A DNA stretch of 64,000 nucleotides from an uncultured virus (IMG/VR IMGVR_UViG_3300002835_000117). Lineage: Duplodnaviria; Heunggongvirae; Uroviricota; Caudoviricetes. Positions within the stretch are counted from its first letter, which is position 1, and every line of letters begins with the position of its first letter. Positions 1 to 64,000 of the stretch are shown here, one piece after another. The translations under genes were made by a program, and so were the position numbers. Below the pieces are notes generated by a model. It was not told where the DNA came from. It made no database searches and saw nothing but the letters and a program-made list of their open reading frames with translations. The stretch lies in the IMG/VR virus record IMGVR_UViG_3300002835_000117; one strand, given 5' to 3'.

Positions 1-1300
1 TCTGAATAATTTGTTGTAACGATGATATTTGTATTAGCAGTAGCCGCAGTTAGTTCTTCATATGAAGTAACTTCTCCATAATTGGTTGTGGCGATGATTG
101 CTGTAGTTTCATCGTATACTGTGTTTTCTGAATAATTAGTTGTGGCTCCTATGTTCGTTACAACTACTGTAGTTTCGTCATATACTGTGTTCTCTGAATA
201 ATTTGTTGTAACGATGATATTTGTATTAGCAGTAGCCGCAGTTAGTTCTTCATATGAAGTAACTTCTCCATAATTGGTTGTGGCGATGATTGCTGTAGTT
301 TCATCGTATACTGTGTTTTCTGAATAATTAGTTGTGGCTCCTATGTTCGTTACAACTACTGTAGTTTCGTCATATACTGTGTTCTCTGAATAATTTGTTG
401 TAACGATGATATTTGTATTAGCAGTAGCCGCAGTTAGTTCTTCATATGAAGTAACTTCTCCATAATTGGTTGTGGCGATAATTGCTGTAGTTTCATCGTA
501 TACTGTGTTCTCGGTGTAGTTAGTTAAAGCCCCAATATTAGTAATTGCTATAGTATTTTCATCATAAACTGTGTTTTCTGAGTAATTAGTTAATGCAATA
601 ATATTAGTGATAGCCACTGTTGTTTCGTCATATACTGTGTTTTCTGAATAATTTGTTGTAACGATGATATTTGTATTAGCAGTAGCCGCAGTTAGTTCTT
701 CATATGAAGTAACTTCTCCATAATTGGTTGTGGCGATAATTGCTGTAGTTTCGTCATAAACAGTATTTTCAGTATAATTAGTTGTGGCTCCAATGTTAGT
801 TATAACCACGGTAGTTTCATCGTATACTGTGTTTTCCGAGTAATTTGTAGTAACGACGATATTAGTATTGGCCGTAGCAGCAGTTAACTCGTTGTAAGAT
901 GTTACTTCTCCATAATTAGTTGTTGCACCAATTGCTGTTGTTTCATCGTATACTGTGTTTTCGGTATAGTTAGTTAAAGCAATAATATTAGTGATAGCCA
1001 CTGTTGTTTCATCATAAACAGTGTTCTCTGAATAATTTGTTGTGACAATGATATTTGTATTAGCAGTGGCAGCAGTTAGTTCTTCATAGGCAGTGTTGAC
1101 CAAATAATTTGTTGTTGCAGCAATGTTAGTTGTTTCGTCATACACAGTTGTATCATTATAATTTGTTGTAACAATGATATTTGTGTTAGCAGTGGCAGCA
1201 GTTAGTTCATCATAGGCAGTGTTGACCAAATAATTTGTTGTTGCAGCAATGTTAGTTGTTTCGTCATACACAGTTGTATCTAAATAATTAGTTACAACTA
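1..1300. repeat. Hierarchical coding tandem repeat: 192-bp (64-aa) units built from ~21-22-aa subunits
   Basis: tctgaataatttgttgtaacgatg recurs at 1, 193 and 385 with essentially identical intervening sequence; more diverged copies continue to ~1300. Confidence 0.9.
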
Positions 1301-1604
1301 TGGTGTTTTCATCTACAGCAGAGATTTCATCATAGACAGTATTTTCATTATATAAAGTATTAACAAGATAATTTGTTATAGCCGGTATGTTAGTATTAAC
1401 TACCGTTATTTCATCGTAAATTGTATTTTCAGAATAATTTGTGGTTACGAGCCAATTTGTCGTAGCCAAAATATTGGTATTTGCAAGGGTTAGTTCTTCA
1501 TAGTTTGTTGAAACAGCAGTAATTTCATCATATTGTGTAACTACATTGTAATACGTGATAAATTCCGTATTCCACTTAACTAATTCCCAGAAAGCAAATC
1601 TCAT
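1..1604 (-). CDS. Thr-rich tandem-repeat protein, 3'-truncated by window start (>534 aa); probable virion fibre/surface protein
   Basis: ATG at 1604-1602 overlaps the TGA of the upstream gene (ATGA). Reads MRFAFWELVKWNTEFITYYNVVTQYDE... and is in frame with the repeats (TTNYSENTVYDETT...) at position 1. Absent from the ORF track because there is no stop in the window. Confidence 0.85.
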   Translation of the reverse strand, partial: MRFAFWELVKWNTEFITYYNVVTQYDEITAVSTNYEELTLANTNILATTNWLVTTNYSENTIYDEITVVNTNIPAITNYLVNTLYNENTVYDEISAVDENTIVVTNYLDTTVYDETTNIAATTNYLVNTAYDELTAATANTNIIVTTNYNDTTVYDETTNIAATTNYLVNTAYEELTAATANTNIIVTTNYSENTVYDETTVAITNIIALTNYTENTVYDETTAIGATTNYGEVTSYNELTAATANTNIVVTTNYSENTVYDETTVVITNIGATTNYTENTVYDETTAIIATTNYGEVTSYEELTAATANTNIIVTTNYSENTVYDETTVAITNIIALTNYSENTVYDENTIAITNIGALTNYTENTVYDETTAIIATTNYGEVTSYEELTAATANTNIIVTTNYSENTVYDETTVVVTNIGATTNYSENTVYDETTAIIATTNYGEVTSYEELTAATANTNIIVTTNYSENTVYDETTVVVTNIGATTNYSENTVYDETTAIIATTNYGEVTSYEELTAATANTNIIVTTNYS

Positions 1605-2092
1605 GAAAAGTTTCCAATGTAATTTATTACAACAGTATTAGTAGATACAACGTAATACGTAATTAAAGATAATGAATTAGAAGTGGTAGATTGTACAATC
1701 GTTCTTCCTCCGGGGGTCTTCATTTCAGATGCTTTAGTAAAGACCCAGCCACCTGTAGCATTTTGTTGCATTATTACATATCCAGATGCACCTATATTAC
1801 TTGATATATTAGTCAATGAAAAAGTTACATTCTTATCTAATACTATGTAAAAATTATTTGCCACTGATAAATCTAAAACAGTAGTTGTTGAAGCCGAAAT
1901 AGTAGTTTGAATCTGTCTTAACCCATTAGTTGAAAGGGTTCCGCCTACCCAAGCATCACGCCGAATTCCTACTCCGCCTGCAACTTGCAATGCTCCTGTA
2001 GTAGTTGAAGTTGAATTTGTTGTTCCTAATATTGTAGCCGTCGTTGTCACAACGAGGCCATTTTTTACTCTAAAATCGATATTTTCCGCCAT
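1601..2092 (-). CDS. Small tail-fibre-associated protein
   Basis: N-terminal DFRVKNGL motif and one STTTGALQVAGGVGI repeat shared with neighbouring fibre-like genes. Confidence 0.6.
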   Translation of the reverse strand: MAENIDFRVKNGLVVTTTATILGTTNSTSTTTGALQVAGGVGIRRDAWVGGTLSTNGLRQIQTTISASTTTVLDLSVANNFYIVLDKNVTFSLTNISSNIGASGYVIMQQNATGGWVFTKASEMKTPGGRTIVQSTTSNSLSLITYYVVSTNTVVINYIGNFS

Positions 2093-2129
2093 TAGTTTCC
2101 CTTTCCACGTAACGGCTAGTTACTTTTGA

Positions 2130-2137
2130 TATTTATT
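2130..2137 (-). promoter_or_regulatory. T4-type late promoter core (AATAAATA)
   Basis: Intergenic near-match to the gp55-dependent TATAAATA box upstream of 1601..2092. Confidence 0.5.
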
Positions 2138-2141
2138 TTGG

Positions 2142-5036
2142 TTAAGTGGTCAACGATAATCTTGTTAGTTTAATAACGTGTGATGTTGTTGTGTTTGCTG
2201 CCCAAGTTAACGTTAAATTGCCTCCTGTATAGGTAGCATCAAAAGTGCCCAATTGACCGCTGTTGGTTAAAATTCCATATTCGTTAATATATGCATAAGT
2301 TCCATCATGCATTATACTAATTTCACTTACATGAATAGATTTTGTTGGAGTTGTCTCCATTGTTACCTGGCAGTAGTATTTTGCCGATCTATATGTAGTT
2401 CCACTAAAACTATCTAAGTTTTGTGTTGCAATACTTGTAATTGGATTGCTGGTCCAACTTGCTAATAAAGTATTATTAAAGAAGAATCCGTTTACTGTAG
2501 ATCCTGTTGTAGCAGACTGTGTTGCACCTGCTGTAATTAATCCACCTGCATAAACATCTTTTACGACACTTAGACCACCGCTAATTCTTACTGCACCATC
2601 ATTTGTTGCTACAGCATTTGTGGTATTAGTAAAGTTAGAAATTCCTGTTGCTGTCAACGTTGTTGCAGTAGTATTTCCAGCAATTACCAATGCACCGCCA
2701 ATGTCAACTCTTCCAGTTCCAGGATTTACTGTTACGCTACTAGTTGTGTAGAATGATTCAGCAGTGGCACTAGCGTTATTACTATCGACAAAAGTTAGAT
2801 AGTGTGTGGCATTTGTTATTCTTTCAATTGTATTAAGAGAACTTGCAGTAGTTACAGAACCAATAATTGTTCCGTAAATACTTCCGCCAACATATAAGTT
2901 ACCACCAATACCTGCACCACCATAAACTTGCAAAGCACCAGAATTTGTCGAAGTTGCTGCTGTGGTATTTGTAACTGTAAATTGATTAGATACTCTAGTA
3001 TACCCTGTTGAAGCCCCAATAGTTATTGCTGTTGCTGCACCACCAAAATTAATAGTTGTAGCAGTAGTGTTAACAAGGTTAAATGTTGTTTGATTTGTAT
3101 AAAGATCGCCACCATTAACAAATACATCGCCTGAAGCAACAATGCTTCCACCGGCTGTAATTGTTTGTCCTACAAATAAGTGTTTACCAATTCCGGCTCC
3201 ACCAACAACTTGTAATGCACCAGTGGCTGTACTTGATGCATCAGTTTCATTGAAAACATCAAGTATTCCTCCAATATTCACAGCACCGCCAATACCAACT
3301 CCACCTGCTACTTGTAAGGCACCGGTAGTTGTATTAGAACTTGCGGTAGTATCGGCTAAAATAATTCCGCCTGTTTTAAAAATACCGTAAGTAGTTCCAG
3401 TATATACACCGGTGGATAAATTTTCACTGCCGTTACTAAACCACTCTAAGTATTTGCTGGTATTGTTGATTCCTAAAAATGCATCTTTGTCTGCACTATC
3501 GTAATAATGGAATACAAATCCAATATCTTTACCGTCATTGACTGTCCAAGCATGATCAATTCCTGTACTTCCTGCAGGTGCATGAATATTTAGAATATTA
3601 TCTGTGTAGACAGTATTGGTACTGTACACAAATGTAGATGTTCCAGAAAAAACTACATTATTATTAAATACCGCAGGGCCTGTTACGTATAAACTACTTC
3701 CAATACCCACACCCCCTGCTACATACAAAGCGTTGGTAGCAACGGTTGTAGTGCTGGCAGTCAAATCTAAAATATCAACGGATCCGCCAACAACTAGATC
3801 TCTACCAATCCCTGCGCCGCCGCGAACTTGTAACGCACCCGTCAATGTCGAAGTTGCGTTTGTTGTATCAGTTACAGTAAATTGATTTCTAACTCTGGTA
3901 TATCCACTGCCGTTTGCACCAATTGTAATGGCTGTACCTAAGTCGCCAATATTAATTGTAGTTGCAGTTTGAGGTAAAATATTAAATGTGGTTGCTGTAC
4001 TGTATAAGTTGCCCCCGTTGACCGTTAGATTTCCAGAAATAATTTCATATCCTAAAATATGAGAATTATTTCCTACTACTATATCTTTCCCAACTCCTAT
4101 ACCACCTACTACCTGTAATGCACCTGTGGCAGTAGATCCTGCATTGGTTGTGCCATTAATTTTAGCGTTATCAACATTGAATGTATTACTGGTGTAATTA
4201 TATTCAAATCCTGCTTCGAATGCTGTAGATCCAGCACCTGTTTGATAAGGAATTTGATACTGTGCGCCACCTGCTATGTTAGATGCTGTGGAAGCATTAC
4301 CTGCAACTAACGAACCAGTACTGACCCATGTTGCTGTTGTTCCGTTCGATTGTAAAAGAAACCCAGCAGTTCCAATCGCAATAAAATCTGTAACTCCAGG
4401 ATTTCTTTGGTATGGAATACTTCCTGTTGCGCCGCCGGCTAAGTTACTTGCAGTAGTTATACTTCCAGTTATACTACCACCAACAAATAAATTACCACCA
4501 ATACCAACACCGCCTACTACTGTCAATGCACCAGTTGTTGTAGATGTTGATTGTGTATTATTTGTTATATTTGTAATACCGCTAGCAGTTAGTGTTGTAA
4601 CTGTGGTAGCAGCACCAGAAATAGCACCTAATGTGCTTTGACCTGTTACGTTTAATGTTCCGCTAGCAGTTAAATTTGTAACTGTGGTAACAGTAGCATT
4701 TACAGCACCTAATGTGCTTTGACCTGTTACGTTTAATGTTCCGCTAGCAGTTAAATTTGTAACTGTGGTAACAGTAGCATTTACAGCACCTAAAGTGCTT
4801 TGCCCTGTTACTGTTAATGCTGTTGCTGTAGTTACCTGCAGTCGTGTTCCGCCACTAACAGTCAATGCACCGTAAATATCCGCTTGTTGCCCTACAATTA
4901 AATTTTTAGCAACCCCTGCTCCGCCGTCGACTTGTAAAGCCGCAGTATTACCAGTCGATGAAGTTACTGTCGAAGTTCCTAGAACAGTTAAACCGGATTT
5001 TACAAAAAAATCTCTTTGAACTGATGTTAACGACAT
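2142..5036 (-). CDS. Tail fibre-like protein with STxTGALxVxGGxGI repeats
   Basis: About 8 copies of the GAL(Q/T/Y)VxGGxGI repeat, Thr/Gly-rich; C-terminal DSF...YRSAKY domain shared with 5052..6068. Confidence 0.7.
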   Translation of the reverse strand: MSLTSVQRDFFVKSGLTVLGTSTVTSSTGNTAALQVDGGAGVAKNLIVGQQADIYGALTVSGGTRLQVTTATALTVTGQSTLGAVNATVTTVTNLTASGTLNVTGQSTLGAVNATVTTVTNLTASGTLNVTGQSTLGAISGAATTVTTLTASGITNITNNTQSTSTTTGALTVVGGVGIGGNLFVGGSITGSITTASNLAGGATGSIPYQRNPGVTDFIAIGTAGFLLQSNGTTATWVSTGSLVAGNASTASNIAGGAQYQIPYQTGAGSTAFEAGFEYNYTSNTFNVDNAKINGTTNAGSTATGALQVVGGIGVGKDIVVGNNSHILGYEIISGNLTVNGGNLYSTATTFNILPQTATTINIGDLGTAITIGANGSGYTRVRNQFTVTDTTNATSTLTGALQVRGGAGIGRDLVVGGSVDILDLTASTTTVATNALYVAGGVGIGSSLYVTGPAVFNNNVVFSGTSTFVYSTNTVYTDNILNIHAPAGSTGIDHAWTVNDGKDIGFVFHYYDSADKDAFLGINNTSKYLEWFSNGSENLSTGVYTGTTYGIFKTGGIILADTTASSNTTTGALQVAGGVGIGGAVNIGGILDVFNETDASSTATGALQVVGGAGIGKHLFVGQTITAGGSIVASGDVFVNGGDLYTNQTTFNLVNTTATTINFGGAATAITIGASTGYTRVSNQFTVTNTTAATSTNSGALQVYGGAGIGGNLYVGGSIYGTIIGSVTTASSLNTIERITNATHYLTFVDSNNASATAESFYTTSSVTVNPGTGRVDIGGALVIAGNTTATTLTATGISNFTNTTNAVATNDGAVRISGGLSVVKDVYAGGLITAGATQSATTGSTVNGFFFNNTLLASWTSNPITSIATQNLDSFSGTTYRSAKYYCQVTMETTPTKSIHVSEISIMHDGTYAYINEYGILTNSGQLGTFDATYTGGNLTLTWAANTTTSHVIKLTRLSLTT
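4623..4793. repeat. Exact 81-bp tandem duplication (27 aa: GQSTLGAVNATVTTVTNLTASGTLNVT)
   Basis: agcacctaa starts at 4623, 4704 and 4785 with identical intervening sequence. Confidence 0.9.
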
Positions 5037-5051
5037 AGTGTTTTTATTCCT

Positions 5052-6068
5052 TTAGGTTGTTATTCCTGTCCTCAATACCTTAATTGTTTTATTTGTCGCT
5101 GTATTTGCAGTAAAATACAAATTAACAACACCACCCACAAATTCTGTATCAAAATTTCCTAAATATCCATTCGAGGTGACTACACCATATTCAGTTGCAA
5201 AGACATTTCCATTGTTATCTGCTACTAATAAAATTTCAATTAATTCGAAATCTGCTCCTGATCCAGTGCCCTCATCTATTTGAATTAAATATTTCGCTCC
5301 TCTATACTGCTGTGTGTTATAACTATCTATTATTGTCGGATCATCTGTATTTACCAAAGTTTTTGTAGAATCAAGAACTGCATCTGCAATTTGAATTGAT
5401 TCGGCATTTAATCTTCCACCTAAACCAATACCTCCTGATACAATCAACGCTCCAGTATCAGTAGTTGTACTGTTTGTTGTGTTTAAGACTTTAATTATAT
5501 TTGTAGTAGAATTTCCTCGATCAGTTACTGATTGTAATGTAGAAATATTATTAATAATCAGGTACGTCATAGTTCCTGTAGATTCAGTAACGATATCTAT
5601 GTCATCACCGTCTTGGAATCCTTCTGCAAAAGTAGAACTAGTTAATACTGGTTGACCGCCAGAATACAAAATTCCACCTAAATATAGATCTCCGCTAATT
5701 GCAGCACCACCAGTAACTACTAGAGCACCCGATGATGTATTAGTTGATGGAATTCCGCTTGTTACATACAAAGTTTCAAAACTTCCACTTGAGTATATGA
5801 TTGTCGAATTTGTCGAAGTTGAAACAATATTTCCGCCAATGTATAAATTTCCGCCGGCACCTATTCCGCCGGATACTATTAATGCACCACTAGTTGTATT
5901 AACAGATTGAGAATTTGATGTTGTAATAATAGTTCCGGTAGAATTAACCGTAGATGCACTAACATTTGATCTTAAAATTAACCAAGCCGTACCGTTCCAG
6001 ATATATGTTGTACTACCTATTACATAGGTATCTCCGATTTGAGGATTTGATGGGAAACCTAATGGCAT
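5052..6068 (-). CDS. Tail fibre-like protein
   Basis: N-terminal FPSNPQIGDTY...YIWNGTAW motif, three GALxVxGG repeats, C-terminal YRGAKY domain paralogous to 2142..5036. Confidence 0.65.
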   Translation of the reverse strand: MPLGFPSNPQIGDTYVIGSTTYIWNGTAWLILRSNVSASTVNSTGTIITTSNSQSVNTTSGALIVSGGIGAGGNLYIGGNIVSTSTNSTIIYSSGSFETLYVTSGIPSTNTSSGALVVTGGAAISGDLYLGGILYSGGQPVLTSSTFAEGFQDGDDIDIVTESTGTMTYLIINNISTLQSVTDRGNSTTNIIKVLNTTNSTTTDTGALIVSGGIGLGGRLNAESIQIADAVLDSTKTLVNTDDPTIIDSYNTQQYRGAKYLIQIDEGTGSGADFELIEILLVADNNGNVFATEYGVVTSNGYLGNFDTEFVGGVVNLYFTANTATNKTIKVLRTGITT

Positions 6069-6077
6069 TTTTATTCC

Positions 6078-8051
6078 TTACGTAATTTGAACCCAAATTC
6101 TGTTAGACCCGTCTTTAACATACTGTAAAACATACGGTCCTGTTGGATCTATCCAGAAATCTCCAATTCTTGGATTTAATGGAGCAGTTGTTGAAACTTC
6201 AGACTTCGGAGTGTAAAGTAGTAAGTTTTCGTCGGGATGCCCGGTTCTTGAATACACATCGCCTCTTATTCCTACTCCGCCTGCAACTGTTAACGCTCCT
6301 GTTGTTGTAGAAGTTGAAGTTGCTGAAGAAGTTACATTAACAGTACCGCTTTCTAAACTTGTAAAATATGCAGAATCGGGATCATTTGCTCCAATAACAA
6401 TATTATCGATGTTTCCAGTTGCATTTGGTCTGATATCAACTGTTCCGCCTGCAGAAGGCTTAATAGTAACAGTTGCACCAGATGGACTTATATCGACATC
6501 AGATGTACCACCGACATTAAGTCCTCCACTAATCCCAACGCCTCCAGTAACTACTAAACTTCCGTTATTTGATGTAGTCGAAATAACGCCAGAATTTAAA
6601 AATAAATTTCCAACTGTTTGTGTAACATAACCTGACGGACTTTCTATAGTAAAATCAGTAGAGTTATACGACTTTAGTGTTACTGTTCCTAGATAAAGAG
6701 TTGATCCAATTAAGTATAAACTATTAAACGGATTGTTTGCTGTTCCAAGATTTACTGTAGAATTTCCTGGAATTAAATTTTTATAAAATGTGCTAGTTCC
6801 AAAAACATTAAATTCTTCACCAACAAATAGATTTCTTTGAACCGCTGCACCACCTATTACTCTTAAACCTCCGGAAGTTGTTCCTGTCGACTGTGTTCCA
6901 ATACCAATTTCTGCATTTGCATTAATATTAGTAGTACCTGTTCCATCATAATAGAATACACTACCAATAGCAATTTGATTATCTCGCTTGTCTACTAAGT
7001 TGTCGCTTGCAATAGAAATTATACCACTTCCTTCGGTAATATTTTGTGCAACATCACTGCCTATAAACAGATTGTTAGAACCTGTTATTAAATTTTTAGC
7101 AATCTTATCACCAAAGAAGAAATTTTTTGTTCCATCTATTAATTTTTCAGCAGCACTATTTCCTATTGCAATGTTGTTATTTCTTTGTAAAATTTTTCCA
7201 ACAGTACCGCCACTGACATACGATGAAAAGCCAGTTCCGTTTAACGAAGTAGATAAAATGTTGTTTGTATATAATGCTAATTCATTATTGTTAACTGCAT
7301 CTACCCAATAATCATTATTATTGAGTTCGGTCATTCCCACAACATTTTCTATAAGAACATGTGTACCAGTAACAACATTATGCCCAATTACTTCAATTAT
7401 CACCGGATTAGTATTTGTTGCCGAAGTAATATTTCCAATAAATTGTTCGTGCAACACTCCAATTTCTTTTAATGCACTGTCACCTATGGCAATAATATTA
7501 TTAATATCTGTACCTGAACTAACTGCATATCTACCTATTGCTATAACTTTGTTTGCAGTTTCTAGTCCATCTACAGTGCCGTGACCGATAGCAATTACCT
7601 GTTGTCCATTATTAAAATCATTACCTGGTGTTGTTGCTGTTCCTTTGAATACAATGTTGTTCCAACCTTGAAATTCATTTTCAATATTCCATCCTGCACC
7701 AATTTGTAATTTATTAACTACTAAATCTTTTCCAACATGCATGTTTAAGCCAACACCAAGGCTTCCTTCGACGACCAGTGTTGCACTTTGAGTAGAAGTT
7801 GAATAGTACGTTGACCCTGTTTGCAATACTCTAATTACACCCTCAGGCAATGCACTTCTCATGCTAGCAGTATTAAATTCAATAAACCCAAGACTTGATC
7901 TATAAGTAGTTCTTAATAAACTATCAGTAACAATAGTAAATCCTGTGTCAATAGTTTCTGTTGGTGGGAGTTGAGGCATCGCTCCTTTTAGATCGATAAA
8001 TTCTCCGCTTCCACCACGTCTTAATGTTGATCCACTTAATAATCTTGGCAT
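6078..8051 (-). CDS. Tail fibre/adhesin-like protein with xIAIG repeats and an E1-FCCH-like beta domain
   Basis: Repeated (V/I/N)IAIG motifs typical of trimeric beta-roll adhesins; segment ITSATNTNPVIIEVIGH...VVGMTELNN resembles the FCCH-like domain common in phage virion proteins; GALxVxGG repeats. Confidence 0.6.
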   Translation of the reverse strand: MPRLLSGSTLRRGGSGEFIDLKGAMPQLPPTETIDTGFTIVTDSLLRTTYRSSLGFIEFNTASMRSALPEGVIRVLQTGSTYYSTSTQSATLVVEGSLGVGLNMHVGKDLVVNKLQIGAGWNIENEFQGWNNIVFKGTATTPGNDFNNGQQVIAIGHGTVDGLETANKVIAIGRYAVSSGTDINNIIAIGDSALKEIGVLHEQFIGNITSATNTNPVIIEVIGHNVVTGTHVLIENVVGMTELNNNDYWVDAVNNNELALYTNNILSTSLNGTGFSSYVSGGTVGKILQRNNNIAIGNSAAEKLIDGTKNFFFGDKIAKNLITGSNNLFIGSDVAQNITEGSGIISIASDNLVDKRDNQIAIGSVFYYDGTGTTNINANAEIGIGTQSTGTTSGGLRVIGGAAVQRNLFVGEEFNVFGTSTFYKNLIPGNSTVNLGTANNPFNSLYLIGSTLYLGTVTLKSYNSTDFTIESPSGYVTQTVGNLFLNSGVISTTSNNGSLVVTGGVGISGGLNVGGTSDVDISPSGATVTIKPSAGGTVDIRPNATGNIDNIVIGANDPDSAYFTSLESGTVNVTSSATSTSTTTGALTVAGGVGIRGDVYSRTGHPDENLLLYTPKSEVSTTAPLNPRIGDFWIDPTGPYVLQYVKDGSNRIWVQIT

Positions 8052-8067
8052 AATAAGTCTCTAAATA

Positions 8068-8451
8068 TTATTCATTAGCAGTTTCAAGTATACTTAAAAT
8101 TAACTGACAAGTTCCAGATGTTAATGCAGAAGCCCTAATACTGTCTAAACTTTCAATAATTAATTTTCCTGTTAATACACTAGCAGCATCGTTTTCTGGA
8201 ATTGCAAAATCTTTTACTAATGGTGATACAGTATTAGCAAGTTGTGATCCAAATCCTTGAGCATCGGCTAAAATTGGTAAATTTCTATAATGACTGACAT
8301 TAACATATTGCGTTGTAGTAGAAATATTAGAAATTTGTGCCATTAATACGATAGAAGTTACACCAACAGGTGCTGTGTAAACTGTTGCTGTAGTAATATC
8401 AGTTAATATTGCTGTTTTTGTTTTAAATGTGTTTAATGGAATTAATGCCAT
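8068..8451 (-). CDS. Small conserved-type virion protein (hypothetical)
   Basis: 127-aa ORF with AAGGA SD in the fibre operon; beta-rich composition. Confidence 0.6.
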   Translation of the reverse strand: MALIPLNTFKTKTAILTDITTATVYTAPVGVTSIVLMAQISNISTTTQYVNVSHYRNLPILADAQGFGSQLANTVSPLVKDFAIPENDAASVLTGKLIIESLDSIRASALTSGTCQLILSILETANE

Positions 8452-8461
8452 AATTTTTCCT

Positions 8462-11400
8462 TTATGTTCCGCCGCCTTCGATTGCTAATATAAACGGTGT
8501 CATATTTGCAAATAGAGATTTAGTAAATGTTCTACCACTTAATACACCAGTTGCTTGACTAATTACTAATCCCGGACCAATTCTAAAATCTCCGTTTTGA
8601 TCTGTGCTAGTAAAGAATACTTTACCGCCACTTAGTTGAACTGTTTCTTTTCCTTGAACTGGATCTGCTCGGCCTCTTTGTGGTAATGCTCCATAAGTTA
8701 CACCTGCACCAACATATTCAAACACATATCCACTAGCACTCATGTAACTACGTTGATAGAAATTTATAGTAGAACCGTCTGGGAATAAATCTGTTCTTCT
8801 TACGTTTTCTCCTAAATCAACTAAATGATGAGTACCATTTCTTGACCAATAACTTAACCCCGACATTACAGAATTATATCTACCTCCGGTTTCTAGATCG
8901 TAGACTAGTCTTCTTAGAATTAATTTAACGTCTCGTTGACATTTTTCTACAATCATATCATATGTACTTTGAGAAATACCGTTAAATATCGTTCCTGCAT
9001 ATGTATTAGTTGTATATGCCGATACCTCATCTGCTAAAAATTCTATATTCCTTGAAATTAAGGTAGCAGCATTACCTGCACCAAGAGGTTGAGTTCCTTT
9101 TTTATTTCTCAATCGTTCAGGTATAATTGCTTCTGCTGATGTCACGTTAGTAGCAGTTAAAATAGATAGTATTTCACCAAAACGTAGATTAATAAAGTTT
9201 GCAGCCTGACTACCACCTTTAACCATAGGATCTGGAGTATATGTTGTAGATGTGTTCAATGGTGTTATTGGTTGATTATCAATTACCTTTAATGTTAGGC
9301 TGTTTAAAAATCTAATAGCATCTGCATGTGGTTCAACTTGATCGTATACCAATCCTGTAGAAGCAGTCGAAAGTAAATTTATACCGTTTGTTTTAGGATT
9401 AACTGCTACATCGCTGCTTAATACTGTATAGTATGCGTTACCGCAGAAATACAAATCAAAGAAATTAGGATTGTTTGGGTCTCCCCCGCCACTAATTAAT
9501 GCTTTGTTCAATGTAACACTTCTATAACCTACATCTGTGACCACAGTACCGGTATCTGCATAGAATCGATTATTGTTTTGATCTCTGATATAGAGGCTAT
9601 TTCCTATAGCAATTCCTTCTGTATCTATATCTGTAATAACAATGGTTCCTGTTGTTAATGTAGATTTATTTGGAGCAGCATTTAAAAATCCAGGCAACAA
9701 TTGTTCGTTGAGATGTCCTTCTGGAGGCTCTACTTCCATAATTAACGATATATGAGGCCTATCTGCTAAATCAGGAATAAACACTTCTACTTTTGCTGCT
9801 TTTGGCCAATATCCGTCAGGGAAAAACTGATCAAAATCTGGATTCCTTGCGCCTGTGTTTGTATCAAATGCTTTTCCTGGAGGGTTGTAAATAGTTCCGC
9901 TAAATTTACGTTTACCAAATCCTTTAGATAGCAAACAAATGTCTCCGAAGTTTGCGTTACTGTTGACAATACTTGCAATGCCTCCGTTGTCTGTTTGAAC
10001 TCCTACGGAACAGAAAATTGTAAACACAGAAACTAACTGAGCATATCCGTCATTGGTAATATGAATACCTCTACCACCTTGATTTACCTGTGTAAAGGCG
10101 TCATAAACAAAAGATTGAATTGGACTGCGATCACTAATTACAGCGCCGTCTACTAAACTTCCACCCATGGATCCAATTGTATCAACTTTTCTTTGATTCC
10201 ATGTGCTTGTGTTTCCTGTAAGTTCAAAACTTAATTTTTCAACTTCTGCATCAGTATACGGGAATATTGTAGTATCACCAAAATATAAAGTAGCATTAGT
10301 ACCAAAACCTACAGTCGATGTATTCAATCCAATCAAATAAGTACCAGTAGATGCAGTATACACCGCAGTAACCTGTGGACTGATTATAACATCCGATCCA
10401 TTTAAGCCGGTAAGTGCAAATAAGCCCCCACCGGCATACACAGGAGGAGCATATTGTGGTCCTTTTTCGATAATTGTTGTTATGATATTAAAATTTCGTT
10501 TAATTGCTTCTTGAGGACCGTATTCGTATCCATAATCAAAGAACAAATTAATTACTTGAGTAGCATCTGTATTAGTTTGAGGTGTAATTACTTCGTTGGC
10601 TGCGGTCATAGTGCTTAAGAAAGACACATAATTAATAGCCAATGTAGTTGTAGTAACTTGTCCCGAAACATAATTATAACCAGCACTCCAATATGCAAGA
10701 CCGGCTTCAACGCTCTTTTGATTTCCGCCTAATAATATATCTTGGCTTACTGCATCAATTAACAACCCGATATCTCTGTAGCATTTTGCTTCATCATAAT
10801 TGAATGCAGTTGGATTATATGTTTGATCAATATAAGCAATAACTTCTTCAACTAAAAATTCTTTATTAGCATAAAGATTGTCAAATGCTTCTAATACATT
10901 TGTCACTGTACTAGCAGTAAATGCAATTGATTGAGGAGGTAATGCTACTGCCGATGTTCCAGTTATAATTCCGTTAATTACATTAATTGCAGAATTTAAT
11001 ATTGCAGATTCAGAAACTGTAGCAGTTACTTGAGTAAACACCTGCTTTACTTTGTTTTGTTTTGGTGTTACAGGAATATTTTGAATTACTTGATTACTTA
11101 ACAGAGATAGATATTCAAATGCTTCTATAGTTTGTGATTGCTGTGCTTCAACAGATGATGTTGTTACACTAAATCCATAATAATAAAGTCCATTTTGAAT
11201 ACTTTGTCTATTACCACCGTGTAATAAATCAAAAGCAACTGCATCAATAATATATCCAACGTCTCGCTGGCAAGTTGCTGTGTTATAGACAAAGCCTGTT
11301 CCTGAAGTTACATAATCTACGTATGCAGTAACTTCATTGGCCATGTAATCAATGTTTGATCTTAAATTATTTGTAGCATTTTGTACTGATAAGAAATTAC

Positions 11401-14098
11401 TAGGTTTACCATTTGATTCTATTATATCAGTCCAACCTGTAGTTTTACCATTTAAAATTTCTAAAATTTCATCAAATCTACTATTAATAATAGATACTTC
11501 ATTAAGTGTTGCTGCTTGATATGTAGTTGTTACCTGAGGAACAAGTGTTTGATATCTAGGAATTAGATCATCTGCAGGTGTAATATTTAAAATAATTTTT
11601 CCTGCTAATTCTTTCAAGTAAGAAATAGCCAGCGTAGTTGTATTGATTTCATCTACAATCGTTGGTGTTAAATCTTGTTGCTTCCAATATTGCAATCCAG
11701 CAAATGTTGATTGACTCCAATTTGCAGTTGGATACAGCATATCAAACGCTATAGAATCAATAATTAATCCAGTGTCTCTGCGGCATTTTATTTCACTATA
11801 AGGGAAACTTGCACCAATTAAGTTATTATTAATATAATTGATAGTTTCTTCTTGCATGAACTTTCTGTTAGCCTGCATTAATATTTCTGCGCTAACAAAT
11901 GCAGAATCAGGTCCAGTACTTTGATATAAATCTGGTTTTGCATCAGGCCCGTCATTAATAATATCTGTTATAATAGTAAACAAATTATCTATTGACTGAC
12001 TTGCTATTTCTCCACCAGTTAAAACCCAGTTAATGACTTGAGAATAATTGTTACTGCCTATAACTGTTGCAGTAGAATTAACAATTATTTGTTGTGTTAA
12101 AGTGCCAAGATAATTAATTGCAGCAGTAGTTTGTGCTTCTTGACCTGCGATTAAACTTACAACTCCATTGTAATATGCCAAGCCACTTTCAACTGATTTT
12201 TGGTTTCCACCGAACGCTGCATCATACGCAACATTTTCAACTAATATTCCAACATCTCTTCTGCACTTTTCTTGGCTATAAGTAAATGATGTATTCGTTG
12301 CAGTATTCCACCAAATACTTGATGTATTTCCTATATTGGTGGTAATTTGATCAGAGATCCAATTAATAACTTGTTCTTGCAAGAAAGGTTTATTTGCTAG
12401 CATTAAAGTTCTAGCATTGAAGAATCCAGGATTTTGCTGTCCTGAATTTATACTCATTCCAGCAGTAATAGTTCCTGTAGTAACTGTAACTAATAAAGTT
12501 GTGGTGTTCTTAACCCAAGTACCAGTGCCAACTGCTTCAGGAATTTGAACTGTTTGATTTGGTTGATATAATGTTCCATCTTTCAACCAAGGTCCGCTCT
12601 GATTTGTACAGTTTTGTACATAAGGAGAATGGAATAAATCAATTCGTTTATCACCTTCTAATGGAGGAAACGCTGTCGCATAGGCTCCTCTATTAAATCC
12701 AGGAGCATATGGGCCTTCTAATAATCCACTTCGACCATTTAAAAATGTCATGTAGTTTAGATAACATCCACTATCTACATGGAATAAATCTTGTGTTTTA
12801 TTAATTGGTTCAATAAATGTAGTTCTAATGTCAGAACCACGAATACTTGTATAAGGTTTTAATCTTAATGGATTATCTTCAAGATAACGCCCGGCGCTGA
12901 CTAAAATCTGTGTACCTGGTTGATAATACGGACTGTTTAATGCACCTCCAATTGTACGACATGCTCGGCTAGAATCTTGCGCACGACCGTCATTGGTATC
13001 ATTTCCGTCAACAGTGACATACAATGTATTTGTAACTACTGGTGCAGTACCAACTGGATTAGTACCACGAACTCTAATATCACCAATAATCTCAGTTAAA
13101 GGATCTTTTGGTATAATTTGTATACTACCTGTCGTGGATCTAATAATTTTAGTGTATAAATTTTCAATGAATCCGTCTGTCCACTGCCTATTTTCTTGAC
13201 CAATTGTACCAGTAGAATCTACTTGAGGTAATACATTTGTCGCTGTTACATTTCCGCCAACATAAGCATCTTGAGCAACATTAATATTTTCTCCGACAAA
13301 TACATTTTTTTGTATTCCAGCTCCGCCAACAACTTGCAAAGCACCTGTTAAAGTACTAGTCGCTTGATCTGTTTCAGCAACGATTATTCTATCTGTGGTA
13401 ATTCTTCCTAAGAAAGGATTATAATTTAATCCGTCTTCAGTTCCTATTTCATCAATAAAAACTGCACTTTGATTTGAAGGATCTTCGTTAATGAAAATTA
13501 ATTTTAGTTCTTGATCTATATTTGTTGCAGTATAATCAACGAAAGTTGTTGTGTTTGCAGTTTCGATTCTACCATAAATGTATCCGCCGACGTTTAAATC
13601 TTTTTCAATACCAACACCGCCAGCAATATATAATGCACCTTGTTCTCGTTGTTCTTTTGTACCGTAAACATCATTTGGATCGTATGGTCGTCCTTGTGGT
13701 GAAGGTAAGTACGGATTCCAAACGTTTTCTGTATTAGTAATTGTGTTTCTGTAAGTAGTACCTGTTCCTAAAGTCAAAAAACTTCCTACATATAACCTAT
13801 TCCAATAATTTTCTTGGGAGCCAATATCGTAAGTTTCTTCTTCTTGAGGAATTAAGTTATTAATAAACTGTGCAATAGGGTTAATTGTATCAGCATCAGT
13901 GTTACCGAATATAGAGTTATTATTAACAGTTAAATCTCTTTCAACTGTGGCATTTTGATCAACAAACAGATCTCCCGTCACCCTAGTTTTGGGAGATTGT
14001 AAAATAATGTTACTATTCGGCACAAAAACTAATACATAACCGTCTAGGGCCTTAATTACATAATTTCCGGGATAATTTGATACATTAGTAAGTGACAT
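8462..14098 (-). CDS. Large virion structural protein (1878 aa) with a putative beta-helix region and five CxRD helical repeats
   Basis: LYVTVDGNDTNDG...RTIGGAL motif typical of the start of pectin-lyase-like beta-helix domains; repeats KCxRDxGxxxxxxxYDxxxGG; N-terminal GALxVxGG fibre repeats. Confidence 0.65.
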   Translation of the reverse strand: MSLTNVSNYPGNYVIKALDGYVLVFVPNSNIILQSPKTRVTGDLFVDQNATVERDLTVNNNSIFGNTDADTINPIAQFINNLIPQEEETYDIGSQENYWNRLYVGSFLTLGTGTTYRNTITNTENVWNPYLPSPQGRPYDPNDVYGTKEQREQGALYIAGGVGIEKDLNVGGYIYGRIETANTTTFVDYTATNIDQELKLIFINEDPSNQSAVFIDEIGTEDGLNYNPFLGRITTDRIIVAETDQATSTLTGALQVVGGAGIQKNVFVGENINVAQDAYVGGNVTATNVLPQVDSTGTIGQENRQWTDGFIENLYTKIIRSTTGSIQIIPKDPLTEIIGDIRVRGTNPVGTAPVVTNTLYVTVDGNDTNDGRAQDSSRACRTIGGALNSPYYQPGTQILVSAGRYLEDNPLRLKPYTSIRGSDIRTTFIEPINKTQDLFHVDSGCYLNYMTFLNGRSGLLEGPYAPGFNRGAYATAFPPLEGDKRIDLFHSPYVQNCTNQSGPWLKDGTLYQPNQTVQIPEAVGTGTWVKNTTTLLVTVTTGTITAGMSINSGQQNPGFFNARTLMLANKPFLQEQVINWISDQITTNIGNTSSIWWNTATNTSFTYSQEKCRRDVGILVENVAYDAAFGGNQKSVESGLAYYNGVVSLIAGQEAQTTAAINYLGTLTQQIIVNSTATVIGSNNYSQVINWVLTGGEIASQSIDNLFTIITDIINDGPDAKPDLYQSTGPDSAFVSAEILMQANRKFMQEETINYINNNLIGASFPYSEIKCRRDTGLIIDSIAFDMLYPTANWSQSTFAGLQYWKQQDLTPTIVDEINTTTLAISYLKELAGKIILNITPADDLIPRYQTLVPQVTTTYQAATLNEVSIINSRFDEILEILNGKTTGWTDIIESNGKPSNFLSVQNATNNLRSNIDYMANEVTAYVDYVTSGTGFVYNTATCQRDVGYIIDAVAFDLLHGGNRQSIQNGLYYYGFSVTTSSVEAQQSQTIEAFEYLSLLSNQVIQNIPVTPKQNKVKQVFTQVTATVSESAILNSAINVINGIITGTSAVALPPQSIAFTASTVTNVLEAFDNLYANKEFLVEEVIAYIDQTYNPTAFNYDEAKCYRDIGLLIDAVSQDILLGGNQKSVEAGLAYWSAGYNYVSGQVTTTTLAINYVSFLSTMTAANEVITPQTNTDATQVINLFFDYGYEYGPQEAIKRNFNIITTIIEKGPQYAPPVYAGGGLFALTGLNGSDVIISPQVTAVYTASTGTYLIGLNTSTVGFGTNATLYFGDTTIFPYTDAEVEKLSFELTGNTSTWNQRKVDTIGSMGGSLVDGAVISDRSPIQSFVYDAFTQVNQGGRGIHITNDGYAQLVSVFTIFCSVGVQTDNGGIASIVNSNANFGDICLLSKGFGKRKFSGTIYNPPGKAFDTNTGARNPDFDQFFPDGYWPKAAKVEVFIPDLADRPHISLIMEVEPPEGHLNEQLLPGFLNAAPNKSTLTTGTIVITDIDTEGIAIGNSLYIRDQNNNRFYADTGTVVTDVGYRSVTLNKALISGGGDPNNPNFFDLYFCGNAYYTVLSSDVAVNPKTNGINLLSTASTGLVYDQVEPHADAIRFLNSLTLKVIDNQPITPLNTSTTYTPDPMVKGGSQAANFINLRFGEILSILTATNVTSAEAIIPERLRNKKGTQPLGAGNAATLISRNIEFLADEVSAYTTNTYAGTIFNGISQSTYDMIVEKCQRDVKLILRRLVYDLETGGRYNSVMSGLSYWSRNGTHHLVDLGENVRRTDLFPDGSTINFYQRSYMSASGYVFEYVGAGVTYGALPQRGRADPVQGKETVQLSGGKVFFTSTDQNGDFRIGPGLVISQATGVLSGRTFTKSLFANMTPFILAIEGGGT

Positions 14099-14116
14099 TT
14101 ATTCGATCCTCAGATG

Positions 14117-14124
14117 TATTTATT
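14117..14124 (-). promoter_or_regulatory. T4-type late promoter core (AATAAATA)
   Basis: Intergenic, ~20 nt upstream of the 14098 start with a GAGGA SD between. Confidence 0.5.
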
Positions 14125-14125
14125 T

Positions 14126-14650
14126 TTAATGGATTCTTATTTGTACCGTGTCTATCATTGCAGAATTTTTATGAGGCCATCTTGGATGACTCATAAATCT
14201 TAAAACAATTCCGAATGAATTGTTAATAACACCTGAGTTTGATATGTTTGTTTCCCATAAGTCATTTTCGTTTCCATAAATTTTAATTGGTGCTAAATCT
14301 AAATTTGCTTTATTATCTCCAATTAATTTGTCATTGAGACACAATTGAATGGTATCATCAGTTATTCTACCGAATCTATTCATTGTAATTTTTACTTCAA
14401 AACCTGATATGTTCGACGGAATATTGATAAAATTAAATCCGGTTAACTTTAAAAAATATGTTTTTTCAACTAAATCTTTTTTTGGATCACGAGCAATGTG
14501 TAATAAGTCTCTTTGAGTTTTAACAAATTTACCGTCTAAATTTTTTAAACTATAAAAGTTGTCAATTTCAGTCCATTGAACATGAGAGGTTTCACTATCT
14601 TCTTCGGAATATTGAATGATGTTTGTAGGTAAAGCCCAATTTGATGTCAT
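14126..14650 (-). CDS. Hypothetical protein (174 aa)
   Basis: Open ORF between terminator and fibre operon, preceded by GGTAAATA (14656-14663); no family recognised. Confidence 0.6.
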   Translation of the reverse strand: MTSNWALPTNIIQYSEEDSETSHVQWTEIDNFYSLKNLDGKFVKTQRDLLHIARDPKKDLVEKTYFLKLTGFNFINIPSNISGFEVKITMNRFGRITDDTIQLCLNDKLIGDNKANLDLAPIKIYGNENDLWETNISNSGVINNSFGIVLRFMSHPRWPHKNSAMIDTVQIRIH

Positions 14651-14668
14651 ACTACTATTTACCTGTAT

Positions 14669-14695
14669 AAAAAAATAGGGGGCGAGCCCCCTATT
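14669..14695 (-). terminator. Rho-independent terminator
   Basis: Minus strand AATAGGGGG-CTCG-CCCCCTATT followed by a T run, just after the stop of 14716..15366. Confidence 0.8.
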
Positions 14696-14715
14696 AATTT
14701 AGATTTAACTAGACA

Positions 14716-15366
14716 TCAATGATTGTCAACTAAGACATCAGTACTGTTTGCTGCATCTAAATTCCATCCAACAGAAGCACCGCTGTTAAAGACAAAACTT
14801 CCACTGGCTGTAGATTGAACAACTACGGCTCTGCGGGCAGTTAATTTTTTAACCCAATAAGTACTTCCATTTCCATCTGTTGCAAGAATATTCATCTGAC
14901 CTGCAACTAGTTGATCTGTATTAGTACTGACTAATCTTGCTACATCTGTACCATTTGCTGTTTGAACACGGTATTTTTTACTTGCTACCTGTTCGTCGAT
15001 GTCTGCAACTAATGCAGAACCGCCTGTTAAAAATGCAGTAGCACGAATAACGTTGCTTACGCTAGTTGTTAATGTAGCAGTTGCACTTCCAATAACACTC
15101 ATACTAGTTCCAGTAAACGAAACTGATGGTACTGTTAGGTATCCAGATCCTGCAGAATCTACTGTTACGCTTGTTACTGTGTTTCCAGTTTTTACAGCAG
15201 TACCAGCAGCAGTTGTTCCGCCCGGCAAGTCCGGTGCACTGAAAACAACGGTAACTGTTAATGTAGATTCAGGGTTTGTTCCAAGTGTAACTAAACTAAC
15301 ACCTTCACCACCTGTACCTGTTCCTTTAGGTACTCCGAAATATTTTGATTTAATAGGACGTCCCAT
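14716..15366 (-). CDS. Putative capsid decoration/head-associated protein
   Basis: Immediately downstream of the MCP, with its own late-promoter core, strong AAGGAG SD and own terminator; Thr/Val/Gly-rich beta composition with a GSGY motif. Confidence 0.55.
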   Translation of the reverse strand: MGRPIKSKYFGVPKGTGTGGEGVSLVTLGTNPESTLTVTVVFSAPDLPGGTTAAGTAVKTGNTVTSVTVDSAGSGYLTVPSVSFTGTSMSVIGSATATLTTSVSNVIRATAFLTGGSALVADIDEQVASKKYRVQTANGTDVARLVSTNTDQLVAGQMNILATDGNGSTYWVKKLTARRAVVVQSTASGSFVFNSGASVGWNLDAANSTDVLVDNH

Positions 15367-15445
15367 TTGTTTTTCTCCTTATATTTGGCGTTCTAGGCCA
15401 TACGCGGTTGGACCTCCGCATAATACTCTAGACTCTGTATTTAAT
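15367..15445 (-). promoter_or_regulatory. Late promoter core (ATTAAATA, 15438-15445) plus structured 5' leader
   Basis: Leader reads TCTAG-AGTAT-TATGCGG-AGGTCCAA-CCGCGTA-TGGC-CTAGA-ACGCC, then AAGGAG SD; can fold as an interrupted hairpin. Confidence 0.5.
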
Positions 15446-15469
15446 AAAAAACCCGCCGAAGCGGGTTTT
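15446..15469 (-). terminator. Rho-independent terminator after major capsid gene
   Basis: Minus strand AAAACCCGC-TTCG-GCGGGTTTTTT: C(UUCG)G tetraloop hairpin with U tract. Confidence 0.9.
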
Positions 15470-15494
15470 GATGGTGTAAAAATCAAGTAGTTGA

Positions 15495-16676
15495 TTACTT
15501 GAAACTTACGTTTGCACTTGTGATTGCAACCTTACCTAAGTAATCAGCAGCGTTACCTAGAGAAGATGCTGTGTTTGTTAACTCAACATATCCGTAACGT
15601 GTTAGGAAGCCAACTACTGGCTCGAATGTTGCTGGATCTAGAACAACACCAGAACTCATTAGAGGAATATATGGGCAATAGAACGCAGCAGCGTCTGCTT
15701 CGCTAGAACCCTTATAACCAACAAGAATTTGGTTGTTGTCGTTTGTGTCGCTCATGTATGCATCAACATAAACACGCATTGCACCATTTAGAGTACCAAC
15801 GAACTTGGTGTTTGTTGGAGCCTCGAATGTGCCTTCTGTTGTACGTGCAAATGCACTGGTTGTTGCGCTCTGTAGAATTGTTAGAGCCTGGTTAGAAACA
15901 ACTGCCCAGTTAGCAGAACCACGACGTGTTCTTTGAGCAATTAAGTTACTTACACGGTTGATTTGAATTGCTAGAGCAGCATGTTCGTCACCAACGAATG
16001 TAGCAGTACCAGAAACTAAAGCCTGGTCGTATGTTTCTTCAACACTTGCTAGAGCACGTAGATTTGTTAAAATCTCTTGGTCAATTTCAGCAGTAATTTC
16101 TTGTGCTAGAGCAGCCATAATTTCTGCTTCGATATCAATACCTTGTTGTGCTTGTGCATCTTGTGCAGCCTCAAAGGTCCAGCGTGCGCTTAGTTTACGA
16201 GACTTAGCTTCGACTGGTGTCTTTAAGATTTGAATGCTCATACGCTTACCTGGTGTACCTTCTAGAGCGGCAGTTGTTGCTGCGCCGCCTGCAGAAGCGT
16301 TATTTCCAGAATATGCTTGAGCAATCTTGAATGGGCTTAGTGCTTCTTCACCTGCTGTCACAACATCACCAGAACCAACACCGTCAGCATAACGAACACG
16401 TAGAGTGTGGATCTGTGCAACAGGTCCTGTCATTGGCTGAACACCAATGATTTCGTTAGCAATAACTGTTGGCATAACACGACGAATAACTGGAAGAATG
16501 ACACGATTTAGTGTAGCAATATTTCCAGCACTTGTTGCACCTGCTGTTGCAGACTCTGCTAAGTAACGACGTGTGTTTTCTAGGCAAACGCCCATAGAAG
16601 CTTTACGGTTACCTTGTAGGCCTTCAAGCAGAGCTTCTTTGGTCTCTGACCATCTTTCATTTAAAAGTTTTGACAT
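15495..16676 (-). CDS. gp23: Major capsid protein (T4 gp23-like)
   Basis: Hallmark motifs IIGVQPMTGP, AKSRKLSARWTFEAAQD, FYCPYIPL, GFLTRYG. Confidence 0.95.
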   Translation of the reverse strand: MSKLLNERWSETKEALLEGLQGNRKASMGVCLENTRRYLAESATAGATSAGNIATLNRVILPVIRRVMPTVIANEIIGVQPMTGPVAQIHTLRVRYADGVGSGDVVTAGEEALSPFKIAQAYSGNNASAGGAATTAALEGTPGKRMSIQILKTPVEAKSRKLSARWTFEAAQDAQAQQGIDIEAEIMAALAQEITAEIDQEILTNLRALASVEETYDQALVSGTATFVGDEHAALAIQINRVSNLIAQRTRRGSANWAVVSNQALTILQSATTSAFARTTEGTFEAPTNTKFVGTLNGAMRVYVDAYMSDTNDNNQILVGYKGSSEADAAAFYCPYIPLMSSGVVLDPATFEPVVGFLTRYGYVELTNTASSLGNAADYLGKVAITSANVSFK

Positions 16677-16695
16677 TTAAGTCTTCTCCTTGAAT

Positions 16696-17787
16696 TTATT
16701 TTGATAGACCCGCCAATTTGCGGATATCTACAATGTTATCTAAGCCTACCTCGGGCTTTACTTCACGGTTGCCTGTTACAGCAGTCCCTTCTGTTAAAGT
16801 AGTTTTCTTTTCTACTTTTGTTTTTGCGCCTTCCATTACTGCGGGTAGGTATTTGTCGAATGCAGAACGTAGTTTTGGTGTTTGAACACTTTCTAACAAT
16901 TCTTGCATTACCCCTCTTTTTTCACCACTAAGTGGTGACATTAATTCGGCCATTAATTGTTTGCGCTCCATTAGATCTTTAGTAACGCGAATTTCACGTT
17001 GTGCAGATTCTACTAAAGTCGACTTTTCTTCAACAGCCTGTTTTGCTTCTGCTAGTTCTTGTTCTTTCTTTTGAATAATCTTTAACAATTTGCTTGTTTC
17101 AGATTTTTCATTTAAGTAAGAACCGGCATACTCCTGTGCAAATGCTTCATAAATTCTTCTTCCAAAATCATTGTTACGAGCACTGTCAATATCTTCCTTA
17201 AGCTGAGTAATTTCAGCAGTAAGTTTCTTAGTCACAGCCTCTTCAACAACTTTTGCGGAACGTTTAATGAATGCAGTTTTGAGTTCTTCAAATTTAGATT
17301 TCGCTTCACGAATAAGTTTAACTTTTGTTTCTGCTAAATCTTGTTTATCGACCGCAAATTCTTTAATTTCTTTAGCAAGTGCGTGTACAATAAACTGTTC
17401 TAATTTTTCAAAATTTTCACCTACCTTACGGCGATCATTTTGAAATTCTACTACTTCTTTACCGAGTTGTTTGATTACAAATCCTTCTAGCTTTTTAGCA
17501 TTCTCATTCATCTTTGAAAGATATGCTGATTTTGCTTCTGCTAGAGCCTTTTTGTCTTCATGCAATTCGGCCATTTCTGCGGCCAATCTGTCGCTTAACA
17601 TTTTGTCGATTGCTTCAACCATAATGTGTTTATCATGATTGTACTTCTGAGCAAATTCTTCACGAAGTTCAGCGGTTACTTGGTCGCGATTCTCTTGTAA
17701 TTTTTGGGCAAGAGCAGTTTCTAACTCAGACTTAACGTCTTCGTTAATTAACCCACTTTCAACCAATTTTTTGAATGCGTCCAACAT
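16696..17787 (-). CDS. gp22: Prohead core scaffolding protein (T4 gp22-like)
   Basis: Glu/Lys-rich coiled coil located between the protease and MCP genes; FGRRIYEAF motif. Confidence 0.8.
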   Translation of the reverse strand: MLDAFKKLVESGLINEDVKSELETALAQKLQENRDQVTAELREEFAQKYNHDKHIMVEAIDKMLSDRLAAEMAELHEDKKALAEAKSAYLSKMNENAKKLEGFVIKQLGKEVVEFQNDRRKVGENFEKLEQFIVHALAKEIKEFAVDKQDLAETKVKLIREAKSKFEELKTAFIKRSAKVVEEAVTKKLTAEITQLKEDIDSARNNDFGRRIYEAFAQEYAGSYLNEKSETSKLLKIIQKKEQELAEAKQAVEEKSTLVESAQREIRVTKDLMERKQLMAELMSPLSGEKRGVMQELLESVQTPKLRSAFDKYLPAVMEGAKTKVEKKTTLTEGTAVTGNREVKPEVGLDNIVDIRKLAGLSK

Positions 17788-17805
17788 TTATATTTCTCCT
17801 CGGGC

Positions 17806-18435
17806 TTATTTTAGACCTTTAATAATATTAAGGAGTGATTCCTTAAGATATTTTTGGGCCTTTGGATCTTCTTTTACTTCTGTAGCAACTCTAAATGCTT
17901 TATTTCCTCCCCTAGTGTTCATCAAATGCTCATAAACAGGAGTCGGATAAGCACCTGGGGCGCTAGGTTGTGCAACTATATCCACAGTAATAATTTCAAA
18001 GTCAGATACTTTGCCAGTCATATCGTCAACGTTGCCGCTGCCTCTACTACTGACGCCAAGTTTTACACCACTTTCAAGCATTGTGCGAATAAGGTTGCCC
18101 ATTGGGGTTGGTAAGATTTTAAACTTACCGTATCCATTAGGACCGTCCATCCACATGTTCATAATCATGTGACTAACACGGTCTAAATTAACTTTAAGAT
18201 CATCTGGATGATCTACTTCTCCAAGAACACTATAACCACTTTCGATCTGTTGATTTAAAGTTTTAACTGCACGTTCAATTTCGTCAACAGGATATACTCG
18301 TTGATTAGCATTTCGAATACCTCCTTGGATAGCAATACCTTTTAAATAAAGATTTTTGCCATCTTTGTCGTCCGACTCCATTATGATACCGGACTGATCA
18401 AAACTTAAATGTTCTTTTAAATATGCAAATTTCAT
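17806..18435 (-). CDS. gp21: Prohead protease (T4 gp21-like)
   Basis: NANQRVYP, LGEVDHP, VSH, GVSSRGSG, DIVAQPSAPGAY motifs. Confidence 0.95.
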   Translation of the reverse strand: MKFAYLKEHLSFDQSGIIMESDDKDGKNLYLKGIAIQGGIRNANQRVYPVDEIERAVKTLNQQIESGYSVLGEVDHPDDLKVNLDRVSHMIMNMWMDGPNGYGKFKILPTPMGNLIRTMLESGVKLGVSSRGSGNVDDMTGKVSDFEIITVDIVAQPSAPGAYPTPVYEHLMNTRGGNKAFRVATEVKEDPKAQKYLKESLLNIIKGLK

Positions 18436-18448
18436 CCAGGTTCTCTAA

Positions 18449-19492
18449 TTACTTGCTATATGGCTTTAAGAATTGCTTGCTTGTTGCAGGATCAATGCTA
18501 GTTTGACCGGCTTTGTCGCCTGTTCCGGAACCTACTGGACCTGGACCTGCGCCCTTCCTCTCGGCACCGTGTCCACCTGCGACTTTGCTTAGGTTTTTAA
18601 CACCCATTTTTCCGCCAGGAACATTTCCTTGTCCTTTGTCAAACTTTTCACCGGATGCTTTTACAACACCATGATTAACTTTGCCAGGACTTGTTCCAGT
18701 ATTACTTTGTCCTTCAACTCCACCTTGAACTAGGTTTCCTGCATTAACACCTGCAGGACCTGGTTTGTTTTTACCGGATGCAATTGGGCTACGGCCTTCT
18801 ACTGGAGCACCATCTTTATCACCTGTTCCTGCTCCGACATATTGACCTTGGCTTTTCATGGAATTTTTGTCCCAATCATTACCAACTTTTTCAACATATT
18901 CACGGGTCATGCGTTTGCCTTCAGCAAACCCCATTTTTAGATCTTCTGGCTTATCGTCACCGGGCATTGCGTCGCCCATGTCACCCATGTCATCCATGCT
19001 GCCCATTTCTCCACCTTTTGCCATTTCTAATTCAGCAAAGGCTGCTTCTAGTTCAGCAATAGCATCTTTAATTCCTGACATGGCATCTTCTTCAGAACCA
19101 GGTTCGTCAGCAGAAATTTCTTTTTCAAAATCGCCAGTTTTTTCTAATCCAGAAGGTTCTACGTCGTCGTCTCCTTCGTCCATGTCGTAAGCATCTTCAA
19201 ATTCGGCGTCGTCCATTCCTTCTTCGACATCATCTTCGGCAGATTCTTCGACATCGTCTTCCATTCCTTCTTCGACATCATCTTCGGCAGATTCTTCGAC
19301 ATCGTCTTCCATTCCTTCTTCGACATCGTCGTCCGTCATACCTTCTTCAACGTCGTCTTCTGCTTCTTCAGCAATTAAATTTTCGTAAATTTCTCTAGAC
19401 TTTTCAACAACGATTTCGTGAAAAAGTTCGTGGGCTTTATCCATTTCTTCGTTGACGACTAAGTCTACAAGTTCTTCAAACTTTTTAGACAT
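18449..19492 (-). CDS. Acidic prohead core protein with VEE repeats and Gly/Lys-rich C-terminus
   Basis: Located between portal and protease; (EEGMEDDVEESAEDDV)n repeats. Confidence 0.65.
   Translation of the reverse strand: MSKKFEELVDLVVNEEMDKAHELFHEIVVEKSREIYENLIAEEAEDDVEEGMTDDDVEEGMEDDVEESAEDDVEEGMEDDVEESAEDDVEEGMDDAEFEDAYDMDEGDDDVEPSGLEKTGDFEKEISADEPGSEEDAMSGIKDAIAELEAAFAELEMAKGGEMGSMDDMGDMGDAMPGDDKPEDLKMGFAEGKRMTREYVEKVGNDWDKNSMKSQGQYVGAGTGDKDGAPVEGRSPIASGKNKPGPAGVNAGNLVQGGVEGQSNTGTSPGKVNHGVVKASGEKFDKGQGNVPGGKMGVKNLSKVAGGHGAERKGAGPGPVGSGTGDKAGQTSIDPATSKQFLKPYSK
19212..19327. repeat. 48-bp coding tandem repeat (16 aa)
   Basis: tccattccttcttcgacatc starts at 19212, 19260 and 19308. Confidence 0.9.
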
Positions 19493-19568
19493 TGCAAATA
19501 TTCTCCTTATTTTGGTTGCGGCAAGGCTGTGTTATTATTTAAAAAATATTAAAAAAATGCAGACGAAA

Positions 19569-19596
19569 TAGGCCAAAAATAGCAATTTTTGACCTA
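19569..19596 (-). terminator. AU-rich hairpin (possible terminator or processing site)
   Basis: Minus strand TAGGTCAAAAAT-TGCT-ATTTTTGGCCTA; 12-bp stem that is fully paired (one G-U) only on the minus strand. Confidence 0.4.
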
Positions 19597-19617
19597 AAAA
19601 ATTAAAAAAAATTATTT

Positions 19618-19860
19618 TTATGGTGCTGCTTCAGGTGGAGGTGCAGCATATATTTTTCTTACCAGTGCCAAATCTTCTTTTCTTTCTTTTTCCCTTGCAT
19701 CGCCTGCTTTTCTTAATTCGTTTAACATTCTAAGAGTTAATCTAGTTTTTCTTAAATCATCAGGATTTAAGACGCTAGTGTCTTTGGAAGATTCATATCG
19801 AGGATCTTCCTGCATTTCTGCATTCTTTTTATCAAAATAAATGAATTCTCTTAAAAACAT
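19618..19860 (-). CDS. Small head-module protein
   Basis: 80 aa directly after the portal gene; N-terminus MFLREF; CATAAATA core at 19866-19873. Confidence 0.6.
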   Translation of the reverse strand: MFLREFIYFDKKNAEMQEDPRYESSKDTSVLNPDDLRKTRLTLRMLNELRKAGDAREKERKEDLALVRKIYAAPPPEAAP

Positions 19861-19868
19861 GATAATAT

Positions 19869-21587
19869 TTATGCCGGTGGTGCTGGTTCAACAGGTGGCT
19901 GTTCAGATGGCATTCCTTCTGCAGGCGCTGTCGGTGGAGTAGTAGCATTAGATAAAGCCGACATATCACTGCCCATTCCCGAAGCAGTAATACCTACACT
20001 TCTCAATTCTGCACCTGCTGATAATGTTACATCTTCATCAACATTTTCTTCTTTCCAAAGTTTTTCATTATCGGCCATTTCTTCAGCAGATAATCCTAAG
20101 AATCTCTTTAAAGCAAATCTCTTTGACAAATAAGGAATTTGAGAAACATTGGTAAAGTTAGTCATTCTAACTCCATCCATTTCTGCTTGACGATAACTTG
20201 CAAAGTTTTGAGGAGGATTAAATTTTACTTCAAAAATATTGCTGTCGACATTAATTCCTTTGTTATGAAGATACAATTTAAATTCATTATCGAAATGTTC
20301 GTTAATTAAACTTTGTAATCTCTCACAATACTTGTTAAATCGTAATTCTTGAATGTATGCTGTTCCAACTCGACCATCATTGAAGTTAGATCCTCCGTCG
20401 TCGGGACCAGTAGGTAGATAACTGCTAGGAATCCGTAAAGCACGAAACAACTTATTAGTAAAATACTTAAGATCATCAATTTCTCCTAAATTAGTGCCCC
20501 CAGGTAATACTTCAACTTTACTACCTCGACCTTCTGCTGTTTGTGGGAAAAAATAGTCCTCATTAATTGAAAGTGGATTATATCCGGCATCTATTACGCT
20601 TTGGCTCCCGCCAGTGACACTTGGGATGCGTCTTTGGTTTACTTCATTTTTTACTCTTTCCACAAACCCCATTGCTAAGTGACTTGGCATGTTTCCAACG
20701 TCAATATAAAATACCCTACGCTCCGGTGCTCGTTGAATTCGATAGATAATAATAGCATCTTCAAGCAATTCTTTTTGTTTATATACTTTAAAAATTGCTT
20801 CTAACAAACTAGTACCAAAAGGATAGTTATTATCTAATCCTTCACTCATGCTGATATGAATAACATGTTCTGCATCTATAGCATATTGCTGTTCATTTTT
20901 TTGAAATCTATTGGCATTTAAATTTGTAGGATACGCACCGGTCATGCCCCTACTCATACCAACACCTGCATTATTACCTGCATAACCGCTGGCATATTGA
21001 CTTCCACCGCCTGTTACGTTACTAGGATTAATAGCAGTTGTTGCCAATGTTTGTAAATTAGGATTAAAATCTCGAATTAGATATTGTTCAGGTAATTTAC
21101 CCTCGCTTTCGTTAACAATAATACTGTCAACCTTTGCCGGATCAACATACATCCAACTTTGATTTTCTGGATCTCTTACAAAAAATACATCACCATATTT
21201 GAATGCATTTCTAATAATTTTAAATATTCTTTTTTGAAATTTATTCAGTTTTGACCATTGTTGAAGGTATTTTTTAATAACTGTTACTTCTGTAGTTGTG
21301 GCTTGTTCTTTAAAAAATATTCTAAATGGTGTACCGTTTTCTTCGTTTTGTTGTGTGCAAAATTCCGCTAAAATATCTAATGCAGCGTTTACCTCACTAT
21401 CTGCATCCATAGTGTCGTATTGCCCATATCTTTCTAAACGGTTCGGATGACCAGAATAAACATCTGGCAAAAAACTAGAATAATTTCTATGTGCGGGTGT
21501 TGATGATAAACTTGATGCATTTGATCCATTTATTGGACTTAACGCACCAGAAGTATTAACAGGAGTGAAGTATTTTTTCCAAGACAT
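19869..21587 (-). CDS. gp20: Portal protein (T4 gp20-like)
   Basis: LLEDAIIIYRIQRAPERRVFYIDVGNMP, EDYFFP, GRGSKVEVLPGG, LRIPSSYL motifs. Confidence 0.95.
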   Translation of the reverse strand: MSWKKYFTPVNTSGALSPINGSNASSLSSTPAHRNYSSFLPDVYSGHPNRLERYGQYDTMDADSEVNAALDILAEFCTQQNEENGTPFRIFFKEQATTTEVTVIKKYLQQWSKLNKFQKRIFKIIRNAFKYGDVFFVRDPENQSWMYVDPAKVDSIIVNESEGKLPEQYLIRDFNPNLQTLATTAINPSNVTGGGSQYASGYAGNNAGVGMSRGMTGAYPTNLNANRFQKNEQQYAIDAEHVIHISMSEGLDNNYPFGTSLLEAIFKVYKQKELLEDAIIIYRIQRAPERRVFYIDVGNMPSHLAMGFVERVKNEVNQRRIPSVTGGSQSVIDAGYNPLSINEDYFFPQTAEGRGSKVEVLPGGTNLGEIDDLKYFTNKLFRALRIPSSYLPTGPDDGGSNFNDGRVGTAYIQELRFNKYCERLQSLINEHFDNEFKLYLHNKGINVDSNIFEVKFNPPQNFASYRQAEMDGVRMTNFTNVSQIPYLSKRFALKRFLGLSAEEMADNEKLWKEENVDEDVTLSAGAELRSVGITASGMGSDMSALSNATTPPTAPAEGMPSEQPPVEPAPPA

Positions 21588-21592
21588 AATTT

Positions 21593-24484
21593 TTACATGC
21601 TAAAAAGATCGCCGCTTAGAGCGCGAGTCGCATCAACAGTTCTCCTTGAATATTCGGCTGTTTCTTTAATATATTTTAAGGTTTCCGACGATATATTATT
21701 TAATCGTTGTAACTCATTATGTAAACTTTCCCACGACACATCTGAAGTAGAACTAACATCTCCGGGCAATTTTTGAGCAGCAGCAGATGAATTTTGTGTC
21801 GGACCTGTTGAATAATTTTGTAAGATTTCTCCTAATCTATCTAAAGGTAATACTGCTTCTGGTTGTCCTGCTTCTCCAATAAGGGCATTAGTAGGTTTAG
21901 TTACAATTCCCCCAGCAGCCATTGGAACTTTTTCTTTACCTGCTTTTAAGTAATCTACAACTTTACCAGCAAACCAATCTCCTCCATATGCTCCAATCAT
22001 CCAACCTGCTGCGCCACCGGCAATCGTTCCAATACCAGGTAAAACTAATGATCCTAGTGCTGAACCTAATGCCCCTCCGGCGACACCGCCGGCTGTACTT
22101 GAAATTGACTTGGCTATATCTGCATAGAATGCACTTTCATCTGGATATTGACCTTTGCTTAATCCAATGTTTACTAAATCTAAAGCACCAACTAAGGCTG
22201 CTAGTCCGGGCACACCTCTCACAGTTTTCAAAATATCTAAAAATCGTTTTGGAACACTAAATTTTGAACCAGCAGCGCCTGTGGCGCCTGCACCCGCGCC
22301 TGCGCCAGCCGTTGCAGATCCTGCTGCGGTTGCTGCTGTCGTACCGGCACCGGCTGCGGCAGTAGTTGCCGCTCTAGCGGCTGTTGCTCCGCCGCCTCCT
22401 GCAGGTGGGCTGGGAGGTGTACTAACAGCAGGGGCGCCACCTGGTCTAGGTCCGCCTCCAGCAGTAGGTGCTCGGCCTCTTCCCCTTCCTCTGCCTCTTC
22501 CACCAAATCCTCCTACAAGTTGTACAAAAAGTGGTTTATCAGGACTATAACCGCGTCTAGTTAACAATCCACCTCCGCCAGTTCCACCACCTCCAGGACC
22601 TGCTGCTCCTGCTGCTCCTGCTGCTTTTTTTGCATCTAACCATTCTTTTGCCATTAAAATGGCTTTAAGTCCAAGTAATCCAGTTACTACCCCAGCAATT
22701 GCATTAGTTAAACTTCCACCTAATGCAGCATCTAACTTTTGAAATCCTTCTAATGCACTTTTAACTTTATTTCCTAAAAATTCAAAAGGTTCTTTTAGGA
22801 GATCTACCACAACTTTTAATGCTTCAAAAGATAGTTTAAATGCACCGCCAATAAACTCTCCAACTCTTGTTACAATGCCCCATAAAATTTCTAAAGCGAC
22901 ACCTGCTGCACTTAACCAAGGTTCAAGCATTTCACTAACAGTAGTCCACATTTTTTTAAACATGGGAATTATTTCATTATTGAGATAATTCCCTAACTGT
23001 TCAATTTTAGGAACAAGAACATCTTTTAAAAAATTTCCAAATCTGTTCAATACAGGTTCAACTAGTTGAACAATTGGATTTATAAATTTATCTATCAGAG
23101 ATTTTCTTATTTCTTCCATAGATTGAAGAAATGTGGCTTGAGTCCTTGCTTGAGATCCAGTTTGTTGTGCTAATTGTTCTTTTCTTATTCGTTCTTCTTG
23201 TGCTTGGGCATCTTCTTCAGTTTCAATGCCTTGCATAGTTGATCTATTTTGAATTTTTAATAAATCAGTTGCTATTTCAGCATTTTCACCTTGTTGTAAA
23301 GATAATACTCTTAATACTTCTTGTTTGTCTTTAACGTCTTTTATTAACGCACCTTGTAATGAAGCGCCTAATTTTCCAATATCATCAATAGTTTTTGTTT
23401 TATCTTTAACTGTGTCTGCATATTTTCCTAGTACTTCTCCTGCATTAGTAGCAAATGCTTCAAACTTTTTAGCAGGACCTGTCATAGGAGGCAATCCTAA
23501 TATTCTCGACATTAACGCCTGTTCTGCTCCCTTGCCTCCTCGTTGTCGAGCCTGAGCCAATGCTGCTTCTGCTTTTGCTCTTTCTTCTACACTTAATGTA
23601 GATAAATGATTTTGTAAGGCAGCGTTCGCTGCTCGTTCTTTTGCCTGTGCTTCTTGCTCTTCTCTACTTTCACCTGTCAATCTTGCTAATGCATCTAATT
23701 GTTCTAAATACGCTTTTGCACTTTTTTCAAGAGCCGCTGTGTTTTGCATTTCTTGACGACTTCTACCACCAGACGCACTGACAAAACTTGCTAAACCGCT
23801 GTTAACTTCTGCTGCTGTAAATCCCAATGCTTTTAATCTTATACCAGTTTCACCTTCTTGAAGTGCGTTGGAAAGTTCTTTAAAATTTTTAGCACCGTTG
23901 TTTACATCGGAACCCATTTTTGCTAAATTTTGTGAGTTAGCCTTATTAAATGCAACGTATTCTTCTTGGGTAAGTCGCATCGCAGCCATTGCTGACCTTA
24001 CCGCAGTTAGTTCTCCTCCAAAATTTACACCGACACTGGTAATTTGTTGAAATGTTTTAAAATTTTGTTCTTGGTATAATTGTATTAATCTAAAACCTTC
24101 TGCTACTTTTCCTATAGGACCGGGCAATGCTGTAAATGCTTTTAAAAGATCGCTAGTTTGTGCTTGTCCTTCTAATAATTTTCCTCCAAAATCTCCTAAA
24201 GCCTTTCCTACATTAATACCGGCACTAACGACACTGGCAGCAAATCCTCCAACTTTTTGACCTATCCCCATTAATCCAGTATTAACTGATTGCACTGCTC
24301 CGGGGTCAACTGTTGCTCCTCCAGCACTGGCAGCACCTGTTTTTTCTGCAAGTCGTCGTATTTCGGAAACATTCTGCTTATTTGCAGAAGTAACGGCCAT
24401 TAATAATGCCCGCAAAGTCGCTTCTGTTGCTGCGTTGTTTAATTCAACGTATTCGTTGCCAATTGTTCCTGTTACGTCAGCCAT
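21593..24484 (-). CDS. Tape-measure-like protein
   Basis: Long Ala/Gln-rich helical region, amphipathic W/F-periodic segment, Gly-zipper hydrophobic segments, C-terminal MAAGGIVTKPTNALIGEAGQPEAVLPL motif typical of tape measure proteins; adjacent to the chaperone pair. Confidence 0.7.
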   Translation of the reverse strand: MADVTGTIGNEYVELNNAATEATLRALLMAVTSANKQNVSEIRRLAEKTGAASAGGATVDPGAVQSVNTGLMGIGQKVGGFAASVVSAGINVGKALGDFGGKLLEGQAQTSDLLKAFTALPGPIGKVAEGFRLIQLYQEQNFKTFQQITSVGVNFGGELTAVRSAMAAMRLTQEEYVAFNKANSQNLAKMGSDVNNGAKNFKELSNALQEGETGIRLKALGFTAAEVNSGLASFVSASGGRSRQEMQNTAALEKSAKAYLEQLDALARLTGESREEQEAQAKERAANAALQNHLSTLSVEERAKAEAALAQARQRGGKGAEQALMSRILGLPPMTGPAKKFEAFATNAGEVLGKYADTVKDKTKTIDDIGKLGASLQGALIKDVKDKQEVLRVLSLQQGENAEIATDLLKIQNRSTMQGIETEEDAQAQEERIRKEQLAQQTGSQARTQATFLQSMEEIRKSLIDKFINPIVQLVEPVLNRFGNFLKDVLVPKIEQLGNYLNNEIIPMFKKMWTTVSEMLEPWLSAAGVALEILWGIVTRVGEFIGGAFKLSFEALKVVVDLLKEPFEFLGNKVKSALEGFQKLDAALGGSLTNAIAGVVTGLLGLKAILMAKEWLDAKKAAGAAGAAGPGGGGTGGGGLLTRRGYSPDKPLFVQLVGGFGGRGRGRGRGRAPTAGGGPRPGGAPAVSTPPSPPAGGGGATAARAATTAAAGAGTTAATAAGSATAGAGAGAGATGAAGSKFSVPKRFLDILKTVRGVPGLAALVGALDLVNIGLSKGQYPDESAFYADIAKSISSTAGGVAGGALGSALGSLVLPGIGTIAGGAAGWMIGAYGGDWFAGKVVDYLKAGKEKVPMAAGGIVTKPTNALIGEAGQPEAVLPLDRLGEILQNYSTGPTQNSSAAAQKLPGDVSSTSDVSWESLHNELQRLNNISSETLKYIKETAEYSRRTVDATRALSGDLFSM

Positions 24485-24508
24485 TGTTTTTTATGAGTTA
24501 AATTAGTA

Positions 24509-24545
24509 GATAAATAGTTTATCCGGGTTTATCAGTTTATTTATC
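24509..24545. promoter_or_regulatory. Two face-to-face late promoter cores (GATAAATA + at 24509-24516; GATAAATA - at 24538-24545)
   Basis: Both lie in the 71-bp gap between divergent genes. Confidence 0.55.
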
Positions 24546-24555
24546 GGAGATTAAA

Positions 24556-25425
24556 ATGACATCTGATCCACTAAAAATTACACCGAATCCTTTGGCTGCA
24601 TTTATGCGTCAGCCAAAGATTTATATTAAATTACCTAGCCAAGGTAAATTTTGGCCTAATGGAAGTTTAGAAGTAACCGAAACAGGAGAATATCCTGTTT
24701 ATTCAATGACTGCTAGAGATGAGTTAATGTTAAAAATTCCGGATGCTGTTATGAGCGGTCAAGCAGTGGTTGATGTAATTCAAAATTGTATGCCACACAT
24801 AAAAAATGCTTGGCATATTCCGGCTATTGATTTAGATATAATATTAATTGGACTACGATTAGCAACCTACGGTGAAATTATGGAAACTCCTATTACAGTA
24901 GGAGAAAACGAATTTACATGTAATGTTGACCTACGACAAGTTTTAGATTCATTATATGCAAAAATTTCTTGGGAAGATGCTATATCTATTAATGATAATT
25001 TAACTGTTTTTGTAAAACCATTAACATATAAACATATTTCAGAAGCAGCATTAAAATCTTTTGAAACTCAAAAAATAATGTCAATTGTAGGCAATGATGA
25101 AATTTCTGAAGAAGAAAAAATAAAAGCGTTTAAAGAAAGTTTTAATAAACTAACTGAAGTAACAATTAGTATTGTTCAAAATAGTGTTTATAAAATTGAT
25201 TCATCAGCCGGTAGTACTGACAATCCTCAACATATAAAAGAATTTGTTAATAACATTGACAAACAAATGTTTAATACAATACAAAATTTTTTAGAAACAC
25301 AAAAAGCCAACAATGCTGTTCCCAATTTAACTATTACAACACCGCAAGATATTAAAGATAAAGGTTACACAGAAGATAAAATTGAAGTACCACTAGTGTT
25401 TGACCCATCAACTTTTTTCGTCTAA
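24556..25425 (+). CDS. gp26: Baseplate hub/tail assembly chaperone (T4 gp26-like)
   Basis: RQPKIYIKLPSQG, MTARDE, DLDIILIGLRLATYGE motifs; ends DPSTFFV. Confidence 0.75.
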   Translation: MTSDPLKITPNPLAAFMRQPKIYIKLPSQGKFWPNGSLEVTETGEYPVYSMTARDELMLKIPDAVMSGQAVVDVIQNCMPHIKNAWHIPAIDLDIILIGLRLATYGEIMETPITVGENEFTCNVDLRQVLDSLYAKISWEDAISINDNLTVFVKPLTYKHISEAALKSFETQKIMSIVGNDEISEEEKIKAFKESFNKLTEVTISIVQNSVYKIDSSAGSTDNPQHIKEFVNNIDKQMFNTIQNFLETQKANNAVPNLTITTPQDIKDKGYTEDKIEVPLVFDPSTFFV

Positions 25426-25430
25426 GGCTT

Positions 25431-25649
25431 TTGTATCTAGACGTTGAAGGTATTGATAAGTTTATCAAAGAATACGATAAAGATACAAAAGCCTTAAAAT
25501 CAGAACTTTACAAAATTTGTTGGTACATGAGGGGCGGAATAACTTTATCTGAAGCCTATGAACTTAGTCAAGAAGAAAGAATGTTAATTTCTAAAATCAT
25601 TGAAGATAATTTAGAAACAACTAAAAAAACTGGACTACCTTTCTTTTAA
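25431..25649 (+). CDS. gp51-like chaperone segment, probably translated as a -1 frameshift extension of 24556..25425
   Basis: CWYMRGGITLSEAYELSQEERMLI motif; only a TTG start with no obvious SD; frame is -1 relative to upstream and open back through the T-TTT-TTC heptamer at 25413-25419. Confidence 0.65.
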   Translation: MYLDVEGIDKFIKEYDKDTKALKSELYKICWYMRGGITLSEAYELSQEERMLISKIIEDNLETTKKTGLPFF

Positions 25650-26356
25650 ATGTCCATATTTAAAAATTTACTGTAAAATTTTGATTCAGGAACTGCTTGT
25701 TGTTTAGGTTGTAACAAGGCAGCAGTTTTCTTCTTACCACCTTGTTGTACTTGTAAATTAGGTGTCCCAGTTGCAGGCGCTGTTGTAGGTGCTGCTCCAG
25801 TTGCAGGCGCTGCTCCTCTGCTTTTCTTTGCAACAATAGCGTCTACATTTTTCTTAACACTTTGCAAATCTCTTGTTCTTAAAGTTGGTATTGCTTGATT
25901 AATTTGTGTTACGGTAACTTTTGGTGCTGCCCCAGTTGTAGGTGCTGTTCCCGCAGCAGGTGCTGTTGCAGGTGCTGTTCCCGCAGCAGGTGCTGTTCCC
26001 GCAGCAGGTGCTGTTCCCGCAGCAGGTGCTGTTCCCGCAGCAGGTGCTGTTCCCGCAGCAGGTGCTGCCCCAGTTGTAGGTGCTGTTCCCGCAGCAGGTG
26101 CTGTTGCAGGTGCTGCCCCAGTTGTAGGTGCTGTTCCCGCAGCAGGTGCTGCTCCACCGCCGACTGAACTTTTTCCTGATTGCCAACCTTGCTTTACTCC
26201 TTGCCAGAAATTTTTACCTGCTTGAACTGCTCCGCCAGCAGTTGCACCTAATGCTGTACCAGTAGCAGTAGCAGCTCTACCAATTCCTTGTCCGACTTGC
26301 GCTGCTGTTAGTTCATCAAGTTGTTGGTTTTCAATAATAAGTTCTTCAATACGCAT
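25646..26356 (-). CDS. Ala/Pro/Thr-rich candidate internal head protein
   Basis: N-terminus MRIEELIIENQQLDE (repeated hydrophobic-x-E); AAGTAP repeats; AAGGA SD. Confidence 0.6.
   Translation of the reverse strand: MRIEELIIENQQLDELTAAQVGQGIGRAATATGTALGATAGGAVQAGKNFWQGVKQGWQSGKSSVGGGAAPAAGTAPTTGAAPATAPAAGTAPTTGAAPAAGTAPAAGTAPAAGTAPAAGTAPAAGTAPATAPAAGTAPTTGAAPKVTVTQINQAIPTLRTRDLQSVKKNVDAIVAKKSRGAAPATGAAPTTAPATGTPNLQVQQGGKKKTAALLQPKQQAVPESKFYSKFLNMDI
25922..26153. repeat. 18-bp coding tandem repeats (AAGTAP / TTGAAP)
   Basis: gcagcaggtgctgttccc repeated consecutively with variants. Confidence 0.9.
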
Positions 26357-26366
26357 TTTATATCCT

Positions 26367-27869
26367 TCAAGGAGTAGTAGGTTGATTAGATCTCTTCGAT
26401 AATACGTTATTTACTGTTTTTTGAATACTTTGTAAATCTCGTAATCTTAAAATTTTAATTGCTTGATTAATTTGAGCCACAGTAAGTTTTGTAGATGGCT
26501 GACTTGATGTTTGAGATACCGGTGAAGATTGAGTTGATGCAATATTCATAGATTGAAAAGTTGACGAAATAATAGAATCGTCAACTCCGGCATTTTTTAA
26601 AATATCAGCAATAGCATTGCTGTCTGTCGGACTTCCTGCCGCCTTCCATGCTTTCATTAACTTATCGGCGGTAATTTTAGTAGTTAAATTTGAACCAAAT
26701 TGTTTAATTGTATCTGCAATACCTTCTTGAACTAGATATTTTCTATCTACAGTATAGAATATTTTTTTAATTTGTTGAAAAGATAAACTTTCCGGCGTTG
26801 ATTGCTGCGTTGGTTTTTGATTTCCAACCGCACCTGTAACAGCGCCTTGTGCAGCCACTGCCAAAGCGTCAGACGCAGCCATTACACTTTTAGCACCATC
26901 TACAATTGCTTGTCTTGCATTTTCATCTTGTGCTAATTGAGCAGCATAACCAGGATCGGCTAATTTGGCTGCTGCATCTTTTGCCTGCTGAAACAATGCT
27001 TCTGCTTGACTATATTGACCGTTCCTCCAAGCCTCTGCTGCTTGATTCCATGCACCACGTATAGGTTCTAAATCTTCAGGTTTGCCTATTACATCTCGTA
27101 AATTTTGAAATGTAGAAGGTCCCGTACCACTAACCATAAAGGAAAGATTAAGTCTACGTGCCCCAGGAAATAAGTTATCAGCAACCATTTTTAACCCACT
27201 GCCTAAGAAATCTCCAATTTTATCAATACTCCAACCGGCTAAAGCACCAACTGCGGCTGCTTTAGCACCCTTGCCAATTGCAGTCGAAAGTTTTTCACCT
27301 TTCATTAATTCAGTAGTGCCTCTCAGTATTTGACCTGCGATAGCACCACCTAAAGGTCCTCCTGCTAATGATGCCACAGCAGTTAATACACCAATAATTA
27401 CTGCGGTTTTTCCAGGATTTGCTTTAGCCCATTCTCCTGCTTGAGTTAAGTTTTGAGTTAAATTTGGAAACTTAGAACTAATCTTTGCTTTTAGTTCTTC
27501 AAATTTTTGATCAAACGCCTGTACAGGTTTAGTGTTTTGCGCCCACTGCCCTGCTTTGTTAATAATATCGTTAACTTTTTGAACTGCTTGGACAGGCAAT
27601 TTTGCAACATCTACGGCTTTTCCCAATCCAGTTCTGTTAGATCCACTAGCAGTTGCTGATTGCTCTACATTTTTAAATAATTGAGATATTTGATCTGTAG
27701 TTAATGTTGCTTCAATTAAAGGTAAAAACTCTCTATGTATTCTTTTAATTATTGTATTTTGTTCTTCAGTCAAACCTCGGCATATATTCTCTAAGAGAAT
27801 TCGGCTTTCGTTTAATTTTTCTTCTACAATTAATCTTTGAGAAAAAGTTAAAGGCATAATTTTATCCAC
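26367..27869 (-). CDS. Candidate internal head/ejection protein (start probably ATG at 27857 or GTG at 27869)
   Basis: Perfect TATAAATA upstream; hydrophobic-x-E sites; Gly-zipper hydrophobic segment; C-terminal motif shared with 25646..26356. Confidence 0.6.
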   Translation of the reverse strand: MDKIMPLTFSQRLIVEEKLNESRILLENICRGLTEEQNTIIKRIHREFLPLIEATLTTDQISQLFKNVEQSATASGSNRTGLGKAVDVAKLPVQAVQKVNDIINKAGQWAQNTKPVQAFDQKFEELKAKISSKFPNLTQNLTQAGEWAKANPGKTAVIIGVLTAVASLAGGPLGGAIAGQILRGTTELMKGEKLSTAIGKGAKAAAVGALAGWSIDKIGDFLGSGLKMVADNLFPGARRLNLSFMVSGTGPSTFQNLRDVIGKPEDLEPIRGAWNQAAEAWRNGQYSQAEALFQQAKDAAAKLADPGYAAQLAQDENARQAIVDGAKSVMAASDALAVAAQGAVTGAVGNQKPTQQSTPESLSFQQIKKIFYTVDRKYLVQEGIADTIKQFGSNLTTKITADKLMKAWKAAGSPTDSNAIADILKNAGVDDSIISSTFQSMNIASTQSSPVSQTSSQPSTKLTVAQINQAIKILRLRDLQSIQKTVNNVLSKRSNQPTTP

Positions 27870-27879
27870 TCTATATCAC

Positions 27880-27887
27880 TATTTATA
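27880..27887 (-). promoter_or_regulatory. T4 late promoter consensus TATAAATA
   Basis: Exact match 10 nt upstream of the 27869 ORF start. Confidence 0.75.
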
Positions 27888-27888
27888 A

Positions 27889-28328
27889 ACGAACTGCGTT
27901 CGTATGCTTCTTCGTCTAAGGACTCGAAGCATATTTAGATAGTTAAGAGAGATATATCATCTAGATTAAGTGGTCACTCTTTGCCCGAGCAGGGCAAAAA
28001 AATAACTGAACATCATCTGAGTTGCACAGTCACATAGCATTACTGCATTACAGTGGCGGTCGACCGGTACCACGAGCAGCGTCTTTATTCGACGGCAGGA
28101 GCATCTAGGCATGCTATCACCTATATGTCCGTTAGGGAATTACCCTTCTTTTTGCCTATTCAATCCTCTTCAAACAACCAAATCGCAGGGCTTAGTAGCG
28201 ATCCTCATCCTTTCGGGTAGTGGTTGAGTACTCACAGCGGCGAGAGTTTTCCGTTCCCTGCGATCCGAGATCCAGGTATTGGGCATAAGAAATTAGCCTA
28301 CGCTGAGCCTTTACCGCTTAAAAGTGCC
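27889..28328 (-). ncRNA. Putative large structured non-coding RNA (~440 nt), family not recognised
   Basis: Longest intergenic stretch in the window, visibly GC-enriched, no ORF in the track, many complementary segments including two potential pseudoknots; begins right after the GIY-YIG stop codon. Confidence 0.65.
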
Positions 28329-28754
28329 TTAAGATTTTAATATGTGTGAGCCATGGACACGGACTTGTATATGCCCGTTATAATATTCGTTTGTTTCTAA
28401 AACTCGCCTTGAAAATTGTTCTCTTGCCTCAATGTAACTGCATTCTGCTTTAGATTTACAAAAATAAAGTATTTCTCTTATAAAATTTTCTGTGCCTAGT
28501 TGTACTACATCTTTATTCAATTGTTCGTTTGAGCCATAATAATCTTGCCAGTCGCTGTCTATTTTGCTTCGAATTTTCTTTTTCTTTTTTGTGCCGTTCT
28601 TTAACTTTACAGTCTTGTAGGTCGTTTTACTAAATTTTGCCAATTTTTTGCCAATGTATTTTCTATTTGTTATTTTGTTAGTAATGATATAAACAAAGCC
28701 TACACAATCTTCGGGTAATTCTGTTATGGTATTATTTTGATATAGCCAAGTCAT
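28329..28754 (-). CDS. Minimal GIY-YIG (Seg-like) nuclease-domain protein
   Basis: GFVYIITNKITNRKYIGKK, YYGS, F.REIL, E..EQF and YYN motifs; Lys-rich insert; no C-terminal DNA-binding module. Confidence 0.8.
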   Translation of the reverse strand: MTWLYQNNTITELPEDCVGFVYIITNKITNRKYIGKKLAKFSKTTYKTVKLKNGTKKKKKIRSKIDSDWQDYYGSNEQLNKDVVQLGTENFIREILYFCKSKAECSYIEAREQFSRRVLETNEYYNGHIQVRVHGSHILKS

Positions 28755-29022
28755 GTTTTTTCGTCTTTTTCGTTGCTTTTTCTTCTCTAAGACGAATTTT
28801 TTCTAATCTTTTGTTTGCCATAAATTCTTGTGATACTTTTTGACCTTGTCTTTTCATTTCATTAGCAATTTTTGCAATAGATCTTAAACTCCTTCTAGAA
28901 ACCATAGCAGGATCTCTACCTTTGGTTCTTATAAAGAGTTGGTGAGAATTGTGTAAAGTAGCAAACTCTGAAATTAGTTGAGAGTATAAATTTTTATATT
29001 TTTCTAATTCAATGTTCGACAT
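28732..29022 (-). CDS. Small basic helical protein, possibly Hc1 (histone H1-like) related
   Basis: 96 aa from MSNIEL; Lys/Arg-rich; pattern F...G...A..SRRSL..IAK.A.E.K resembles phage Hc1-like proteins but is divergent. Confidence 0.45.
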   Translation of the reverse strand: MSNIELEKYKNLYSQLISEFATLHNSHQLFIRTKGRDPAMVSRRSLRSIAKIANEMKRQGQKVSQEFMANKRLEKIRLREEKATKKTKKHDLAISK

Positions 29023-30787
29023 AATCAATATCATTTGAATAACTTGTAAATCCGTTTTCTTTTGTTACTTTTAATACGTTGTTAACTCGTCCAATCAATT
29101 CATCTTTATGAGATATTAAGTATATATTCTTATTTCTATCCCTGGCCATTTTTTTCAATACCGCTAAACTGGCTTCAACGCCGGCAAAGTCCATTCCTGC
29201 ATCAACCAATTCATCAATAAACAACAAATTGATACTTTGGTACAGTCCTTCCCAAACATCTCTAAAAGCAAAACTCATTGAAAGGATCAGTCTATTTCGT
29301 TCTCCCCTGCTTAAATTATCAAAGTCTAATTCTTGACCTAATTGAGTAATTTCTACAGTTAAATCGTTTTGAAACACAACCTTGTGAGGAAGCCCTAACT
29401 TGTCAATGTAATAGGTTAATCTTTTGTTTAGGTAATTTAAATTTTGATCTATAATTTTCTTTCTGATAAAACTATCTTTATTAGTTAATAATTTTAATAA
29501 AAACTCTTGATGATCTTTTAATTTTGTTAGATCGTTAATGGCAGTCCAATCGACTGTTTGAATTGCAGTTTTCTTTAAATCATCTATTTGTTCTTGATAA
29601 GGATTTTTTTCGTCTGCTTTTTCTAACAAAGATTTTTCTAAATTATCGAGATTATTTTTGTGTCCCAGTGCTTCTGCTTCTGTTTCGTAAAATGTGTTAG
29701 GTTTAGGAAAAACATTTTTTTCGCTAATTTCTTCTGATATTTTTTCTAAATCATTTACTACCTTATCAAAGTAAGTTTGTGCATCGGCTAAATTATTCAT
29801 AGCAGTTGCAGTCATTTCTTGGTGTTTATGATCGTGCAACTCTTGTTCACACGCCGGGCAAGTTTTACTAGATAGAGACTCTACTTCTCGAACATATTTG
29901 TCTCTAGTTTTTTGAGCCTGTATAACTGCGCTTTCTAGGGTTGCTTTTTGTTTGTTAAGACCTCGAATTTTTGTATCAAGTTCTTCCCAAAGTTTTAAAT
30001 TTTTATGATTTTCTAATTCTTGAATAATATCTACTGATTCGAGATTAACAATGGCTCGACCTAAACTTTCCAATTCTTGTTGATGTTTAGTATCCCATAG
30101 ATTACTTTTTAATTGCAAACTATCAATACTTTTTTGTATGTTTTCGTTTGATGTTTTAATAGTTTCAATTTTTAAATTTTCTGCTAAAATTTTATCTTTG
30201 GTATTTTTGATTTCAATTTTTAAATTTTCTGCTTTTGTAGAAAGAATAGTAATTCCAAGAAGTTGTTCAATAATTTCTCGTTGATCTGCCGCTCTCATTG
30301 CAAGGAACGGTTCAGTGTATGTATTAAGGGCAACAAGATGTTTAAACATTGAATGACTCATTTCGAGCATTTCTTCAATTGTTTTTTGAGTTTCTCTACT
30401 ATCTCCTTGACTTTCGTCTTCATCTTTGGCTTTTAATTCTTTGTTATTAACAAACAATTTTAAAATGTTAGATTTTCTGCCACGCTCAATTCGATAGTGT
30501 GCGTTGTTTTTTTCAAAGTCAACAGTAACTAACATGTTTTTACCGTTGATTTTATTAATAAGATTTTCTTTTTTAATATTAGTTAATGCTTGGCCGTACA
30601 ATGCGTAACTTAATGCATTAATAATTGTAGTTTTACCGGTACCGTTTCTTGAACCAGTATCGTCTCCGCCAAGGTCTAAGTTTGATCCAAGCACAAGAGT
30701 TAAATGATCTTTATTAAAATTTACTGCCTGAGTTTGATTACCCACGCTCATGAAATTTTTAACAGTAATAGTTTTTAGTTTAAACAT
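29009..30787 (-). CDS. gp46: Recombination endonuclease ATPase subunit (T4 gp46 / SbcC-Rad50-like)
   Basis: Walker A NGTGKTT, zinc hook CPAC, signature LSRGE, Walker B LLFIDE, H-loop ISH. Confidence 0.95.
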   Translation of the reverse strand: MFKLKTITVKNFMSVGNQTQAVNFNKDHLTLVLGSNLDLGGDDTGSRNGTGKTTIINALSYALYGQALTNIKKENLINKINGKNMLVTVDFEKNNAHYRIERGRKSNILKLFVNNKELKAKDEDESQGDSRETQKTIEEMLEMSHSMFKHLVALNTYTEPFLAMRAADQREIIEQLLGITILSTKAENLKIEIKNTKDKILAENLKIETIKTSNENIQKSIDSLQLKSNLWDTKHQQELESLGRAIVNLESVDIIQELENHKNLKLWEELDTKIRGLNKQKATLESAVIQAQKTRDKYVREVESLSSKTCPACEQELHDHKHQEMTATAMNNLADAQTYFDKVVNDLEKISEEISEKNVFPKPNTFYETEAEALGHKNNLDNLEKSLLEKADEKNPYQEQIDDLKKTAIQTVDWTAINDLTKLKDHQEFLLKLLTNKDSFIRKKIIDQNLNYLNKRLTYYIDKLGLPHKVVFQNDLTVEITQLGQELDFDNLSRGERNRLILSMSFAFRDVWEGLYQSINLLFIDELVDAGMDFAGVEASLAVLKKMARDRNKNIYLISHKDELIGRVNNVLKVTKENGFTSYSNDIDYVEH

Positions 30788-31610
30788 TGATTGATTCTAA
30801 GTTTTTTCTTTCAAATTCACCAAAAATTTCAAGAACATCTTTGGGAATTTCTTTTTCAGGGTCAACCTTTACATAAGGATTGTTTCGATTGAACATATCT
30901 TCACCTTTTAAAATTTTTTCTTTGATGTGTTCGGGTGTTTTAAATTTGTCTTGATTAAATTCTTGGTGAGCAAATGTTTCGATTTTATATTGAATAGTTT
31001 TTACATCACCCCAATAAGTTAGGTGCCATCCGCCTCTAGAAATTAAACCATAACCGTATTTTTCATTTCTTAGTTGTTGCGGGCTTAGTTCTTTAACAAT
31101 TTTGTTAGTGCTGATTGTAGTACCTCTTATTGGGACAACCTGTTTTTGTCTAAAATTATATGCATAATGATCTTGCTCAACTGCTAATCTATCCCAACCT
31201 TTAGAAAAATATTCTTTGGCAATGTTAATACATTCTTTATGAGGAATTTCGTCAAGGTCACTAATCATAATAATATCGTGGTCATCGAATAAATTTAATG
31301 CTTTGCTAATATAGTTTCTTTGAGCATTTTCTTGTTGCCACGGCCCTGTGTCATAATCTCTTTCCCAGGAAGGTAATTTATTATAATTAAACTTTTCTCG
31401 ATCTACAATAAAGGGAAAATAGAGAATTTTATCTAAAAATTCTCTATACCTAAATAAATTTTCTGCAAAGTGCAAAGGTTTTTCATGACCACTTTGTGTA
31501 ATGTTCGATTCTACAAGAACAAAAAAGTCGACATGATCTTTTAGATATTGTAATCTTCCTTTTAATAATTCAAATTCATTAAAAAACATAAAACAGTCTA
31601 CTATTTTCAT
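30780..31610 (-). CDS. Glycosyltransferase family 17 (GnT-III-like)
   Basis: DCFMFFNEFELL..R, FVLVES..T.SG..K, E..QRN, ISDLDEIP (DxD), GGWHL, KI..FAHQE motifs. Confidence 0.85.
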   Translation of the reverse strand: MKIVDCFMFFNEFELLKGRLQYLKDHVDFFVLVESNITQSGHEKPLHFAENLFRYREFLDKILYFPFIVDREKFNYNKLPSWERDYDTGPWQQENAQRNYISKALNLFDDHDIIMISDLDEIPHKECINIAKEYFSKGWDRLAVEQDHYAYNFRQKQVVPIRGTTISTNKIVKELSPQQLRNEKYGYGLISRGGWHLTYWGDVKTIQYKIETFAHQEFNQDKFKTPEHIKEKILKGEDMFNRNNPYVKVDPEKEIPKDVLEIFGEFERKNLESINV

Positions 31611-32620
31611 ATGCTGTTGTAAATTTTTAATAAAACGTTTTTGTCAAAATCTTTGCTATCAATATTAACTAGTTGTTCTGAAACAATTTGATCAACACTT
31701 TCAAATTTTTGATCTGGGTTGTCATCAATAGTCCCTTCAAGATTTATTTTATCTTGAATTAAACTTATTTCTCTAATATCGTGTTCTTTAGTGAAAGTTT
31801 CTTTAATAAAATTTGCTTCTTCAAAACTAATATCGATATCTAAATTTACTTTTAAGTACATTTTAGATTTTAAAATTTCATCCTTCTTATCAATTAAATC
31901 TGAAAGTTTAACATGTCTAAATTTGGGACAATCGAGCCAGTTTATATATTGTGGCTCACCTCCCCATTCTAGTATCATCATACCGCGCTCGTCGTCCCAA
32001 GAGTCTGCAAAATTATGAGGAAATGCATTACCAATATAATGCACTTTTCCTCTACTTTGTCTTTTATGAAAATGACCACTAAAAACGTAGTCTTGATTTT
32101 TAAAATGTTCTGCTTGTAATTCACCGGTGTCTGGCATTTGAACCATGGCGTTCATGTAAAACAACGGTAGTTCAAAATGACCGAACATATATCGACTTTT
32201 AATTTTACTGATATCTTTCCATTCGTCGCCTACCAACCACGGTACTAAAGTCACATCACCTATGGTGCATACATTTTCGACTACAGTGACGCCTGGAATA
32301 TGTCTTCCAAAGGCAGAACTGTGGACATCTCTTTTGTCTTTGTAAAATAAGTCGTGATTGCCCGGAAACCAAAAAAATTGTTCAAAAGAAGATCCGAGTT
32401 TTTCTAATAACTTAATACTTGTATCTAGTGTTACAAGATTTAAACTATTTCGATTATGACTCCAATCCCCTAAAAATATTCCAGTCTCACAATTATTTTT
32501 TTTGGCTTCTAAAATAAACCAATCGATAAACTCTTCGCAATCTTTAAGATGTATCGGTGAATTACTTTTTAATCCAACATGAAGATCTGTAAAACAGGCT
32601 ACCTTTTTAAAAAGGTTCAT
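31607..32620 (-). CDS. gp47: Recombination endonuclease nuclease subunit (T4 gp47 / SbcD-Mre11-like)
   Basis: Metallophosphoesterase motifs TDLH, LGD, GNHD, GHFE, SGHFH. Confidence 0.93.
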   Translation of the reverse strand: MNLFKKVACFTDLHVGLKSNSPIHLKDCEEFIDWFILEAKKNNCETGIFLGDWSHNRNSLNLVTLDTSIKLLEKLGSSFEQFFWFPGNHDLFYKDKRDVHSSAFGRHIPGVTVVENVCTIGDVTLVPWLVGDEWKDISKIKSRYMFGHFELPLFYMNAMVQMPDTGELQAEHFKNQDYVFSGHFHKRQSRGKVHYIGNAFPHNFADSWDDERGMMILEWGGEPQYINWLDCPKFRHVKLSDLIDKKDEILKSKMYLKVNLDIDISFEEANFIKETFTKEHDIREISLIQDKINLEGTIDDNPDQKFESVDQIVSEQLVNIDSKDFDKNVLLKIYNSI

Positions 32621-32640
32621 ATAATTTTTCTCCTAGTATT

Positions 32641-32669
32641 ATTTTAAATATATTAAGAGTAAAAGTCAA
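32641..32669 (-). promoter_or_regulatory. Sigma70-type promoter upstream of gp47
   Basis: TTGACT (32669-32664), 17-nt spacer, TAAAAT (32646-32641), then AGGAG SD. Confidence 0.65.
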
Positions 32670-33571
32670 GCCCCAGGTTCTTCTTCATCTTCTAACGATT
32701 TGGTTTTAGGTGCTCTAAAATTTTTATAAATTTCGGCCTGTCTTGCAGTTTCTTCTGCGTATTCGTGTTGATATTGTCGAGTAATACTTGGAGTTAATCC
32801 GGCTTCTTCCAACATGTCGTCTCGAATGTTTTGATTTTTCTTTTCAATGTTTAACACTCTAGTAAAACTATTAGTTACTGCCGCAGTATAATATGCAAAA
32901 GGATTTTCTGATTTGCTTTCGTCAAATTGCAACCCAATTTGACTTAGTTGTAGTATGGCTTGTCCCTTCATTTCGTCTACGTAAGTATAACCACGCCAGT
33001 TTGATCTCTGTGCATATCGTTCACTTAATTTTAAGAACATCTTTCCCAATTCTTCAGTAATTCTTCCATGATCCTTTGAAAATTTTCCTTTTTCTAAAGT
33101 GCCCTTCCAATGGCTTTTACCGACACACACTAATTCGTCGTTTTCATCAAATTTCCAATGTTGGAACGGGGGAAAATTAACTTTATCGTGACTATCTGCG
33201 GTAGTTTTTGTTGTTTTTTTTCTTCCCGGAGACAGGGGAATATGATCAAATGTCATTATTCTAAATATTAGATCTGTTTTTGGAATAGTTTTATAATTTG
33301 GGATACATTCCGAAAGTTTTGTTTTTTTATCTCCTTCGGTTTTTAATTTTAAAAATAATTCTAAACCTAATCTTTTTGCTCGATTTCTTTTTGCTTCTGC
33401 TATTGATCGAATATTAATTTTATCTATATTTGACAAGATTATATCATGTTGGCTGTATTCTTTTTTAGTAAAACTCGAAAAACTGCATTTGCTCTTATGG
33501 ATTTCTGCTAATAAATCTTTATTATTTAAATATTTTACTTTTCGTAAAGTCGGTAACACTGGGTCGGTCAT
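32666..33571 (-). CDS. gp55: Late-transcription sigma factor (T4 gp55-like)
   Basis: YLNNKDLL, NWRGYTYVDEM, QFDESKSENPFAYYT, F.R.LNIEKK motifs; T4-like synteny with gp47/gp46. Start set at ATG 33571 (MTDPVL), which has an AAGGA SD. Confidence 0.85.
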   Translation of the reverse strand: MTDPVLPTLRKVKYLNNKDLLAEIHKSKCSFSSFTKKEYSQHDIILSNIDKINIRSIAEAKRNRAKRLGLELFLKLKTEGDKKTKLSECIPNYKTIPKTDLIFRIMTFDHIPLSPGRKKTTKTTADSHDKVNFPPFQHWKFDENDELVCVGKSHWKGTLEKGKFSKDHGRITEELGKMFLKLSERYAQRSNWRGYTYVDEMKGQAILQLSQIGLQFDESKSENPFAYYTAAVTNSFTRVLNIEKKNQNIRDDMLEEAGLTPSITRQYQHEYAEETARQAEIYKNFRAPKTKSLEDEEEPGA

Positions 33572-33594
33572 TATTGTTTTTTCCTTTGTAGTTG

Positions 33595-33623
33595 ATTGTA
33601 TTAATAAAAACTGCAAATGTCAA
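33595..33623 (-). promoter_or_regulatory. Near-consensus sigma70 promoter for the gp55 operon
   Basis: TTGACA (33623-33618), 17-nt spacer, TACAAT (33600-33595). Confidence 0.75.
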
Positions 33624-33640
33624 CCATTAAACGGGTGGTT

Positions 33641-33657
33641 TATTTATTGGTTAAATA
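33641..33657. promoter_or_regulatory. Back-to-back late promoter cores (AATAAATA - at 33641-33648; GTTAAATA + at 33650-33657)
   Basis: In the divergent gap between gp55 and the baseplate operon. Confidence 0.45.
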
Positions 33658-33677
33658 CAATGATAAGGAAAAAAGAA

Positions 33678-34604
33678 ATGAGCACTGAAGTTTATACTAT
33701 CAATGGAAAGCAAGTTTCAAAGGCTGAGTATGAAGCGTTTAGAAGTTCTATAGATTCAACAACATTGCCTAGTAGAACAGACAATGCAAGACAAGCCAGG
33801 CAACAAACAGCAGAAATTTTTACTCCAGAAATTGACATTTATGGAGCAGGAAGAAACTTGCCTCGTGAAGAAACTCCTGAAGTTGACTACGGTGCTAGAC
33901 CGACTCCTGCAGGAGATCCTGGTGCTATGCCTAAAAAACAAAAAGGCGATCCTGTTGTCAATGTTTATGATGTGGGAGGAAAAAAATTAGGACAAGATCT
34001 TAGAGTTAAAATTTTAGTTCCTCCTAATTATTGGACAAAAATTACTTCAGGGCCAAATGGCGCATTGAGAACACTTAAAGGTGTAATTTTTCCATATACC
34101 CCTAGCATTCAGTTTGATTTAAAAGCAGACTATAGTTCGGCAACACCGCTGCACTCTAACTTTCAGATAAATTTTTATCAAAAATCTTCAATAGGAAATA
34201 TTAGTGTTTCGGGAAAATTTACTGTAGAATCAAAAAACGATGCATTGGTATTGCTATCGACTATGCATCTTCTTAAATCCTTGACAAGGATGCGATCTGG
34301 AGGAAGGACAGGGGATCCTGACAGCGGTAGTCCTCCTCCAGTTTGTAGGCTCGTAGCACATGGAAAATTTATACTTGATAATGTGCCGGTAGCCATAGGT
34401 AGTGTTAGGATGGAACTGCCCGATAGTGTTGATTATTTTACAATCGTCGATGATGAAATTTTTGGATCAACTTCAGTTCCTGTTGTCTCAACAATTTCTG
34501 TTACTTGTATACCTATGTACAGTAGAGCAGAAATGCAAGATTTCAGTGTTACAAAATATATTAACAATGAATCGAATTTTATATCTTCTAAAGGGTTTGT
34601 ATAA
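33678..34604 (+). CDS. Baseplate/tail-tube initiator-like protein (gp48/gp54-type fold suspected)
   Basis: GVIFPYTP, SGKFT, GSPPPVCRL, VPV.I.S...ELP motifs; first gene of the baseplate operon. Start reassigned to ATG 33678 (MSTEVY) after an AAGGA SD. Confidence 0.6.
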   Translation: MSTEVYTINGKQVSKAEYEAFRSSIDSTTLPSRTDNARQARQQTAEIFTPEIDIYGAGRNLPREETPEVDYGARPTPAGDPGAMPKKQKGDPVVNVYDVGGKKLGQDLRVKILVPPNYWTKITSGPNGALRTLKGVIFPYTPSIQFDLKADYSSATPLHSNFQINFYQKSSIGNISVSGKFTVESKNDALVLLSTMHLLKSLTRMRSGGRTGDPDSGSPPPVCRLVAHGKFILDNVPVAIGSVRMELPDSVDYFTIVDDEIFGSTSVPVVSTISVTCIPMYSRAEMQDFSVTKYINNESNFISSKGFV

Positions 34605-34903
34605 TGGCATTGTATTCTAAAGACAGTCCTTATTATTTGACATCTGTATCAAATGGTTATCTTGATACCTATGTTCCTAGAGATATACCTGCAGAAAAGG
34701 ATGATATTTTATACACCATTACCTCGACATACGAAAATAGGCCAGATTTATTGGCTTACGATTTGTACAAAAATGAAAAGTTATGGTGGGTTTTTTCTGT
34801 AAGAAATAAAGCAAAAATTAAAGATCCAATTTTTGATATGCGGGCAGGCACAAATATATATCTTCCTAAAATAACAACCATTCAACGAGTGTTAGGTATC
34901 TAA
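34604..34903 (+). CDS. LysM-like baseplate wedge protein (gp53-like)
   Basis: RPDLLAYDLY....LWWVF..RN motif, G..IYLP. Confidence 0.75.
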   Translation: MALYSKDSPYYLTSVSNGYLDTYVPRDIPAEKDDILYTITSTYENRPDLLAYDLYKNEKLWWVFSVRNKAKIKDPIFDMRAGTNIYLPKITTIQRVLGI

Positions 34904-34904
34904 T

Positions 34905-37900
34905 ATGTCTTCCAGGATAGATGTTCAAAATAATGTATATGATTCTCCAGAAATTTCTAGAAATACTAATTCTGAAGAAAATCAATTTCAGGAACAAAAC
35001 AAACAAGAAGTTGTTCAGTCCGGTGAAAAAAATATCCTTCACAATTATAGATCAGTTACATATAATTGGACATTGGCCGGATGTAAAAAAGAATTTCTTT
35101 CAAATCCACAACTATTAAGTGAAGGAGAATTAGATTTTGTAATTTTAAAATCTGGAGGTAAAGGTACCACAGGTCTTTCAACTAACGTTGCAGGTATCGA
35201 AAGAAAAGTTGGAGAAGAAAAGATTACAGTAATGGAAGGAAATGAAGTTGTAGTTGCAGGAACTAAAGACATTACTGTGACAGATTATAGTGCATCATCT
35301 ACAGTCGCAGGCTTTAATAAAGACAGTCCTGGTCGATTTGACATGTTTATAGACAATGTAGAAATTCAATCAGTAGCATCATTTAGTAAACAGTCAAATG
35401 TATCAATGCCTACGTCAATCAAATTTGAAATAATTGAACCATATAGTGTAAATGGATTTCTTGAAGCTCTTTATGTAACTTCTATTGCAACAGGATATAC
35501 AAGTTATGTGCAAGCAAATTTTATTTTAAAATTAGAATTTAAAGGTTATAAAGATGGCAACGAATTTTCAGATCCAGAAACAGTTCCAAAATCTACTCGA
35601 TATTTTCCTATAACATTTTCAAATATTGAAGTTGATATTACTGAAAGAGGAACTCGTTATAGATGCGAGGCTGTGCCTGCAAACGAAAAACTTTTTGGTG
35701 AAGCAAATCAAATTAAGAAACCTCTCAAATCCGAAGGAAATACAGTTAAAGAAATTTTATATAATCTTATTAAAAATTTAAATTCGCAAACAGTTCAAAT
35801 GTATAAAGATACAAATGCTGGACTAGATAGTACACAAATTGACGAATATTTTATTAAGTTTAAAATTTTTGATAATGAACAAGGATGGATAGATAGTGAT
35901 GACAGTCCATTGGCAAAATCTATTTTTGTCAAAGTTATGAAAGAAAATGCGTTATATAAGATGGAAGATCCTGCCGAAACAACTCAGCCTACTGCTTATA
36001 AGGTAGAAGGTGCTCCGCAACAAAATCCTCAACCTACTCCTCAGGATCAATCTAGAAATCCTGAAGGGTCAAAGTTAACTCCTACTAAATCAGTAATTCA
36101 TATTAATGAAAACGCAAACGTTCACGAAGTTATTGCGTCAGTTATAAGAGACAGTGAATATACAAAAAATTTAATTGCTTTCTTAGGAAAAGTTCCAAAT
36201 ATTCCAGACCAGTTTGGAATGGTTGATTATTTTACGGTTCGAATAGAAGTAACATTAAAAAACGGAATTAATAAAGTAACAAAAAAACCAGCACAAAATA
36301 TTACATATGTTGTTTCACCATATAAGATTCATTATACAGAAATACCAAATTATTCAGATGCAATTATTAATGAATCTGAACTTAAAAAATTAAGTTTAAG
36401 AGAATATAATTACATATATACTGGTCAAAACTATGATGTTATAAATTTTAGATTAAATTTTAATACATTGTTTTTTGAAGCATTACCTGCTGCTATGGCT
36501 AATGATAAAAGGCCTAGTTCTCAACTTGGATCTACTAGTGATGGTGGTAAAAAAATTGGAGCAGAATCACCGACTGTTGGAGATCAAAAACAATCGCAAG
36601 TTCCTCTTCCACCTAAAAAGATAGCAATTACTCCAGTTCAAGCATATGGAGGTAATGCAAGTCAGCCATTAGACGATCCATATTCTGTTATGGCGAGACA
36701 TATGCATGAGGCTGTAGTTAATTCTAAAGCAAGTCTTGTTGATGGAAAATTAGAAATTTTAGGCGATCCATTATTTTTAATAACCGGCGGTATAGGCAAT
36801 ATAAATTTGGAACCAGAAAAAAGAGGTCTAAATAAAAATGGCGAAGCGAATCATCTTTACGGACAACTTTTAATAACAATTAATTTTAGAAATCCAATTG
36901 ATATTTTACCTTTAGAAAACGGAGGTACTATGTTTTTTGATAAAAATAGAGTACCTTTTAGTGGATCATATCAAGTTACTGAAATTTTAAGTACTTTTAG
37001 AGAAGGTGTGTTTAAACAAACTTTAAGTGTTATTAGAGTACCTGGTCAAATATTAGATTATAGTGTAAAACCTACTGATCCAAAAACGCTGTTAGTTCAA
37101 ACAAGTGATCCTGTTGATCAAGTTAGGGCTGATTCTTCAACTGCTAGGGGTGCTAGTTTTAGACCTAGTTCTGCAACGATAGCAGAACAACTTAGCCAAG
37201 GATCTTCTGCTACAACTGCCGCAGATCAAATTCAAGAAGAGGCACCTCCTCCACCCCCTCCACCTCCCAGCGGTGGTCTTGGTGGTACTCCTGTTACTAA
37301 TTTAACTAGATCCTATGGACTGGCAGGCAGACCTAGCGGATTATTTGCAGGATCATCTGTTATTGGACAACCTTTGCCAGTTGATGTCTCATCAAACATT
37401 AGATTAATGTCAAATAACATTCCTTCATCTGCAATCTTTCAAGGATCAAGAATGCAAAACAGTGTTACAGGACTTTATATTAATTCTAGACAGGCTAAAG
37501 ATATAGTACCAGCAGTTTCAAGAATTCCTCAACCTTCTATTAATCCTGGTGGTTTATTTGATCGAGCCAAGGGAGATATAGATTCTGCAGCAGCATTGGC
37601 AATTGCTACAAATGTTCTTACTGGAAATTTGCCTAAAGAAAGAGCTATAGGGTTATTAGCAACAGGAGTTATTAATTCTGCATTAAAATCTATTAAAAAT
37701 CAATCTAATGTCGGTTCTGGAATTGGTGAGGGGGCAACTGTTTCTATAACAAACCCTGCTGATACTAGTTTGCCTGAAAATCAATTTTCAGGTACAGTAG
37801 AGCCTTTTAAGAAGTTAGGTAAAGATACCTTAAATGCAGTTTCTGGAATGGCAAATGATGTTGGAAAGTTTGTTGGAAAAGTTGGAGATAAAATTAAATC

Positions 37901-38597
37901 TTTTGCCGGAGGTCCTGCAGATCCAGAAGCAGTTGCTGCCGGCGTAGGAATTAATCCTTCTTCTTTATCTGGTATTGATCCTAAATTACAAAGTAAAGTT
38001 TTAGGGCAAATAAAAGACCTATCAAAATCTATTCCCTCTGATGTTAATTTAGAACAAGCCGTGGATACAGGTTTAGCGTTTGATATATTGCCGTCGAGCA
38101 AGATTCCAAATATTCCTCCTACTGCGCCATATTCTGTTGCACCTAATCCTTTATCTGAGATTGACAAAAGTTATGCAAGATCTGTAGTTTCTAAAAAAGG
38201 AGTGCAAGGTCTTGCAGACTTATATGGGTCTAGAAGTTTTAAAAATTTGTCAACGAATATTGTACCAGAAGATTTATTAAGTCAAGTTTCAAATAACCCT
38301 CAAAATTTTGAAATTAATCCTTATAAAAATTTAATTTCGACTGAAAATAGAATTGATAGTACTATTATTAAAGATAAGTATGAAACTTCGTCAAAATTAA
38401 TTTCGAATCAAATAGGAAGTAAATCTGTAAAAGATAAAAGTATATTAGGATCAGTTGGGTCTAAATTTGGAAGTAATGCATCTTCTCCAAGTCCACTTGA
38501 TCGACTGTTTAATAAATTAAATGATCCCAATGCGCCTCCTTATACAGGTGATGATCCAATAATTAGAAAAAGATTAGGACTACCACCGTTAGAATAA
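34905..38597 (+). CDS. Baseplate hub protein (gp27-like) with long low-complexity C-terminal extension
   Basis: Position between the gp53-like and gp5-like genes; LEILGDP and FSGSYQV......F..G.FKQTL motifs typical of hub C-terminal barrels. Confidence 0.6.
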   Translation: MSSRIDVQNNVYDSPEISRNTNSEENQFQEQNKQEVVQSGEKNILHNYRSVTYNWTLAGCKKEFLSNPQLLSEGELDFVILKSGGKGTTGLSTNVAGIERKVGEEKITVMEGNEVVVAGTKDITVTDYSASSTVAGFNKDSPGRFDMFIDNVEIQSVASFSKQSNVSMPTSIKFEIIEPYSVNGFLEALYVTSIATGYTSYVQANFILKLEFKGYKDGNEFSDPETVPKSTRYFPITFSNIEVDITERGTRYRCEAVPANEKLFGEANQIKKPLKSEGNTVKEILYNLIKNLNSQTVQMYKDTNAGLDSTQIDEYFIKFKIFDNEQGWIDSDDSPLAKSIFVKVMKENALYKMEDPAETTQPTAYKVEGAPQQNPQPTPQDQSRNPEGSKLTPTKSVIHINENANVHEVIASVIRDSEYTKNLIAFLGKVPNIPDQFGMVDYFTVRIEVTLKNGINKVTKKPAQNITYVVSPYKIHYTEIPNYSDAIINESELKKLSLREYNYIYTGQNYDVINFRLNFNTLFFEALPAAMANDKRPSSQLGSTSDGGKKIGAESPTVGDQKQSQVPLPPKKIAITPVQAYGGNASQPLDDPYSVMARHMHEAVVNSKASLVDGKLEILGDPLFLITGGIGNINLEPEKRGLNKNGEANHLYGQLLITINFRNPIDILPLENGGTMFFDKNRVPFSGSYQVTEILSTFREGVFKQTLSVIRVPGQILDYSVKPTDPKTLLVQTSDPVDQVRADSSTARGASFRPSSATIAEQLSQGSSATTAADQIQEEAPPPPPPPPSGGLGGTPVTNLTRSYGLAGRPSGLFAGSSVIGQPLPVDVSSNIRLMSNNIPSSAIFQGSRMQNSVTGLYINSRQAKDIVPAVSRIPQPSINPGGLFDRAKGDIDSAAALAIATNVLTGNLPKERAIGLLATGVINSALKSIKNQSNVGSGIGEGATVSITNPADTSLPENQFSGTVEPFKKLGKDTLNAVSGMANDVGKFVGKVGDKIKSFAGGPADPEAVAAGVGINPSSLSGIDPKLQSKVLGQIKDLSKSIPSDVNLEQAVDTGLAFDILPSSKIPNIPPTAPYSVAPNPLSEIDKSYARSVVSKKGVQGLADLYGSRSFKNLSTNIVPEDLLSQVSNNPQNFEINPYKNLISTENRIDSTIIKDKYETSSKLISNQIGSKSVKDKSILGSVGSKFGSNASSPSPLDRLFNKLNDPNAPPYTGDDPIIRKRLGLPPLE

Positions 38598-38609
38598 TGG
38601 AAGAATAAT

Positions 38610-40934
38610 ATGGCAAATTTTGAAAAAAGACGCTCGGCAAAATTAGGGTCGCCCGGCCCTTTTTTAGCAGAGGTTAGAAATCACCTAGATCCCACTTATA
38701 TGGGAAGTTTAGAAGTTGCACTATTTAAAGGTGTAGCACCAGATTTTGATCTTCAAGCAGAAACATATATTGTTAGATATTTAAGTCCATTTGCAGGAAA
38801 TACAAGCATAAAATACGAAGGCACTAACAGTTCTGATTTTAACGATGTTCAAAAAAGTTACGGATGGTGGGCAGTACCTCCGGACATTGGATCAACAGTT
38901 ATGGTTGTGTTTATTGACGGGGATCCTAATCAGGGATATTGGTTTGGTTGTGTTTCTGACATGTTTCAAAATCACATGATTCCTGGAATTGCAGCATCAA
39001 AACAATCTGCTATTACGGACGAGCAACGAAGAAAATACGGTACAGATTTGTTACCAGTTGCTGAATTTCATAAATCTTCTCGAAAGTTTTCTTTAAGTGT
39101 TGACAAATTTACCAAACCTGTTCATCCTTTTGCTGATAGGCTATTGCAACAAGGTTTATTACTAGATACTACAAGAGGTGTTACGTCTAGTTCTGCAAGA
39201 AGAGAAATACCTAGCGGAGTATTCGGAATATCTACACCAGGGCCCATTGATGATAGCCCCGGTGCAAAACGTGGAGAAATTGGATATCAATCTAAAGCAA
39301 GGATACCTGTAAGCAGATTGGGTGGTACAACTTTTGTAATGGATGACGGGGATGTTAATGGTCAAAATGAATTAGTAAGATTAAGAACACGCACCGGGCA
39401 TCAAATATTAATGCATAATAGTCAAGATTTAATCTACATTGCTAACAGTAAAGGTACAGCATGGATTGAATTAACTAGTAACGGTAAGATTGATATTTTT
39501 GCTCAGGATAGTGTTAGTATTCATACTGAAAATGATTTTAATTTTAGAGCAGATAGAGATATAAATTTAGAAGCAGGTCGCAACATACACATTAGGGCCG
39601 ATGGAAACATGGAAACAAATATTGTCGGCCATTATTTTTTAAATGTTGATAAAGATGCCAAAATTTCTGTTACGAAAACTTATGATAAAACGATTGGGGG
39701 AGTGGCTAAAGTTTCGGTTGCTAATTCGTTTAATTTAAATGTCGCCGGTGATATTAAAGAAACAGCGGGCGCAAGTTTTAATATAGGAGCAGAATCAAAT
39801 ATCAACATAGGAACTGCTGCAACACTAAATTTAGGCGCCAACGGACAAATTATAGCAAGCGGGTCAGTAATTCATTTGAATGGCCCTGCTGCTGCCGCAC
39901 CTAGCAGTGCAGAAAATGCAGCAATTCCTCCAGATTTGCCTTTATTCACTTTACCTAATAGAAAAGCAAACTCTGGTTGGTCAAACGGAGAATTTTATAA
40001 AGCACCAGATATTAAAAGTATTATGCAGAGGGTTCCAACACACGAACCGTGGGATCAACACGAAAACATTAATCCTCCAAAAGTAGAACCGCCCAAAACA
40101 GATGTAACATTGGCAGATAGAACAGCCGACGGAATCCCTCCAAATCCTGCTTCTGCTGCTGCTCGAGCATCGGGACAAGTAAGTCAAAATACACCGCCAG
40201 TTGAACCAACAAACCCTCCAGTAGTTGTTCCGGGAACTTGTACAATTGAATATGCTAGAGCAATTAACAAAGGAACATCTGGGTTTGGGATAGATGCTTT
40301 AAAAACTGCCGCAGAAAAATATGGGTTAAAAAGTCCTTATGCAGTCGCTTCGTTATTGGGGATTTGCGGAGGAGAAACATTATGGGAAGTAAAAGAAGAA
40401 AATTTTAATTATACTGCTAATCGATTGTTACAAGTGTTTCCTAGTATATTTAAAGGAGATCGAAGCCTTGCAGAAAAGTATGCAGGAAATCCTAATAATA
40501 GTTTACCTGAATTTTTATATGGGTATCAAGGCGCAAAAGGTAGAGAATTAGGAAATAAAGAACCTGGTGACGGAACAAAATTTATTGGCCGAGGCTATAT
40601 ACAAATAACCGGTCGAGCCAACTATGAAAAATATGGAAAATTAATGAAATGGGATTTAGTTAAAAATCCTAAACTATTAAACAGACCAGATCTTGCAGCG
40701 GAATCCGCAGTTATATATCTACTAGACAGAGTTAAATTAGATCAAACTAATCCTGGTTATTTTGAAGCCGCTTGCAAGGCTGTTGGAAATAATACTGCTG
40801 ATATTAAAGCAAAGAAAAAAGGTTTTTATGAATGCTTTTTAGGTCAGTTGCAAGGACAACTTTTAGGAACAGGCTCTGGTGGAATTGTAACAGATGGTCA
40901 GGGAAATCCTATAAGAACCGGGTCTGGAGGTTAA
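38610..40934 (+). CDS. gp5: Baseplate spike (gp5-like) with C-terminal GH19 lysozyme-like domain
   Basis: OB-fold PPDIGSTVMVVFIDGDPNQGYWFG; beta-helix repeats; GH19 motif DGTKFIGRGYIQITGRANY with upstream GET...EENFNY. Confidence 0.8.
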   Translation: MANFEKRRSAKLGSPGPFLAEVRNHLDPTYMGSLEVALFKGVAPDFDLQAETYIVRYLSPFAGNTSIKYEGTNSSDFNDVQKSYGWWAVPPDIGSTVMVVFIDGDPNQGYWFGCVSDMFQNHMIPGIAASKQSAITDEQRRKYGTDLLPVAEFHKSSRKFSLSVDKFTKPVHPFADRLLQQGLLLDTTRGVTSSSARREIPSGVFGISTPGPIDDSPGAKRGEIGYQSKARIPVSRLGGTTFVMDDGDVNGQNELVRLRTRTGHQILMHNSQDLIYIANSKGTAWIELTSNGKIDIFAQDSVSIHTENDFNFRADRDINLEAGRNIHIRADGNMETNIVGHYFLNVDKDAKISVTKTYDKTIGGVAKVSVANSFNLNVAGDIKETAGASFNIGAESNINIGTAATLNLGANGQIIASGSVIHLNGPAAAAPSSAENAAIPPDLPLFTLPNRKANSGWSNGEFYKAPDIKSIMQRVPTHEPWDQHENINPPKVEPPKTDVTLADRTADGIPPNPASAAARASGQVSQNTPPVEPTNPPVVVPGTCTIEYARAINKGTSGFGIDALKTAAEKYGLKSPYAVASLLGICGGETLWEVKEENFNYTANRLLQVFPSIFKGDRSLAEKYAGNPNNSLPEFLYGYQGAKGRELGNKEPGDGTKFIGRGYIQITGRANYEKYGKLMKWDLVKNPKLLNRPDLAAESAVIYLLDRVKLDQTNPGYFEAACKAVGNNTADIKAKKKGFYECFLGQLQGQLLGTGSGGIVTDGQGNPIRTGSGG

Positions 40935-40947
40935 AATAAATATTATT

Positions 40948-41385
40948 ATGCCTTACAAAACTATTGAAATTAATGTTTCTAATTACAGAGAAACTCATAC
41001 TAATAAATTAAGCCAATTTTATAAAGGGTTTAGTACAGTTAACCCATTAAACTTTGGATCAAAATTGTATGATTATGATCTTATCAAACAAAATATTTTA
41101 AATCATTTTAATACTAGAAAAGGTAGTAGGGTGATGAATCCTCAGTTTGGAACAATAATTTGGGATTTATTAATGGAACCTTTAACTGAAGAAACAAGAG
41201 AATTGTTAACTAATGATATAAAAACAATTTGTACTTTTGATCCTAGAACATATCCTACACAGATTGATATAAGAGAATACGAACAGGGATTTTTATTAGA
41301 AATTACTTTGAATTTAACTGAGACAAATCAAAGTACGCAATTGAGGTTAATGTTTGATCAAAAACTTGGCCTTCTTGCAGAATAA
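40948..41385 (+). CDS. gp25: Baseplate wedge subunit (T4 gp25-like)
   Basis: LIKQNILNHFNTRKGSRVMNPQFGT.IWDLLMEP and DPR motifs; AATAAATA at 40935-40942. Confidence 0.9.
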   Translation: MPYKTIEINVSNYRETHTNKLSQFYKGFSTVNPLNFGSKLYDYDLIKQNILNHFNTRKGSRVMNPQFGTIIWDLLMEPLTEETRELLTNDIKTICTFDPRTYPTQIDIREYEQGFLLEITLNLTETNQSTQLRLMFDQKLGLLAE

Positions 41386-41431
41386 AGTATGCAGTTTATT
41401 TTAAAAATAAATATGGTATCGAGTTAAAATT

Positions 41432-44400
41432 ATGATTCCATCTACAAATACAAAATTATTAGTGGCAGAAGATTGGAAAAAAGTATACCAATCTTTTAAA
41501 AATGCCGATTTTAAAAGTTATGATTTTGAAACCCTTAAAAGGGTAATGATTTCTTATCTTCGTGAAAATTATCCTGAAGAATTTAATGACTTCATTGACA
41601 GTAGTGAATACATTGCGTTAATTGATTTAATTGCGTACCTTGGCCAAAATTTAAGTTTTAGAATTGACTTAAATGCTAGAGAAAACTTTTTAGAAACTGC
41701 TGAACGTCGTGAGAGTATTTTAAGATTAGCACAGTTAATTAGTTATAATCCTGCAAGAAATGTTCCAGCAAACGGATTTTTAAAAGTTACTGCTATTTCT
41801 ACTACAGATAATGTTTTTGATGCAAACGGTGTAAATTTAGCAAACACAGTTATTGCGTGGAACGATCCAACAAATCAAGATTGGTATCAGCAATTTGTCA
41901 ACATAATGAATTCTGCAATGACTACAGCGTTTGGCAATCCAGTTGATAGAGATACAATATCTGGAGCGTTAACAGAAAGGTATGTAGTTAACAGTTCTAA
42001 TAATGATGTGCCTATTTTTAATTTTTCAAAAGTTATTAATGGGGTGTCAATGAATTTTGAAATTGTTCCTTGTACTTTTACAGGAGAATCGTACATTTAT
42101 GAAGATTCGCCAGCACCTGGAAAATCATTTAGTTTAATTTATAAAAATGACAATCAAGGCTCGGCTAGTCCAAATACAGGATTTTTAGTTCATTTTAGAC
42201 AAGGAACATTAAGTTTGGCGAACTTTAGTTTAGATAATCCGGTACCTAATGAAATTGTTGGCGTTAATACTCCTAATATTAATAATTCTGATGTTTGGTT
42301 ATGGCAATTAGACAAAAACGGAAATTATAGTACATTATGGACTCAAGTCCCGGCATTACTAGGAAATAACGTAATTTATAATAGTTTAAATCAAAGTTTG
42401 AGATCTATATATGCTGTATCAACTAGAAATGATGATCAAATTGATTTAAATTTTGCTGATGGCGTTTTTGGAGATTTACCTAAAGGAGATTTTCGATTAT
42501 TTTACAGACAGAGCAATGGTTTAAGTTATATAATTAAACCAGAGCAGATGTCTGGAGTAGTTATTACTATTCCATATTTTAATTCATTTGGTCAGTCTCA
42601 AGAATTGCAACTAACGCTAAGTCTTGAATATACGGTAAGCAATAGTGCTGGCCCAGAATCAAATGCTAGTATACAGTTAAAAGCACCTCAACTTTATTAC
42701 ACACAAAATAGAATGATTACTGGAGAAGATTATAACATTTCTCCATTAAATGCCGGGTCTGATATTTTAAAAGTTAAAAGTATTAATAGAATTTCTAGTG
42801 GATTAAGCAAATATTTTGATATTTCTGATGTAACAGGAAAGTATAGTCAAACAAACATTTTTGCAGATGACGGGATTTTGTATAAAGAAGAAATAGAAGA
42901 ATTTTTTGAATTTGATTTTGCCAGCCGATCTCAAATACTTTCTGTAATTAAAAATCAATTAGCGCCTATTGTTAATAGTTCAAAATTAAAAAATTTTTAT
43001 TTAGACAAGTATTCTAAAATTGATTTAGCATATTTAGGTATAAGATGGACCGAAGTTAACAAAATTCCTAACGAAAGTAGAGGATATTTTAATTTAGGAT
43101 CTCAAGTTTTTTCAGTTGGAACATTTTCTATATCTAATTTAAAATATATAACTCCAGGTGCTTTAGTAAAATTCATTGCTCCTACCGGCAAGTATTTTGA
43201 CGATAACAACAACATTAAGACTATTCCAACATCAAATATTATTCCATCTGGTGGAAAAATATATTTTTGGTCGATGGTAAAACAGGTAGTATTAGATGGT
43301 TCAAACGGTGGGCTTGGTGCGCTCGACGACGGCACTGGTCCTATAATTTTTTCAACAAAAATTCCCGGTGACGGTACAAATTCAAATAGTGCTATTCCTA
43401 CAGAAGTTATACCCAAGTATAACAATTTGCTGTCTTTTGGTTTAGAAAATGAAATTTCTAATTTTTGTTTAGGACAAAGAAATTTTGGTTTAACAATTGA
43501 TTCTGTTTCGAGGGAATGGCAATTTATTTTAAATTCTAATTTAAATCTTCAAGATGCATTTTCGTTAGCAAATCAAAATAATATCGAAGATATAGGATTA
43601 GATTCAAGTTGGATAATTTCATTTGTATGGACTGGTAAAAAATATAAAGTAACTTATAGAACTTTAAATTTTGTTTTTGAAAGTAATCAAAAAACAGCAT
43701 TTTTTGTTGACAACTCTTCTGTGAATTACAATTTTAATGATAATACAGTTTTAAAAGATAAAATTAATGTATTATCGGTAAATTCAGTTCCAACAGGTAT
43801 ACCAAAATGGTTTGGAGGCCCTACAAATCCTTCTAATACTATTGGACAGGATGGGTCTTATTATTTGAACACTACTAATGGAACTATATTTCAAAAAATG
43901 TCAGGAGTTTGGGTACAAAGTTCAAATATTACTGGAGAATTAGGTAATGATTTTCTATGGCAAATTGAAAGTCCTACAATAGAAAAAGATGGCTATGTAA
44001 ATCCTAGAAAAGTTAAAATAAATTTTTATGATTTTAACACGCTAGGTCAAATTGAAGATCCTGATTCTTTTGATAAAATTGTCGGCGATAATAAATTTGT
44101 TTATTTTAAATTAGATTCTGATGGCATTTATAGATTAACTACAGATGTAAGAGATGCTATTGAATCAGAAGATAATTGGAATAGTTATCTTTTGAATCCA
44201 ATTAACCAACCGATTAATAATGGAGATTTATTTTATTTTTATAATCCAAACGAGAATGTGGTAAAAAAGTGGTCTACAGAAACTTCAACTTTGATATTTG
44301 ACGAAAACTATATAGGAAGATCAGGAAGGGCTGATTTAAAGTTTCAATATACACACAATAGTGGAAACAATAGAAGAATAGATCCGAGTAAATCAAATAT

Positions 44401-44971
44401 TATTGATATATATCTTTTAACAGTTTCGTATGATAATGAATTTAGACAATATCTATCAGGAGTGGTTAATCAAGAACCACTTGCGCCAACTACGCAAAGT
44501 TTAGAACAAAACTATAAATCAAAATTAGACAACATTAAATCTATTAGTGATGAAATTATTTTTCATCCTGTAAAGTATAAAATTTTATTTGGAGAAAAAG
44601 CAGATCCTAATTTGCAAGCAACATTTAAAGCAGTAAAAAATAACGAAAGACTAATAACTGATAATGATATAAAAACTAAAATTTTAAATGCTATAAATGA
44701 ATTTTTCTCTTTAGAAAATTGGGAATTTGGACAAACTTTTTATTTTAGTGAACTTTCTACATACGTAATGAACAAGTTAACTCCAGACATAACTAACTTT
44801 GTTATAGTACCAAAAGGTAATTCAGGGTTCGGAAGTTTTTATGAAATTTCAAGTCAACCGAATGAACTTTTTATTCATTCAGTATCAATTAATGATATCG
44901 AAGTAATAAGTGCTATAACTGCGTCGCAATTAAAGTCATCTTCGAATATTGTAACATCAAGCGGAACTTAA
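41432..44971 (+). CDS. gp6: Baseplate wedge subunit (T4 gp6-like)
   Basis: YDFETLK, ENFLETAERRESILRLAQLISYNP, FADGVFG.LP, QNRMITGEDY motifs; AATAAATA at 41406-41413. Confidence 0.85.
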   Translation: MIPSTNTKLLVAEDWKKVYQSFKNADFKSYDFETLKRVMISYLRENYPEEFNDFIDSSEYIALIDLIAYLGQNLSFRIDLNARENFLETAERRESILRLAQLISYNPARNVPANGFLKVTAISTTDNVFDANGVNLANTVIAWNDPTNQDWYQQFVNIMNSAMTTAFGNPVDRDTISGALTERYVVNSSNNDVPIFNFSKVINGVSMNFEIVPCTFTGESYIYEDSPAPGKSFSLIYKNDNQGSASPNTGFLVHFRQGTLSLANFSLDNPVPNEIVGVNTPNINNSDVWLWQLDKNGNYSTLWTQVPALLGNNVIYNSLNQSLRSIYAVSTRNDDQIDLNFADGVFGDLPKGDFRLFYRQSNGLSYIIKPEQMSGVVITIPYFNSFGQSQELQLTLSLEYTVSNSAGPESNASIQLKAPQLYYTQNRMITGEDYNISPLNAGSDILKVKSINRISSGLSKYFDISDVTGKYSQTNIFADDGILYKEEIEEFFEFDFASRSQILSVIKNQLAPIVNSSKLKNFYLDKYSKIDLAYLGIRWTEVNKIPNESRGYFNLGSQVFSVGTFSISNLKYITPGALVKFIAPTGKYFDDNNNIKTIPTSNIIPSGGKIYFWSMVKQVVLDGSNGGLGALDDGTGPIIFSTKIPGDGTNSNSAIPTEVIPKYNNLLSFGLENEISNFCLGQRNFGLTIDSVSREWQFILNSNLNLQDAFSLANQNNIEDIGLDSSWIISFVWTGKKYKVTYRTLNFVFESNQKTAFFVDNSSVNYNFNDNTVLKDKINVLSVNSVPTGIPKWFGGPTNPSNTIGQDGSYYLNTTNGTIFQKMSGVWVQSSNITGELGNDFLWQIESPTIEKDGYVNPRKVKINFYDFNTLGQIEDPDSFDKIVGDNKFVYFKLDSDGIYRLTTDVRDAIESEDNWNSYLLNPINQPINNGDLFYFYNPNENVVKKWSTETSTLIFDENYIGRSGRADLKFQYTHNSGNNRRIDPSKSNIIDIYLLTVSYDNEFRQYLSGVVNQEPLAPTTQSLEQNYKSKLDNIKSISDEIIFHPVKYKILFGEKADPNLQATFKAVKNNERLITDNDIKTKILNAINEFFSLENWEFGQTFYFSELSTYVMNKLTPDITNFVIVPKGNSGFGSFYEISSQPNELFIHSVSINDIEVISAITASQLKSSSNIVTSSGT

Positions 44972-44972
44972 A

Positions 44973-47900
44973 ATGGCAGAAAAAAGAAAAACCGTAAATC
45001 TTCTTCCTGAATATATTAGATCAGAAAAAAATTCTAAATTTTTATCTAGCACCATTGATCAATTTATTCAAGAGCCCGAACTTGAAAGAATTAATGCATT
45101 TATTGGTTCAAAATTAACACCTAATTATAATACAATTTTAGATCTTTATTTAGAAAAAGATACCCCATTAAGAAGAAATTATCAGTTAGAGCCGGCTTTA
45201 ATTATTAAAGATTCTCTGTCAAATGTAAAAGATGCTATTGCATATGATGATTTATTAAATGAAATAAAAAATCAAGGTGGAAATACACAAGATCATAATA
45301 AACTTTTTAAAAATGAGTTTAGTGCATACGATCCATTAATTGACTGGGATAAACTAATCAACTATTCTTTTTATTACTGGTTACCGTCGGGTCCTGAATC
45401 AATACTAATTGACAATTTGTCTTCAAATGTTTTGCCATCTATTTTAGGAAATCAAAATTATACTACTAGTTATGGATACAAATTATCCAATGGTATGAAA
45501 TTAACATTTAGTAAAAATGAAACTTATAATGGATTTGAAATAAGCGTTGGTAGAGAATATATCGTTGAAGGGGTAGGAGATTCTATTGTTTTAGTTGATT
45601 TTGACAAATTAGAAATTAATAAGAATTTTGCAGAAACTTTTAACGAAAAATTTGATAATGCACCGTTTGATTCGTTGCCCTTTGACGGCGACAGAAAACT
45701 TCCCGGAACACCCGAATATATCACAATTAATAAATCTAGCAATGATTTAAATCCTTGGACTAGATATAATCGATGGTTTCATGAAGATGTAATTAAGACT
45801 GTTGCTCTGATTAATAATAAATCACCAATTTATCCTGTTCAAAGTAAAGCAAAGAGACCAATTATAGAATTTAAAGCAAATTTAAAACTATACAATTATG
45901 GTGTTAAGGGAATTGGCAATGTTGATTTAATAGATACAATAACAACTAACGCTTTTGATCAAATTGATGGAACATACGGTTATTATGTAGACGGTGTGTT
46001 AGTTGAAGGCGGACAAAAAGTTATTTTCAACAATGATTTAAATGAAAATGTAAAAGGAAAAATTTACAGCATTGAATTTAAAAATAGAATTCAAATTAAC
46101 TTAATTGATACAGCAACTACAAATTTAACTTCACTTTTAAATGGAGTTGTTAGTTCTTCAATAGACGGTGTACCCTTATTAGAAAATCAATTAGTGGTTT
46201 ATAATGCTGCTGCTGATTTAACCAAAAGAGGAATTATTTATAGAGTTCAACAATTCAATGACAACTCAGTTCTAAAATTAAGATTAGTTGAATTTTATAA
46301 AACAAAAGATAGAGATTTAGTTTATATTAAAAATGGAAATTCTCAATCAGAATCTAGATGGTATTTCAATCTAAGCCAGTCGACTTGGATTAAAGAAATA
46401 GGCGATGAATTAATTAAATCTATAAATTATGATCCGTTTTTAGATTCTACTGTGATAAAATTAGTAGAATTTTATAACCCTAATGACTTAGACTCTGTAG
46501 CAATTAATCTTGGAAATATTTATGGAGGAACTGAATGGTATTTCAGTGCTGACGATAAAAACTGGAAATTTGGTCAGCAACATGCCTCTATAAATGATGC
46601 TCCGTTGTTTGATTTGTTTGATAAAAATGGTATTAGTTTTACTAAACAAGAAATAACTAATGATTTTTCGGGAACAAAGATTTTTGGTTACGAAATTGGT
46701 AGTGGAATTTCTGATTCAATTTTAGGATTTCCTTTAAAGAATAATAATTCGGGAATAGGAAACTATCTTTTTAAAAACTATTTCACTACTGATACAATAA
46801 ATGTTACTATTGATAACGTAACTTCTCAAAAAAGTCTTGCATTAGGATATTTAAAATTAGGTAACTTTTTAGTTAATGTTTGGTCTTCGGCGGAAGGATA
46901 TAAAATTCCAATTGTTGAAAATCAAACGGTTCAAACAAATACAACAACAATAGAATTAAAATCATTAGATTATCCTTTTGATACATCTACTCAAGTAATT
47001 TCTTATGTTAACAATAATATTGTTCAATCTACAGTTTCTTTTAATCAAACAGCAACGGTCACATTTTCACAGCCGCTAAAAGAAAATGATGCCATTTATT
47101 TTAATATATTTTCTAATAATTCTCCAAACAACAACGGATTTTATGAACCTGTTTTAAACTTAACTAACAATCCATTAAATGGTCCAATTTCTAGTTTTAC
47201 ATTAAGTGAATTATCAGATCATGTAGGATCGATGATACCAAAAATTACAAATTTTCAAGGACAATTTCCGGGAAAAAGCAATTTAAGAGATTTAAGCAAT
47301 TATTCAAAATTTGGTACAAGGCTTATAATTAATTCTACTCCGCTAGTATATTCAAAATTATTTTTAGCAAAAAAAGATCATAATGTTTTAGATTCCTTAA
47401 GATTTGTTGGGTACTTATATAACCAATATAAATTAAATTTGTTTGACACATTAGGAAAGATTGAAAGTCAGTTTTCTCCTGCAGAAGCATTAGATATTGC
47501 ACTGAAGTATATTAACAGAAACAACAATATAGATTCTTTATTTTACAGGTCCGATATGGTACCTTATGGTGAAGACAAAATTGTTACTGAATTTACGGTT
47601 GGTATCGTAGTTAATAAAATTTACCCTATTAGAGATAATTTTGACAATACAAAGTTAAGTTTTAATGCACTTTCTGTGTATGTAAATGATAGTTTACTAA
47701 TTAACGGTCAAGATTATCAAATAAATTCGTTAGACTCGACAGTAGAAATATTATCAAATTTATCTACTGGAGATAAAATTAAAATTTATTTTTATAACGA
47801 CACCACAGGATCTTTTGTGCCACCGACTCCTAGCAAATTGGGGTTGTATCCAAAATTTAAACCTGCAATAGTCGAAGATACTTCTTATGTACAAGGTCCA

Positions 47901-50900
47901 GTGACGATGATACTTGGACACGATGGAAGTTTAACAAAGGCATATGGTGATTACAGGGATCAAATTATTTTAGAATTTGAAAAAAGAATTTATAACAATA
48001 TCAAAGTAAGTTACAATTCTAAATTGTTTGATATGAATTCTGTCATTTCTGGTGCTTTCAGAATCAACAGATATACAATCGACGACTCTAATAATATTTT
48101 AATAAAAGAATTTATAAATTGGACAAATCAATTTAATGTTAATTTTTCGTCAAATACAACCTTTGATGAAACAAATCCTTTTACATTTAACTATTCAACA
48201 ACTGTTGATACTTTATTTTCAAAAAATGTAAGCGGTTCATGGCGAGGAATATACCAGTATTTTTATGATACAGATAAGCCTCATTTAACACCGTGGGAAA
48301 TGTTGGGTTTTAATGAAAGACCAAACTGGTGGACAACTACTTACGGATTAGCACCGTATACATCTTCAAATGTATTGCTTTGGACAGACTTGAGTAATGG
48401 ATACATTCGAGGAGAAAATAGATATAACTTAAATTATGCAAGATCTGGATTGTTATCTATTATACCGGTAGATGAATTTGGAAATTTAAAATCTCCTGAT
48501 ACATTTTTAGTATCAGAATCTTCTATATTTGAAAAACAACAAGATTGGAAATTTGGAGATTTCAGTCCTGCAGAAGTTGCATGGAGAAGAAGCAGTCTTT
48601 GGCCTTTTGCATTAAACATTGTAGCGGCCTTACTTGATCCTTGTTCATATACTTCTAAATTGTTTGATGTTAGTAGGACAACTATTAATGAATTAAATCA
48701 AATTTTATACAATGATGATTTATATTTGAACCCAAATAAGTTAATTTTAGATAATGAAAATAACCAAAGTTCTGGATTTGGAAATTTAATTATAGAATAT
48801 GGTAGATTGAAAAATCTCAATTATTTAAACACTTTAAAAAATGATTTGTCTTTCTTAGACTTTAATCTATTTCATAAATTGGGAGGATTTACAAGTAAAA
48901 ACAAAATTCAATTGATTATGGACACTGTTGATGTTTCTTCTATGTCACAGGGCGCCATTTTACCTCCTGAAAATTATGACCTTATTTTAAATAAAAGTAA
49001 TACAATTCAATCATTTAGAATTTCTGGTATTGTAATTCAAAAATACAATGGAAAATTTTTAATTAAAGGATACGATAAATCAAATCCATATTTTGAAATT
49101 TTTCCTGCTATTATATCTGGAAATTCAAAATCAGTTACGGTCGGAGGGATTGCAGAACCGTTTACTGAATGGTCTAGCATTACTGGTAATGCAAATTCTA
49201 GTGTAACTTTTTCTGATACAACTACAGCCAACGTTAATACCACTAGGTATTATAAATCAGGTCAACTGGTTAGATACAATAATTCATACTATAGAGTAAA
49301 AGTTGGTCATAATGCTTCTTCAAATTTTGATCCTACATTATTCCAACCAATATCAAAATTACCAGTAAAAGGCGGAGTTACTGTTTTAGTCCCATCTTTA
49401 TTTGAATCAAGGTCTGTTCGTATTCCGTATGGAACAATGTATTCTACAATTCAAGAAGTTTATAATGTTATTTTAGGTTACAGTCGTTGGTTAGAATCAA
49501 ATGGTTTTATATTTGATCAGTATGATAATGACCTAACTGAGATATTAGATTGGAAATTTTCCGCGAAAGAATTTTTATTTTGGACAACTCAAAATTGGAG
49601 TAATAATAATCTCATAACAATTAGTCCTTTTGCAAAATCTTTAAAATTTGGAAATAAGAATTCTATAGTTGATGATATCAATTATAATTCTTATGAATAT
49701 AACTTATTAAAAGCAGATGGAAAAAGTTTTCCAAAAGAAAATATTAAGTTATCTAGAGATGATGGTATTTGTGTCATCGAAACTGTTAACACTGAAGAAG
49801 GATTGTTTTTTGCATTATTGAATACTGTACAAAAAGAACATGCAATGATTTTTGATAATAGGACATTATTCAATGATATAATTTATGATTTAGACACCGG
49901 CTACAGACAAAGAAGATTAAAAATTTCTGGATTTAGAACAGCAAATTGGAACGGTGATTTCTTTAGTCCGGGATTTGTTTATGATGAAGTTTTTGTTGGC
50001 GATTGGAAACCATTTGTTTCCTACTTGCCGGGTTCAATTGTTAGGTATAATGGAGTTTATTATCAATCAAACATTAAAATTGTGGGAAGTGAATTTTTTA
50101 ATTTTAATGAATGGTCGAAATTAAGAGAACAACCTTCTCCAGATTTATTGCCTAATTTTTCTTATAAGATTAATCAGTTTGAAGATTTTTACAGTTTAGA
50201 TATTGATAATTTTGATATCTCTCAACAACAATTAGCGCAACACCTAATAGGTTACTCTGAGAGACCTTATTTAAATAACATTTTTACTAACCCAACAACT
50301 CAGTATAAATTTTATCAAGGTTACATTAAAGAAAAAGGAACCAAAAACGCATTAGATAAAATTGTAAAAGTTGGATCTTATGCTAGAAAAGGAAGTATTA
50401 ATTTTACTGAAGAGTGGGCATTTAGAGTCGGTCATTATGGTGGATACGAAACATTCCAAGAAGTAGAATTTAAATTAAATGAAGGAAATTCTTTAGAAAA
50501 TCCTTATATTGTTAAGTTTAGCAATGAAGTTCCTGCAGAAAAAAATAACTTAATTAATTATATTCTATCAGAAGATATTTTAATTAAGCCTACAAATTTT
50601 GAAATAAATGACGTATTTAAGATTAGTAAAAATGAAGTGCAAGACGAAAGTTTATTTCAATTTCCTTCAGCAGGTTATGTTAGACCCGATGATGTAAATG
50701 TAACAGCATACAACACTAACAGTATTCTTGATATTGCAAACAACAATTTATTAAATGAAAAAGATACAATATGGATAGGATTTTTAGACAATGGAAATTG
50801 GGACGTTTACAGGTATTCTAAACAAACAGCAAAAATTACAGGAGTGTTTGTAAGTTCACCTGGAATTGATATCACATTTTCTTGTGATCTATTTCATGAT

Positions 50901-53900
50901 TTAAAAATTGGAGATATTGTTTCCGTTGTTAATTTTAATGATCAAGTAAACGGTATCTATAATGTTAAAGCAGTACCAAAATTAAATCAATTTACAGTTG
51001 ATTCTACTCTATCTTCGATTGTAGACGACGATCTTGTTGAACTAGGTAGTATTTTTAAATTTCAATCAGTTAGATTTGAAGATTTTTTAAAAGTTTCAGA
51101 GTTTAAAGAATTATATAAATTTGAAAACGGAGAAAAAATTTGGGTAGATAAAGTTGATCAAAAGTGGTCTGTCTATGAAAAAGTTAAAAATTATAGTACA
51201 GGAACCTATTTTAATTCTTTGGGTAATCCTTTTGGACAAGAATTAGGGTATTCAATTTATGCTAGAGACAATTCTCAAGTTGTTTTAGTTTCTTCTCCAT
51301 CTTGGAACAGCGGTAGTGCTAATAGTGTTGGAAGAATATGGGTTTACAACCAAAAACAGAATATATTAGATAAGTTGTTCGAATACATTTTAAATTCAAA
51401 CAACAAAATTTATTGCAGTACATCGACAAATTCTGAATTTGGATATACATTAAATTATGATGATGGTAAAGAATTAATTTTTGCTGGAGCACCTAAAGCA
51501 TCTAATATTATTACTAACAACACTGGAACAATTTCTTTTAGTACGGGCACGGGAAGTTCTAAGGGATTTATTTCTGAAGGATTAGTAAAAATTAGTAGAG
51601 AAAAATCTACAGTAGAAGAGGAAGAAACTGTAGCAATATTGCTTGCTCCAGGCTCTTACTCTAACACATCTGCTAAAGCAAATTATTTAAGATTCGGAAA
51701 TACAATATATGTTGATAAAGTTAACAAATCAACTGCTACGACAGTATTAATTGGAGCACCTGGCGATGGAGTTAACAATACATCAACTGGATTTGTGTTT
51801 GCATATCATTTAACTACTTCTACTGATTCTAACGCAATAAGTTTAGTTCAACATACCGCTGGTATATCTTTAACTTCTTCCGTAATACTTACTCAATACA
51901 GTAAGTGGGGTGAAAAAATATCCGGAAGCGATAATGGAAATTTTATTGCAGTTTCGGCACCTGGATTTACAACCGGTAGTAAAACAGGGTTGGTGGAAAT
52001 TTTTAATAAAAATTTAGTTTCAAAGCAAGTTATATATTCTCCGTTTGAAGAAAATCGAACATTTGGTTCTGATATTTTTGTTTCATCGTCAGGAAAATTC
52101 TTATTAATTTCGTCTCCTGACATAAAAAATAGTGATGGTACATTTGGAAATATTGCAGTTTATTCTGCTACAAATTTAACATCTACTGGAACTTACGTCT
52201 TAAATCAAATTATAGAAAATCCATCGTTTACTACAGATTTAAAATTTGGAGTAAGTATTTCTCTAAACAAGAATGAAGATATTTTAACAGTAGGCGCTCT
52301 TGGAAGAAATAGATCATCAACTTATGTATTTGATGAAAATTCAAATGTAGGAAAAACAACATTTGATAAAGGAAGCACAGAATTTATTTCACCTGTTGAC
52401 GATTCTGGAACTGTTTATGTTTTCAACAACTTAGATGGATATTTTATTCAATCTGAAGAATTAAGCGATTCTTCAATTTTAGAAGGAAGTAGATTTGGTT
52501 TTTCTGTGTCTTCTCTAAATGATTTTATTCTTGTAGGCGCACCGTGGATTAAAAATGCTACTTCTCTAGACGATTCTACGTTCTTTAAATTTGACAAATT
52601 AGATACTTCAATCAACAGTTGGAAAGTTTTAAGAAATCAACCAAATCTAGTAGATTCTCAAAAAATCAAAAGTATTAAATTAATAGATTCTTTTAAAGAA
52701 GAAATAATTGAGTATCTAGATATTTTTGATCCTGTAAAAGGAAAAATTATAGGATTAGCAGAACAAGAGTTAAAATACAAATCTACGTTTGATCCTGCAA
52801 TGTATTCGATAGGAACTGCATTAAATTCTGTAGATTCAAATTCTAGTTGGATTGATGACCATATAGGTGATTTATGGTGGGATCTAAGTACTGTTAAATA
52901 TCTATGGTATGAACAGGGCGATGAAATATTTAGAAAAAATAATTGGGGTAAAATTTTTCCTGGATCAAGTATAGATATTTACGAATGGGTTAAATCCGAT
53001 TTATTGCCGTCAGAATGGGCTGCGCAAGCAGATACTAATGAAGGATTAACAAAAGGAATTAGCGGACAACCAAAATATCCAGATAATTCAGTAATGTCTG
53101 TTAAACAGGTGTTCAACAATGTTACTAATTCTTTTGAGAATGTTTATTATTTCTGGGTAAAAAATAAAGTTACTGTACCTAATTCTCGTAATAGAAGAAT
53201 CAGTGCTATACAAGTTGCTAATTTGATTTTAGATCCTGCTGCAAATGGAATAAGATTTGCATCGATATTGTCTCAAAATGCTATTTCGTTTGCGAATGTT
53301 CAACCAATTTTAGTCGGCGATAGAATTAATTCAAACATTTCATTTGATGAAATTAATAATAATATTCCTAAACATACAGAATGGTTGCTATTAGAAGAAG
53401 GAAATAAAGACAGTGTCCCAACTACCACGTTAACTAAAAAGTTATTTGATAGTTTATTAGGTCACGATGATTTAGGTCAAACAGTTCCTGATTTAAATTT
53501 ATCAGTAAGAAATAGGTATGGCATAGAAATAAGACCTCGTCAATCAATGTTTAAAGATAGATTATTGGCGTTAAGAAATCTTGTTGAGTTTACTAATTCT
53601 GTACTAATAAAAAATAAAATTACTGGGTTTTATGATTTTACTAACCTAAATAAGAAAGAAGAAATACCAGATATTTTATCTAGAGAGTATGATTTTATTG
53701 TTGATGATTTAGAAGAATTAGATCAAATTGATATTTCTAAATTCTCACAAGCAGAACTAATCTATAGTACATATAATGGAAAAGTAGTTAGTGTTGAAAT
53801 TATAAATCCTGGTTTTGGGTATAGCATTCCTCCAAAAATTGAAATACTTTCTAGTTCTGGAGAAGGTGCCGAACTATTATCTGAAATTGACGGAAGTGGA

Positions 53901-56900
53901 AGAGTTATTAATGTAATAATTTCTAACCCTGGAAAAAATTATCTAGGAAATTTAGATAGTTCAGAAAAAATTATTATAAGAGGGCACACGACGATTGTTC
54001 GAACAAATTCAGAATACGGAAACAGGTGGACTAAACATCTTTTCAATTATGAATTTAAAAATTGGACAAGAATTCAGACACAATCTTATAATACTCCGTT
54101 GTATTGGAATTATGTAGATTGGGTAGACGAAAATTACAATGGTTATAAAGACTACGCAGTAGTATTAAAAGATCCAACAGAATTGCCGATAGCGTCTTCT
54201 ACTGTCACGGGTGATTATGTAAAAATCAATAATGTAGGTGATGGTCGATACATAATTCTAGAAAAATTAGATAGTGATCAAATAGGAGATTTTGCCCTAC
54301 AATATAAAATTGTCTATAGCCAAAATGGAACAATTCAAATTTCTGATGAAATTTGGAATTTTAAAGAATCTAATTATTCCTATGACGCTGCTACATTGGA
54401 AGAAACTTTATATGATCAAATTCCTGATCAAGAATTAAATCATATTTTATATGCCCTAAAAGACGATATTTTTGTAGGTAATCTAAAAATAAATTGGAAT
54501 TTATTCTTCTTTAAAGCAGTTCGATATGCATTTACTGAACAAAAACTTTTAGATTGGGTATTTAAAACTAGTTTTATTTCTGTTAACAATCAAGTTGGCG
54601 AATTAGATCAAAAATCAGTTTATAGGTTAGACAACGAAAACTATTTCGAAGATTATATTAGAGAAGTAAAACCATATAGAACAAAAATTAGATCTTACAC
54701 ATCAAAATACTCATTAACAAATGAAACTTCAAATAGTGTATCTACAGATTTTGATTTGCCTGCATATTTTAATACTGTTTCAAACAGTTATGAATTAGTT
54801 GGATTGACAAGTAGTGAGATTACTGAGTATCCTTGGAAATGGTGGGCTGACAATTACAAATATTATGTTAAGAATGTCTTAGTTGCTGACAACGGAGAAG
54901 GATACACACAGAATCCTACGGTAGTTATAACTCCTGCACTCGGTGATACAGGCAGTGGAGCAACTGCAGAAGCATATATTCGAAATGGCGGAGTATTTAA
55001 AGTTTTAGTTTCAAATCCTGGAAGCGGATATGTTCGACCACCTACTGTTACTATAGTCGGTGGCGGCCCAAATGTTGTAAAACCTGCAAAGGTTTCGGTA
55101 GAATTAGGCAATGATTATATTAGAAAAAATATATTAGGCATTAAATTTGATAGAACTGGAGTTAATGAAGAAATAGATAGTTCTAGAATTACTGAAACTT
55201 TTGAGTGTACTGGAAATAATAGATTTAGATTAACATGGTTAGCGCAACCGAATAAATCAAAAATTGTTCCTTTATTGGATAGTAAAATTATTTTTTCAAC
55301 TGATTATACAATTGAATATTTTACAGAAAATATTAATAATTATACAAGTCAATATTGTGAGTTTGTATTTTTAAATTATATTCCAAAATTAGGACAAAAA
55401 TTTAAAATTACCTACGAGAAAAATATATCAATTTATCATGCTGTTGATAGAATTAACAAATTTTATCAACCAACGGACGATATGGTAGGTAAAGAAATCC
55501 CGCTATTGATGTCGGGAGCAGAATATAAAAATACAGTAATTCAAGGGTTAAATTTTGGTTATTCGTTACCATGGAATTACGGTTATTTTGATAACGATTC
55601 AGCGTGGTCAAATTTAGTTAACTATTATACTTCGGCTAAATTAGTTAAAAATATAAATTATTCTGGAACAGTTCTTTATCTAGATTCTGTTGAAGGTGTA
55701 AGTATTGGTCAGAAAATTTTATTAACAAATACTTCTACATCTCATATAAGAAGTGATGCAGTAGTATCTGCTGTTAATACTTCTACTAAAACAGTTTCTA
55801 TTGCAAATTCTGAATACAGATTAAAACGAATTATATCTGATTCCTTAACTACTCAAGGAAATATAGTATTTTTTACTACCGAAGATTTTAATGGAAAAAT
55901 AACTAGTGGTTCTATTATAGAAATATCCGGAGTTGACGACGGAACTATTTTAGGATTTGACGGAAAATATATTGTTACTAATTCTGGAACAGATAGATTT
56001 ACTGCTGTAGGAACCGGAACACACGCTATTACATTATTGACAACATCAACAGTAAAAACTTTAGGTGTAACTGCAAAGGTAACTGTTCCGGCGGTATTTA
56101 ATGAAGTTAATGTAAATTCTCTTTACAACATTTATTCTTTTGAAAATTTAGTATCTAATACTTCAACAGTGGCCTATGACACAAATGTTTTATTTAACAG
56201 TGTTTCTACGGTTACCATATATGTAAACGATCTATTGTATGGAAGTTATTATAATGTTTCAACTACTTCAAATAACACATATAATGTTGAAATTTTTAAT
56301 CTAAATTCAAATGTAACAAACAAAATAAAAGTTGATTTGTATGGATATCCAATTGTAGAATTTTGGAAAGATAACTTTAGTTTTGATGAATTAGATACTG
56401 AAATAAGTGCAGGGTCGTGGAACGGTTCTGGAAATTTTGTAGGAGCCCTTGGCATTAATCCTGGTGATTTAGTTATTGACGGTAGTGGATTAATATCTCA
56501 AAATATTGGTCAATCACCGGAAGAGCATGTTAAAGGTAATACATATGAATCTGTTTCTATCAATGTGTTTACTCAAGAAAATAAATCGTCGCCGATTGCA
56601 ATGTCCGGTATAGTCCCTATTAGTGCAAACGCTATATCATCGTTTAAATTGGGAGTACCTTTAGAAGAATCAATTTATATAACTGTAAATTTCGAAGGAA
56701 AGATGTTAGATAGAATATATGAACCTCCTAGCAGTGGAGTTGTTGATGAGTATTTCTTTACAACCTCTTCTCAATTTTACGTTATGAATGATGAATTGTA
56801 TATTGCGCCTCAAGATGTTAACGGTAAAGTAGGTTACAATTTATTAACTATTGGCGGAGAATATGTTGCAGACTCGGTTACGTTATTAACTGAATATGGA

Positions 56901-58694
56901 CAGAGTACTGCGACATTGATTAGTTCTGCGTTTATTGATGATATAAGAAGTGTATATGTGACAATAGACGGTCGTGAAGTTAATTCTAGCAATTACGAAC
57001 TAATACCTGCGGGACCAAAAAATAAGAGGGCGGCAGTTAGGGTAACTAATATTGCAGACAGTAAACGAACAATCCAGGCTTGGTTTTTAAAATCTAATTT
57101 TGGAAAATTTAGTCAAATATTTGAAGAACAATTTAGTATTGCAGCACCTACTTCTAGTATTTTGGTCACAAATTTATTAGGAACAACTGAGCCGTTAAGT
57201 GCTCAAGTATTTGTTGAAGTATATGAACCAGATTCGACTACTTTAGTTAAAGGCAGAAAGCGTTTAAATCCTCCTGATGTTAATTACTATAAATTGGATG
57301 GATCGACAACAACTTTCAATATTGACAATACAAGCCGTCCTCCGGGAACATATACTAATTCAAATATTAAAGTCTATTTAAACGGTCGATTGCTTGCTCC
57401 TGGTTTTGATTATTCTATTAATAGTGTTACTGGTACAGTGACAATATCATCTGGAATAGCATCTAACGGCGCAATTTTAGCAATTGAATCATTAGTTAAT
57501 TTTGATTATGTAATTAATAATAACACTATAATTTTTACAACTCCAATTCAACCTTCTAGTTCAGTTAAAGTTATATCATTTGCTGATTATGATGGAATGA
57601 TGTTGAGGACGGAAAGATTTAAAGGCGATGCTGGTCTAAAATTTACTTTAGGATTGCCGGTATCTGATAGTAGATATGTTTGGGTAGCATTGAATAAACA
57701 ATATTTGATTGCTAACAATGATTTTACTATTTTGGATGATTTTAGAACAGTTTCACTAAACAATTCTATTAGTATTCAATCTGATGACGAAATTACTATT
57801 TCATATGTTTCGACAACATTACGATCTAATTTAGTTTATGGATATAAAATATTTAATGACATTTTTAATAGAACCACATATTCTAGATTATCTAATTTTT
57901 ACGGTACAAGATTAACTAAAGAATTAAAGTTAACTGATACTGAAATTCATGTAACAGATTCTTCAAGTTTAATACCTCCTAATTTCCACAGAAATATTCC
58001 GGGAGTTATATTCGTCGATAGCGAAAGAATTGAATTTTTCTCTAAAGATAGTAATGTACTAAGCGGACTTAGAAGGGGTACTATGGGTACTTCTCCTGCA
58101 GAAATATCCGATGTTGGAACAAAAGTCTTTGATCAAAGCCCTCAACAATTTATTCCTTATACTGATACCATTAAGAAACAGTATCATATAACATCTGAAG
58201 CCACTGGAACATATGTTGTTAATACTGTTACAAATTCTAATGGAACGTACACGATTGCTATTAGTTCAAGTTCATTTGTTATTAACACCGGAACTATGTA
58301 TCAGTCTGGTGGAGATGGTATTATATTAAGTACAACAAATGGTTTAGAGCAGTACCTTAACGATCAGATTTCTGTTAAATTTGGTGGTAGACTGTTGAGA
58401 AAAACTGCGTCTAAAGTACATGATTACAATTTAGCATACGATTCTACGTCTACAAGTTTAAGAACACTTGATCCAGAATTTACTGTTAAATTTAATGAAT
58501 CAACTGGTAATTTTGAATTAAATATTCATGTTGAAGATTTTACTTTAAGAACTAAAGTTGAAATAGAACAAAAAATAGGAAATTATTGGAATACATCAAC
58601 ATCGTTGATGGAATCCGAGTCAATTCAATCTAAGTTCATAAGGCGACATTCTACAGAAATTCCTGATAAATGGTATTACGGAAATTCAAATTAA
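44973..58694 (+). CDS. Giant (4573 aa) baseplate/virion structural protein in the gp7 position
   Basis: Follows gp6; contains FG-GAP-like propeller repeats, two aromatic CBM-like motifs, NPGxGY repeats, VKPYRTK motif and C-terminal ERIEF...L..LRRGT.GT. Confidence 0.7.
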   Translation: MAEKRKTVNLLPEYIRSEKNSKFLSSTIDQFIQEPELERINAFIGSKLTPNYNTILDLYLEKDTPLRRNYQLEPALIIKDSLSNVKDAIAYDDLLNEIKNQGGNTQDHNKLFKNEFSAYDPLIDWDKLINYSFYYWLPSGPESILIDNLSSNVLPSILGNQNYTTSYGYKLSNGMKLTFSKNETYNGFEISVGREYIVEGVGDSIVLVDFDKLEINKNFAETFNEKFDNAPFDSLPFDGDRKLPGTPEYITINKSSNDLNPWTRYNRWFHEDVIKTVALINNKSPIYPVQSKAKRPIIEFKANLKLYNYGVKGIGNVDLIDTITTNAFDQIDGTYGYYVDGVLVEGGQKVIFNNDLNENVKGKIYSIEFKNRIQINLIDTATTNLTSLLNGVVSSSIDGVPLLENQLVVYNAAADLTKRGIIYRVQQFNDNSVLKLRLVEFYKTKDRDLVYIKNGNSQSESRWYFNLSQSTWIKEIGDELIKSINYDPFLDSTVIKLVEFYNPNDLDSVAINLGNIYGGTEWYFSADDKNWKFGQQHASINDAPLFDLFDKNGISFTKQEITNDFSGTKIFGYEIGSGISDSILGFPLKNNNSGIGNYLFKNYFTTDTINVTIDNVTSQKSLALGYLKLGNFLVNVWSSAEGYKIPIVENQTVQTNTTTIELKSLDYPFDTSTQVISYVNNNIVQSTVSFNQTATVTFSQPLKENDAIYFNIFSNNSPNNNGFYEPVLNLTNNPLNGPISSFTLSELSDHVGSMIPKITNFQGQFPGKSNLRDLSNYSKFGTRLIINSTPLVYSKLFLAKKDHNVLDSLRFVGYLYNQYKLNLFDTLGKIESQFSPAEALDIALKYINRNNNIDSLFYRSDMVPYGEDKIVTEFTVGIVVNKIYPIRDNFDNTKLSFNALSVYVNDSLLINGQDYQINSLDSTVEILSNLSTGDKIKIYFYNDTTGSFVPPTPSKLGLYPKFKPAIVEDTSYVQGPVTMILGHDGSLTKAYGDYRDQIILEFEKRIYNNIKVSYNSKLFDMNSVISGAFRINRYTIDDSNNILIKEFINWTNQFNVNFSSNTTFDETNPFTFNYSTTVDTLFSKNVSGSWRGIYQYFYDTDKPHLTPWEMLGFNERPNWWTTTYGLAPYTSSNVLLWTDLSNGYIRGENRYNLNYARSGLLSIIPVDEFGNLKSPDTFLVSESSIFEKQQDWKFGDFSPAEVAWRRSSLWPFALNIVAALLDPCSYTSKLFDVSRTTINELNQILYNDDLYLNPNKLILDNENNQSSGFGNLIIEYGRLKNLNYLNTLKNDLSFLDFNLFHKLGGFTSKNKIQLIMDTVDVSSMSQGAILPPENYDLILNKSNTIQSFRISGIVIQKYNGKFLIKGYDKSNPYFEIFPAIISGNSKSVTVGGIAEPFTEWSSITGNANSSVTFSDTTTANVNTTRYYKSGQLVRYNNSYYRVKVGHNASSNFDPTLFQPISKLPVKGGVTVLVPSLFESRSVRIPYGTMYSTIQEVYNVILGYSRWLESNGFIFDQYDNDLTEILDWKFSAKEFLFWTTQNWSNNNLITISPFAKSLKFGNKNSIVDDINYNSYEYNLLKADGKSFPKENIKLSRDDGICVIETVNTEEGLFFALLNTVQKEHAMIFDNRTLFNDIIYDLDTGYRQRRLKISGFRTANWNGDFFSPGFVYDEVFVGDWKPFVSYLPGSIVRYNGVYYQSNIKIVGSEFFNFNEWSKLREQPSPDLLPNFSYKINQFEDFYSLDIDNFDISQQQLAQHLIGYSERPYLNNIFTNPTTQYKFYQGYIKEKGTKNALDKIVKVGSYARKGSINFTEEWAFRVGHYGGYETFQEVEFKLNEGNSLENPYIVKFSNEVPAEKNNLINYILSEDILIKPTNFEINDVFKISKNEVQDESLFQFPSAGYVRPDDVNVTAYNTNSILDIANNNLLNEKDTIWIGFLDNGNWDVYRYSKQTAKITGVFVSSPGIDITFSCDLFHDLKIGDIVSVVNFNDQVNGIYNVKAVPKLNQFTVDSTLSSIVDDDLVELGSIFKFQSVRFEDFLKVSEFKELYKFENGEKIWVDKVDQKWSVYEKVKNYSTGTYFNSLGNPFGQELGYSIYARDNSQVVLVSSPSWNSGSANSVGRIWVYNQKQNILDKLFEYILNSNNKIYCSTSTNSEFGYTLNYDDGKELIFAGAPKASNIITNNTGTISFSTGTGSSKGFISEGLVKISREKSTVEEEETVAILLAPGSYSNTSAKANYLRFGNTIYVDKVNKSTATTVLIGAPGDGVNNTSTGFVFAYHLTTSTDSNAISLVQHTAGISLTSSVILTQYSKWGEKISGSDNGNFIAVSAPGFTTGSKTGLVEIFNKNLVSKQVIYSPFEENRTFGSDIFVSSSGKFLLISSPDIKNSDGTFGNIAVYSATNLTSTGTYVLNQIIENPSFTTDLKFGVSISLNKNEDILTVGALGRNRSSTYVFDENSNVGKTTFDKGSTEFISPVDDSGTVYVFNNLDGYFIQSEELSDSSILEGSRFGFSVSSLNDFILVGAPWIKNATSLDDSTFFKFDKLDTSINSWKVLRNQPNLVDSQKIKSIKLIDSFKEEIIEYLDIFDPVKGKIIGLAEQELKYKSTFDPAMYSIGTALNSVDSNSSWIDDHIGDLWWDLSTVKYLWYEQGDEIFRKNNWGKIFPGSSIDIYEWVKSDLLPSEWAAQADTNEGLTKGISGQPKYPDNSVMSVKQVFNNVTNSFENVYYFWVKNKVTVPNSRNRRISAIQVANLILDPAANGIRFASILSQNAISFANVQPILVGDRINSNISFDEINNNIPKHTEWLLLEEGNKDSVPTTTLTKKLFDSLLGHDDLGQTVPDLNLSVRNRYGIEIRPRQSMFKDRLLALRNLVEFTNSVLIKNKITGFYDFTNLNKKEEIPDILSREYDFIVDDLEELDQIDISKFSQAELIYSTYNGKVVSVEIINPGFGYSIPPKIEILSSSGEGAELLSEIDGSGRVINVIISNPGKNYLGNLDSSEKIIIRGHTTIVRTNSEYGNRWTKHLFNYEFKNWTRIQTQSYNTPLYWNYVDWVDENYNGYKDYAVVLKDPTELPIASSTVTGDYVKINNVGDGRYIILEKLDSDQIGDFALQYKIVYSQNGTIQISDEIWNFKESNYSYDAATLEETLYDQIPDQELNHILYALKDDIFVGNLKINWNLFFFKAVRYAFTEQKLLDWVFKTSFISVNNQVGELDQKSVYRLDNENYFEDYIREVKPYRTKIRSYTSKYSLTNETSNSVSTDFDLPAYFNTVSNSYELVGLTSSEITEYPWKWWADNYKYYVKNVLVADNGEGYTQNPTVVITPALGDTGSGATAEAYIRNGGVFKVLVSNPGSGYVRPPTVTIVGGGPNVVKPAKVSVELGNDYIRKNILGIKFDRTGVNEEIDSSRITETFECTGNNRFRLTWLAQPNKSKIVPLLDSKIIFSTDYTIEYFTENINNYTSQYCEFVFLNYIPKLGQKFKITYEKNISIYHAVDRINKFYQPTDDMVGKEIPLLMSGAEYKNTVIQGLNFGYSLPWNYGYFDNDSAWSNLVNYYTSAKLVKNINYSGTVLYLDSVEGVSIGQKILLTNTSTSHIRSDAVVSAVNTSTKTVSIANSEYRLKRIISDSLTTQGNIVFFTTEDFNGKITSGSIIEISGVDDGTILGFDGKYIVTNSGTDRFTAVGTGTHAITLLTTSTVKTLGVTAKVTVPAVFNEVNVNSLYNIYSFENLVSNTSTVAYDTNVLFNSVSTVTIYVNDLLYGSYYNVSTTSNNTYNVEIFNLNSNVTNKIKVDLYGYPIVEFWKDNFSFDELDTEISAGSWNGSGNFVGALGINPGDLVIDGSGLISQNIGQSPEEHVKGNTYESVSINVFTQENKSSPIAMSGIVPISANAISSFKLGVPLEESIYITVNFEGKMLDRIYEPPSSGVVDEYFFTTSSQFYVMNDELYIAPQDVNGKVGYNLLTIGGEYVADSVTLLTEYGQSTATLISSAFIDDIRSVYVTIDGREVNSSNYELIPAGPKNKRAAVRVTNIADSKRTIQAWFLKSNFGKFSQIFEEQFSIAAPTSSILVTNLLGTTEPLSAQVFVEVYEPDSTTLVKGRKRLNPPDVNYYKLDGSTTTFNIDNTSRPPGTYTNSNIKVYLNGRLLAPGFDYSINSVTGTVTISSGIASNGAILAIESLVNFDYVINNNTIIFTTPIQPSSSVKVISFADYDGMMLRTERFKGDAGLKFTLGLPVSDSRYVWVALNKQYLIANNDFTILDDFRTVSLNNSISIQSDDEITISYVSTTLRSNLVYGYKIFNDIFNRTTYSRLSNFYGTRLTKELKLTDTEIHVTDSSSLIPPNFHRNIPGVIFVDSERIEFFSKDSNVLSGLRRGTMGTSPAEISDVGTKVFDQSPQQFIPYTDTIKKQYHITSEATGTYVVNTVTNSNGTYTIAISSSSFVINTGTMYQSGGDGIILSTTNGLEQYLNDQISVKFGGRLLRKTASKVHDYNLAYDSTSTSLRTLDPEFTVKFNESTGNFELNIHVEDFTLRTKVEIEQKIGNYWNTSTSLMESESIQSKFIRRHSTEIPDKWYYGNSN

Positions 58695-58714
58695 TAATTT
58701 TTTGAAGGAACAAT

Positions 58715-59392
58715 ATGACATACTTAGAAAATAGAATTACCGCAAGATGGTGGGATTATACAAGAGTAGTAGAAAAAGAAAAAATTGATACTATTATTGA
58801 AAACTTATATCGAGTTCCTAGTAAACAATGCGGATACGAACAAAAATGTGTCATTTTTGGTCCAAATTCTTATGATATTAAAAAAAATATTTACGATAAC
58901 TATGCTTGGGCTGATGAAAATAATAAATTATTAGGACCCGGTGTTGTTAAATATTTTAACGGGCAACTACTTGCACAATATCTTTTTATGTGGGTAACTA
59001 GATATAAGGAAGTTGACGGAACTGAAGAAAATTGGGCAATTCAAAAATATAGATTTGAAAAAAGAATACAAAAGGCATTTTTAGAATCTGGAATTGGTGC
59101 AGGCGTAGTAATGACAATTGCTGAAGATCTTGGGTTAGATACAGGATTTTCTATTTGTTTTGATTCAAAAAATGTAGCCAATGCTTTAGGTTATACAGAC
59201 GAATATGCTTTAGTTGCATTGGGTGTGGGATACATGCAAGATCATAGTGATGTCTCTAATCCATGTTTATTAAAAGCAGTATACCATGAAAATAAAATAG
59301 TTGGATACGATAATTATAATATTCCTCAACACTTAACAGATAAAATTAGAAAATTAAAACCTAGTAATGAAACTATTGTAGAAATTCGATAA
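58715..59392 (+). CDS. Nitroreductase-fold (FMN-binding) protein
   Basis: N-terminal R.TAR.W, VPSKQ (APS-equivalent), ESGI.A......AEDLGLDTGFS.CF, ALGVGY; AAGGA SD. Confidence 0.7.
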   Translation: MTYLENRITARWWDYTRVVEKEKIDTIIENLYRVPSKQCGYEQKCVIFGPNSYDIKKNIYDNYAWADENNKLLGPGVVKYFNGQLLAQYLFMWVTRYKEVDGTEENWAIQKYRFEKRIQKAFLESGIGAGVVMTIAEDLGLDTGFSICFDSKNVANALGYTDEYALVALGVGYMQDHSDVSNPCLLKAVYHENKIVGYDNYNIPQHLTDKIRKLKPSNETIVEIR

Positions 59393-59414
59393 AATTATAT
59401 GGATAAATACCATT

Positions 59415-60035
59415 ATGAATAACAAACAAGATTTAAAACATGAGACCGGTGCGTTTAGTATTCAAGGTCATATAAAAATATTTGATCCTAGTACTGGAGA
59501 AATTTTTATTAACAAACGAAATGCAATTCATTATGAAAATTTTTCTATTGCACTTGCTCAAAGTATTTCTAATCAAGGACGAGGAATCATTTCCGAAATG
59601 GTTTTTGGTAACGGAGGGACTAGAGTAACAAATGGCGTTATTACTTATCTAACTCCAAATTCCATTGGTAGAGGTGCAACTTTATATAATCAAACCTATT
59701 ATAAAAATGTAGATTCTAAGAGCAGTTATTCTTTAGATCCTGCAAGAAATTTCATGGAAACTAGGCACATAGAAGGCACTGTTTACACAGATATTTTAAT
59801 AAGTTGTTTATTAGATTTTGGAGAACCTAGTGGTCAGTCTGCATTTGACAATGAAACTAATTTAGATAGTCCATTTGTTTTTGACGAATTAGGGTTAAGG
59901 GCATTTAACCCAGACGGTCCGAATACTGGAGATTTGTTAACTCATGTAATTTTCCATCCTGTTCAAAAATCTTTAAACAGAATGATTCAAATTGATTATA
60001 CAATTAGAATTCAAAGTTTGAGTACTGGAACTTAA
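59415..60035 (+). CDS. Baseplate/tail-fibre attachment protein (conserved structural)
   Basis: KRNAIH, FDELGL, LLTHVIFHPVQKSLNR.IQIDYT motifs; GATAAATA at 59402-59409. Confidence 0.6.
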   Translation: MNNKQDLKHETGAFSIQGHIKIFDPSTGEIFINKRNAIHYENFSIALAQSISNQGRGIISEMVFGNGGTRVTNGVITYLTPNSIGRGATLYNQTYYKNVDSKSSYSLDPARNFMETRHIEGTVYTDILISCLLDFGEPSGQSAFDNETNLDSPFVFDELGLRAFNPDGPNTGDLLTHVIFHPVQKSLNRMIQIDYTIRIQSLSTGT

Positions 60036-60038
60036 AAT

Positions 60039-61814
60039 ATGTCATCATATATTTTTACTTTAACTTTTTCAGATCCTAATAATACTGAAGTTATTGAAGT
60101 TCTTGGTACTTCTGTTGGCAGTGGAAAAAATAATTACAGTACAAGTTTAGATCTTGTTGGTTCGGGTTATACTAATTACGGACAAGATATTTCGCAAAAT
60201 TTTCTTAAATTGTTAGAAAATTTTGCCGGACCTAATCCGCCAATTAATTCTATAAAAGGCCAGTTATGGTATGATACAAGTAATCCCGAAAGAAGTGTGT
60301 TGCGAGTCAATAACGGATCGAATACAAGCAATAGATGGCAACCTACTAATGGAGTGTTTCAGCAGGCTCAAGATCCAAGTTTAAGTTACAGTCAAAACGT
60401 AAAAGTTGGAGATCTTTGGGTTGATACTTCATCGTATCAAGTAAAGATTAGAAATCAAAGTAGTTGGATCACAGTTGGGCCAAATATAGAAGCAGGCGAA
60501 CTAAAGTCTGGTTCTGAAACAGTTAGGCTACAGAGTAATATTGATCCCAATGTAACTTATCCTGTAATATTAAATTGGATTAATGGCAAGGTTGTTGAAA
60601 TTTTAGCATACAATGAATTTACACCTAGAACTGTTATTGATGGTTTTTCTACTATAAAACCTGGAACAAATTTAACTAGAAGAATACCGGCAAGATATAA
60701 CGGTGTGGCAGAAAGTGCTACTTCTTTATATATTTCTCCGACATTGTCAATAAGGGCAACTGAAGTATTAAAAAACAAATCTTTATTAACCCCTCAAACG
60801 CATACGGGAACATTTAGAGTAGAATCTTCAGCAGGAATACAAATTAGAAACGCTGATTCTGGTGAACAGATTAATGTTTTTTCGAATGCTGGCGGCAAAG
60901 TAGAATACACAAATCAAACGTCTAACTTTACAGTAGGAATAACCAATAAGTCTTATATTAAATTTGTTGGATCTTTAAATACGGTTGGGGTTAACAATCC
61001 TGATCCTCAGTCAACGTTTGACGTATTAGGTTCTGGAAGATTTTCAAATACATTAAATCTTACTACAACATCATTGGCATTAAGTGTTAGCGGACTTTCT
61101 TCCTTTGCTAAAAGTGTCAATATAAATGAAAATTTAAGAGTAAGTGGGATCAGTACATTAACTGGAAAGGTGGTCGTTGGAGCCGCTGTGGGTTCTGGAG
61201 TAATTATTGAACCGGCGGCAAACGATTCATATGATCTAGGATCTCCAATTAAAGCATTTAGACAGATATTTGTTTCTAAAATTGGAAGTCCTTCCTCGCC
61301 AATTACTATTTACGGGGCGGTAACTACTTCTTCACAACTTGAAGTTGGGCGAAATTTTTCTATCTCCGGACAAGTTCAAACATCCTCGCCTGTTTCATTT
61401 AACGGAACTAGCAATGTGAATTTAGTAACAACAGCGACTTCACAATTAATTACTGGACAAGTTTTAACTACATCTACTACCGCTACTCAAACGATTCTTG
61501 TAGTTGATACATCCACTATTGCATCTGGTCAATTAAACAAAATTAGTAAATCTGATTTTCTTTCAGATGTATATGCTCAGATATTTCAAACTGGAATGAT
61601 AACAGCATACGGTACATCAACTTTAACAACATTAATGCAAAATGATTGGTATATTTGCAATGGATCATCGAAAAATATTATTACAGATTCAAAATTATTC
61701 ACAGTAATTGGATATACCTATGGTGGGTCTGGTGCTAATTTTAATTTGCCTAATTTGACAGGAGTTACATCTGCTGCCGGAGGCATTCCAATTCATTACA
61801 TAATAAAGAGATAA
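60039..61814 (+). CDS. Tail fibre protein with C-terminal tail-collar domain
   Basis: NFLKLLENFA...GQLWYD N-terminal module; GMITAY...WYICNG...LF.VIGYTYGG...FNLPNL collar motif. Confidence 0.8.
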   Translation: MSSYIFTLTFSDPNNTEVIEVLGTSVGSGKNNYSTSLDLVGSGYTNYGQDISQNFLKLLENFAGPNPPINSIKGQLWYDTSNPERSVLRVNNGSNTSNRWQPTNGVFQQAQDPSLSYSQNVKVGDLWVDTSSYQVKIRNQSSWITVGPNIEAGELKSGSETVRLQSNIDPNVTYPVILNWINGKVVEILAYNEFTPRTVIDGFSTIKPGTNLTRRIPARYNGVAESATSLYISPTLSIRATEVLKNKSLLTPQTHTGTFRVESSAGIQIRNADSGEQINVFSNAGGKVEYTNQTSNFTVGITNKSYIKFVGSLNTVGVNNPDPQSTFDVLGSGRFSNTLNLTTTSLALSVSGLSSFAKSVNINENLRVSGISTLTGKVVVGAAVGSGVIIEPAANDSYDLGSPIKAFRQIFVSKIGSPSSPITIYGAVTTSSQLEVGRNFSISGQVQTSSPVSFNGTSNVNLVTTATSQLITGQVLTTSTTATQTILVVDTSTIASGQLNKISKSDFLSDVYAQIFQTGMITAYGTSTLTTLMQNDWYICNGSSKNIITDSKLFTVIGYTYGGSGANFNLPNLTGVTSAAGGIPIHYIIKR

Positions 61815-61818
61815 AATA

Positions 61819-62784
61819 ATGGCCTATGTAATTTATAATAATGATGGAACAGTTTTATTAACTTTACCGACAGGAGAAGTAGATTCTGTTTCTACTAGTT
61901 TGGATTTATTCGGCCAAAATTTAAATAATTATGGTCAGTATTTAAATAATAATTTTACAAGATTATTAACAAACTTTGCATCATCTTCGGCTAATCAACC
62001 CAGAAGCCCGCAAGTTGGTCAAGTTTGGTTTAACACTACATTAAAAAAATTGACTGTTTGGGACGGAACAGGATGGAAGACTTTAGACGGTGCATCTGTT
62101 TCTGACAGCGGATTTAGTTCTACTAGTACTGGAGATTTATGGTATGATACTGTCAATAGTCAATTGAATATATGGGATGGAAATAAATTTAAAGTTATTG
62201 GACCGCAAGTATCATCTTTATATGGAAAATTTGGTTTAGATAGGCCGGCAACTCCTATTTTAGAAAATGATTTTAATCAAGAACAAAATGTTGCAGTTTT
62301 ATATTCATATGGTCGACCTACTGCATTGATAACAACTGCGACATTTGATATGTCGACATCAAGTTCTACAGTATATTTTAATACTTCTCAGGTTACTGAA
62401 GTAGTGTCCGGGGTAACATTATTAGGTACACTTGACATTAGGGGAGATTTGTATGTCCGTGGTAATACTGTATATGATAAAAATCTAACGACTTATTTAG
62501 ATATTACTTCTTACGGCGATACACAGACAGGATCGACTTCTACAAATGACACAAGAATTCAATCGAGTAATGATGCATTGAGAACAAAGGTTTTACCTTA
62601 TTTGTTTAGTACAAGTACATTTAAAGCGGGTTCTGAAGTAAAAGTTCTTTGTCAATATAATGCAAAAATATCTATTCGACATTTTCAAATAGAAGATTTT
62701 GGTGGTGTTTTATTGTGGAGACCGGTTGACAACTATTTGAATAGTTATACCACAATAAACAACAATATTGTATTTCAGGATTAA
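61819..62784 (+). CDS. Tail fibre-like protein (paralogue)
   Basis: Same N-terminal module (NNFTRLLTNFA...GQVWFN, GDLWYD). Confidence 0.7.
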   Translation: MAYVIYNNDGTVLLTLPTGEVDSVSTSLDLFGQNLNNYGQYLNNNFTRLLTNFASSSANQPRSPQVGQVWFNTTLKKLTVWDGTGWKTLDGASVSDSGFSSTSTGDLWYDTVNSQLNIWDGNKFKVIGPQVSSLYGKFGLDRPATPILENDFNQEQNVAVLYSYGRPTALITTATFDMSTSSSTVYFNTSQVTEVVSGVTLLGTLDIRGDLYVRGNTVYDKNLTTYLDITSYGDTQTGSTSTNDTRIQSSNDALRTKVLPYLFSTSTFKAGSEVKVLCQYNAKISIRHFQIEDFGGVLLWRPVDNYLNSYTTINNNIVFQD

Positions 62785-62787
62785 TGT

Positions 62788-64000
62788 ATGCCATATATTT
62801 TAAACAAAACTAATGGAACTACAATTGCTGTAGTTCAAGATGCTACAATTGATACTAATACAGATTTAATTTTTGTTGGTAGAAATTATGCAGGTTATGG
62901 CGAATGGCAAAATGAAAATTTTGTTAAACTTTTAGAAAATTTTGCTAATACTATTAGTCCACCTAAGCCTATTGAAGGTCAACTGTGGTTTGATACAAGT
63001 AATAAAAACGTAAATGCGTTTGATGGCGAGCGTTGGAAATCTCTAGCAAATTTAACCAATTCTACAGATACTCCATTACAGCCAAAAATTGGAGATCTTT
63101 GGTATAATACATTTGAAGAACAACTATACGCATTTAATGGATCAGAATTTGGGTTAATCGGTCCTCCTAGCGGTGCTGATACTAGAGCACAGTGGAGGGG
63201 GGACATCGAAGACAGCGCAGAAGATCGTGCTAAAAAATATATGATTAAGGCGGTAGTGGGGATTAATAATGAAGTTATTGCCGTTGCATCAGCCGAGACT
63301 TTTACAGTTGACCTTGCAACTGAATCTCCGTTTCCTAAGTATCCTATATATAATAATTTTTCTGTAACTAAAGTATCAAAAGGAATTACATTAATTGGTG
63401 CAGATGCAATTACTGGAAATTCTGAATCTTCTGGGAATTATTTTTGGGGTTCAGCACGCCATGCTGTAGAAGCAAATACAGCAACCTCGGCGATTGGGTT
63501 AACTATGAAAATTTCTCCACCAACAGGAAATTTTCCAATTCCATACGTTAATACTTCTACTTCAGTTTTAAAAGCAACAGAAATATATTCTACATCTACG
63601 TTTTTCTATAACCCTACTGAAAGATCTGTAAATTCTGTTTTATTTAGGGGAGTTGCGACCAGTGCTTATTATGCAGACCTAGCAGAAAGATATGAAACAG
63701 ATCAATCATACGATGTTGGAACTGTGGTAGTAATAGGTGGGAAAAAAGAAATAACTGAAACACACAACAGAGCAGATACCTCAGTTGCAGGGGTTATTTC
63801 TAAAAATCCTGCTTATATGATGAATGCAGCAGCAGGAGATGATAAAACACATCCTTATGTTGCATTAAGGGGCAGAGTTTTTTGTAAAGTAATTGGACCT
63901 ATTAAAAAAGGTGAACTGTTAGTTACTAGTTCTTATCCTGGATATGCAGAGGCATATAGACAGGGTGATAACCCAAATGCAGTTTTAGGAAAATCTTTGG
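62788..64000 (+). CDS. Tail fibre-like protein with C-terminal intramolecular-chaperone (peptidase G2-like) domain; truncated by window end
   Basis: ATG 62788 gives MPYILNKTNG...ENFVKLLENFA...GQLWFD, and near the end ATSAYYADLAERY...GVISKNPAYMMN...VALRGRVFCKV. Not in the ORF track because there is no stop in the window. Confidence 0.8.
   Translation, partial: MPYILNKTNGTTIAVVQDATIDTNTDLIFVGRNYAGYGEWQNENFVKLLENFANTISPPKPIEGQLWFDTSNKNVNAFDGERWKSLANLTNSTDTPLQPKIGDLWYNTFEEQLYAFNGSEFGLIGPPSGADTRAQWRGDIEDSAEDRAKKYMIKAVVGINNEVIAVASAETFTVDLATESPFPKYPIYNNFSVTKVSKGITLIGADAITGNSESSGNYFWGSARHAVEANTATSAIGLTMKISPPTGNFPIPYVNTSTSVLKATEIYSTSTFFYNPTERSVNSVLFRGVATSAYYADLAERYETDQSYDVGTVVVIGGKKEITETHNRADTSVAGVISKNPAYMMNAAAGDDKTHPYVALRGRVFCKVIGPIKKGELLVTSSYPGYAEAYRQGDNPNAVLGKSL

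What the first reader, a model, noticed from the sequence alone, without database searches (positions are those of the whole stretch)
27889..28754. Minimal GIY-YIG nuclease followed immediately by a ~440-nt highly structured non-coding element: candidate undescribed ribonucleoprotein system
Seen: in a genome whose gaps are otherwise mostly under ~130 nt and AT-rich, a GC-enriched ~440-nt gap starts right at the GIY-YIG stop. Complementary segments (plus-strand coordinates): 28182-90/28256-64 (ATCGCAGGG/CCCTGCGAT), crossed by 28175-80/28221-26 (CAACCA/TGGTTG), giving a pseudoknot; a CC-GAAA-GG tetraloop on the minus strand near 28209-16; hairpin 28134-46; an interrupted hairpin ~28098-28130 whose loop (28111-17) pairs with 28034-40, a second pseudoknot; bulged hairpin 28053-73; hairpins 27980-98, 27903-33 and 27889-903. 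The protein has only the nuclease domain plus a Lys-rich insert and lacks the C-terminal DNA-recognition modules of typical homing GIY-YIG enzymes. Established: compact nucleases paired with adjacent structured RNAs exist (IscB/TnpB with omega RNA, HEARO RNA with HNH). Inference: the RNA may be the partner, scaffold or guide of this protein, or an independent large phage ncRNA or ribozyme. It ends the gp55-gp47-gp46 operon, suggesting a role in recombination, replication or packaging. I do not recognise it as a known family.
Basis: partly seen in the sequence, partly recalled or inferred. Interest (0 to 1): 0.85.

Follow-up and report, generated by a model that had tools for sequence, protein, structure and literature searches.

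The report
Large structured RNA of freshwater phages
The 440-base gap behind a small nuclease gene in this lake phage encodes a large, intricately folded RNA; its first third was already catalogued as an orphan motif, it also occurs without the nuclease in bacterial mobile elements, and its job is still unknown.

Summary
Window 27888-28329 (minus strand) is a conserved, GC-enriched, non-coding stretch that starts at the stop codon of a 141-aa SegE-type GIY-YIG gene. It ends at a hairpin just before a TATAAATA late-promoter box. On 44 non-redundant relatives, 91 base pairs are 94% paired, against 34-46% when the partners are slid, and 62 pairs show compensatory changes. Three pseudoknots are supported.

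It is not wholly unknown. The 5' third (28172-28308) is Rfam RF01718, Polynucleobacter-1 RNA (101 bits, cut-off 37), an orphan motif of 2010. The remaining ~300 nt match nothing in Rfam. This part is the more widely shared core, because other phages join it to different 5' domains.

The nuclease link is strong in phages: 72 of 75 and 62 of 70 RNA-first loci. It is not obligate. A sister clade of GIY-YIG genes lacks the RNA downstream. Two loci carry a PD-(D/E)XK nuclease instead. About 30 Burkholderiales loci carry the RNA in integrase-bearing elements; none of the 17 with enough flanking DNA has a GIY-YIG gene.

One feature is unexplained: two 7-8-nt tracts are identical within each RNA but differ between RNAs.

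Best reading: an independent large ncRNA of phages and mobile elements (0.55). RNP with the nuclease: 0.15.

The parts
28329..28754 (-). 141-aa single-domain GIY-YIG nuclease gene (SegE-type) with a Lys-rich beta-hairpin insert
   Evidence: PF19835 E 1.3e-30 over residues 3-129. AlphaFold2 model pLDDT 80.9. Best structural matches are all GIY-YIG domains: I-TevI Z 8.4, PD-T4-3 7.7, UvrC-N 5.9, T4 EndoII 5.4.
27888..28329 (-). Full ~440-nt structured non-coding RNA. It runs from the last base of the GIY-YIG stop codon to the terminal hairpin.
   Evidence: Conserved over its whole length in 44 non-redundant viral loci. 91 pairs, 94.2% paired, 62 with compensatory changes, 0 of 500 shuffles as good. 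G.U 353 against A.C 56 cells, so the fold belongs to this strand.
28172..28308 (-). 5' domain, equal to Rfam RF01718 Polynucleobacter-1 RNA (helices P1-P5)
   Evidence: cmscan 101 bits, gathering score 37, E 1e-20, model positions 1-141 of 141.
28313..28317 (-). 5' strand of pseudoknot PK1. It lies upstream of the Rfam model and pairs with the P3 loop at 28237-28241.
   Evidence: 5 pairs, 89.9% of cells paired, 3 pairs with compensatory changes. Coordinates.
27979..28146 (-). 3' core domain: P6, P7, pseudoknot PK2 (28112-17 with 28034-39), P8/P10 pseudoknot, P9, P11. It includes the invariant GGUACCG..ACCGCC.
   Evidence: Covariation per helix and coordinates. No Rfam match at E up to 10. Covariance model R1 finds it in other 5'-domain contexts and in bacterial loci.
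28011..28023 (-). Direct repeat 1 (AACUC + AGAUGAU + G), with a variable 7-nt core
   Evidence: The core is identical to that of repeat 2 in every RNA, with at least 12 different cores across phage and bacterial copies.
27955..27967 (-). Direct repeat 2 (AAUCU + AGAUGAU + A)
   Evidence: Same as repeat 1. Columns 411/471 and 412/472 of A1 carry the same base in 95% of rows.
27888..27904 (-). Terminal hairpin P14 (terminator-like, short U run)
   Evidence: 7 pairs, 4 with compensatory changes. The same palindrome scores as a terminator on the + strand only.
27880..27887 (-). TATAAATA box (T4-type late promoter consensus) ahead of the 500-aa ORF
   Evidence: NATAAATA found directly after the RNA in 34 of 44 loci. 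The reading as a late promoter rests on recalled T4 biology.

Best explanation
The gap is the gene for one large (~440 nt), multi-pseudoknotted non-coding RNA of T4-like freshwater phages. Its 5' third is the orphan Rfam motif Polynucleobacter-1. Its 3' two thirds are an uncatalogued core domain that other phages combine with other 5' domains.

Shown: the RNA-strand-specific fold, its extent, its modular build, and its presence in phages and in integrase-bearing elements of Burkholderiales.

Inferred:
- It is transcribed as the tail of the gp46/GIY-YIG transcription unit. It begins at the stop codon of whatever ORF precedes it.
- Transcription stops at the terminal hairpin in front of the late promoter of the next gene.
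- It is kept as a stable RNA that acts in trans, independently of the GIY-YIG protein.
- The two identical 7-8-nt tracts of the 3' core are the most likely specificity elements. They would contact two copies, or the two symmetric halves, of a nucleic-acid or protein partner that differs from element to element.
- The adjacency to the nuclease gene is inherited gene order within one phage lineage.
For: Structure and strand:
- 94.2% of cells paired against 34-46% when partners are slid; 62 of 91 pairs with double changes; 0 of 500 shuffles as good.
- G.U 353 against A.C 56 cells.
- Gap runs are not biased to multiples of three: 290, 770 and 463 for remainders 0, 1 and 2.

Known 5' domain: RF01718 at 101 bits.

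Independence from GIY-YIG:
- 33 of 120 genome contigs pattern hits are true 5' domains.
- 21 of the 30 bacterial-type loci also give a full-length match to the 3'-core model at the expected place and strand, 13 of them at E below 0.01.
- None of the 17 bacterial loci with enough flank encodes a GIY-YIG relative within 2.5 kb of the RNA.
- Their neighbours are DUF6641 (4 of 4 tested), a tyrosine recombinase (6 of 6 tested) and an AAA ATPase.
- 10 of 76 evaluable GIY-YIG loci at 73-79% identity have no RNA downstream. Nine of them form one clade.
- Melnitz, C48C1 and ACP17 have the protein but no RNA.
- Unrelated genes sit between GIY-YIG and the RNA in L050 and L068.
- GIY-YIG sequences do not track the RNA 5'-domain type, which switches at least 3 times among near-identical proteins.

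Boundary: terminal hairpin, then NATAAATA, in 34 of 44 loci.
Against: - No transcript was seen, so the start, the end, stability and any processing are all inferred.
- The adjacency to a small nuclease gene is stronger than plain synteny predicts. It persists across three different 5' domains. It also persists across a switch to a PD-(D/E)XK nuclease in L031 and L474.
- All phage loci belong to one related group, so the counts are not independent events.
- No partner for the twin tracts was found in the RNA, the window or the flanks.
- The bacterial 3' domains score weakly (16-34 bits). They are accepted partly because of their constant position.
Confidence: 0.55

Rival explanations
1. Ribonucleoprotein. 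The RNA is the partner (scaffold, guide or regulator) of the minimal nuclease encoded directly upstream, which lacks a DNA-recognition domain of its own. The twin tracts would act as guides.
For: - GIY-YIG ends 40-130 nt before the core pattern in 72 of 75 RNA-first loci. It is the ORF directly upstream in 62 of 70 3'-core-first loci.
- 66 of 76 evaluable protein-first loci carry the RNA.
- The adjacency survives three 5'-domain types. In L031 and L474 a PDDEXK_15 nuclease takes the same place.
- The protein is only the catalytic domain plus a basic beta-hairpin arm.
Against: - The RNA occurs in bacterial elements with no GIY-YIG relative within 2.5 kb of the RNA (17 of 17 examined).
- A GIY-YIG clade at 73-79% identity has no RNA downstream.
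- The basic arm is also present in RNA-less homologues such as Melnitz, C48C1 and ACP17.
- The protein does not co-vary with the RNA 5'-domain type.
- Unrelated genes are inserted between the two in L050, L068, L274, L316 and L321.
- Homologues occur in 491 phage records, but the RNA gave no blastn match in that collection.
Confidence: 0.15
2. Selfish nuclease beside its target. The small nuclease genes (GIY-YIG, PD-(D/E)XK) are free-standing homing-type genes. They sit next to a highly conserved RNA gene because they cut that gene in rival phages and are copied in with it, as T4 SegB does in the tRNA cluster.
For: - SegB lies among tRNA genes, recognises the conserved T-psi-C stem-loop sequence, and drives inheritance of the tRNA region (PMC2330249, abstract read).
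- Two nuclease families alternate at the same position.
- RNA 5' domains are exchanged at the nuclease/RNA boundary between otherwise near-identical loci, as co-conversion would produce.
- The closest structural match is the I-TevI catalytic domain, Z 8.4.
Against: - The nuclease is nearly universal rather than sporadic (72 of 75).
- It is under strong conservation: 71-92% identity with 60 invariant columns.
- It has no DNA-binding domain.
- Relatives at other genome positions are common in cultured phages: 491 records, placed next to ribonucleotide reductase genes in Melnitz and C48C1. This looks more like a housekeeping phage nuclease of the T4 EndoII kind.
Confidence: 0.12
3. Cis-acting element: a structured 3' UTR that stabilises or processes the upstream operon mRNA, or a leader or riboswitch for the downstream gene (the 2010 guess for the motif).
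For: - The RNA always starts at the stop codon of the preceding ORF, whatever that ORF is.
- Weinberg et al. 2010 rated the motif as probably cis-regulatory (PMC2864571, table entry read).
- An AAGGCA-like motif recurs at the 5' edge and at the domain junction, and could be a processing site.
Against: - A hairpin and a NATAAATA box separate the RNA from the next ORF in 34 of 44 loci.
- Downstream genes differ: the 500-aa ORF here, an opposite-strand baseplate gene in L031, and a recombinase about 850 nt away in bacteria.
- In bacteria the RNA is divergent from its upstream gene and carries its own conserved TAAATA box.
- 440 nt with three pseudoknots is far beyond what a stabiliser needs.
Confidence: 0.08
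4. DNA-level element, such as a replication origin, a packaging or recombination site, or iteron-like direct repeats, rather than an RNA.
For: - The two direct repeats are identical within an element but variable between elements, as iterons or recombinase core sites are.
- In bacteria a recombinase gene lies nearby, and inverted repeats flank the region in 2 of 4 loci examined.
Against: - The helices are strand-specific: G.U 353 against A.C 56 cells.
- They include three pseudoknots, which double-stranded DNA cannot use.
- The 5' domain matches a curated RNA family.
Confidence: 0.03

Closest known systems
Polynucleobacter-1 RNA motif (Rfam RF01718; Weinberg et al. 2010, PMC2864571)
   Same: Window 28172-28308 (-) matches the whole 141-position model at 101 bits. 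The habitat is the same: Burkholderiales and fresh water (table entry; lake-water runs).
   Different: - The catalogued motif is only the 5' third.
- Here it carries an extra 5' pseudoknot strand and about 300 nt of further covarying structure.
- It is mainly a phage RNA: at least 119 viral stretches.
- It is not placed as a leader of a constant gene.
Omega RNAs of IscB/TnpB (OMEGA systems; HEARO RNA). Recalled; papers seen only as search listing.
   Same: A structured RNA of several hundred nucleotides begins at the 3' end of a compact nuclease gene.
   Different: - The nuclease is GIY-YIG, not RuvC/HNH.
- There is no transposon end and no terminal guide.
- There are two internal identical tracts instead.
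- RNA and nuclease each occur without the other.
- No Rfam match to HEARO or any omega RNA family.
T4 SegB in the tRNA gene cluster (PMC2330249, abstract read)
   Same: A GIY-YIG gene abuts structured-RNA genes in a T4-like phage, and the region shows signs of modular exchange.
   Different: - SegB has a DNA-recognition part and is absent from close relatives.
- This protein is a bare, highly conserved domain present in 72 of 75 loci.
T4 endonuclease II (DenA), a single-domain GIY-YIG nuclease (PMC2764454, abstract start seen in listing; gene neighbourhood recalled)
   Same: A single ~140-aa GIY-YIG domain without a separate DNA-binding domain. Cultured relatives of this protein lie beside ribonucleotide reductase genes, as I recall denA does in T4.
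   Different: Structural similarity is modest: Z 5.4, below I-TevI at 8.4. There is no sequence match in the PDB search.
Large orphan ncRNAs of phages and prophages (GOLLD, ROOL; recalled)
   Same: Several-hundred-nucleotide, highly structured, function-unknown RNAs carried by phages and integrated elements.
   Different: No Rfam match to those families. This RNA is smaller, modular in its 5' domain, and has the twin identical tracts.

Membership tests
Rfam RF01718 Polynucleobacter-1 RNA | Covariance-model score at or above the curated gathering score (37 bits) | tested here: met
   101 bits, E 1.1e-20 over the whole window.
Rfam RF01718 Polynucleobacter-1 RNA | Full-length match with the family's helices kept | tested here: met
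   Model positions 1-141 of 141. P1, P3, P4 and P5 covary and P2 is invariant in 44 relatives.
OMEGA-type RNA-guided nuclease (IscB/TnpB with omega RNA) | RNA gene overlaps or abuts the 3' end of the nuclease ORF | tested here: met
   The conserved RNA starts at the stop codon.
OMEGA-type RNA-guided nuclease (IscB/TnpB with omega RNA) | Nuclease and RNA co-occur obligately | tested here: not met
   17 of 17 bacterial loci have the RNA but no GIY-YIG relative within 2.5 kb of it. 10 of 76 close GIY-YIG loci lack the RNA.
OMEGA-type RNA-guided nuclease (IscB/TnpB with omega RNA) | Conserved scaffold plus a variable guide segment matching a target | tested here: inconclusive
   Two identical variable 7-8-nt tracts exist. 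No complementary target was found in the RNA, the window or the flanks.
OMEGA-type RNA-guided nuclease (IscB/TnpB with omega RNA) | RNA-dependent DNA cleavage | not testable with these tools
   Needs biochemistry.
Free-standing GIY-YIG homing endonuclease (Seg type) | GIY-YIG catalytic domain | tested here: met
   PF19835 E 1.3e-30. Fold match to I-TevI, Z 8.4.
Free-standing GIY-YIG homing endonuclease (Seg type) | Separate C-terminal DNA-recognition domain | tested here: not met
   141 aa, with the domain covering residues 3-129. The C-terminal 19 residues are low-confidence coil.
Free-standing GIY-YIG homing endonuclease (Seg type) | Sporadic presence among close relatives | tested here: not met
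   Present in 72 of 75 loci. 71-92% identity.
Group I intron carrying a GIY-YIG ORF | Intron core recognisable and a host gene split into exons | tested here: not met
   No group I family among matches at E up to 10. The flanking ORFs are separate genes, with a late-promoter box before the downstream one.
Riboswitch or cis-regulatory leader | Lies directly upstream of a constant regulated gene, with an expression platform at its start | tested here: not met
   A hairpin and a NATAAATA box intervene in 34 of 44 loci. Downstream genes vary.
T4 EndoII (DenA)-type nuclease | Single-domain GIY-YIG of about 136 aa with an EndoII-like fold | tested here: inconclusive
   2wsh_A Z 5.4, rmsd 3.5 over 82 residues, ranked below I-TevI, PD-T4-3 and UvrC.

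The most novel reading that the evidence does not exclude
The shared 3' core is a programmable specificity module. Its two identical, freely variable 7-8-nt tracts would pair with the two symmetric half-sites (opposite strands) of a DNA target. That would direct a minimal enzyme encoded next to it, none of which has its own DNA-recognition domain: GIY-YIG or PD-(D/E)XK nucleases in phages, and a FimB/E-sized tyrosine recombinase in the Burkholderiales elements. It would be a new class of RNA-guided DNA-acting system shared by phages and mobile elements.
Probability: 0.08. Interest if true: 0.95.

Novelty: new variant of a known kind. Interest (0 to 1): 0.6.

Why it matters
- An orphan Rfam motif filed as a 141-nt probable cis-regulator turns out to be the exchangeable head of a ~440-nt multi-pseudoknot RNA. 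The RNA is abundant in lake T4-like phages and is shared with integrative elements of their probable Burkholderiales hosts.
- This corrects the family's extent, and probably its class. It also adds a sizeable member to the short list of large, ornate phage RNAs of unknown function.
- It exposes a rare signal: two tracts kept identical inside each RNA while drifting between RNAs. This points to a sequence-specific partner and gives a direct experimental handle.
- If the nuclease or recombinase neighbours prove to be functional partners, the consequence would be much larger.

Tried and rejected
- **Expression.** The look-up of sequencing runs listed 24 lake or freshwater DNA runs and no RNA holder, so I made no read-laying run. 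This says nothing about expression.
- **Void scans.** Two viral-contig scans used a pattern in which I had mis-counted the spacer of the GGUACCG..ACCGCC motif. One search gave 120 stretches, and 0 of 120 were confirmed by nhmmer. One search gave 0 stretches. Neither carries any evidence. The corrected pattern is.
- **Cultured phages.** blastn of the 459-nt gap against 50,697 phage records gave no match. Short, diverged RNAs can be missed at that sensitivity.
- **Folding energy.** z = -1.23. The minimum-energy fold uses the non-conserved 9-bp helix, so I did not use it as evidence.
- **Partner for the twin tracts.**
  - Nothing complementary was found in the 64-kb window.
  - A recurrent complement about 2.9 kb upstream in 14 loci turned out to be a conserved coding stretch, seen only for one tract variant.
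  - Short complements inside the bacterial RNAs were inconsistent.
- **tRNA/tmRNA likeness.** ARAGORN found none in the window. A T-arm-like reading of repeat 2 fits one bacterial copy (L136) by eye but not the phage copies.
- **Foldseek.** It gave no PDB match at E of 0.001 or better. VIA-align was used instead.
- **Sequence search of PDB.** Only a chance-level ribosomal protein hit.
- **Earlier notes of this scan.** Nothing on this RNA or genome.
- **Literature.**
  - 'Polynucleobacter-1': 1 paper.
  - 'DUF6641': 0 papers.
  - T4-like, freshwater and structured RNA terms: 16 papers, 12 listed, none on this RNA by title.
  - GIY-YIG with RNA-guided or omega RNA: 47 papers, 15 listed, none reporting an RNA-guided GIY-YIG by title or abstract start.
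  - Supplements of PMC2864571 hold the seed alignment and the consensus drawing but no descriptive text on the motif.
- **Invertible-switch idea for the bacterial loci.** Similar inverted repeats flank the RNA in L136 and L138 but not in L140 or L182. I left it as a side note.
Full report
**What is there**

The window is part of a T4-like, Kyanoviridae-like phage from lake water. On the minus strand lie, in order:
- a gp55-type late sigma factor
- gp47 (SbcD-like)
- a family-17 glycosyltransferase
- gp46 (SbcC-like)
- a 100-aa ORF
- a 141-aa protein made only of a SegE-type GIY-YIG domain (PF19835, E 1.3e-30, residues 3-129)

A 459-nt stretch without a long ORF follows, at 27870-28328. Its GC content is 0.445-0.47, against 0.28-0.35 in the neighbouring genes. 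Next comes a 500-aa ORF with no family match.

**Part of it is a known family**

Rfam's gathering-threshold scan places RF01718, Polynucleobacter-1 RNA, at 28172-28308 on the minus strand. The score is 101 bits against a cut-off of 37, and the match covers the whole 141-position model. Nothing else in the gap matches any of the 4227 families, even at E up to 10.

The only paper in the library that names the motif is Weinberg et al. 2010. I read its table entry: likely RNA, likely cis-regulatory, riboswitch uncertain, 16 sequences, Burkholderiales and fresh water/estuary. Its supplements hold the seed alignment and the consensus drawing but no descriptive text on the motif.

**The whole gap is one conserved, structured RNA**

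Seventy-one of these loci reached far enough downstream to be compared. In them the conservation does not stop at the Rfam 3' end. It runs on for about 300 nt, with blocks as invariant as those of the 5' domain.

I derived helices from 44 sequences de-replicated at 95% and counted them with the pair-counting tool:
- 91 pairs in 20 helix segments
- 94.2% of cells form standard pairs, against 34-46% when the 3' partners are slid by 1-3 columns
- 62 pairs show changes on both sides
- none of 500 shuffles reaches any of the five measures

I chose these pairs from the same alignment, which inflates the paired percentage. The compensatory changes and the slide control do not depend on that choice.

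G.U cells outnumber A.C cells 353 to 56, so the fold belongs to the minus strand, the strand of the genes. Gap runs show no preference for multiples of three. Folding energy alone is not informative (z = -1.23).

**Anatomy**

The 5' domain holds:
- P1 (28299-303/28283-87)
- P2
- P3 (28243-46/28231-34)
- P4 (28221-26/28175-80)
- the CC-GAAA-GG hairpin
- P5 (28198-203/28181-86)

A pseudoknot that the Rfam model lacks joins 28313-17, only 12 nt after the stop codon, to the P3 loop at 28237-41.

The 3' core holds:
- P6
- the long hairpin P7 (28118-30/28098-111), whose loop 28112-17 pairs with 28034-39
- P8 (28089-93/28059-63), which crosses P10 (28069-73/28053-57)
- P9
- P11 (27992-99/27979-86)
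- P12, P13 and the terminal hairpin P14 (27888-27904)

A TATAAATA box sits at 27880-87. A NATAAATA box occupies this position in 34 of 44 loci. From what I recall of T4-like phages this is the late-promoter consensus, so the RNA ends where the next, late transcription unit begins.

That one is complementary in this phage but not conserved: 67.9% of cells pair, and 10 of 44 sequences keep at least 8 of 9 pairs.

**An unexplained feature**

Two direct repeats lie at 28011-23 and 27955-67, on either side of P11. They share a 7-8-nt core that is identical within each RNA but differs between RNAs.
- Cores seen in phages: AGAUGAU, AGAUAAU, GCAUAAU, GGAUAAU, GGAUGAU, GAAUAAU, GGAUGAA and AGUCAAG.
- Cores seen in bacterial copies: AUCGAAAG, ACCAAAAG, GCAAAUG, GCAAAAU and AGCGAAAG.

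This is parallel covariation, not complementary covariation. I found no complementary segment in the RNA, the window or the flanks. Possible explanations are a common external partner, a twofold-symmetric target, or a DNA-level role for the repeats.

**Is the RNA tied to the nuclease?**

Within the phage lineage, strongly.
- In 72 of 75 RNA-first loci with enough upstream DNA, a GIY-YIG gene ends 40-130 nt before the core pattern.
- A second RNA-first sample used the 3' core. Of 70 loci, 62 have GIY-YIG directly upstream. In 21 of the 70 the 5' domain is not Polynucleobacter-1 but another structured domain with no Rfam match.
- A protein-first sample of the 80 closest GIY-YIG genes (71-92% identity in a 25-sequence subset) gives 66 of 76 evaluable loci with the RNA downstream.

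The link is not obligate in either direction.
- Ten GIY-YIG loci have no RNA although at least 680 nt of downstream DNA was available. Nine of them form one well-supported clade, sister to the RNA-bearing clade. In those nine a membrane-protein gene follows at once.
- Cultured relatives Melnitz, C48C1 and ACP17 have the protein, including its basic arm, but no RNA.
- In L050 and L068, unrelated genes separate the two.
- In L031 and L474 a PD-(D/E)XK nuclease (PF24608) stands in the GIY-YIG position.
- The 5' domain type switches at least three times among nearly identical GIY-YIG proteins.

**The RNA outside phages**

Thirty-three are true 5' domains by nhmmer.
- Three of the 33 are phage-like contigs binned into MAGs.
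- The other 30 are from Burkholderiales-type genomes such as Limnohabitans, Polynucleobacter and Comamonadaceae.
- A covariance model of the phage 3' core finds a full-length match at the expected distance and strand in 21 of the 30, 13 of them at E below 0.01. The twin repeats and the terminal hairpins are recognisable.

The bacterial copies are therefore the same two-domain RNA, not the 141-nt motif alone.

None of the 17 loci with enough flank encodes a GIY-YIG relative within 2.5 kb of the RNA. Their neighbours are:
- a divergent DUF6641 gene (4 of 4 tested)
- a conserved TAAATA box upstream of the RNA
- a short tyrosine recombinase of 189-221 aa about 850-930 nt downstream (6 of 6 tested; also similar to FimB/E-type invertases)
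- an AAA ATPase

One locus ends near a transposase and a tmRNA-like fragment. These are integrated mobile elements.

**The protein**

The AlphaFold2 model (pLDDT 80.9) shows the GIY-YIG core with a long beta-hairpin, residues 40-66, that carries the Lys run. The four best structural matches are all GIY-YIG domains: I-TevI catalytic domain (Z 8.4), PD-T4-3 (7.7), UvrC N-terminal domain (5.9) and T4 EndoII (5.4).

Several observations read more like a housekeeping phage nuclease than a selfish homing gene:
- its high conservation
- homologues in 491 phage records
- its position beside ribonucleotide reductase genes in cultured relatives

This is inference.

**Verdict**

- Best reading (0.55): a stand-alone large ncRNA of phages and mobile elements, with adjacency to the nuclease inherited within one lineage.
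- Partnership with the nuclease: 0.15.
- A SegB-like nuclease-and-target arrangement: 0.12.
- A cis-acting role: 0.08.
- A DNA element: 0.03.

No transcript evidence could be obtained, so the start, the end and the stability of the RNA remain inferred.

The family is known for its 5' third. New as far as my searches reach are:
- the full-length RNA
- its shared 3' core
- the exchangeable heads
- the twin tracts
- the dual phage and mobile-element distribution

Noticed in passing
window 15364-15444 (-): Second Rfam hit in the window: RF02980 freshwater-2 RNA, 51.9 bits against a cut-off of 49.9. It is another orphan motif from environmental sequences.
   Followed up: no
window 1-1293: Long tandem array with nested periods of 66, 126, 192 and 384 nt, up to 99% matching. 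Presumably a repeat-rich structural or fibre gene.
   Followed up: no
window 25646-26356 and 26367-27869 (-): The 236-aa and 500-aa ORFs after the RNA have no Pfam or PHROG match. They share a C-terminal motif (..VAQINQAI..LR.RDLQS..K.V). The shorter one is mostly Ala/Pro/Thr/Gly repeats.
   Followed up: partly
L296:1618-2150, L303:1624-2200 (also L276, L278, L297, L312, L313, L306, L309): Two further kinds of structured 5' domain sit between the GIY-YIG stop codon and the shared 3' core. Neither matches Rfam at E up to 0.01. An AAGGCAA motif recurs at their edges and junctions.
   Followed up: partly
L031:3129-3647 and L474:1721-2242: A PDDEXK_15 nuclease (PF24608, E 1e-27 and 2.5e-29) occupies the place of the GIY-YIG gene directly upstream of the RNA.
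   Followed up: partly
L138:3291-3315/4242-4266 and L136:3373-3386/4274-4287: In two of four bacterial loci examined, similar inverted repeats (TTTGGTT-type) bracket the promoter box plus the RNA gene, about 900 bp, just upstream of a FimB/E-sized tyrosine recombinase. This may be an invertible or excisable segment.
   Followed up: partly
L134-L201 (bacterial loci), about 95 nt upstream of the RNA 5' domain: A conserved (N)ATAAATA / CTAAATA box resembles the late-promoter box of T4-like phages. It raises the idea that the bacterial elements switch the RNA on when such a phage infects.
   Followed up: no
L195:6154-6224 and 5021-5947: A tmRNA-like fragment (18 bits, E 0.001) and an rve transposase lie on the upstream side of the Polynucleobacter rarus copy, as at the edge of an island integrated in ssrA.
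   Followed up: no
L134 and L166 (one contig, about 9 kb apart); L152 and L201 (one genome): Some Burkholderiales genomes carry two copies of the RNA element. In L152 and L154 the sequence diverges right after the 5' domain, as if truncated or recombined.
   Followed up: no
window 30780-31610 (-): A family-17 glycosyltransferase gene (PF04724, E 3e-26) lies between gp47 and gp46.
   Followed up: no
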